From: Saprospiraceae bacterium
GTDB taxonomy: Bacteria > Bacteroidota > Bacteroidia > Chitinophagales > Saprospiraceae
Assembly: GCA_035326365.1 (NCBI GenBank)
Contig: DAOLFJ010000010.1
Location: 1,657-33,656, forward strand
Length of the DNA: 32,000 nt
Direction: 5' to 3'
Part shown: positions 1 through 32,000 of the stretch, piece after piece
Position numbering within the stretch: the first letter of the stretch is position 1
How the letters are laid out: the number at the start of each line of letters is the position of its first letter
The notes under the pieces: generated by a model
Told to the model about the DNA's origin: nothing
The model's input: only the letters and a program-made list of their open reading frames with translations
Database searches by the model: none
Position numbers and translations under genes: made by a program

Positions 1-838
1 TACCCGTGAATAGTTGACCGATGCCCCATACAGTGGGATATATGGCAGTGATGATACCTATTTGTTCTGCATCATAATGAAGGGACAATAAAATAATAGG
101 TAGCAATCCCCATATCATGCCATCATTCAGGTTGTTGATAAGTCCCGCTTGGGTCACGGAGCTTAACGTTTTATTGGTAAAAGTGGTTTCTTTAAATATA
201 TTTTCCATTTTGGCAGCACTATCCGTGGTGCTTTCTTTTTGTACAAAAACGCGTGTATCCTTTACCCATAAAACGGTCAAAATAAATCCAAAGACAGCAA
301 TACAGAGACCAATATAAAAGGGATAAGGCGTGACACCATATTTATTGGCCACATATCCTGTCAGAAAAGCGACTACGCCCACTGCAAAATATCCTGCAAA
401 CTCATTTAGTCCCATCGCAAAACCACGATCTTTTTCGCCTACCAAATCGATTTTCATGACGACAGTACTGCTCCAGGTCAATCCTTGGCTTACGCCCAAT
501 AAGACATTGGCACCTATAACCCAATTCCAACTAGGCGCATATATCAATATGATAGGAATTGGAATAGCCAATAACCATCCAAACAGTAATAAATTTCGCC
601 TACCGTATTTATTGGCCAATCGACCCGTATAATAGTTGGCAATCGCCTTGGATATACCGAAAGCAGTAATAAATGAAAGTATGGCCGTCTTAGACGCCAC
701 TCCAAACTCAACCTCTGCAAACTGCGGTAATATGGTCCGCTCCATGCCTATCATTCCGCCAACAAAGGCATTGACAATGACCAGAATAGTAAATTGTTTC
801 CAGTTTTCTTTGAGACCTAAAGCGACTGTTTGATGCAT
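1..838 (-). CDS. MFS-family transporter, N-terminal 279 codons (3' end lies beyond window start)
   Basis: Absent from the ORF track because no stop lies in the window. I scanned the reverse-strand frame triplet by triplet from ATG (838-836) to position 2 and found no stop. Translation starts MHQTVALGLKENWKQF and ends IGIITAIYPTVWGIGQLFTG. It contains an MFS motif-A-like GRLANKYGRR (about 600-630). The plus-strand ORFs 117-317, 330-632 and 636-833 are its antisense shadows. Confidence 0.8.
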   Translation of the reverse strand, partial: MHQTVALGLKENWKQFTILVIVNAFVGGMIGMERTILPQFAEVEFGVASKTAILSFITAFGISKAIANYYTGRLANKYGRRNLLLFGWLLAIPIPIILIYAPSWNWVIGANVLLGVSQGLTWSSTVVMKIDLVGEKDRGFAMGLNEFAGYFAVGVVAFLTGYVANKYGVTPYPFYIGLCIAVFGFILTVLWVKDTRVFVQKESTTDSAAKMENIFKETTFTNKTLSSVTQAGLINNLNDGMIWGLLPIILLSLHYDAEQIGIITAIYPTVWGIGQLFTG

Positions 839-945
839 GTGGAAGTGTTGTTTGTATAAGAGAGACAAAAATACGTTACACTTGGATCATTTTGTAATTT
901 AATAATAAATGGTGCACAAAATCGGCAAAGTACTTGATAATATCT

Positions 946-2076
946 TCATATCAATGAGAATAAGTACCCAACGATCGAGCCACCCAAAACTACAAAAGCA
1001 CTATTAACATTTTTATAATTGAACGTTACACCAATACTTAAAATTCCAATAATTATTGTCCTCCAATCAGTAATACTATCCTTGCTCATATCAAAACAAA
1101 TCGCAATGATAATGGCTACAGACGCAACATTTACTGCATCCAGAAAAGCAGAGAACAAATGTGAGTTCCGCATTTTTTTTACCATAGGATTGAGCAATGC
1201 TACAAAAACAAAGGAAGGTAAAAAAATGGCAACGGTAGCTATGACTGCTCCAGATATATCATTGATTTGGTAGCCGATAAAAGTGACGGAAGAAAAGACA
1301 GGACCAGGTGTAAATTGCCCAACGGCAATAGCATCTATTAATTGCTGTCGAGTGATGAGCCCAGTAGCCACCAATTCCGTATCAAGAAATGCAAATAAAA
1401 CATACCCACTACCATAAAGAATGGAACCAATTTTTAAGAAAATCCAAAAGAGATTAGCGTTCGTTGCGGTAAGTATCGACGTATTTGTGAGTTGAAATAG
1501 AGTAATTGGTACAAAACTCTTAAGAGTGTTTTGCTTATTAAGCCTGAAGAATGCTAAGAACAAAGCAAAAGAACCAGCTCCAAACATCAAATAGATTTCA
1601 TTAATCTGAAGCACAGCAAAGACCAGCACTACGAGCCCTATGATGAGGAGTTCTAGGGACTTAAGTGATTTTTTTGCCAATGGGAAAATAGCTCCTAGAA
1701 TTATGGCAATAATGGCAGGCTTGATACCGTAAACAAAGGGTTGCACTTCTGGAAGTTGTCCATATTGTTTGTATAGCCATGCAAAAAATCCCGTGATAAA
1801 TACAGCAGGTAGAATGAAACAAAGACCAGCTAGGATGAGACCTTTCCAGCCTCCTCTATCATATCCTATATGGATAGCCATTTCTGTACTATTAGGACCA
1901 GGGATTAGATTGGTTGCACCTAAGAGATCCAGAAAATGCTGTTCGTTCATCCATTTTCTTTTCACCACTACTTCGTCCTGCATCATGGCAATATGGGCTG
2001 CAGGTCCACCAAAACCGATGAATCCCAGTTTGAGAAAGAGTTTTACTATTTCTTTTATATCTACTTTAGTTATCAA
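946..2076 (-). CDS. chrA: chromate ion transporter (CHR family)
   Basis: 376 aa polytopic membrane protein. N-terminus FLKLGFIGFGGPAAHIAMMQDEVV...FLDLLGATNLIPGPNSTEM is the classic CHR-family signature, and a second CHR half repeats it (GSILYGSGYVLFAFL...GQFTPGPVFSS). Confidence 0.85.
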   Translation of the reverse strand: MITKVDIKEIVKLFLKLGFIGFGGPAAHIAMMQDEVVVKRKWMNEQHFLDLLGATNLIPGPNSTEMAIHIGYDRGGWKGLILAGLCFILPAVFITGFFAWLYKQYGQLPEVQPFVYGIKPAIIAIILGAIFPLAKKSLKSLELLIIGLVVLVFAVLQINEIYLMFGAGSFALFLAFFRLNKQNTLKSFVPITLFQLTNTSILTATNANLFWIFLKIGSILYGSGYVLFAFLDTELVATGLITRQQLIDAIAVGQFTPGPVFSSVTFIGYQINDISGAVIATVAIFLPSFVFVALLNPMVKKMRNSHLFSAFLDAVNVASVAIIIAICFDMSKDSITDWRTIIIGILSIGVTFNYKNVNSAFVVLGGSIVGYLFSLI

Positions 2077-2104
2077 TATATTTTGCGATTACTGTTATCA
2101 TGAC

Positions 2105-2578
2105 TTATTTACGGATGGGTGAATTTCTGTACGTCGGAGGTTGAACGTTAAAGAATGATACTTTCTCCATGACATGGCAGCTATTACAATTGACGGTCAA
2201 TGTTTTAAAATTTTGATTAAAAAGTGTGGTGTCTTTTTTTGCCACCGCACTTTTCATTTCAGGCAAAACATTTGTCACAAAGTGTTCAGCAGATTTTGCT
2301 CTTTTGGGTCTGCGCTCCAATCCATATTCGATGGCAATTTTTATTTTTTCTAATTGATAATCTGCATATTGCCAATTCTCATCGTGACCTGCCCAGTATA
2401 ATTCTTGATATCGATACCCTGTCTCCACCATAGCATTGTCAAATCCGCGAAATTGTTTTTCTATGGTCTTAATCCTATCAGCTTCTGTTCCTATTATCCA
2501 ATCGCCTGTTACCTTTTCATTTTTTTGATGGCAAGATGTGAGTAGAAAAAGAATAAAAACAAATGTTAGGTATCGCAT
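2105..2578 (-). CDS. lipoprotein with single C-terminal CxxCH heme motif, class II (cytochrome c'-like, four-helix-bundle type) c-type cytochrome candidate
   Basis: 157 aa. Lipobox LLTSC. Helical-looking body with one heme-binding motif, CNSCH, near the C-terminus (FKTLTVNCNSCHVMEK), the placement typical of class II cytochromes c. Family assignment comes from motif position only. Confidence 0.5.
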   Translation of the reverse strand: MRYLTFVFILFLLTSCHQKNEKVTGDWIIGTEADRIKTIEKQFRGFDNAMVETGYRYQELYWAGHDENWQYADYQLEKIKIAIEYGLERRPKRAKSAEHFVTNVLPEMKSAVAKKDTTLFNQNFKTLTVNCNSCHVMEKVSFFNVQPPTYRNSPIRK

Positions 2579-2590
2579 AAAACGACTATT

Positions 2591-2604
2591 TTGATTTTCG
2601 TCAC
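2591..2604. promoter_or_regulatory. FNR/Dnr-like box TTGAT-TTTC-GTCAC upstream of the cytochrome c'-like gene
   Basis: Matches TTGAT-N4-GTCAA at 9 of 10 positions and lies 13-26 nt upstream of ATG 2578 (minus strand). It overlaps a -7-like box CACCTTTG (minus strand, 2611-2604). Confidence 0.3.
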
Positions 2605-3060
2605 AAAGGTGATACTATTTTTAAGATTAAGTACATTTCTTTTAGAATTTTACAATTAATTGATGTCCTTTGTCTTTAACCTATTTTTCAATAAAAGTTT
2701 GAAAGTTTTATTGAAAAATCTCCTATTAAATAGTTTTTTTGCAATCAAATTTCTTTTGAATTAAAATTGCACATCGTGGCTCACTTGTTTTCACTAAATA
2801 TATATTAACACAATAAGAATGTTGTTTAAAACTTATAAATATAATTTTTTTCTGGTATACATTCCATATTGCTAAGGATGATTTTTGCCTTGTCATAAAG
2901 GTATACAGGGGACTGCTTTAAGCTTCCTGTCGTGCCCTATAGGCTTTGTGAGAACTCCGTTAAAGTAATTGTCGGAAAAAAAAGACAATTACCTTTGCAG
3001 AAAGGTTATTACATAGTTTATTGATATCACAAGATTACAAACAAAAAAACAAAATATCAT

Positions 3061-3077
3061 TAGCAAGTCGATTGCTA
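3061..3077 (-). terminator. hairpin 2 nt after the RND stop codon, followed by a U-rich tract
   Basis: TAGCAA-GTCGA-TTGCTA (6-bp stem). On the minus strand it is followed by ATGATATTTTGTTTTTTTG. It marks the end of the ten-gene minus-strand block. Confidence 0.4.
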
Positions 3078-3079
3078 AA

Positions 3080-6000
3080 TTAATTACCCATTCTTCCCTT
3101 TATTGTGTCCACTAAATAATAGACCATTGGCACTAAAAAGACAGTCAAAATTAACGAAGAAAGAAGTCCACCAATGATTACCCATGCCAATCCATTTTTC
3201 CATTCTGCGGCTGTTCCTGTGGCCAATGCTATAGGAAGCATACCCACTACCATGGAGAGCGTTGTCATTAGAATTGGTCTCATACGACCTTTACCCGCAA
3301 TTATTAATGCTTCCTTAAAATGTTTTCCTTCTTCTTTGAGTTGATTGGTAAAATCCACGATCAGAATGGCGTTTTTCACTACCAAGCCCATCAACATTAT
3401 CAAACCTAGTAATGCAAATAAACTTAAATTATTTATCGACAAATTTAATGCTAGAAATGCACCTATGGCTGCTACAGGAATAGAAAATAAAACCACCATT
3501 GGATAAATAAAACTATCATATAGTGCAACCATGATCAAGTAAATAAGCAAAAATGAAATGAGCAGTACCGAACCCAATGCTCCAAAACTATCATTCTGCC
3601 TTTTGATGTCACTGCCCCAAGTCATTTGGATGCCTTTGGGTAGTGGATTATTTTTTAGGTAAGCTACTACTTCGTCTGCAACTGTCCCGGAAGGCCTGCC
3701 TAATGCGTCTGCTGTCAGGGTAACTGCTGCTTGTCTGTCCTTACGTTCCAAAAGTGAAGGGGAATTGTCCTGGACAATGGTCGCAAATTGTGATACTTCT
3801 ACAGGTACTCCCATCGGATTGATAATGGAAAGTTGTGTGACATCTTCGTAATTCTGTCGGTTAAATTCATCTAACCAAATTCTGATCGGGTATTCAGTGC
3901 CATTTTCTGTCAACGTAGCATCATCATTACCAGTGAAAGCTGTCCTTAGGTTCAGTCCCATATTGGCTGTTGTCAGACCTAAACGCTGCATTTTGTCTTT
4001 ATCAGGTATTATTTTGTACTCCGGACTGCCTACTTCCACAGATAAACGAACATTATCCGCTCCCGGAATTTTTTCAACGATTTCTTTTAAATCATTCCCG
4101 CTTTGCATCACCATATCCAAATCACTCCCACTTAATGTAATTTCTATAGGAGCCGAACGGGGTATTAAACCCAATGCCGCCATCGAATAATTGATACTAG
4201 GAAATTTCTGCTGCAAATCGACACGCAATCTTTTCATAAATGTTTCTGTCGGAATCTTTTTTAAATTCTTCTCTCGTAATTGTTCATTCGAAATTCGCAA
4301 TTGAATGGTGAATTCCGTTTTATTTGCCGAACCTACACCCAAACTTCCAATACCTGTGCTTGGTCCACCAATGTTGCTGAATACAGTTGCCACTTCAGGT
4401 TGTTGCAAAATATAGGATTCAATTTTTTGAGCCAATAAATTATTTTGCTGAATGGAAGTAGATTTGTCAAATTCCAAAGCCATCCTAAATTTTCCCTGGT
4501 CACCTGTGGAAATGAGTTCTTTTCCAATGATACCCTGTTTCATGATACCCAATGTCATTACAAAAAGCAACAACACAAGTCCTGTAAAAATAATTTTATG
4601 ACTCAAAACCCATTCCAAAAGCCGTCCATACCCATTGGTAAAATCATCCAATTGATGCTCAAACCAAAGTAGGAATCGATTGAAAAAATTGGTCGGTTGT
4701 AGATCTTCTTTTTTCCCAATACGCGAAGCCAACCATGGGGTAAGTGTAAATCCTACCAATAGACTGGTAAGCGTGGATGTTACCACCACCACAGAAAACT
4801 GCTTGAGCATATCGGCCACAAATACCTGCAAAAAAAGAATGGGCAAAAATACCACTACGTCAACCAATGTGATGGATAAGGCAGCAAATCCAATTTCCAT
4901 ACGACCATCCATGGCAGCGGTTCGTTTGTCTTTCCCTCTGTCTAAATGTTTTTGGATATTTTCTAAAACCACTACCGCGTCATCTACCAAAACTCCGATG
5001 ATCAAAGACATAGCCAAAAGGGTCATCAGGTTTAGTGTGTAACCCAAAAGCCACATAACGGCAAATGCAGTAACTAGTGAAGTCGGAATAGCTACGATGA
5101 CAATCAATGAATTTCTGAAACTCCTAAGGAATAAAAGCATTACAAGAGAAACCAATATTACCGCTAATATCAAGTCAAAAACAACTGAATCAACAGCTGC
5201 GATGGTATTGTCAGTGCTGTCGTCTGCAATAATAAATTTTACATCTGAATTTTTATTTTTTTCTTCAATGGATTTAAATGTGGATCGAACTAATCTGGAA
5301 ACATCCACCGCATTGGCATCGCCTTGTTTTTTTAGCAATAGCCCGATTCCATTTTTCCCATTGTAGCGACTGATAGATGTAGTCTCTTTAATACCATCGA
5401 CAACTTCTGCGATATCTTTTACATAAATTGGGCTACCCACAACAGGCATTGACACCTGGACTTGTCTTATATCTTCCAAAGATACAAATTTACCAGTCAA
5501 ACGAACTGAATTACTTTCTTTATCGGTTTGCAATTTTCCGGCAGGCAGGTCTAAACCTGAACGATTGATGGATTCCACCACTTGAACCATTGAAATTTTA
5601 TACAATTTAAGTTTGTCCTGATTGAGTTTTACTTGTATTTCTCTTTCTTCCCCACCTAATACCGTGATTTCTGCAACACCTTTTATCTGCTGGATTTGTG
5701 GCAGATAATCATCTTTCATTTTTTGATAAAATGCTGTCGCAGACAAATTGCTTGTTGCACTGATAGACATGATAGGCAAATCATTAGGCGACACTTTACT
5801 CATCACGGGACTTAAAATATCCTGTGGTAAATCTTTACGAATATTGTCAATGTATCGTTGTGCATCTTGCATTGCTTTGTCCAAATCGGTACCATAATTT
5901 AGATTGGCAATGATTATGGAAGCATTGGGCAATGACTTTGTGACTAAATAATCGACGCCTTCCAGATTAGATAAAGCATCTTCTATTTTTCGCGAAACGG

Positions 6001-6184
6001 ATGTCTCCACTTCATTGGGCTCTGCACCAGGATAAACGGTTTTTATAACCACCACAGGCTGATTAAAGTCGGGCATTAGTTCATAACTCAGATTTTTATA
6101 CCCAATAAAACCTAATAAAGTAAATATGCTAAACAGTACTATAATCAGCGAGGGACGTTTTATGGAGATTTCTGTAATATTCAT
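3080..6184 (-). CDS. RND efflux transporter, inner-membrane permease (HAE-type, AcrB-like)
   Basis: 1034 aa with 12-TM/two-large-loop architecture. The TM4 motif GVLVDDAVVVLEN carries the D-D pair of hydrophobe/amphiphile exporters, not the DFG-DGA form of heavy-metal RND pumps. Confidence 0.9.
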   Translation of the reverse strand: MNITEISIKRPSLIIVLFSIFTLLGFIGYKNLSYELMPDFNQPVVVIKTVYPGAEPNEVETSVSRKIEDALSNLEGVDYLVTKSLPNASIIIANLNYGTDLDKAMQDAQRYIDNIRKDLPQDILSPVMSKVSPNDLPIMSISATSNLSATAFYQKMKDDYLPQIQQIKGVAEITVLGGEEREIQVKLNQDKLKLYKISMVQVVESINRSGLDLPAGKLQTDKESNSVRLTGKFVSLEDIRQVQVSMPVVGSPIYVKDIAEVVDGIKETTSISRYNGKNGIGLLLKKQGDANAVDVSRLVRSTFKSIEEKNKNSDVKFIIADDSTDNTIAAVDSVVFDLILAVILVSLVMLLFLRSFRNSLIVIVAIPTSLVTAFAVMWLLGYTLNLMTLLAMSLIIGVLVDDAVVVLENIQKHLDRGKDKRTAAMDGRMEIGFAALSITLVDVVVFLPILFLQVFVADMLKQFSVVVVTSTLTSLLVGFTLTPWLASRIGKKEDLQPTNFFNRFLLWFEHQLDDFTNGYGRLLEWVLSHKIIFTGLVLLLFVMTLGIMKQGIIGKELISTGDQGKFRMALEFDKSTSIQQNNLLAQKIESYILQQPEVATVFSNIGGPSTGIGSLGVGSANKTEFTIQLRISNEQLREKNLKKIPTETFMKRLRVDLQQKFPSINYSMAALGLIPRSAPIEITLSGSDLDMVMQSGNDLKEIVEKIPGADNVRLSVEVGSPEYKIIPDKDKMQRLGLTTANMGLNLRTAFTGNDDATLTENGTEYPIRIWLDEFNRQNYEDVTQLSIINPMGVPVEVSQFATIVQDNSPSLLERKDRQAAVTLTADALGRPSGTVADEVVAYLKNNPLPKGIQMTWGSDIKRQNDSFGALGSVLLISFLLIYLIMVALYDSFIYPMVVLFSIPVAAIGAFLALNLSINNLSLFALLGLIMLMGLVVKNAILIVDFTNQLKEEGKHFKEALIIAGKGRMRPILMTTLSMVVGMLPIALATGTAAEWKNGLAWVIIGGLLSSLILTVFLVPMVYYLVDTIKGRMGN

Positions 6185-6196
6185 TATTAGTCTATT

Positions 6197-7252
6197 TTAT
6201 TTGATATTGATATTGGCGCCTTCAAAAAGATTAATAAATCCATTGGTTACAATTACATCTCCTTCACGGAGTCCGCTTGCCACCACTGCTTTATTTTGAA
6301 TCTTATCTGCAATCGTTATATTTTGTAAGACTGATTTTCCATTTTTAATCAAATAAACCTGTGGTTTATCAGCTGTACCCACAATGGATGATGCAGTAAT
6401 CAATATACCCTTTTTTTGTGTCTCGCCTTTTATAGCAACCTTACCAAACATTCCGGATTTTATTTTCAAATCTGAAGTGTTGTTTACCAAAAACTGAACT
6501 GGAAAACTATTGCCTATATTGGCTTTACTGCCTATCATGGTAGCTCTTCCGGTTAGTGAAATGTCAGTAAAAGCATCTGTAGTTATTGAAAATGATTGGT
6601 TTAGTCTAAATTTGTTTAAATCACCTTCAGGTACATTGATGGTGAATTTCAATGGATTAATGTCTGTTATTTGAACTAATGGAACTCCAGGTGCTGCAAA
6701 TGCCCCTTCTTCACTCAATTTTGCCGTGACTACTCCGTTGAAAGGTGCTTTGATGGTAGTTTTATGTATTTGTTCTAGCAATGTAGCTTTTTGGACTTTA
6801 GCTGATTTTAATGCTAATGCTGCTTTTTCTAATTGCGCACCTTGTATCGCATCAGCCTTAGCTAAAATAGTGTAGCGATTTACGTCCGCTTCCAATCCTT
6901 CTATCTGTACTTCTATACTTTGGAGTTGCAGTTTTAGTAGGGAATTATCCAACTGTAGCAAGGATTGTCCTTTGAGCACAATACTGCCTACATCCACCAA
7001 AACAGTATTGATTTTACCCTGTACTTCTGCACTTATTTTACCTTCCTTATTAGGTTCGAATGTTCCTGGATAAGTAATATTTGTGTTCAAATATTCAAGT
7101 TGAAGCGTGTCCACCTGAACATGTAAAGCTTGTTCCTTTTCGTACTGATATACTTTGTCTTCAGCAATTTTTTTATTGCTTTTTAACTTTATTGCAATGG
7201 CTGCCACAACTACAAGCCCCAGGATGATGGCAATGACTTTTTTCCAATTCAT
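6197..7252 (-). CDS. RND efflux periplasmic adaptor (membrane fusion protein, HlyD/AcrA family)
   Basis: 351 aa. N-terminal anchor helix, central coiled-coil stretch (LQLQSIEVQIEGLEADVNRY...LEKAALALKSAKVQ), C-terminal beta domains. It lies between the OMF and RND genes. Confidence 0.85.
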   Translation of the reverse strand: MNWKKVIAIILGLVVVAAIAIKLKSNKKIAEDKVYQYEKEQALHVQVDTLQLEYLNTNITYPGTFEPNKEGKISAEVQGKINTVLVDVGSIVLKGQSLLQLDNSLLKLQLQSIEVQIEGLEADVNRYTILAKADAIQGAQLEKAALALKSAKVQKATLLEQIHKTTIKAPFNGVVTAKLSEEGAFAAPGVPLVQITDINPLKFTINVPEGDLNKFRLNQSFSITTDAFTDISLTGRATMIGSKANIGNSFPVQFLVNNTSDLKIKSGMFGKVAIKGETQKKGILITASSIVGTADKPQVYLIKNGKSVLQNITIADKIQNKAVVASGLREGDVIVTNGFINLFEGANINIK

Positions 7253-7274
7253 TTTATTGATACTTAAATGGTTA

Positions 7275-8618
7275 TTAATATGTTTTATTTGTAACTGCTA
7301 TATTGCCTGTTATCTTCTTAAGCTCCAAATCCGATTTAAGGTAATCAATTACAGCATTCAGGTATGCTTGCTGGGCTTCCCGAAGTGCATTGTCAGCGAG
7401 TAAAACATCTGTCAACGTAGCTATTCCTTGCTTTTGTTGCAGGTTCGTTTGTTCATAAATAGTCTTTGCGAGTTCAATTTGTTTTGTGGTGGTCTCCACA
7501 GATCTCGATGACACTTTTCTTTGCAGTTTTAAATTTTCAACTTGCATTATATTCTGTTCCGTAAGCAGTGTATTTTGCATTTCGTTGTTTTGAAGCTCCA
7601 TCGTTTTCTGATTGATTTTCCGCTGTGTGATCTTTCCGTCAAACAATGGATAGGATAATTGGATACCTACAAAGCCAACAGGATAGAAATCTAAAAATGA
7701 GTTAAGCTCACTACGGTAGCCAAAACCGCTGGTTCCATAGCTGGCCAATAGGTTAAGAGATGGTAGGTATATTGATTTTTTTAATGTATTTATTTCACTT
7801 AAAAGCAAACGGTTTTGTGTTTTTACCATACGAATATCTACAGTGGACGCAGGTGTGTATTCGTTTGTGGGCAAGTATGTAATTTTGGGATCAATTTCCA
7901 AATTTAGTGCTACTGAAATACCCATGGAGAATTTCAAGGCATTTAATACTTGTTCGTATTTGCTTTGTATGCTTTCTTTTTGTGTGGTCAATTGTGCTAC
8001 CTGTAGCTTGATTTTACTGACATCTGTGCCTTTGGCAAGGAGTTGTTCCTTTAGGAGTTGTATATTATTAAGGAGTCGCTGAGCATTTATCAAGTTGCTG
8101 TCAATAAATGCCATCTGATGGTGCAATATCTGAGCGTTATAATATATATTGGAGATGTCAAAATAAATCTGCTCTTCGGTTTTTTGGTATTGTATTTCAG
8201 TAAGTTCCGATGCAATTATTGTGGTTTGGATGGCACCATACATTTGCGCATTATACAGAGGCATGGTCAACAACACATTTGCGTTAATATTGTGTGGCAC
8301 ACCAAATTTAGCTGCTTTAAACTGCCCATCAGGAGCAGCCGGATTGAAAGTAGATAATGGTAACAGCTGATTAGGTAGATTTGTAAAGTACTTGTAGTCT
8401 GTATTGACCATTATACGGGGCATTAAGTTTGCTTTTACTTCTTTTTCTTTTTGCTCACCGATGAGTATATTGTTTTTACTCATTTGTAGGCTTTTGTTGT
8501 ACACTTGAGCAGTGTCAATACATTGCTGCATCGACCAAACTTGTGCCTGTGTACGCTGAAAACCTATTACAAAAAGCACAACTAATAGATATAGTATGTG
8601 AATATTCACTAACTTCAT
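7275..8618 (-). CDS. TolC-family outer membrane efflux protein
   Basis: 447 aa. Signal peptide, two long helical-repeat halves, and the first position of an OMF-MFP-RND trio. Confidence 0.85.
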   Translation of the reverse strand: MKLVNIHILYLLVVLFVIGFQRTQAQVWSMQQCIDTAQVYNKSLQMSKNNILIGEQKEKEVKANLMPRIMVNTDYKYFTNLPNQLLPLSTFNPAAPDGQFKAAKFGVPHNINANVLLTMPLYNAQMYGAIQTTIIASELTEIQYQKTEEQIYFDISNIYYNAQILHHQMAFIDSNLINAQRLLNNIQLLKEQLLAKGTDVSKIKLQVAQLTTQKESIQSKYEQVLNALKFSMGISVALNLEIDPKITYLPTNEYTPASTVDIRMVKTQNRLLLSEINTLKKSIYLPSLNLLASYGTSGFGYRSELNSFLDFYPVGFVGIQLSYPLFDGKITQRKINQKTMELQNNEMQNTLLTEQNIMQVENLKLQRKVSSRSVETTTKQIELAKTIYEQTNLQQKQGIATLTDVLLADNALREAQQAYLNAVIDYLKSDLELKKITGNIAVTNKTY

Positions 8619-8631
8619 GAGTCAAATTTTT

Positions 8632-8922
8632 TTATTTGAGTAGGACTAATTGAGATTTCTCAGTTGCATGGAGCCAATGTTTTACATTAGGAGCGATTGA
8701 GACATAATCACCTGATTGGAGCATAAAATCCTGGTTAGTTTCATCTTTATAATTGACTTTGCCATGAATACAAAGCAACATGGCAGGTGTTTTGGTAATA
8801 TGCTCTTTTAATGTCCCATCCTGTTGTAATTGAATAGCGGTAGCTGTTCCTATTTCGCCTTTAAAGAGACTTTGTGCAGATACTTCTTTATCTGTTTGGT
8901 GCAATTGACTTAAATTTTTCAT
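8632..8922 (-). CDS. small cupin-like beta-barrel protein (paralog of 25211-25510)
   Basis: 96 aa. About 30% ungapped identity over about 60 aa to the nos-operon protein: TLKEHITKTPAMLLCIHGKVNYK versus TLDQHKTNIPARLMVLKGQVTYK. The classical cupin His motif is degenerate. Its start overlaps the upstream stop (ATGA). Confidence 0.4.
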   Translation of the reverse strand: MKNLSQLHQTDKEVSAQSLFKGEIGTATAIQLQQDGTLKEHITKTPAMLLCIHGKVNYKDETNQDFMLQSGDYVSIAPNVKHWLHATEKSQLVLLK

Positions 8923-9371
8923 TGGAAATATTGATTATACGTTGAAAAGGATGATTGAAGTTCGACAATTATCTTGTTGGCATCTTCTATTGATGTTGCA
9001 TCTGACAAGGAGGTAATTAATTCCATGTGTGGGTGCAGCCATTTGTGCAATTCATCGTGGCTTTCTCCAGTCATTGTACAGCTCTTAATCAAATGGCTAT
9101 TCTTTGATTTTAACTGTTCCGCAAGTGTCAGATAATCTTCCGATGTAGATATTATGTACTGGTTCAATATATCCTCTGCTTGCAAAACAAATGGTTTCAT
9201 CTCTTCATTGACCAGCCATTTTTCACCATTGTTGAGTTTGAGCGCCTCACCATCTTCATGGGTATCTTCATGTGGAGTAGATGATGTTGATGGTTGGTTG
9301 GCTTTGTTCGAAGCACTGTCACAACTGAATAAAACAGCACTAAGTGTTAATGCAAAAATTAACTTAATCAT
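8919..9371 (-). CDS. His/acidic-rich lipoprotein of unknown function
   Basis: 150 aa. Lipobox LFSC. Contains TPHEDTHEDGE and ESHDELHKWLHPHMEL clusters, a possible metal-binding helical protein. Confidence 0.6.
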   Translation of the reverse strand: MIKLIFALTLSAVLFSCDSASNKANQPSTSSTPHEDTHEDGEALKLNNGEKWLVNEEMKPFVLQAEDILNQYIISTSEDYLTLAEQLKSKNSHLIKSCTMTGESHDELHKWLHPHMELITSLSDATSIEDANKIIVELQSSFSTYNQYFQ

Positions 9372-9372
9372 A

Positions 9373-9777
9373 TTATTTGGTTTTGTATGTTAATGAATAT
9401 TTATTTATAGAAAAGTAAGCTATTAGGGTGAATACAAGTGTTATAGATATTCTGAATATTATAGCACTGATGGTTTTTGTCTCATACAATCCGCCTGAAC
9501 TGGCATGTATATTAAGGCCTATAAAAGCGGCTATCAGAATGAATGCAGAGAAGCTTAAAAGTGCAGCTGTCCAAATTTTATGTTTTACAAATCCATAAGC
9601 AGCAAAAAAGTAAAGCACGCTACTGATAAAATTGGACCAAACGACAAATAAAACATAATTGCCCTCCCGGGCTCTGATACCAAACAAATCAAATATGACC
9701 GATGAACTCAAAAACAAAGTAAGCAAGCCAAAACCGCCAAGGAGTGTTGCTATCGTGTATGGGATATATCTTTTCAT
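9373..9777 (-). CDS. four-helix integral membrane protein, unknown function
   Basis: 134 aa with four hydrophobic segments. ATG start, 1-2 nt gaps to both neighbours. Confidence 0.6.
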   Translation of the reverse strand: MKRYIPYTIATLLGGFGLLTLFLSSSVIFDLFGIRAREGNYVLFVVWSNFISSVLYFFAAYGFVKHKIWTAALLSFSAFILIAAFIGLNIHASSGGLYETKTISAIIFRISITLVFTLIAYFSINKYSLTYKTK

Positions 9778-9779
9778 TG

Positions 9780-10379
9780 CTATTTCGTTTTTATGAGTGA
9801 AAGCAGAGATTGTATCATATTATCTCCGTTTCTCGTGATATCAAATTGAAAATTGGCAACTCTCCATTTAAACATTTGCAAGCGAAAAGTCCCCATTACG
9901 ATATGTATTAACTCATCGGAGGTAATGACATTGGTAAATACTTTTTTTTGCTGCCCCTCCATGATAATAGGCATCAGGTGTTTCATTTTTACAGCCATTA
10001 TTTTTAAGATGGTTTCATTGATACGCTGGCTTTCTTCCATCAATCCATCAGAAAAAACTGCTACTACAAAGTGTGGGTTCATCTTAAAAAATGAAAACTG
10101 ACTTTGAAACATTTTGACAAATTTTTCTTCAGGACTCAGATTTTCAGTAATGGCTTGGGTATATCTTTCGTCCATATTTTCGGCCAGGTATTCCAGTAAG
10201 GCAATGATGATCTCCTCCTTGCTGGTAAAGTGTCTGTAAATAGCACTTTCAGAAAATTGCATTTCCTTAGCAAGGTTTTTTATGGTAAGTCCACTTATCC
10301 CTGAAGATGTTAAAATTTTTCCAGCTGCTTCTACAATATCGAGCTGCCTATCGGATATGCTGGTAGATGTGATGCCCAT
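9780..10379 (-). CDS. TetR/AcrR-family transcriptional regulator
   Basis: 199 aa with the N-terminal HTH LTIKNLAKEMQFSESAIYRHFTSKEEII. Confidence 0.85.
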   Translation of the reverse strand: MGITSTSISDRQLDIVEAAGKILTSSGISGLTIKNLAKEMQFSESAIYRHFTSKEEIIIALLEYLAENMDERYTQAITENLSPEEKFVKMFQSQFSFFKMNPHFVVAVFSDGLMEESQRINETILKIMAVKMKHLMPIIMEGQQKKVFTNVITSDELIHIVMGTFRLQMFKWRVANFQFDITRNGDNMIQSLLSLIKTK

Positions 10380-10383
10380 GATA

Positions 10384-10860
10384 CTATTTATTTAACAATG
10401 AAGAATACATCCAAATTTGTTTTTCCTGAAATCTTATATAATCACTCATTAATGCATTGGTCCCTTCATCATTTGCATCTGATGCTAAGTTTAAAATTTC
10501 TCTTTGCATTACAATGACGGTCTTGAACGATGATAGAATATTTTCCACGGCCACTAAACCATCTGCAACCATAGTGCTTTCTTTTATCATGGACTCCTTT
10601 GCATAATAGGAATATCTGTGCTCAGGCGTATGTCCCAAAGTCAATATTCGCTCTGCGATTTCATCTATTTTAAGCAACAAATCATTGTATAGTTCTTCAA
10701 ATTTCAAATGCAATTCGAAAAACTTTTCACCTTTAATGTTCCAATGAAATCCTCTTGTATTTTGATAAAAAATAGAGTAATTTGACAAAAGATCATTTAA
10801 CTTTTTGGCTAAATTTTCTGCTTTTGTTTGGTGTAAACCAATGGCATTTAATTCTTTCAT
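10384..10860 (-). CDS. dps: Dps-family DNA-protection / ferroxidase protein
   Basis: 158 aa. HWNIKGEKFFELHLKFEELY...DEIAERILTLGHTP is the Dps ferroxidase-centre region. Confidence 0.85.
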   Translation of the reverse strand: MKELNAIGLHQTKAENLAKKLNDLLSNYSIFYQNTRGFHWNIKGEKFFELHLKFEELYNDLLLKIDEIAERILTLGHTPEHRYSYYAKESMIKESTMVADGLVAVENILSSFKTVIVMQREILNLASDANDEGTNALMSDYIRFQEKQIWMYSSLLNK

Positions 10861-10872
10861 TTTATTAATATT

Positions 10873-11601
10873 TTATAATTCACCTCTTTCACCATTCAAC
10901 CATCTCATCATCATCACACGCTCTTGCGGAGTCTGCTTGAACGGTATATTTCCGGCTAGAAAATTTAAAAATCTATCCCATAAATTATCTTTTTTATTCG
11001 CTTCCTCCTCCATTTGCCTTAATGCTTCCAAATATTCTCTCTTATATTGTATGGCATCTTCCAGATCGAATGATGTAGGTATGTATTTTACTATTTCCTT
11101 GGTTAATTCATCAATTTCCTGATTATTAAAAGATTCATACATTTTGATTTTAATGTAGGCCCCTTGTGCTAATCCCTTAATAGAGTTAAGGTTAGATTGA
11201 ATGATTAACCACATATCCGACCACTCAGTACTGCTCATTTCCACAAAACAATTGTAATCATATTGCCTTATCCTGGCAAAAATTGAGTGTATGGTATCTG
11301 TATCTTTTATAAATGCTTCATACAATTGGCCACTGTTTTCGTGGCTATTCATCTCTATTAGATTTTTAAAAGATTTTAACTTGTCAGAAACAGCATCTTT
11401 CAATTCCATTAATTTATCAAAATCCAACTTAAATTTTTGCTTTCCTTGATCTGTAGCATATAGGCTTATAATGCTTTGGGCTTCGTCAAGCATCAATTTT
11501 GTTTGCTCTTGAGACGTAATTAACTGTTTCCAGTTGTTTTTTAACCCATCTGCTAGATGTCTAATCTTGATAAGGGTTTCTAAATTTTTATTCGTATTCA
11601 T
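10873..11601 (-). CDS. hypothetical cytoplasmic helical protein
   Basis: 242 aa with no signal peptide or TM segment and no motif I recognise. Coding is supported by length and tight packing in the operon. Confidence 0.55.
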   Translation of the reverse strand: MNTNKNLETLIKIRHLADGLKNNWKQLITSQEQTKLMLDEAQSIISLYATDQGKQKFKLDFDKLMELKDAVSDKLKSFKNLIEMNSHENSGQLYEAFIKDTDTIHSIFARIRQYDYNCFVEMSSTEWSDMWLIIQSNLNSIKGLAQGAYIKIKMYESFNNQEIDELTKEIVKYIPTSFDLEDAIQYKREYLEALRQMEEEANKKDNLWDRFLNFLAGNIPFKQTPQERVMMMRWLNGERGEL

Positions 11602-11619
11602 TTTTGTATTATTTATTGA

Positions 11620-12027
11620 TTATTTTATTGACTTCATTTTTAAAAACGCAATGCCTAACCAAACAACTGATGCAGTCATGGCAATCGCACCTATCAGCAC
11701 CAGTGCAGGGGGTAAACCAAAATACACTTCTGATAATATGCCAATAGGCATCAATAGACCAGTAAGGGCTAGCCATGAAATGGTTTTTACATTTTGGAGT
11801 TTGTCCTTAAAATGCAAAAGCAGATAACCCATCAGAATATTGAGAAAGGCAAAAAGGTTGCCATGAACATGAGCCAATCTGCTTTCAAAGTGTTTTCCGA
11901 TGCTATAAGAGTTTACCCATTCTTCTTTTCCAGGTGCAAAATCACGAAGGTATATCAGAAGAAAACCGTAAGCCATAAAGAAACCCATGGTGAGGAATCC
12001 GATTGCAATGTTATTTTTACCGTTCAT
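11620..12027 (-). CDS. four-TM membrane protein, unknown function (first gene of the ten-gene block)
   Basis: 135 aa from ATG 12027 (MNGKNNIAIGFLTMGFF...). The track ORF starts at a TTG at 12096 that coincides with the predicted -33 element, so the shorter form is preferred. Contains the His pair AHVHGNLF. Confidence 0.55.
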   Translation of the reverse strand: MNGKNNIAIGFLTMGFFMAYGFLLIYLRDFAPGKEEWVNSYSIGKHFESRLAHVHGNLFAFLNILMGYLLLHFKDKLQNVKTISWLALTGLLMPIGILSEVYFGLPPALVLIGAIAMTASVVWLGIAFLKMKSIK

Positions 12028-12048
12028 TATATTTGAATTAAAGTAAGT

Positions 12049-12064
12049 GAGTGAATGTTCACTC
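12049..12064. promoter_or_regulatory. perfect 7-2-7 palindrome GAGTGAA-TG-TTCACTC at the predicted transcription start of the ten-gene block
   Basis: Read directly from the sequence. It lies 3 nt downstream of the -7 box and 22-37 nt upstream of ATG 12027. A 2-nt loop is too short for an RNA hairpin, so a protein operator is more likely (TetR of the same operon is a candidate). Confidence 0.45.
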
Positions 12065-12066
12065 TG

Positions 12067-12096
12067 CAAAGGTAAGGGGGTTTTTAGATTTGTCAA
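12067..12096 (-). promoter_or_regulatory. Bacteroidota-type promoter (-33 TTG, 19-nt spacer, -7 TACCTTTG) for the minus-strand ten-gene block
   Basis: The minus strand reads cTTGacaaatctaaaaaccccctTACCTTTG, matching the TAnnTTTG -7 consensus exactly. Confidence 0.45.
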
Positions 12097-12197
12097 GAGA
12101 AAAAGTCAAAACATGACGAAGATCATATCCGATCTATTACCGCAATTACAAATATTTATCGCCAATTTTTCATAGTGATTATTACGCTTTATATTAT

Positions 12198-12215
12198 TTA
12201 TGATCATAGTCATAA
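12198..12215. promoter_or_regulatory. palindrome TTATGA-N6-TCATAA containing an FNR-spaced core ATGAT-CATA-GTCAT
   Basis: Located in the divergent intergenic region. Its centre is about 44 nt upstream of the start site predicted from the -7 box at 12236-12243. Confidence 0.35.
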
Positions 12216-12235
12216 TTGGGCTCAACTGAGCAAAT

Positions 12236-12243
12236 TACCTTTG
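12236..12243 (+). promoter_or_regulatory. -7 box TACCTTTG for the crp/fnr-family gene
   Basis: Exact TAnnTTTG match 46 nt upstream of ATG 12289, with a weak -33 (aTTG) 18 nt upstream. Confidence 0.4.
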
Positions 12244-12288
12244 TGCCATATTAATATATAAATCATTTATAAAGCAGTGTTGAAGTAA

Positions 12289-12912
12289 ATGATTATATTT
12301 GATCAAACAAATATTAATATGCACATTGATACTGATTTATTAATCGCTTATGGGGCAGTAGCTAGAAAATATGATAAAGGTGAATTTATCTTTTATGAAG
12401 GGGATCAATGCCGTTTTTATTACCAATTATTAGAAGGAACGGTTAAAATGTGCAATTATAATGATGAAGGAAGGATCTTTATACAAGGTTTATTTAACGC
12501 AGGTGATAGCTTTGGTGAGCCGCCCCTTTTTATCAATGAATTGTACCCCGCTTGTGCACAAGCTGATACAAATGCCATCATTTACAAACTTTCTAAAGAT
12601 ACCTTGATGAAACTTCTGTCGGATTACCCAATATTGCAGATGCAGTTTATTACCAATTTTGCTCACCGTCTGTTTGAAAAATCTTCTACTAATAAAAACA
12701 TTATCAGTCCTCATCCAGAAGATAGAATTATTGGATTTCTAAAGAAGTACAAAAAGGAAAAAAGTAACGGCATCGATAAAATAATCATCCCATATACTCG
12801 TCAACAAATATCTGATTTTCTAGGATTAAGGGTAGAAACAGTTATTAGGACAATTATAAAAATGAACGAAGAAGGAAAATTGGAAATAAGAAAACATAAA
12901 TTGTATTATTGA
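12289..12912 (+). CDS. Crp/Fnr-family transcriptional regulator (no Fe-S Cys cluster; Dnr/NnrR/HcpR-like class)
   Basis: 207 aa. cNMP-binding-type beta-roll (FYEGDQCRFYYQLLEGTVKM...GDSFGEPPLF) plus C-terminal HTH RQQISDFLGLRVETVIRTI, with an FNR-like V-E-T-x-x-R recognition helix. There is only one Cys in the N-terminal region. Confidence 0.85.
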   Translation: MIIFDQTNINMHIDTDLLIAYGAVARKYDKGEFIFYEGDQCRFYYQLLEGTVKMCNYNDEGRIFIQGLFNAGDSFGEPPLFINELYPACAQADTNAIIYKLSKDTLMKLLSDYPILQMQFITNFAHRLFEKSSTNKNIISPHPEDRIIGFLKKYKKEKSNGIDKIIIPYTRQQISDFLGLRVETVIRTIIKMNEEGKLEIRKHKLYY

Positions 12913-12913
12913 A

Positions 12914-14134
12914 ATGAATGTAATTAAAAATGATTTTTTTGTACGAATGTCATTAATCAATCTCACGTTAGTGGCTCTCATTGGTACTTTAATGAGGTAT
13001 AAGATTGGGTTTGAATTTCCATTTTTTAGCCAGAAATATCTGTTACATGCACACTCTCATTTCGCTTTTTCTGGATGGGTGACACATACATTATTCACAT
13101 TAATGGTATTAAGTTTAAATGATCAGATTAAAAAGCCTAAATTATTTAACAAAATCATCATAGCAAATTTAATTTGCGCATTCGGAATGTTGATTGCATT
13201 TATCATCCAAGGTTATGGTGGAATTTCTATCACTTTTTCCTCCCTTTCTGTTTTTATAGGGTATTTTTATGCCTATTATTTTTACCAAGAACTAAAATCA
13301 ATTCCTAGTCATCCATCCCATCAATGGTTTAAGGCGGCTTTAATCTTTAATGTCTTGTCGTCTCTGGGTACATTTTATCTAGCCTATATGATGGCTTCTA
13401 AGCACATTGATCAGCATGCTTACTTAGGCTCTGTTTACTTTTATTTACACTTTCAGTATAGTGGCTGGTTCTTTTTTGCCATAATGGGGCTCATTATTCA
13501 TAAGCTCCATGTCTTGCCATCTTTCCGTTACGATTCTAAACTGTTTTATGCTTTTTTTGTAGCTTGTATTCCAGCCTACTTTCTTTCTATTCTTTGGGCA
13601 GATTTGCCGTGGTATCTTTTTATATTTCCTATTGCCGCTGTTATATTGCAACTATATGGTTTAACACTATTCCTAAAAATGATTAAAAGACATCTTGGTG
13701 ATATTGTATTAAATTGGGCATTTGCCGTAAAGTGGCTATTGGGTTTGTCACTTGCCGCATTGATCATCAAATTATCATTACAAGCAGGGAGTATATTTCC
13801 TGAAGTAAGCAAAATGGCCTTTGGGTTTAGGTCTATCGTTATTGCTTATTTACATTTAGTTTTACTGGGATTTACGACGTTGTTTTTGTTGGGCTATATG
13901 CTTTTGGAAGGTCATATAGCACACCATAAAAAGGCAATAAATGCATTGGTCATTTTTAGTGTTGGTGTCTTTGGTAATGAATTTGCATTGATGGTACAAG
14001 GTGTAGCATCTTTTGGTTATATCTTGATTCCATGCATTAATGAAATTCTATTTGTAATCAGTCTTTTCATGCTTTTAAGTCTAATTGGGTTGGTTTGTTT
14101 TTACAGGAAAATACCAAGAAATGATGCTTTATGA
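12914..14134 (+). CDS. polytopic (about 12 TM) membrane protein with three spaced H-x4-G-W/F motifs; NnrS-like role is speculative
   Basis: 406 aa, starting 1 nt after the regulator's stop. Motifs are HAHSHFAFSGW (res 45-55), HFQYSGW (res 179-185) and HLVLLGF (res 314-320), spaced about 130-135 aa apart. Confidence 0.6.
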   Translation: MNVIKNDFFVRMSLINLTLVALIGTLMRYKIGFEFPFFSQKYLLHAHSHFAFSGWVTHTLFTLMVLSLNDQIKKPKLFNKIIIANLICAFGMLIAFIIQGYGGISITFSSLSVFIGYFYAYYFYQELKSIPSHPSHQWFKAALIFNVLSSLGTFYLAYMMASKHIDQHAYLGSVYFYLHFQYSGWFFFAIMGLIIHKLHVLPSFRYDSKLFYAFFVACIPAYFLSILWADLPWYLFIFPIAAVILQLYGLTLFLKMIKRHLGDIVLNWAFAVKWLLGLSLAALIIKLSLQAGSIFPEVSKMAFGFRSIVIAYLHLVLLGFTTLFLLGYMLLEGHIAHHKKAINALVIFSVGVFGNEFALMVQGVASFGYILIPCINEILFVISLFMLLSLIGLVCFYRKIPRNDAL

Positions 14135-14194
14135 CTACACTCATAAATTATTATTCTATTTGTCCACAACTTTGTATCATCAAAATTAAAAATC

Positions 14195-14764
14195 ATGACA
14201 CGTAATTTTCAAATCTTCTTAGTTTTAATTTTATTTGCATTTATTTCGTGCAAATCATCAAGCGCTGAATCAACTGCAACTGAATCAGCCAGTGCTAATG
14301 TCACAGCAGCAGCAGCAGACGGAGTAGGGCAATCAAATGTACAAGATAATGTCTCCAATCCCAATATTGTTCAAGTGGCTATTGGAAGCAAAGACCACAC
14401 AACCCTAGTTGCGGCAGTAAAAGCTGGGGGGTTAGTAGATGTGCTTTCTAATGCAGGTCCTTTTACTGTTTTTGCTCCGACTAATAATGCGTTTGAAAAA
14501 TTACCAGCAGGTACTGTAGATGGATTGCTAAAGCCAGAAAGTAAAGCAGATCTTGTCAATATTTTGGAATATCATACTTATGTGGGCGCACTCAAGCCAG
14601 AATACTTTCAGGATGGGCAATCTTATGAACAAGTCAATGGTAAGAAGGTAAATATCACAATGAAAGACAGTAAGACATTTGTGAATGGTAGCGAAATCGT
14701 GGCATCCATTAGTACTTCTAATGGATGGATTCATGTCATTGGAGATGTCTTATTGCCTCAATAA
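14195..14764 (+). CDS. fasciclin (FAS1) domain lipoprotein
   Basis: 189 aa. Lipobox FISC, Ala/Ser-rich linker, then FAS1 motifs TLVAAVKAGGL, FTVFAPTNNAFEKLP and GWIHVIGDVLLP. Confidence 0.85.
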   Translation: MTRNFQIFLVLILFAFISCKSSSAESTATESASANVTAAAADGVGQSNVQDNVSNPNIVQVAIGSKDHTTLVAAVKAGGLVDVLSNAGPFTVFAPTNNAFEKLPAGTVDGLLKPESKADLVNILEYHTYVGALKPEYFQDGQSYEQVNGKKVNITMKDSKTFVNGSEIVASISTSNGWIHVIGDVLLPQ

Positions 14765-14806
14765 TAAGGTACTTTTCATTTTTTTATACTGTAGGATTCT
14801 GTAAAC

Positions 14807-14839
14807 AAAGCCTTGGATCATTTTGTGATTCGAGGCTTT
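14807..14839 (+). terminator. intrinsic terminator after the fasciclin gene
   Basis: AAAGCCTTGGATCA-TTTTG-TGATTCGAGGCTTT forms a 14-bp stem (two G-U pairs) that runs into TTTT. Confidence 0.6.
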
Positions 14840-14858
14840 TCAATCTTACGTGATGTAT

Positions 14859-14872
14859 ATGATTTATATCAC
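14859..14872. promoter_or_regulatory. FNR-spaced box ATGAT-TTAT-ATCAC inside a larger inverted repeat CGTGAT-N13-ATCACG (14849-14873)
   Basis: Same TATGAT-N4-RTCA pattern as 12199-12213. It lies about 35-55 nt upstream of the -7 box at 14907-14914. Confidence 0.3.
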
Positions 14873-14906
14873 GATTGAGAACTTAATAATTATGACAGAA
14901 TATAGT

Positions 14907-14914
14907 TATTTTTG
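14907..14914 (+). promoter_or_regulatory. -7 box TATTTTTG for the HMA-domain gene
   Basis: Exact TAnnTTTG match 61 nt upstream of ATG 14975. Confidence 0.35.
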
Positions 14915-14974
14915 TGTTTTAGTCATTAGTAATTAATTATTGAATATCATTTTTGAATAGGTAAAAATAAACAA

Positions 14975-15304
14975 ATGAAACATTTTCTTTATATATTATC
15001 ATTATTAGTTTGTAGCTTCAATTCATCACTTGCTACACCCAAGAGTACAAATACTATTATAAAATTTGCATACCAAAACAACATCCGATCCATTGAAATT
15101 ATAATTGGTGGGATGAGTTGTCAAAAAGGGTGTGCCGATGGCATTGACAAAAAATTGAAAACTATATCAGGTATTCTTAAAAGTAAAACAAATATCAAAA
15201 CAGGTATTTGCAAAGTATCTTATGATGATCAAAAAATTGAAATAGAAGATATTATAGAAATCATTGTAGAAAAAGGGTACACGGCAAAACTCAAATCTAG
15301 CTAA
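14975..15304 (+). CDS. secreted heavy-metal-associated (HMA) domain protein, copper-chaperone-like
   Basis: 109 aa. Signal peptide MKHFLYILSLLVCSFNSSLA. Contains GMSCQKGC (GMxCxxC) within a ferredoxin-like approximately 70-aa domain. Confidence 0.8.
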   Translation: MKHFLYILSLLVCSFNSSLATPKSTNTIIKFAYQNNIRSIEIIIGGMSCQKGCADGIDKKLKTISGILKSKTNIKTGICKVSYDDQKIEIEDIIEIIVEKGYTAKLKSS

Positions 15305-15393
15305 ACTTTAGCCTTCAAAAATCATATTCCTTAACCATTGTCTATAGCTTAAATTTAATGCTAAATAAATTTAAAATTGGTCAATAATATTAG

Positions 15394-15415
15394 TGGATAT
15401 ATTTGTCCATTATTA
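15394..15415 (+). promoter_or_regulatory. 22-nt box TGGATATATTTGTCCATTATTA (copy A), palindromic core TGGA-N8-TCCA
   Basis: Identical to the minus-strand sequence at 24438-24417, in the same orientation relative to the downstream genes. It overlaps the -33 TTTG of the predicted promoter. Confidence 0.6.
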
Positions 15416-15433
15416 TATTTATACATATCTTTG
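15402..15433 (+). promoter_or_regulatory. Bacteroidota-type promoter (-33 TTTG, 20-nt spacer, -7 TATCTTTG) for the 15476-19750 operon
   Basis: TTTG at 15402-15405 and TATCTTTG at 15426-15433 (an exact TAnnTTTG match), 43 nt upstream of ATG 15476. Confidence 0.45.
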
Positions 15434-15475
15434 GGCTTAATATTTATTTGATAAAGTATGTATAAAATATAATAT

Positions 15476-16015
15476 ATGAAACGTTGGTCGATGTTGATAT
15501 TGTTTTTCATATTGGTATCATATGGTGTTAATAGCCAAGATACTATACGAACAGAACTAAAGGTGATTTCAAAATTTGCTGGATATCACGTCGGTGTAGT
15601 ACAGATTTTATTTGCCCGCAATAATGGAGAGACCGTTTTTTTTAATAGAACGAGTATTTATTCTGTGGGATTTCCATTTGGTCTTACTTTTAACACATCT
15701 GGTAAAATTAAGATAGATCTAGAGATTGTGCCATTTATAAATCCATATATATATTCTGACAAAGCTTATGAAGTTCATTTATTATACCATCCTGGGATAC
15801 TTTATCCTTTAAGTAATGGATGGACACTCGGTCTGAGGACAGCATTTGAAATAGGGCAGGGCCAGTTTGGGTTTACACCATTAATTAATAAATCTTTTAA
15901 AAGAGATAAAGGTTCTATATTCTTTTTTGAAATTGTAGCCCCTGGTCGCTTTGGTCCTGAAAAAACATCTGGTTATACCCAGTTAGGAGGAATTCATATT
16001 GGTTTTTGTATTTAA
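15476..16015 (+). CDS. secreted small beta-rich protein, possible outer-membrane beta-barrel, unknown function
   Basis: 179 aa. Signal peptide MKRWSMLILFFILVSYGVNSQ, alternating hydrophobic pattern, aromatic/Gly-rich C-terminus. No family recognised. Confidence 0.55.
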   Translation: MKRWSMLILFFILVSYGVNSQDTIRTELKVISKFAGYHVGVVQILFARNNGETVFFNRTSIYSVGFPFGLTFNTSGKIKIDLEIVPFINPYIYSDKAYEVHLLYHPGILYPLSNGWTLGLRTAFEIGQGQFGFTPLINKSFKRDKGSIFFFEIVAPGRFGPEKTSGYTQLGGIHIGFCI

Positions 16016-16061
16016 AATATAAATTTTTATTAATCATTTTCAAACATTAAATTATTATACA

Positions 16062-16796
16062 ATGAACATAAATAATCATTCAATCATTGGTGACATCGTA
16101 GCTCACAATTTTAAAACAGCTGAAATTTTTAGATCATATGGAGTTGATTTTTGTTGTAAGGGCAACAGGGCTTTAGATGATCTCGCGAAGAGTGAGAATT
16201 TGGATATATCAAGACTTATCATAGAGCTAGAGTCTATGAGTTCCGTAAGTAGTAATTCACCTATTGACTTTAAATCATGGCCTTTGGATTTGTTGGCTGA
16301 TTATATCGAGAAGACATATCATCGGTATATAGAAGAGAAAACCCCAATAATTAATGAGTATCTCTTGAAAGTGCGCAACGTACATGGACATAGACATCCA
16401 GAGTTGTATAAAATTCATGAAATCTTCGTAGCATCTACATCTGACTTATTTAGTCATATGAAGAAAGAAGAAAATATATTATTTCCATGTATAAGACAAA
16501 TGGTAACTGACGAAAGAAACAAGGTTGTTTACAAGTCTCCTGCTTTTGGAAGTATAAAAAATCCAATCAATATGATGATGGAAGAACACTTGACAGAGGG
16601 AGATCGATATAGAGAAATATCAACTTTATCAAATAACTATTCACCTCCAAATGATGCTTGTAATACATATTTAGTTGCATTCGGCATGTTAAATGAGTTT
16701 GAACTCAAGCTTCATGAGCATATTCACTTAGAGAATAATATTCTTTTTCCAAGTGCGATAAAATCTGAAGAAATACTGGCTAATAAGGTGAACTAG
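16062..16796 (+). CDS. ric: iron-sulfur cluster repair di-iron protein (RIC / ScdA / YtfE / DnrN family)
   Basis: 244 aa. N-terminal ScdA-type motif GVDFCCKGNRAL plus hemerythrin-like His/Glu helices (HRYIEEKT, HGHRHPEL, MMEEHLTEGD, HEHIHLENNILFP). Confidence 0.9.
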   Translation: MNINNHSIIGDIVAHNFKTAEIFRSYGVDFCCKGNRALDDLAKSENLDISRLIIELESMSSVSSNSPIDFKSWPLDLLADYIEKTYHRYIEEKTPIINEYLLKVRNVHGHRHPELYKIHEIFVASTSDLFSHMKKEENILFPCIRQMVTDERNKVVYKSPAFGSIKNPINMMMEEHLTEGDRYREISTLSNNYSPPNDACNTYLVAFGMLNEFELKLHEHIHLENNILFPSAIKSEEILANKVN

Positions 16797-18932
16797 ATGA
16801 ATGCACAACAATTTGTTATAAAGAGAAATGGTGAATACCAAATATTTTGGGATTTTAAAATTAAGGATGCCATTCAAAAGGCTTTTGATAGTGTTTCCGA
16901 AGGTATTTACGATGATGATTTTGATAAGGTATTTGATAAAGTCATGATATCAATATATTCAATACCTGTTATTTCCGTAGAAGAAATTCAGGATGTCATC
17001 GAAAAAGTATTGTATGAATTGCATTACTTTAATGCGATGAGGAGTTTTATGTTATATCGTCACACTCGGAAAATGCAAAGGGAACATGTTAATGGGCTGA
17101 TAGATGATACCACTTTTATAGATAGCACTCACGCTATAGAGGAATATATTGATGGAACAGATTGGCGTATTAATGCCAATGCAAATACTTCTTATTCCAA
17201 TGCAGGTTTGATAAATAACGTTTCCGGTAAAATTATTGCTAATTATTGGTTAGATAAAATTTATTCTAAAGAAGAGGGTTTTGCACATAGAAACGGAGAT
17301 ATACATATTCATGATCTCGATAGTTTGACCGGTTACTGTGCCGGTTGGAGTCTTCGGGTATTACTCAATGAGGGATTTAATGGCGTGAGGGGAAGAGTCG
17401 AGAGTCGGCCACCTAATCATTTTAGAGAGGCACTTGGCCAAATGGCTAATTTTCTCGGTATTCTTCAGAGCGAGTGGGCTGGGGCACAAGCTTTCAGTTC
17501 GTTTGATACTTATTTGGCACCATATGTTTTTAAGGATAATCTGGAGTATCAGGACATACTGAAAGCTATAAGAAGTTTCATATATAACCTAAATGTGCCC
17601 GCTAGGTGGGGACAGTCTCCATTTACAAATATCACTCTTGACTGGGTAGTGCCAGAAGATTTGAAACCACAGTTTCCTTCTAGAAATGATCGTCATCTCT
17701 TCGAAAATATTATAGATATCACTTTACTTGAAAAAGCCAATTCATTTGGGTTATGTTCCCTTACGGAAATGTGTTATGTTCATTTCCAAAGAGAAATGGA
17801 TTTAATTAATAAAGCTTTTTATCAAGTAATGACCGAAGGTGACGCGCATGGACAACCATTTACTTTTCCCATACCGACGGTCAATATCACTGAAGATTTT
17901 GATTGGTATGGCGAGAATACCGATATTTTATTTGAAAATACTGCAAAAATAGGTTCTTCTTACTTTCAGAATTTTGTAGGCAGTCAATATATGTTTGATA
18001 GTGGTGGGAAAAAGGTTGAAAATCCATTTGCATATAAGCCAAATGCGGTCAGAAGTATGTGCTGTAGATTACAGCTGGATCTTAGAGAATTGCTCAAAAG
18101 AGGTAACGGGTTATTTGGCAGTGCTGAAATGACAGGAAGTATTGGTGTAGTCACGATAAACATGGCTAGACTTGGATACATTTTCGCTGGCAATAAGAAC
18201 AAATTATTTGAGAAATTGGATCAATTGTTGATGATAGGTAAGTCCACGCTTGAAAAAAAGAGATCCTTTGTACAGCAAATGTTTGACCGAGGCTTATACC
18301 CCTACACAAAAAGATATCTCACAGGGTTTAAAAATCACTTTTCTACTATTGGTGTGAATGGAATGAATGAAATGATACTAAATTTCTCTAAAAACAAATA
18401 TGATATAAGTACCAAGAAAGGTATTTTATTTGCGGAAGAAATTCTTGATTATATTCGGCTAAGGTTAAAAGAATTTCAGGAAGATACAGGTAATCTATAT
18501 AATCTAGAAGCAACGCCTGCTGAAGGTACAACCTATCGTTTTGCAAAAGAAGATATTAAAAGATTTCCCAATATAATTCAAGCAGGCGATAATGAGCATA
18601 TTTATTATACCAATAGTTCGCAATTATCAGTAGATTATACGGATGATCCATTTGAAGCTTTGCTATTACAGGATAACTTACAGTGCAAATATACGGGTGG
18701 CACAGTGTTACATCTTTATATGAGCGAAAAAATTAATAACGCTGAATCATGTAGAAATTTTGTAAAAAAAGTCATAACAAATTTCAGACTCCCATACATA
18801 ACAGTGACGCCTCTTTTCAGTATTTGTCCTGTGCATGGATATCTAAATGGAGAGCATGATTTTTGTCATCTCTGCGATGATATATTATTAGAAAAATTAA
18901 ATTCACAAAAATATGAACTTGGTCAAAAGTAA
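16797..18932 (+). CDS. nrdD: anaerobic ribonucleoside-triphosphate reductase (class III), catalytic body; reading frame ends before the glycyl-radical motif
   Basis: 711 aa. The ATG directly abuts the ric stop (TAGATG). It has an ATP-cone-like N-terminus, a class III RNR core including SMCCRL, and the first half of the C-terminal Zn-ribbon (CPVHGYLNGEHDFCHLC). The RVxGY glycyl-radical motif is missing from this frame. Confidence 0.85.
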   Translation: MNAQQFVIKRNGEYQIFWDFKIKDAIQKAFDSVSEGIYDDDFDKVFDKVMISIYSIPVISVEEIQDVIEKVLYELHYFNAMRSFMLYRHTRKMQREHVNGLIDDTTFIDSTHAIEEYIDGTDWRINANANTSYSNAGLINNVSGKIIANYWLDKIYSKEEGFAHRNGDIHIHDLDSLTGYCAGWSLRVLLNEGFNGVRGRVESRPPNHFREALGQMANFLGILQSEWAGAQAFSSFDTYLAPYVFKDNLEYQDILKAIRSFIYNLNVPARWGQSPFTNITLDWVVPEDLKPQFPSRNDRHLFENIIDITLLEKANSFGLCSLTEMCYVHFQREMDLINKAFYQVMTEGDAHGQPFTFPIPTVNITEDFDWYGENTDILFENTAKIGSSYFQNFVGSQYMFDSGGKKVENPFAYKPNAVRSMCCRLQLDLRELLKRGNGLFGSAEMTGSIGVVTINMARLGYIFAGNKNKLFEKLDQLLMIGKSTLEKKRSFVQQMFDRGLYPYTKRYLTGFKNHFSTIGVNGMNEMILNFSKNKYDISTKKGILFAEEILDYIRLRLKEFQEDTGNLYNLEATPAEGTTYRFAKEDIKRFPNIIQAGDNEHIYYTNSSQLSVDYTDDPFEALLLQDNLQCKYTGGTVLHLYMSEKINNAESCRNFVKKVITNFRLPYITVTPLFSICPVHGYLNGEHDFCHLCDDILLEKLNSQKYELGQK

Positions 18933-19095
18933 CTCAATACTCGAAATGCATATAGAAAAAAGGACAAAATGTCTTGTTTACACAAGGGTGATGGGTTATC
19001 ATCGTCCTGTAGAAAGTTTTAATAAAGGAAAAAAAGGTGAACATAATCAGCGAACATATTTTAGACAACAAATTGAAGAGAAAGTCAATTTATAG
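18913..19095 (+). CDS. nrdD: NrdD C-terminal glycyl-radical segment displaced into the +1 frame
   Basis: The frame is open from 18901. It encodes ...EKRTKCLVYTRVMGYHRPVESFNKGKKGEHNQRTYF, the canonical class III RNR glycyl-radical tail (RVMGY). It overlaps the end of the 16797-18932 frame by 32 nt. Confidence 0.8.
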   Translation: MNLVKSNSILEMHIEKRTKCLVYTRVMGYHRPVESFNKGKKGEHNQRTYFRQQIEEKVNL

Positions 19096-19750
19096 TTTGA
19101 CGCCCTTCACGCTAATAGACTATCCCGATAAAACATCTTGTGTACTATGGTTTTCAGGCTGTAATATGAGGTGCGTCTATTGTTACAATCCTGAAATAGT
19201 GAAGGGTAAAGGGAATTATAATTTTTATGATATCATAGACTTTCTCGAATCTCGTAAAGGTCTGCTTGATGCCGTGGTCTTAAGTGGAGGCGAGTGTCTT
19301 TTGCATGATTCAGTAGTAGATATATTAATCGCCATAAAAAAAATAGGGTTTTTAGTAAAAATTGATACAAATGGTAGTAAACCAGACACTTTAAAGTACT
19401 TAATAGATCATTTATTAATTGATTATGTTTCGCTTGATTTTAAAGCTCTCCCGTACAAATATTATGAAATTACAGGTTCAGATTTTTATGATCATTTTAT
19501 CAGCTCATTGAGTATCATGCAGAATGCTACAATTGATTTTGAAGTTAGAACGACTATTCATTCATCTCTCTTTACAAAAACAGATTTAGAATCTATGATA
19601 GATATTTTATCTGGCTTAGGGTATAAAGGAAAGTACTTTCTTCAATATTTTCGCCCAGGTACAGGGACGCTTGGGAATTTAGGTGAATCAATTTTTGGAT
19701 CTAATTTGAAAGAAATGAATGGCAGGGGTATGGAATTAATATTTAGGTAA
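19037..19750 (+). CDS. nrdG: anaerobic ribonucleotide reductase activating protein (radical SAM)
   Basis: Contains the radical-SAM motif CNMRCVYC and SLTPFTLIDYPDK, typical of the NrdG N-terminus. The track start is a GTG at 19037. A TTG at 19073 (MKRKSIYSLTPF...) is an equally plausible start. Confidence 0.85.
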   Translation: MNIISEHILDNKLKRKSIYSLTPFTLIDYPDKTSCVLWFSGCNMRCVYCYNPEIVKGKGNYNFYDIIDFLESRKGLLDAVVLSGGECLLHDSVVDILIAIKKIGFLVKIDTNGSKPDTLKYLIDHLLIDYVSLDFKALPYKYYEITGSDFYDHFISSLSIMQNATIDFEVRTTIHSSLFTKTDLESMIDILSGLGYKGKYFLQYFRPGTGTLGNLGESIFGSNLKEMNGRGMELIFR

Positions 19751-19985
19751 ATTGTACATAAAATAAATTCTGAAGTCTTTGTTAAACCTAATCATAAGAC
19801 ATATTGGACTCTGCCAATTATCTTGTAATTTTACTTTAGTTTTTTACTTTGTCGAATAATTATTAGGCAATATCTTAAAAACAATGCATCTTGCTGGACG
19901 TTTAAAAAAGTACCATTGAATTATGGTCGAATTTTTGATATCATTAATTCTTATTATTGTTTTGACCATTAAAGAAAAAAAGAAT

Positions 19986-20417
19986 ATGTTTTCAAAAGCC
20001 TGTGAGTATGCCATAAGAGCATCTATATATATTGCATCACAAACGATAATAGGTAATCGAGTTAGTCTGATAGATGTATCTAATAAAATTGATTCGCCAG
20101 AAGCGTTTACTTCCAAAATTCTCCAAAAGCTTGTAAAATTTAAGATTATTCAATCAATAAAAGGACCTAGAGGTGGGTTTGAAATAGAGAAAAACAAAAT
20201 GGAAGCTATCAACTTGAAGATGATTGTGGAAGCTTTTGAAGGAGATGTTTTAAATAGATGTAGTTTAGGACTTAATGAATGTTCGGATATGCATCCATGC
20301 CCATTTCATTATAAATACAAACCTATAAAACAAAATTTAATCCATATTTTTGAATCAACTAATTTAATTGATTTAATTCGACAAGATATAGAAGACCCTA
20401 CGTTTCTAAAAAAATAA
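19986..20417 (+). CDS. Rrf2-family transcriptional regulator with three-Cys cluster site (NsrR/IscR-like)
   Basis: 143 aa from ATG 19986 (MFSKACEYAIRASIYIA... winged HTH). C-x6-C-x5-C in NRCSLGLNECSDMHPCPFH. The 21-codon N-terminal extension in the track is hydrophobic junk. Confidence 0.85.
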   Translation: MFSKACEYAIRASIYIASQTIIGNRVSLIDVSNKIDSPEAFTSKILQKLVKFKIIQSIKGPRGGFEIEKNKMEAINLKMIVEAFEGDVLNRCSLGLNECSDMHPCPFHYKYKPIKQNLIHIFESTNLIDLIRQDIEDPTFLKK

Positions 20418-20420
20418 AAA

Positions 20421-20443
20421 GAGCCCCAAGAGTCTTGGAGCTC
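20421..20443. terminator. hairpin between the convergent Rrf2 and qNor genes; strong in the minus direction
   Basis: GAGCCCCAAG-AGT-CTTGGAGCTC (9 bp plus 1 mismatch). It is flanked by AAAAATAAAAA on the plus side, which reads as a U-tract after the hairpin for the norB transcript. Confidence 0.65.
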
Positions 20444-20491
20444 TAAAACAACGTATTTAAAATCACCAGAAATTATAACTTAAATATTTGG

Positions 20492-22846
20492 TTAGAGGGC
20501 CTTATTTATTTTGTCAGAAATAGGATCCATTTGTTCAATTGCAGTCACGGTAGATTTGAGGGATTTGATTCTAGTGACAATAAACCATGTCAATGGTATT
20601 ACACCTCCGAAGAAAAATACACTTGCCCCAATACCTCTCATCCAGGTAAGCTTATTGAATATGCCGTAATCAACAAATTCATGTGATCGACCATACCAAA
20701 GTCCTTGTTCTACAACTGCTTTAAATTGGATAGAACCCGCAGGAAAAAGATCAAGCACAACCATCAGCATTAGCCCAATATTGATGGACCAAAATGAGAA
20801 ATTGACTACTTTTTTATTCCAATGTTCTTCTTTTATCATAAGTCTAGAAGCAAACAAAAGTGCAGCTAATGAGATATTTCCATATACGCCCATTAGGGCT
20901 GCGTGTGCGTGATTCACAGTGAGATATGTCCCGTGTTCGAAGTAATTCATAATTGGAAGATTTATGATAATCCCTAATACTCCGGCGCCGAAAAAATTCC
21001 AGAAATTAACGGCTATAAGAAATAGAAAAACTTCTGGAAACCCAAAGTTCCCAAAGTTTTTATGCTCTACACCACTTAACGCCATTTTCGGCATGTTTTT
21101 AAATCTATAAGCTTCTACTGTAAGTAGGATTAAAGGGACAAATTGTAGTGTGGAGAACACACTTCCCAATGCCATGGTAGCAACAGGTTTGGCGTTCCAG
21201 TAAAAATTATGCGATATACCTAGGAGTCCAGTACCGAGAAAAAGGATTGTTGCAAAATAAACTACTCTTATTGCTGCCTGCCTTGAAACTAATCCCATTA
21301 ATACCATCAAATAACTCACGATGACTGTGATAAAAACTTCAAAAAATGCTTCAACCCACATATGAATTACCATCCATCTCCAAAAATCAGCAATTACAAA
21401 ATTGGTTTCGGGCTTGGCGACGAAGCCTGATAAGAAAAGTAATGGAATACCAATAACGGAATACAATATCCAGTTGGGTAAATTCCAAGGTTCCTTTTTG
21501 ATTAATGCTGGTTTTATGCCACGATAAACTACGATCATCCATAATATAAATACACCCATTAGGATTACTTGAAAGCCTTTACCAAAATCTACAAACTCCC
21601 ATCCTTGATGTCCTAACCAGTACCACCACTCTCCCATTAATCCTAATGGACCTAAGATCATACCAGTAAGGGAGCCACCAACCAAAACAAAAAGCATAAT
21701 GAACAATATATTAATCAAACGTAGCTGACCAGGTAATTCCTTTTTTGATAATATAGGTAGAATGAAAATAGAAGATGCAATCCAACAAGTAGATATCCAA
21801 TACAGGGACAGCATAAGATGCCAACTTCTAGATATAGTGACGGGGAAACTATCATTTATTTCTATTCCAAAAAAACCAAGCCAATTGACAAAATCATTGA
21901 TTGTAATCAACCCGCTAGATACCTGAAGGAAAAATAAAAGAATCGCTACAAAAAAGAATTTGAACGTAGCTTTTTGAGTAGGGGTAGGAGAAAAATCTTT
22001 TACTCTTTCTTCTGAAAATAAATCTTTGGTGGCTGGTTTGAAGAATTTATTTGGCAATTGATTATATTGACCAATAAAATATAATACTATACCGCACATT
22101 AAAACAAAGGCTAATAGACCTAAGACACTCCATAAAATAACAGGTGAAGTGGGAGCGTTTCCAGAACTTGGGTCGAATGGCCAATTATGAGTATAACTAT
22201 AATTTTCTCCAGGCCGTTCAGTCACGCAGACCCAAGCACCCCAGAAAAAAAATGAGCTTAGGTCCTTCACTTCTTCTAGACCTTTTATATAGCCTTTGGG
22301 CAATGAACCAACTCCTACCTTATTATTGTTATATATATTTATATAATATTGCTGTACACTTTGATGGGCATAAACTTGGGCAGGAGTAAGGACTACCAAA
22401 CCAGTTGTTTTATCATAGCGGTTTTCTTTAAGCTCTTGTTTTACTTTTTCTTTAATTTGTTTTCTTTCTAGCTCATCGGGCCGAGAACCATTTAAAGTAT
22501 GATATTCATTTGCATAGTATTCTGACATGGCTAAAGATGTTTGATGCAAAGCTTCTGCTGTAAAATCAGGTCCTCTTTGGGCCCCATCGCCAAAGAAGCT
22601 ACCATATTCCATCAGTGCATATTTATGAAATACTTCCTGGCCGTGCTCAATAGTTTTCTGGTCAAAAATCAGATTGTTTTTTTCATCACTAAACCCAGCC
22701 ATTGGTGGAGCATCGATGTATGTTTGATACCCGATCATTCCTACGCCAAGTAAACTGATGACAAGTATAAATGTCAAAGGTCCCCACCAGGTTTTGGTGT
22801 TCATAATATAACTTATACTTTTAGACCCATTGTTTTGAGCTTCCAT
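20492..22846 (-). CDS. norB: quinol-dependent nitric oxide reductase, single-subunit qNor (NorZ-type NorB)
   Basis: 784 aa. N-terminal TM helix plus a periplasmic extension of about 200 aa fused to a heme-copper-oxidase-like 12-TM core with His-bearing helices (HNWPF, HMWVEAFFE, HNFYWN, NHAHAALMGVYG). Confidence 0.9.
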   Translation of the reverse strand: MEAQNNGSKSISYIMNTKTWWGPLTFILVISLLGVGMIGYQTYIDAPPMAGFSDEKNNLIFDQKTIEHGQEVFHKYALMEYGSFFGDGAQRGPDFTAEALHQTSLAMSEYYANEYHTLNGSRPDELERKQIKEKVKQELKENRYDKTTGLVVLTPAQVYAHQSVQQYYINIYNNNKVGVGSLPKGYIKGLEEVKDLSSFFFWGAWVCVTERPGENYSYTHNWPFDPSSGNAPTSPVILWSVLGLLAFVLMCGIVLYFIGQYNQLPNKFFKPATKDLFSEERVKDFSPTPTQKATFKFFFVAILLFFLQVSSGLITINDFVNWLGFFGIEINDSFPVTISRSWHLMLSLYWISTCWIASSIFILPILSKKELPGQLRLINILFIMLFVLVGGSLTGMILGPLGLMGEWWYWLGHQGWEFVDFGKGFQVILMGVFILWMIVVYRGIKPALIKKEPWNLPNWILYSVIGIPLLFLSGFVAKPETNFVIADFWRWMVIHMWVEAFFEVFITVIVSYLMVLMGLVSRQAAIRVVYFATILFLGTGLLGISHNFYWNAKPVATMALGSVFSTLQFVPLILLTVEAYRFKNMPKMALSGVEHKNFGNFGFPEVFLFLIAVNFWNFFGAGVLGIIINLPIMNYFEHGTYLTVNHAHAALMGVYGNISLAALLFASRLMIKEEHWNKKVVNFSFWSINIGLMLMVVLDLFPAGSIQFKAVVEQGLWYGRSHEFVDYGIFNKLTWMRGIGASVFFFGGVIPLTWFIVTRIKSLKSTVTAIEQMDPISDKINKAL

Positions 22847-22995
22847 TCTATTTGATTTAACGAAGTAATTAAAAAATAAAATATATGGTATTTTGGGCTA
22901 TCGAAGAGTGTAGTAGCCCGATATACGGACTACTACCTCTGAAAGGAACTTTATGTTTAATGTTAAGGAAATAAGTAGCCTTTATTCTCGTCGTT

Positions 22996-24396
22996 TTATT
23001 TTTTCCAAGGTAAATTATTTACAGCTCTTCCTATTTCTGTGCCAAATCTAACACCCTCTTCAGCATCCATTCTGAAGTGTACTCCTAAAGGAACTCGAGA
23101 CCAAGCATTTTCTTGAGCCATCTCATAAAAACTAGAAAAAGTCCTAGGATAGCCGCTAAATTCAGGTCTATTTTTATGGCAATTGTCCGTCATACTGTAA
23201 CTATAACCAAAGACACTAGCCAAAGCTTCAGCTGACGATGCACTGAAAGTTGCGTGGCCTGATGGATATGCTGGAAAAGATGGTGTGATACCTTGATCAC
23301 CGGTAAGTGGATTATCTAAATTTGGTGTCCAACTAGGGTCTATTATTCTGTTAATATAGGTCTGTGGACGTTCTAAATTATAAAAGTATTTTGAATTCCA
23401 ACATGCGATACCAGCATCATGGAGCGCCAAACCAACTTTTGCGTTCGCGACGATAGCTTCTTCTAGGCTTGCCTTTTCGTTAACATATACCTGATCTGCT
23501 ATTGCAATCCAACGTGACGGAGGGCTGAATGTCAATCCTAATAAATCATCACTCCAAAACTCACCCAACCATTCAGCTTGATAAGATAATGAAGGTGTAT
23601 TTTGTGCCATTACTTCTATGGCCATTGCATAAAGTCCTGATTTTGGATCTTCACTATATGGTGCATAATATGAATAAGGTCGACAGAGTTTTTGGTCTTC
23701 ATTTATGGCTAAAGTTCTACCTTTCCCCCAATAGGGAAACATTCCAGCCCCAGGTCCAGGATAGGTAGCTATCCAGTCACCATCTTTTTTGTAATGGTCC
23801 TCCCATTTATAATCTTCAAAAACATTTTTGTATTTATCAAAGGTAGCTTGATCTGTTTTCATCCATTCCCACACTGCGGTAGCAACTGCCTCTCCATGGT
23901 ATTTGGATCGCAAAAATACTTCTTGAGTTATTTCTTTTGTGAATTTATTTTCATTTTCTAAAGAAAGTGTATTAATTTTATAAAACAACTCAGCTGCTAC
24001 TTCCGCAAATAATCTACTATACAAATATGTGTTAACAGAATTCACGACTGTAGGCCAATGGTATTCTTGGTTTTGATTTATAGAAGGAATTTTTAATCCA
24101 TTATAAAGGTTTGAAATTGATTTATAACTAGACATGCCTGATACACAAGCTTCATAATTAGCAAGGCCTACATAGCCAAGTGAATTAGAGACAGGTCCCG
24201 GTCTATATCCTGCTGCATGTCTTTCTATTTCAAGCCATAGGGTATTCCATTCATGAATAATATTGTAGTCAAATTGATCTACACTTTTAAAATTGAGATT
24301 ATTATCGCTATTAATATCTTTTTTGCAGGAAGAAAAAATCGCTATAATTATTAAGTAAGAGGTAATAATAGTTGGGAATTTAAACTTAGTGAACAT
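22996..24396 (-). CDS. PAP2-superfamily / vanadium-dependent-haloperoxidase-like lipoprotein
   Basis: 466 aa from ATG 24396 (MFTKFKFPTIITSYLIIIAIFSSC lipobox). The track start at 24429 is a TTG lying inside the 22-nt box. All three PAP2 motifs are intact: KYFYNLERP (Kx6RP), PSGH (YPSGHATFS) and SRVPLGVHFRMD (SRx5Hx3D). Confidence 0.8.
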   Translation of the reverse strand: MFTKFKFPTIITSYLIIIAIFSSCKKDINSDNNLNFKSVDQFDYNIIHEWNTLWLEIERHAAGYRPGPVSNSLGYVGLANYEACVSGMSSYKSISNLYNGLKIPSINQNQEYHWPTVVNSVNTYLYSRLFAEVAAELFYKINTLSLENENKFTKEITQEVFLRSKYHGEAVATAVWEWMKTDQATFDKYKNVFEDYKWEDHYKKDGDWIATYPGPGAGMFPYWGKGRTLAINEDQKLCRPYSYYAPYSEDPKSGLYAMAIEVMAQNTPSLSYQAEWLGEFWSDDLLGLTFSPPSRWIAIADQVYVNEKASLEEAIVANAKVGLALHDAGIACWNSKYFYNLERPQTYINRIIDPSWTPNLDNPLTGDQGITPSFPAYPSGHATFSASSAEALASVFGYSYSMTDNCHKNRPEFSGYPRTFSSFYEMAQENAWSRVPLGVHFRMDAEEGVRFGTEIGRAVNNLPWKK

Positions 24397-24416
24397 ATTG
24401 GTTTTATTTAAAATAT

Positions 24417-24438
24417 TAATAATGGACAAATATATCCA
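24417..24438 (-). promoter_or_regulatory. 22-nt box TGGATATATTTGTCCATTATTA (copy B), centre of a 36-bp near-perfect palindrome (24413-24448)
   Basis: The plus strand reads ATATTAATAATGGA-CAAATATA-TCCATTATTATTAT (13 of 14 arm positions pair). The box ends 20 nt upstream of ATG 24396. Confidence 0.6.
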
Positions 24439-24653
24439 TTATTATTATAACTAGGTAGTTTTATTTTATTTATTTTATTATAATCATCTAATTTAAGTTT
24501 ATTCAAAAATGAATCATGTTAGCACTGTTGCATCTTAGCGCCTCCAAACCATTTTATTTGTAATAAAGACAATACTAATAAAGAGCAAAACATAAGCTCA
24601 AAGATTTCAATTTTAGAGACTATATTATACAAATAAAAGGGAGAGTTTTAGAA

Positions 24654-24681
24654 AGTAGTAAAAGCAATGGGATTTACTACT
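24654..24681 (-). terminator. hairpin downstream of the truncated-globin gene (end of nos operon)
   Basis: AGTAGTAAA-N10-TTTACTACT, a perfect 9-bp stem. There is no clear U-tract, so terminator function is uncertain. Confidence 0.3.
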
Positions 24682-24765
24682 AAACTTTAAAGTCACTCGA
24701 AGTCAAGAATCGTTTAATAGTGGTTTAGCTCTTATGAACTATTTTTAATTACACCTTGCAAAATT

Positions 24766-25155
24766 TCAAATATCTCTACCTAATTGGGGAATATCATTTC
24801 CAATAATTTTTAATTGCATGATTGACGCTATGCTTTTAGCTCTTTCTTTGAGTAGCGTTGTCTTCTCACCTGTAAATAGTTCTTCCACAGATACATAAAA
24901 TAAGGATAGCCATCTCTCAAAATGGGCTGCTGTCATAGGATATCGAGCATTAGCCATTTGGTGTTTGGCCATAGGATTACCCGTATAATTGCCAGTATAA
25001 AAGAGCACGTTGTCCCAAAAATCATACATAACGGGCAAATGTTTTTGCCAATCTACGTGATCAAACATAAAGCCTATCATATCATCTTGTCTCACTTTGT
25101 CGTAAAAGCTATTCACCACGATTTCTATGTCCTGACGATTTTCTATATCCCTCAT
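24766..25155 (-). CDS. truncated (2-on-2) bacterial globin
   Basis: 129 aa from ATG 25155 (the track start at 25179 is a TTG). Contains FYDKVRQDDMIGFMF, FWDNVLFYTGNYTGNPM and HFERWLSLF, typical of the bacterial truncated-hemoglobin family. Confidence 0.7.
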   Translation of the reverse strand: MRDIENRQDIEIVVNSFYDKVRQDDMIGFMFDHVDWQKHLPVMYDFWDNVLFYTGNYTGNPMAKHQMANARYPMTAAHFERWLSLFYVSVEELFTGEKTTLLKERAKSIASIMQLKIIGNDIPQLGRDI

Positions 25156-25210
25156 CTTAAATATTTTTTGATTGATCAAATTTGGTTGAATATACAGGAG
25201 CGCTGCAAAT

Positions 25211-25510
25211 TTATCCCTTCGTCAGCATACACAAACTATCTTCGTCCGCATATACTTCATGCATGATATCTACAGGTATATCCTGTGATTCATATAGACG
25301 TAGTACATTGACATGATCTCCTTGCTTGTAAGTCACTTGACCCTTAAGCACCATCAGACGAGCAGGTATATTGGTTTTGTGCTGGTCTAGAGTCATGCCT
25401 TTCTTAAATCCTATAAATATGGTTTTGGAAGCTTCGCCTTGATAGTACAACTTTGCTACAGGCTTTGTGGCTGCCATTAATTTTTCTTCAATTTCCTGAA
25501 TGATTGTCAT
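25211..25510 (-). CDS. small cupin-like beta-barrel protein (paralog of 8632-8922)
   Basis: 99 aa from ATG 25510 (the track start at 25564 is a TTG inside nosY). It begins 1 nt after the nosY stop. See the paralog alignment under feature 8632-8922. Confidence 0.45.
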   Translation of the reverse strand: MTIIQEIEEKLMAATKPVAKLYYQGEASKTIFIGFKKGMTLDQHKTNIPARLMVLKGQVTYKQGDHVNVLRLYESQDIPVDIMHEVYADEDSLCMLTKG

Positions 25511-25511
25511 T

Positions 25512-26279
25512 TTACAAATCTTTTTTATTAAATAATCTGAGTGAAAACATATAGGGTAGCACAATCCATAACAACATAATCATTAAAGACACGAAAAGTC
25601 CTAAAGTAGTGCCAAACATTTTTTTAAATATTGCGCCTGTAAATCCCATCAATACGGCGACATCTACCTGGAGTAAAACTTGAATTCTCGCCAGGTCTAT
25701 CGGATTGAAAGCTGCCAAAATGGCCATCGGTTTTTCAATGGGATAATCGGCGTATTGAAACATAAAAAACAAAACCAAACCATCATAAATCAGCGATAGA
25801 AATATCCATATCATGATCGAAAGCCCGATACCTCTCGCTTTGTCCCGCATCAATATAGCGCAAAGCATGGCTATGGATACGAAGATGGTGGTGATCAACA
25901 TACCTGAAAAAATAACTGCAATACCCGTCATACTGGGGACAAAAAGTAAGACCGGCAGTCCAATCCCAATAAAAAAAGATGTATTTAAGGCTAATGCTAG
26001 TCCTAGGAATAAGGAAGACCATATCGCAGATCTTTTGACAGGTTGACTGACCAATAGTTCTATAAATTCCGCACTATTATACATGTATATATTGGCAAAG
26101 ATGATAGATACCAAAGGAACCGTAAGCAGGATTATATTCAGCATAGACATGATCCCTTTGGACGTATTGTCCTCAAGGCTGAAGATGCTCCATGAGAATA
26201 CACATAAAATCAATGTGTAGATCAATATGATTCTATTTTTCAGGATATCTAAGATGACAAACTTTGTAATACCTCTCAT
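25512..26279 (-). CDS. nosY: ABC-2 type permease NosY
   Basis: 255 aa six-TM protein. Its start overlaps the nosF stop by 4 nt, following the conserved nosD-F-Y order. Confidence 0.85.
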   Translation of the reverse strand: MRGITKFVILDILKNRIILIYTLILCVFSWSIFSLEDNTSKGIMSMLNIILLTVPLVSIIFANIYMYNSAEFIELLVSQPVKRSAIWSSLFLGLALALNTSFFIGIGLPVLLFVPSMTGIAVIFSGMLITTIFVSIAMLCAILMRDKARGIGLSIMIWIFLSLIYDGLVLFFMFQYADYPIEKPMAILAAFNPIDLARIQVLLQVDVAVLMGFTGAIFKKMFGTTLGLFVSLMIMLLWIVLPYMFSLRLFNKKDL

Positions 26280-26986
26280 AACTTTAAATTTTTAAGCAGT
26301 TTGCTAATGGCTTTCGAAACCCTATTTTCATTGGTTTCTTCAAATAAAGCGGTGATCGTTTTATTGAACAAAACTTCAGATTCCTGCATAAAAATAATAT
26401 CGGTCAGCATATCATCCAATTCACTGAGTAAATGGGAAGTAATAAGGATAAGCTTTCCTTTTTCTCTTTCTTGGATGATCTTATCTCTAAGTATTTCTGA
26501 TGCTAAAGGATCTAGACCAGCCGTAGGTTCATCCAGTATAAGAACGGTCGGATTAAAAAGAAAAGCTATCGTGGCGCTTACTTTTTGGGTGGTTCCTCCG
26601 GATAATGTACGCATTTTTTTATCTTCCAAATGTCTCAGACCAAAGGATTCATAAAGATCCAGATCTTCTACGCCACTATAACATCTGATATCTCTGATCA
26701 TATCGATCACTTGTTTGATGCTCATATTTTCGGGATATCTGCCTATCTGCGGCATATAACCTATGTCTTTTTTGTACTGAACCTCTCGATGAATATTTTT
26801 ACCATTAAAATGAATAGTACCATGATCAGGTACTACCATACTCAATATACTTTTGATCATCGTGGTCTTACCACAAGCATTAGGACCAATCAATCCTATA
26901 CATTTGCCTGCATCGAGCGAAAGAGACACATCTTTTAATGCCTGTGTTTTGCCAAATGATTTTGAAATATTTTTTAGTTCAATCAT
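26276..26986 (-). CDS. nosF: ABC transporter ATP-binding protein NosF
   Basis: 236 aa. Walker A GPNACGKTT, signature LSGGTTQK, Walker B LILDEPTAGLD. Overlaps the nosD stop by 4 nt. Confidence 0.9.
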   Translation of the reverse strand: MIELKNISKSFGKTQALKDVSLSLDAGKCIGLIGPNACGKTTMIKSILSMVVPDHGTIHFNGKNIHREVQYKKDIGYMPQIGRYPENMSIKQVIDMIRDIRCYSGVEDLDLYESFGLRHLEDKKMRTLSGGTTQKVSATIAFLFNPTVLILDEPTAGLDPLASEILRDKIIQEREKGKLILITSHLLSELDDMLTDIIFMQESEVLFNKTITALFEETNENRVSKAISKLLKNLKL

Positions 26987-28233
26987 AATGCATAGGGTTT
27001 TATGACCGGTGTATTATCCTTAAATGCTTCAGGGGTAATACTTGGAATAAGTTTTTCTGTCCGCTCCAGTAATGTCACCATAAAACTTCTGAAAAGCAAC
27101 ATGGCAATCGGATTGTTTTCAATAATCACTGAATATAGACTGAGTGGATGAAAAGGTACATCTCCAATACCATCTCTGTCAAGATCATACCCTTCGTACT
27201 TGTCCCAATAATTATGTCTAAAAGAATTGAGTACCAAAGATCCATTTGTACTTACATCAAAGGTATTGTTGTTAAAATTATTCTCAAAGACTTCATTTTC
27301 CATACAGTTTGCCTGAATTTTGAGACTATATCCGTTTCCGCTGAATACATTTTTATGAATCAATATCCTATTAGCGCCTTCTAGAAAGAGGGCTGCGGTA
27401 TTGTTTAAAAATTTATTGCCACGAATTTCAGCATCCGAAATTTCTTTTAGCAGTATTCCGTAAGAGGCATCTCCTGTACTGTTTTTAAATGTATTGCTAT
27501 ACATAACCACATGTTTGGTAAACATCACGGCTACGCCTGCTCCATTGCCATCAAAAATATTATTGATATAAGCATCATTATTTGAAAACATAAAGTGTAA
27601 ACCATAACGAATATTAGCCATAGAAATATTGCGCCAAACAACGGAATGAGTCACAAATTCAAAATAGATGCCATCTCGGTGACCTTCTATATGGTTGCCT
27701 ATGATTTGCAAACTATCTGATTTCCAGCAGTGTATGCCGTTACCAATCTGCTGTTCTTCCACACCGTAGGCTTTCAGTCGATTATTTCGGATGAGACAAT
27801 GTTTGCCATACTGAATGTAGATGCCAAAAAAATTATTTTCCAACACATTGTCTTCAATGATGATGTGGTTACCATCATATACTTTGATACCACCGGGATC
27901 ATTTAATGAAGCGAAACCTGAATTTTGCACTTGAAAGCCACGGAAAGTGACGCTGTCTGACTTAATAGAAACTACTTCATACTTTTTGTCACCATCTATG
28001 ACGGGGAGATCTATGCCGATCATTACGAGCTTTTTATTGATCACAATATTGCCTTCCTTGTATTTACTATGATGGACATAAATGGTATCATTATCATGCG
28101 CATTCAAGAGTGCAGACCGGATCTGTTTAAATTCTTTATTGGGTCCTACATGTAAAGTACGACTATGGACCATGGGAATAGTCACAAAAAACATTACTAC
28201 CCAAAAGAAGTATTTATGTGTGTTGACAGTCAT
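26983..28233 (-). CDS. nosD: periplasmic copper-processing protein NosD (parallel beta-helix repeats)
   Basis: 416 aa. Signal peptide, then repeated beta-helix units (IIEDNVLENNFFGIYI, IRNNRLKAYG, IIGNHIEGHRDGIYF, VWRNISMANIRYGLHF, IRGNKFLNN, IHKNVFSGNGY). Confidence 0.9.
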   Translation of the reverse strand: MTVNTHKYFFWVVMFFVTIPMVHSRTLHVGPNKEFKQIRSALLNAHDNDTIYVHHSKYKEGNIVINKKLVMIGIDLPVIDGDKKYEVVSIKSDSVTFRGFQVQNSGFASLNDPGGIKVYDGNHIIIEDNVLENNFFGIYIQYGKHCLIRNNRLKAYGVEEQQIGNGIHCWKSDSLQIIGNHIEGHRDGIYFEFVTHSVVWRNISMANIRYGLHFMFSNNDAYINNIFDGNGAGVAVMFTKHVVMYSNTFKNSTGDASYGILLKEISDAEIRGNKFLNNTAALFLEGANRILIHKNVFSGNGYSLKIQANCMENEVFENNFNNNTFDVSTNGSLVLNSFRHNYWDKYEGYDLDRDGIGDVPFHPLSLYSVIIENNPIAMLLFRSFMVTLLERTEKLIPSITPEAFKDNTPVIKPYAL

Positions 28234-28238
28234 TAAGA

Positions 28239-29252
28239 TTATTTACGCTGATTAATGGTAGCCCAATCAGTCTTTGTTGCTTCCGTTTTTATGAGATATT
28301 CACTGGCTTCCGCATCGGATTTAAAGGCTGCAATATTTCCCGCCATAGGACTTTTTAGTGTTCCCCCAGAGATATAGCTTGCATTCTCAGCAGGAATCAA
28401 CTCATTATTACCCGTATAATCGTGCACAAAATGACTTTTTACCGCTTTATCGGGATTTTCTTGTTTAAATGCTACCATACAAGATATGTCATCAAACTTA
28501 AATATTCTCCCCTTGGATGTAATCAGTTCGGCGCCAAAATGTCCGTCTGAAATATTCATTTTACAAAACGCACAAGTATCTTTGTTCAAAAGAATTGGCT
28601 CAGGCCCTTCAGGTGTACAGGACAGTAGAAATAGGATCGGAAGTATCCAAATAGCTGTTTTTGGCTTAGACTTTATGAATTTATTCAATAATCCAGCTTC
28701 AATGACATATACAGTAGCTATCAATACTCCACCCAATAATAACAGCCATCCCCCAATGTCCGGAATGGAATAGGCCCCGAAGTTGAGCAATTGTTTGAAA
28801 CCAATTAATGGCGGCTGATAGGCCATACCTGGTACTATGATAGCAGCCGTAGGATCTAGATTGTGTCCATACTCATACTCCCATCTCCAGAAATCATACA
28901 TTGCTAAAACACCAAATAAACCAAAAAAGATGAGTAATATCAGTACACTTCTTTTGCTTTTTAAATATGCTGAAAAAAGAGCCCAAAGACCAAAAAAACC
29001 GATAATATATGGCAAGACTGTAAATTCAATAAACTCCTCTGCATGAATGGTTTTCATCCCGATGTAGTGATTGAGTCCGTTGATGATATCTACATCTCCG
29101 CCCATTCTATTGGCATAAATATGTAGCGCCAAGCCCTCGGGATACTGTGGGGCATCTAGCTCAATACGCCATATAGGAAAAACAATGGCTGACAAGATGC
29201 AAATACCTGATAAGATCAGCATGGGGACTGAATATTTAGAAAAAGTACTCAT
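28239..29252 (-). CDS. nosL: fusion of a nosB-like integral membrane domain with the copper-chaperone lipoprotein domain NosL
   Basis: 337 aa from ATG 29252 (the track start at 29318 is a TTG). The N-terminal ~200 aa are multi-TM (WRIELDAPQYPEGL... periplasmic loop). An internal signal-like segment with a lipobox follows (TAIWILPILFLLSC). The NosL domain then contains CAFCKMNISDGHFGAELI...FDDISCMVAF. Confidence 0.75.
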   Translation of the reverse strand: MSTFSKYSVPMLILSGICILSAIVFPIWRIELDAPQYPEGLALHIYANRMGGDVDIINGLNHYIGMKTIHAEEFIEFTVLPYIIGFFGLWALFSAYLKSKRSVLILLIFFGLFGVLAMYDFWRWEYEYGHNLDPTAAIIVPGMAYQPPLIGFKQLLNFGAYSIPDIGGWLLLLGGVLIATVYVIEAGLLNKFIKSKPKTAIWILPILFLLSCTPEGPEPILLNKDTCAFCKMNISDGHFGAELITSKGRIFKFDDISCMVAFKQENPDKAVKSHFVHDYTGNNELIPAENASYISGGTLKSPMAGNIAAFKSDAEASEYLIKTEATKTDWATINQRK

Positions 29253-29434
29253 GATATTTATTTTTTGAATGTAAAAAAGAAGGTATTGTGCTTTTACCTT
29301 AAGTAAATTGGATGTCAAAATAATATTATTCTTAAAGCTACTAGCCGCTGCGGCGAATGTTTTAAATCGATACTACTGCAATACAACTTCTTTTTATTTA
29401 TGTTTACTAAGAAGTAAAGCCGTCTCTTTTTGAA

Positions 29435-29470
29435 CAAAAAGGGAACAGGAAGACAAATCTTACTGTTCCC
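29435..29470 (-). terminator. strong intrinsic terminator / attenuator immediately after nosZ
   Basis: GGGAACAG-g-AAGA-CAAA-TCTT-a-CTGTTCCC (8+4 bp stem with a tetraloop), followed on the minus strand by TTTTTG. It lies 28 nt downstream of the nosZ stop. Confidence 0.7.
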
Positions 29471-29497
29471 CTTTGATAAAAAAATGAAAAAACCTAT

Positions 29498-31489
29498 TTA
29501 TTTGACGGGTGTCTCTGGTTCAGTTGCTTTTTTTCCTACGTGGAATGTTAAAGGCACTTTACTACCTGCTGGAGAGACTCTCACATAACCTTGCATTTCT
29601 TGGTGTAATGCGCTACAGAAATCTGTACAATAGATAGGCACAATACCCACTCTGTCCGGTACCCATTTTAAAGTTGTGGTTTCACCTGGCATGATCAGCA
29701 ATTCAGCATTGTTGGCACCTTTGACACCAAATCCGTGTGGTACATCCCAGTCTTGTTCCAAATTGGTCACGTGAAAATATACTTCATCACCTAGTCTGAT
29801 GCCTTCTATATTGTCAGGGGCAAAGTGAGATCTGATAGCGGTCATATATACATGGACCTGATTACCTTCCCTTACCACTTTAGCTTCAGCTTCTCCTTTG
29901 GCGACTCTTGGGTGTTTGTTTTCGGCAATTGGATATATCTTTAGCTGTCCATTATTTCTGATCAGGTCGGCTGGGGCGGATTGTGCGTAATGTGGCTCTC
30001 CAATAGTTGGGTAATCCAGGATCATTTGCATTTTTTCGCCACTGATATCAAATAACTGAGCACTCTGAGCTAATTCAGGACCTGTAGGGAGATATCTGTC
30101 TTTAGTTATTTTATTGTATGCTACCAAATATTTTGGTGATGGTTTTCTGGTATTTCCGCCCGGGATACTTAAGTGACCTACAGAATAAAAAGTAGGTACT
30201 CTGTCCACAACGGTTAAATCCTTGATATTCCATTTTACAATTTCGGAAGACACAAAAAATGAAGTGTATGCAAATCCTTTACCGTCAAACTCCGTATGTA
30301 ATGGCCCAAGACCTGGTTTTTTTACTTCACCATATAAGGCTTCTTCATATTTTACAATAGGAATACCTTCATATTCTCCATCATAAGCCTTATTGGCTAT
30401 GGCTTTTTGCAATTTATCAAAGCTAAAGACAGGAAGAACTGCAGCCAACTTACCACTACCTACGATGTACTCACCCGTCGGGTCCACATCACAACCGTGA
30501 GGTGACTTAGGACATGGAATCATATAACAGATATCTTTCAATTCTGTCACATCGAGTACGATCACTTCATTTTTGATAGTTGAGGTACCTGTATGCGACG
30601 CTTCGTCCCAAACATTATGTGCATATTTGACTTTTTGTTTTACCCCTTTACCTGCTTTGAGATACTCTTCCGCTTTTTTCCAGTTGACAGCCATGATAAA
30701 ATCCTTATCCTTTTGCGATGCATTTACTTCTAGCAAGGTATTGGCCTGTTCTGTATTGTAACAAGAGAAGAAAAACCATCCGTGAGATTTGTCTCTACCG
30801 CAACGAGCAAGGTCAAAGTTGACACCTGGTGTTTTGAGTTGGAAGGCTATATTCATTTCACCCGATTCTTTGTCCACACTTACAAATGAAATGTGGCCTT
30901 TAAAATTCTTTTTGTAAGAATCGATTGGAACATCTCCATCTGCGTCATCTGGTGGTACAGAAAATCTTGTGCCCGCAACGATATATTCAGAGTTTTCAGT
31001 ACCAAAAGGTGAACTGTGGTTTCCAGCACTATTGGGTAATTCCAAAATCTCTGCCGTTTTAAATGTTTTTAAATCCACTCTAGCTAGTCTTGGTGTATTA
31101 TTGGCATTGGCAAAAGCCCATTTTCCATTGATCTCACCAGTAGTTTGAGATAACTCTACGTGGTGGAGGTCATCCCAAGGCACAAAACCATGAGATGTAT
31201 TGAGCATTGGTTTCGTCTCTTCACTGTATCCCCATCCTTTTTCAGGGTCTACAGAAAATACAGGGATCACTCTAAAAAGACGTCCACTCGGAAGTCCGTA
31301 CACAGACATCTGACCACTGAATCCGCCACTGACAAAATTGTAATATTCGTCATATTGGCCAGGAGCTACGAAAGCCTTTACACTTGAGTCACCCATAACT
31401 GTAGTCCCTGCATTTTTGGGTCGACATGAAATAGAAAACATCAATATACCCGATAAGAGTATAAACGTAAATATTTGTTTGGTTTTCAT
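29498..31489 (-). CDS. nosZ: nitrous-oxide reductase, clade II (Sec/lipoprotein-type) NosZ
   Basis: 663 aa. N-terminus MKTKQIFTFILLSGILMFSISC has a lipobox and no twin-arginine motif. Contains WDDLHHV (CuZ His pair) and the C-terminal CuA motif CTDFCSALHQEM. Confidence 0.95.
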   Translation of the reverse strand: MKTKQIFTFILLSGILMFSISCRPKNAGTTVMGDSSVKAFVAPGQYDEYYNFVSGGFSGQMSVYGLPSGRLFRVIPVFSVDPEKGWGYSEETKPMLNTSHGFVPWDDLHHVELSQTTGEINGKWAFANANNTPRLARVDLKTFKTAEILELPNSAGNHSSPFGTENSEYIVAGTRFSVPPDDADGDVPIDSYKKNFKGHISFVSVDKESGEMNIAFQLKTPGVNFDLARCGRDKSHGWFFFSCYNTEQANTLLEVNASQKDKDFIMAVNWKKAEEYLKAGKGVKQKVKYAHNVWDEASHTGTSTIKNEVIVLDVTELKDICYMIPCPKSPHGCDVDPTGEYIVGSGKLAAVLPVFSFDKLQKAIANKAYDGEYEGIPIVKYEEALYGEVKKPGLGPLHTEFDGKGFAYTSFFVSSEIVKWNIKDLTVVDRVPTFYSVGHLSIPGGNTRKPSPKYLVAYNKITKDRYLPTGPELAQSAQLFDISGEKMQMILDYPTIGEPHYAQSAPADLIRNNGQLKIYPIAENKHPRVAKGEAEAKVVREGNQVHVYMTAIRSHFAPDNIEGIRLGDEVYFHVTNLEQDWDVPHGFGVKGANNAELLIMPGETTTLKWVPDRVGIVPIYCTDFCSALHQEMQGYVRVSPAGSKVPLTFHVGKKATEPETPVK

Positions 31490-31511
31490 TCTACTTTGTT
31501 TTAAGGTTGAT

Positions 31512-32000
31512 TTATTTTACGCCATCATTTTTACGCATAAATTCTAAGATGTTTCTCGCCTCCTCATCTACAAGACTTTGATTAGGCATTCTTACAAGAC
31601 ATAATTCTAATTGAGCTTGTAGCGCTGGGTCTTTGTCAATCATTGGGTCAGGATTGGTAATGAAATTCATGATCCAGTGACTTGTTCTCCTTTCAGTAAC
31701 ACCTTTCCATCCCGGACCTACAAGTTTCTCTTCACTAAGCTTATGGCAAGATGTACACTTTACACCAGCAGATTTTTCTCCTGCAGCTGCAAATGTTTCG
31801 TTAAGAGTAGCATCAACTTTTACATTGTCTGCATTAAATTTGCCTTCGCCTCGAGTAGGGTCATAACTAGATGGTTCAGATGGTTTTACATCAGGAGTTG
31901 CTGGTGTTTCAGCAGCAGTTTCTGTTTTCGGAGCTCCACCGCCACATGCTATGAAAAATCCAAAGGTTACAAATGCTAAAAGAATTTTAATGTTTCGCAT
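31512..32000 (-). CDS. monoheme c-type cytochrome lipoprotein, probable electron donor to NosZ
   Basis: 162 aa. Lipobox FFIACGG, Pro/Glu/Thr-rich linker, CTSCH heme motif and a downstream Met (LCLVRMPNQ). It lies 22 nt upstream of nosZ. Confidence 0.8.
   Translation of the reverse strand: MRNIKILLAFVTFGFFIACGGGAPKTETAAETPATPDVKPSEPSSYDPTRGEGKFNADNVKVDATLNETFAAAGEKSAGVKCTSCHKLSEEKLVGPGWKGVTERRTSHWIMNFITNPDPMIDKDPALQAQLELCLVRMPNQSLVDEEARNILEFMRKNDGVK

Follow-up and report, generated by a model that had tools for sequence, protein, structure and literature searches.

A conserved dyad box at nitric oxide-defence promoters of a Saprospiraceae bacterium and its probable Rrf2-family regulator

Why do the promoters of two nitric oxide (NO)-defence operons, encoded on opposite strands of one Saprospiraceae genome, carry the same 22-nt box, and which regulator, if any, reads it? 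Activated sludge and sediments harbour abundant Saprospiraceae and Flavobacteriia, which carry both the quinol-dependent NO reductase (qNor) and clade II nosZ and through them influence NO and N2O fluxes; to our knowledge, the control of these two genes in Bacteroidota is essentially uncharacterised. Rrf2 genes have been noted near clade II nos clusters, with their role stated as unknown and nothing more (PMC6264515). Here we analyse the stretch of 32,000 nucleotides in which both operons lie (the window), together with related loci of the phylum, and weigh the candidate readers of the box against explanations that need no dedicated regulator.

Two copies of one box and the operons behind them

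The 22-mer TGGATATATTTGTCCATTATTA occurs exactly twice in the window, at 15394-15415 on the plus strand (box 1) and at 24417-24438 on the minus strand (box 2), and each copy faces its own downstream operon in the same orientation, as a preliminary description of this DNA had reported. Searching the window with up to three mismatches returned no further copies, and two copies arose in 0 of 100 dinucleotide shuffles, so that the identity exceeds chance, as had also been claimed. Box 1 lies 67 nt upstream of an ATG at 15476, and box 2 lies 20 nt upstream of an ATG at 24396. The core of box 1, GGATATATTTGTCC, occupies 15395-15408 and that of box 2 occupies 24424-24437, and around these cores we predict dyad operators of about 26 bp at 15389..15414 (+) and 24418..24443 (-). 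The two copies differ in symmetry: box 2 sits in a full inverted repeat (24413-24448) with 14-nt arms of 93% complementarity and an 8-nt spacer, whereas in box 1 only TGGA/TCCA and partly symmetric flanks mirror each other. The inverted repeat of the preliminary description is thus strong at the second copy and partial at the first, and its layout of about 11-2-11 gives way to a core of the form rGAy-N6-rTCy within a dyad of about 26 bp. Taken by itself, the bare core TGGA-N8-TCCA is found in the window at chance level, with no enrichment, so the signal is carried by the full box and by its conservation elsewhere.

The operon behind box 1 was previously described as a ric-nrdDG unit, and all three genes are indeed part of it, but its first gene is an unannotated open reading frame, giving the order 179aa-ric-nrdD-nrdG. 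This first gene (15476..16015, +) encodes a 179-aa protein with a signal peptide and without a match in Pfam or NCBIfam; its homologues stand behind a box in many loci, where ric comes next in some and PAP2-qNor in others. It is followed by the gene for the RIC/YtfE di-iron Fe-S repair protein (16062..16796, +; TIGR03652, 225.9 bits against a cutoff of 204.7) and by the class III ribonucleotide reductase genes (16797..19750, +), which comprise the nrdD body (16797-18932), a separate 60-aa glycyl-radical ORF (18913-19095) and nrdG (19037-19750), all on the plus strand. Behind box 2, a PAP2/vanadium-haloperoxidase-like lipoprotein (22996..24396, -; Pfam PAP2, with a weak VCPO_2nd match) comes first and qNor (20492..22846, -; Pfam NorB_cytochrome_c-like and COX1) second, and in most related loci, too, the PAP2 gene precedes qNor. 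We place the start of the PAP2 gene at the ATG at 24396, rather than at the TTG at 24429 of the mechanical ORF list, because the lipoprotein signal peptide begins there.

Both boxes coincide with predicted core promoter elements. We read TTTG as a -33 element by what we take to be the Bacteroidota promoter consensus, and sought sigma-A promoters as a -7 TAnnTTTG at a plausible distance from the ATG with a -33 TTTG 17-23 nt upstream; such pairs are present at the promoters of both the PAP2 and the 179-aa genes. In Flavobacterium, positions -12 to -5 are taken up by the -7 box (PMC9723704). At the 179aa-ric promoter, the predicted -33 TTTG (15402..15405, +) falls inside box 1, 20 nt before a second TAnnTTTG, TATCTTTG (15426..15433, +), which is the predicted -7 element and is conserved as TATATTTGC in orthologous promoters; the arrangement is kept in six aligned group-A loci (the window and L001-L005) and predicts a transcription start at about 15438. 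At the PAP2-qNor promoter, it is the spacer of box 2 itself, TATATTTG (24427..24434, -), that forms the predicted -7, with a start predicted at about 24422 and a leader of 26 nt; both predicted starts are thus placed about 5 nt beyond the TTTG of the -7 box. The earlier statement that the box overlaps a -33 TTTG therefore applies to the first copy only. The distance from the G of TTTG to the ATG is 31-37 nt in 15 of 16 PAP2 promoters (23 nt in L018) and an upstream TTTG lies 18-21 nt before the TA in most PAP2 loci; at some other box sites the G lies only 16-18 nt from the ATG. A sigma-70 promoter scan was set aside as unsuited to Bacteroidota promoters.

Conservation of the box across Bacteroidota

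For comparison we assembled 80 related Bacteroidota loci (about 1.4 Mb) and built a position weight matrix (PWM) from the sites of these same loci. At 14 bits or more, the matrix matched 92 times, against 0-1 matches per block-shuffled replicate, and at 22 bits or more 54 times, against none in block-shuffled DNA. None of the 92 matches falls inside a matched gene, and almost every one stands shortly before, and points the same way as, the 179-aa gene/ric/nrdDG, PAP2-qNor, globin or Rrf2 genes. The box is thus enriched before NO-defence genes and does not behave as a repeat dispersed over unrelated loci. Over the loci, the genes that follow it include qNor, RIC, truncated globin, hemerythrins and norCB, and upstream of the qNor, RIC, globin and norCB operons it sits on predicted -7 or -33 elements. 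Box 1 scores 42.9 bits and box 2 45.4 bits, the latter being identical to the 30-nt family consensus.

Alignment of orthologous promoters likewise shows the box kept before both the PAP2 and the 179-aa genes. It is present in Saprospiraceae, Chitinophagales and Flavobacteriaceae, where the encoded proteins are only 40-88% identical, and the position of box 1 is retained in L001-L005, L007, L008, L019, L031 and L069. Cultured relatives with a box include Allomuricauda/Flagellimonas, Flavobacterium maritimum and Salinimicrobium. Among 14 aligned PAP2 promoters, the sole invariant block outside the ATG falls within the box, and in 9 promoters of the 179-aa gene the box contains the conserved block. 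The consensus dyad reads AATAAT-GGATATATTTGTCC-ATTATT, with rGAy-N6-rTCy as its conserved part, and its flanks are mirror-symmetric although they were not selected for this (AATA at -5..-2 and TTAT(T) at +16..+20); in one locus, L079, the site is a perfect palindrome, GGACAAATTTGTCC.

These comparisons bear on three explanations that dispense with a dedicated repressor. One is that the two promoters owe their 22-nt identity to recent duplication or gene conversion and have no regulator in common. As this would predict, the copies agree in every base, even in the non-palindromic spacer and the 3' flank; the identity stops, however, at the box edges, both copies equal the cross-genome consensus, and within single relatives the two boxes differ in spacer and flanks with the same arms. 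Since both sites stand at the family consensus, the exact identity follows without gene conversion, for which we see next to no probability.

Alternatively, the palindrome could work at the RNA level, forming a hairpin in the 5' leader that influences stability or translation. Both copies do fold in silico, with 7-12 pairs and z-scores of -3.2 and -4.0, and the outer positions are often complementary, but such folding is expected of any DNA palindrome, and an Rfam scan of the whole window gave no match. Moreover, 10 of the 49 distinct sites have AGA..TCC, where an A-C mismatch arises, so that base identity is kept and not pairing; with the TAnnTTTG of the box as -7, most of the PAP2 hairpin would be untranscribed; and a hairpin leaves the correspondence between the site and the Rrf2 subgroups, described below, unexplained. 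We hold it to be highly improbable.

The box could, thirdly, be no more than a core promoter of unusual strength or extent, or be recognised by an unlinked factor, for instance an alternative sigma factor, its linkage to Rrf2 being coincidental. The most conserved stretch, the -7 element in the spacer of box 2, does equal the sigma-A consensus as a perfect TAnnTTTG, and its spacing to the upstream TTTG and to the ATG fits a Bacteroidota promoter. Yet the box adds GGA/TCC and symmetric AT-rich arms that are foreign to this consensus, and the arms are kept where the centre is no promoter element: in Flavobacteriaceae Rrf2-nadAB promoters, rGAC..GTCy persists around a GC-rich, variable spacer and the -7 box comes just after the site. 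As the motif is also restricted to one functional gene set and one Rrf2 clade, we judge this reading quite unlikely.

Compared with known systems, the box appears undescribed, in agreement with the preliminary description. The NsrR operator is gATGyAT-N5-ATrCATc (PMC1274295), as against rGAy-N6-rTCy here; allowing up to three mismatches, it occurs 4 times in the window, where 7.7 occurrences are expected, and at neither of the two promoters. FNR-type TTGA-N6-TCAA sites are not enriched in the window and are absent from both promoters, and NrdR boxes do not resemble it either. The box is presumably also unlike the type 1 and type 2 sites of IscR. In the literature that we searched, we found no described Bacteroidota Rrf2/NsrR operator and no described Rrf2-nadAB regulator. 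The pattern WGGATATATTTGTCCW, tried as a guide to the regulon across metagenomes, was rejected: it hit at least 120 loci, essentially all of them chance matches in unrelated, mostly coding DNA (the DIFVH codons of a cold-shock protein in L089, for example), and no NO genes stood beside the matches listed.

The Rrf2 protein and the rival Crp/Fnr regulator

Between the two operons, the window encodes an Rrf2-family regulator of 143 aa (19986..20417, +; true start MFSKACEY; Pfam PF02082, E = 2.4e-19), which we propose as the binder of both boxes. The preliminary description had pointed to its C-x6-C-x5-C site, and a comparison of 19 diverse homologues shows C92, C99 and C105 to be invariant, as is H108, which extends the motif to C-x6-C-x5-C-x2-H. 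C99, C105 and H108 align with C98, C104 and H107 of IscR, the first cysteine being offset by one residue. The acidic N-terminal fourth cluster ligand is Asp8 in the Streptomyces protein ScNsrR (PMC5411485); here, Glu7 is present in subgroups A-C and is not invariant across the clade, unlike H108. A PDB search with the single sequence gave no match; with a profile, the solved structures of IscR, RsrR, CymR and NsrR were matched at E = 1e-11 to 1e-13, values that do not discriminate among the four. Among the curated models, the protein scores 32.1 bits with the NsrR model NF008240 (cutoff 182), and 55 and 28.9 bits with the IscR models TIGR02010 (207.55) and NF008110 (275), and passes only the generic rrf2_super NCBIfam model. 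Judged by these sequence models, it is an orthologue of neither NsrR nor IscR.

It shares several features with NsrR of E. coli, Neisseria, Bacillus and Streptomyces. There, as we propose here, an Rrf2 winged-helix dimer with three conserved cysteines acts on a dyad operator over the core promoters of NO-defence genes (ytfE/ric, norB, haemoglobins), encoded in linkage with the regulator. In ScNsrR, the central 7 bp of the operator receive no base contacts (PMC9338935), which matches the free centre of the box. The differences are the IscR-like invariant histidine, the apparent lack of an invariant Asp8 equivalent, and a predicted regulon that includes qNor with its PAP2 lipoprotein, nrdDG and, in relatives, nadAB. 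From IscR, with which it shares the Cys3-His ligand pattern, it differs in the sub-cutoff scores, the offset cysteine and the linkage, since neither the window nor the stretches behind boxes in the examined loci yielded isc or suf genes. Some homologues are labelled IscR-like in JGI auto-annotation, and the closest ones from cultured Flavobacteriaceae (55-57% identity) head nadA-nadB operons.

The association between box and protein is close. A box occurs in 32 of 33 loci with an A-, B-, C- or F-type Rrf2 gene and in 4 of 48 without one (raw counts, in which kinship is ignored), the four being L009, L041, L052 and L053, where no matching Rrf2 gene was found within 10 kb. Loci picked by Rrf2 homology alone also carry the box, and many Rrf2 genes have one in their own or a divergent promoter; in the window, no full box was found in the Rrf2 promoter region (19751-19985), which holds at best a half-site-like TTTTGACCATTA. 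Which outer symmetric bases a site carries (T..A, A..T or C..G) goes with the Rrf2 subgroup and with its recognition helix, and subgroup D genes have a related but distinct operator. Conservation, co-occurrence and co-variation thus speak for the earlier proposal of an NsrR-like Rrf2 repressor at the box, except that the protein is not an NsrR orthologue; DNA binding, repression and NO sensing would be its expected activities.

The preliminary description named a Crp/Fnr-family protein as alternative binder. This regulator, recognised by Pfam, is encoded at 12289..12912 (+) and would in that case act as a DNR- or NnrR-like activator. HcpR, DNR and NnrR, of the same family, do recognise short palindromes at NO-stress and denitrification genes, and HcpR is a known NO regulator in Bacteroides and Porphyromonas. 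Box 1 is preceded by this gene at a distance of 2.5 kb, in the six closest relatives as well as in the window, the palindrome measures 16 bp, and its centre falls near -37 at the 179-aa promoter. Against this, a Crp/Fnr gene is found within 10 kb in only 7 of the 36 box-bearing loci and is absent in the other 29; the arms GGA-N8-TCC (GAC-N6-GTC) are spaced 2 bp wider than in the CRP, FNR and HcpR geometry; and whereas HcpR, DNR and NnrR sites are activator sites near -41.5, the box coincides with predicted -7 or -33 elements, at PAP2 with the -7, about 31-37 nt from the ATG. CRP/FNR-type sites have the form TGA-N6-TCA or GAC-N4-GTC, as in TTGAT-N4-ATCAA and TTGAC-N4-GTCAA (PMC1274295). With FNR-type boxes unenriched in the window as well, we regard this candidate as very unlikely and consider the Crp/Fnr protein to stand outside the system.

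Proposed mechanism and significance

We therefore consider it likely that the 22-mer is a near-consensus operator of the Rrf2 protein encoded at 19986-20417, which when bound would block the promoter and be released by NO or Fe-S damage. An Rrf2 dimer would read both arms of the dyad of about 26 bp, AATAnn-GGAyA..TTTGTCC-nTTATT, recognising the core rGAy-N6-rTCy and the AT-rich flanks and leaving the central 6-8 bp unread. In the window promoters, this unread centre would be occupied by sigma-A elements: the -7 TAnnTTTG at PAP2-qNor, where the operator would extend from about -21 to +5, and the -33 TTTG at 179aa-ric-nrdD-nrdG, where its core would extend from about -43 to -30. With sigma-A elements inside the operator, bound Rrf2 would exclude RNA polymerase, the holo-dimer occluding the core promoter until NO, or Fe-S damage in general, frees it by causing its Fe-S cluster to be lost or nitrosylated; NO reductase, RIC, the anaerobic ribonucleotide reductase and the accessory genes would then be induced together. 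Our analysis establishes the conservation, position and symmetry of the box and its co-occurrence and co-variation with the Rrf2 clade, whereas we infer that Rrf2 physically binds it, that it represses rather than activates, what type of cluster it holds and that NO is the signal.

One observation that speaks against a repressor comes from the 179-aa promoter, where the position of the box centre at about -37 also fits class-II activation. Rrf2 might bind the box and activate one promoter, or sense Fe-S/iron or oxygen/redox status, like IscR, RirA or RsrR. The position of the box over the -7 at PAP2 and at several other promoters, however, fits repression only. For a sensor of another kind speak the invariant cysteines and histidine shared with IscR, the presence of nrdDG in the regulon, and the nadA-nadB operons headed by the 55-57% identical homologues, NadA being an Fe-S enzyme; given the nadAB linkage, and ligands that resemble those of IscR and not those of NsrR, the effector could be the Fe-S or redox state of the cell and not NO in particular. 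On the other hand, the genes after the box are mostly NO-specific (qNor, norCB, RIC, globin), and isc and suf genes are unlinked. We rate these variants as unlikely, though they carry some weight, and retain Rrf2 repression relieved by NO or Fe-S damage as the preferred reading.

More tentatively, and with somewhat less than even confidence, we suggest that a Cys3-His Rrf2 clade distinct from NsrR and IscR, with an operator built around the sigma-A -7 or -33 element, is the unrecognised NO/Fe-S-damage sensor of the phylum and acts Bacteroidota-wide. The mechanism would be of an expected kind, and its value lies in annotation and in the generation of hypotheses rather than in conceptual surprise, although it would offer a clear example of an unread operator centre filled by phylum-specific promoter elements. 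If the clade does sense NO or Fe-S damage, the uncharacterised genes of its regulon, such as those for the 179-aa secreted protein, the PAP2/VCPO-like lipoprotein, the two-piece NrdD and NadAB, would be new NO-defence or denitrification accessory factors. Knowledge of the operator and its cognate clade would allow NO-responsive regulons to be predicted from metagenome-assembled genomes and would flag conserved unknown genes that are co-regulated with NO reductase.

Gene content and the two box copies

Judged from Pfam and NCBIfam gene calls, the window represents a denitrification and NO-stress island. On the plus strand, a Crp/Fnr-family regulator (12289-12912) is followed by a 406-aa membrane protein matching no family (12914-14134), by fasciclin and heavy-metal-associated (HMA) protein genes (the latter at 14975) and by the first copy of the box, directly after which come a signal-peptide protein of 179 aa (15476-16015), the Fe-S repair protein RIC/YtfE (16062-16796), NrdD, NrdG and an Rrf2 regulator (19986-20417, true start 19986). 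On the minus strand lie the quinol-dependent NO reductase qNor (20492-22846), a PAP2/VCPO-like lipoprotein (22996-24396, true ATG 24396) with the second copy upstream and, beyond this copy, a truncated globin, nosYFDL and nosZ. By this order the first transcription unit is 179aa-ric-nrdD-nrdG, opening with the 179-aa gene and not with ric, as the preliminary description had it. An identical gene also occurs in ENA contig ERZ794916 NODE_426 and on a fragment in GCA_035328645.1; the source organism is an uncultured Saprospiraceae.

Exact copies of the 22-mer TGGATATATTTGTCCATTATTA stand at 15394-15415 (+) and 24417-24438 (-), each oriented toward its own downstream genes, as first described; no further match with up to 3 mismatches was found in the window, and two copies never arose when the window was dinucleotide-shuffled, which bears out the view that the identity exceeds chance. 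The proposed inverted repeat holds for copy 2, which sits in a longer dyad (24413-24448; 14-nt arms, 93% complementarity, 8-nt spacer), and for the perfect TGGA/TCCA arms of copy 1, whose flanks are symmetric in part, but the minimal core TGGA-N8-TCCA alone is not enriched in the window. A position weight matrix (PWM) built from related loci finds just these two sites in the whole window, copy 2 being its 30-nt consensus and copy 1 close to it, and it is because both stand at the family consensus that they are identical. Gene conversion without function is barely credible beside this, as the paired boxes of single related genomes diverge in spacer and flanks.

Two other palindromes were observed. 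One of 25 bp, CGTGATGTATAT-G-ATTTATATCACG (14849-14873; 12-1-12, 83% complementary), lies ~100 nt upstream of the HMA gene; no other site in the window partially matches the canonical NsrR motif as well (2 mismatches), and another regulator may bind there. The other, ATTCA-TTTT-TGAAT (24501-24514, -), ~75 bp upstream of the second box, has the 5-N4-5 geometry of FNR-type sites and is not conserved among aligned PAP2 promoters.

Conservation and promoter geometry

A qNor-based search with one genome per species yielded 80 loci with 10-kb flanks (L001-L080), mainly Saprospiraceae/Chitinophagales MAGs plus some Flavobacteriaceae isolates, and the box was found again at their orthologous promoters. 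The 30-nt PWM (consensus ATAATAAT-GGATATATTTGTCC-ATTATTAA), built from 22 distinct sites of the same family of loci as was scanned, gave 92 matches of at least 14 bits in the 80 loci and the window against 0-1 per block-shuffled replicate, and 54 of at least 22 bits against none. None lies inside matched genes; nearly all are co-oriented and a short distance upstream of PAP2-qNor, the 179-aa gene (then ric-nrdDG or PAP2-qNor), globin or Rrf2 genes, some being divergent from the latter. In 14 aligned PAP2 promoters the sole invariant block besides the ATG lies inside the box, which is likewise the conserved block in 9 aligned promoters of the 179-aa gene. A PWM scan of genomes and an alignment of orthologous promoters had been proposed as checks, and over these loci both came out in favour of the box. 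A metagenome pattern scan gave only chance matches among the matches listed. Support of an independent kind lies in flank symmetry, co-variation with Rrf2 subgroup and out-of-sample loci.

Several features of these loci deserve mention in their own right. Two or three tandem boxes ~24-52 bp apart (L069 7870-7937, L019 7871-7914, L031 7888-7925, L026 8303-8368), in L019, L031 and L069 within a region shared with a divergent tryptophanase-like gene, suggest cooperative or multi-dimer binding. Homologues of the 179-aa protein, itself without Pfam or NCBIfam match, occur in L001-L005, L008, L016-L019, L031, L040, L060, L061, L065, L069 and L076, their gene repeatedly standing first behind the box, ahead of ric-nrdDG or PAP2-qNor; the protein is a candidate for a new envelope protein related to NO. 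In many Saprospiraceae/Chitinophagales genomes, and in most of the 80 loci, qNor shares its operon with the PAP2/vanadium-haloperoxidase-like lipoprotein (~465 aa) encoded directly before it. Homologues of the 406-aa protein (L010, L030, L045-L048, L057), which may be another NO-associated gene, adjoin RIC or an Rrf2 of yet another subgroup. The truncated globin (24766-25179; the Met at codon 9 is a likelier start than the mechanical TTG, which probably lies too far upstream) has no box of at least 14 bits in the window, is preceded by one in L046 (17890) and L047 (13464) and belongs to an Rrf2 operon in L207 (10897), so that regulon membership differs by lineage. NrdD (16797-19095) is split: of the 684 positions in the NCBIfam model, a 711-aa ORF (16797-18932) accounts for 4-649, and the glycyl-radical motif RTKCLVYTRVMGYHRPV lies on a separate 60-aa ORF (18913-19095; model positions 649-683). 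This second ORF uses a different frame, has a Met of its own and overlaps the start of nrdG. Four relatives (L001, L004, L005, L009) share the split with differing linkers, so that it is conserved rather than an error of assembly; it could reflect programmed frameshifting, a class III RNR made of two polypeptides or a GrcA-like 'spare part'.

The constant part of the box is its GGA/TCC arms, generalised as rGAy-N6-rTCy (in L079 the palindrome is perfect, GGACAAATTTGTCC), and its flanks, which had no role in site selection, are mirror-symmetric (AATA at -5..-2, TTAT(T) at +16..+20), extending the dyad to ~26 bp in place of the 24-nt, 11-2-11 palindrome proposed earlier. The centre, TAnnTTTG, equals the Bacteroidota sigma-A -7 consensus, an element that occupies -12 to -5 in Flavobacterium (PMC9723704). 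The distance from the G of TTTG to the ATG is 31-37 nt in 15 of 16 PAP2 promoters (23 nt in L018), and in most loci the TA is preceded at 18-21 nt by a TTTG, which identifies the box spacer as the predicted -7 element; for the window's PAP2-qNor promoter the start site expected from this is ~24422, with a leader of 26 nt. Other boxes have their G just 16-18 nt from the ATG, ruling out a -33 role there. For the 179-aa gene, whose closest relatives have a second conserved TATATTTGC 19-20 nt past the box TTTG, the best reading of this TTTG is a -33 element, with a predicted -7 box at 15426-15433 and start site at ~15438 in the window. The original overlap with a -33 TTTG thus survives at the 179-aa promoter and fails at PAP2, and at both promoters the putative operator falls on a core promoter element. 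An RNA hairpin, which the palindrome can form in silico, is highly improbable: Rfam gives no match, base identity and not pairing is conserved, and at PAP2 the box is predicted to be mostly untranscribed.

The Rrf2 regulator as proposed binder

Rrf2 subgroups A, B and C have a common recognition helix (SPxxFTxKILQ), and Flavobacteriaceae contribute subgroup F. Of 33 loci encoding an A/B/C/F-type Rrf2, 32 have a box scoring 20 bits or more, as do 4 of the 48 that lack such a regulator (Fisher p ~5e-17, uncorrected for phylogeny), the sole exception among the 33 having its promoter cut off by a contig end, and the outer symmetric bases follow the subgroup (A, T..A; B, A..T; F, C..G). Subgroup D (helix ISFHFLTKTFQ, 31-38% identity; directly upstream of qNor in L009, L011-L016, L020-L025, L027, L030, L035, L037-L039, L045-L049, L054, L055, L062, L064, L066 and L067) has instead a related operator, TAnnTTTG-GGACAAAnTTGTCTTAA, directly behind the -7 box of its own promoter (for example tagTTTTGGGACAAAATTGTCTTAAATA). 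These patterns favour the Rrf2 encoded between the operons as binder, as originally suspected; another factor, or a promoter-only element, is improbable. The Crp/Fnr protein, the alternative binder first named, is a very improbable one, since its gene lies within 10 kb in 7 of 36 box-bearing loci and CRP/FNR/HcpR half-sites are 2 bp closer together than the box arms (PMC1274295).

Loci picked solely on sequence by Rrf2 homology (55-57% identity) extend the pattern out of sample. The promoter of a Sphingobacteriaceae Rrf2-globin-RIC operon itself carries a 27-bit box and, after it, a -7 box, and in Fluviicola (L205/L206) box-like sites separate Rrf2 from a divergent operon (nadA-nadB-two beta-eliminating lyases-...-norC/norB-like). 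The nearest homologues in cultured Flavobacteriaceae (L204, L209-L213; Salinimicrobium and relatives) lead Rrf2-nadA-nadB operons, a link between Rrf2 and NAD biosynthesis not found in the literature searched. The Rrf2 promoters of four of these operons carry rGAC-N6-GTCy, always at the same position, and GGACATATTTGTCC-type sites precede hemerythrin genes in 3 of 5 full-length nadAB loci. The Flavobacteriaceae Rrf2-nadAB promoters keep the arms but have a variable, GC-rich spacer, with the -7 box located after the site, which shows that it is the arms that make up the operator and that conservation of the centre is limited to cases where it doubles as a promoter element. This resembles ScNsrR, in whose DNA complex the central 7 bp are free of base contacts and freely changeable (PMC9338935).

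The regulator carries the Pfam Rrf2 domain and passes the curated cutoff solely of the generic NCBIfam Rrf2 superfamily model, scoring below it for NsrR (32 against 182) and IscR (55 against 207.55). A single-sequence PDB search found no relative, and a 19-homologue profile matches IscR, RsrR, CymR and NsrR about equally. C92, C99, C105 and H108 are invariant among the homologues, and C99/C105/H108 align with IscR C98/C104/H107, pointing to an IscR-like Cys3-His cluster site, unlike the Cys3 plus Asp8 ligands of ScNsrR (PMC5411485). The regulator is thus an orthologue of neither, and of the proposed NsrR-like repressor the resemblance in regulon remains.

Mechanism and significance

Alongside the observed conservation, position, symmetry and linkage of the box, we consider it probable that a holo-Rrf2 dimer would bind the dyad and cover the -7 element at PAP2-qNor or the -33 element at 179aa-ric-nrdDG, and that NO or Fe-S damage would destroy its cluster and release it. 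Binding, sign of regulation, cluster type and effector are what we infer; that Rrf2 binds the box but answers another signal, or regulates with the other sign, is unlikely. The literature searched held no Bacteroidota Rrf2/NsrR operator: one paper goes no further than to remark on the Rrf2 genes found close to nos clusters of clade II (PMC6264515), and Rodionov (2005) covered Proteobacteria and Firmicutes. Fe-S repressors of the Rrf2 family whose dyad overlaps the promoter are a well-known kind of system; new here are the operator sequence and its neat embedding of phylum-specific promoter elements, the main use of which lies in annotating regulons from MAGs.
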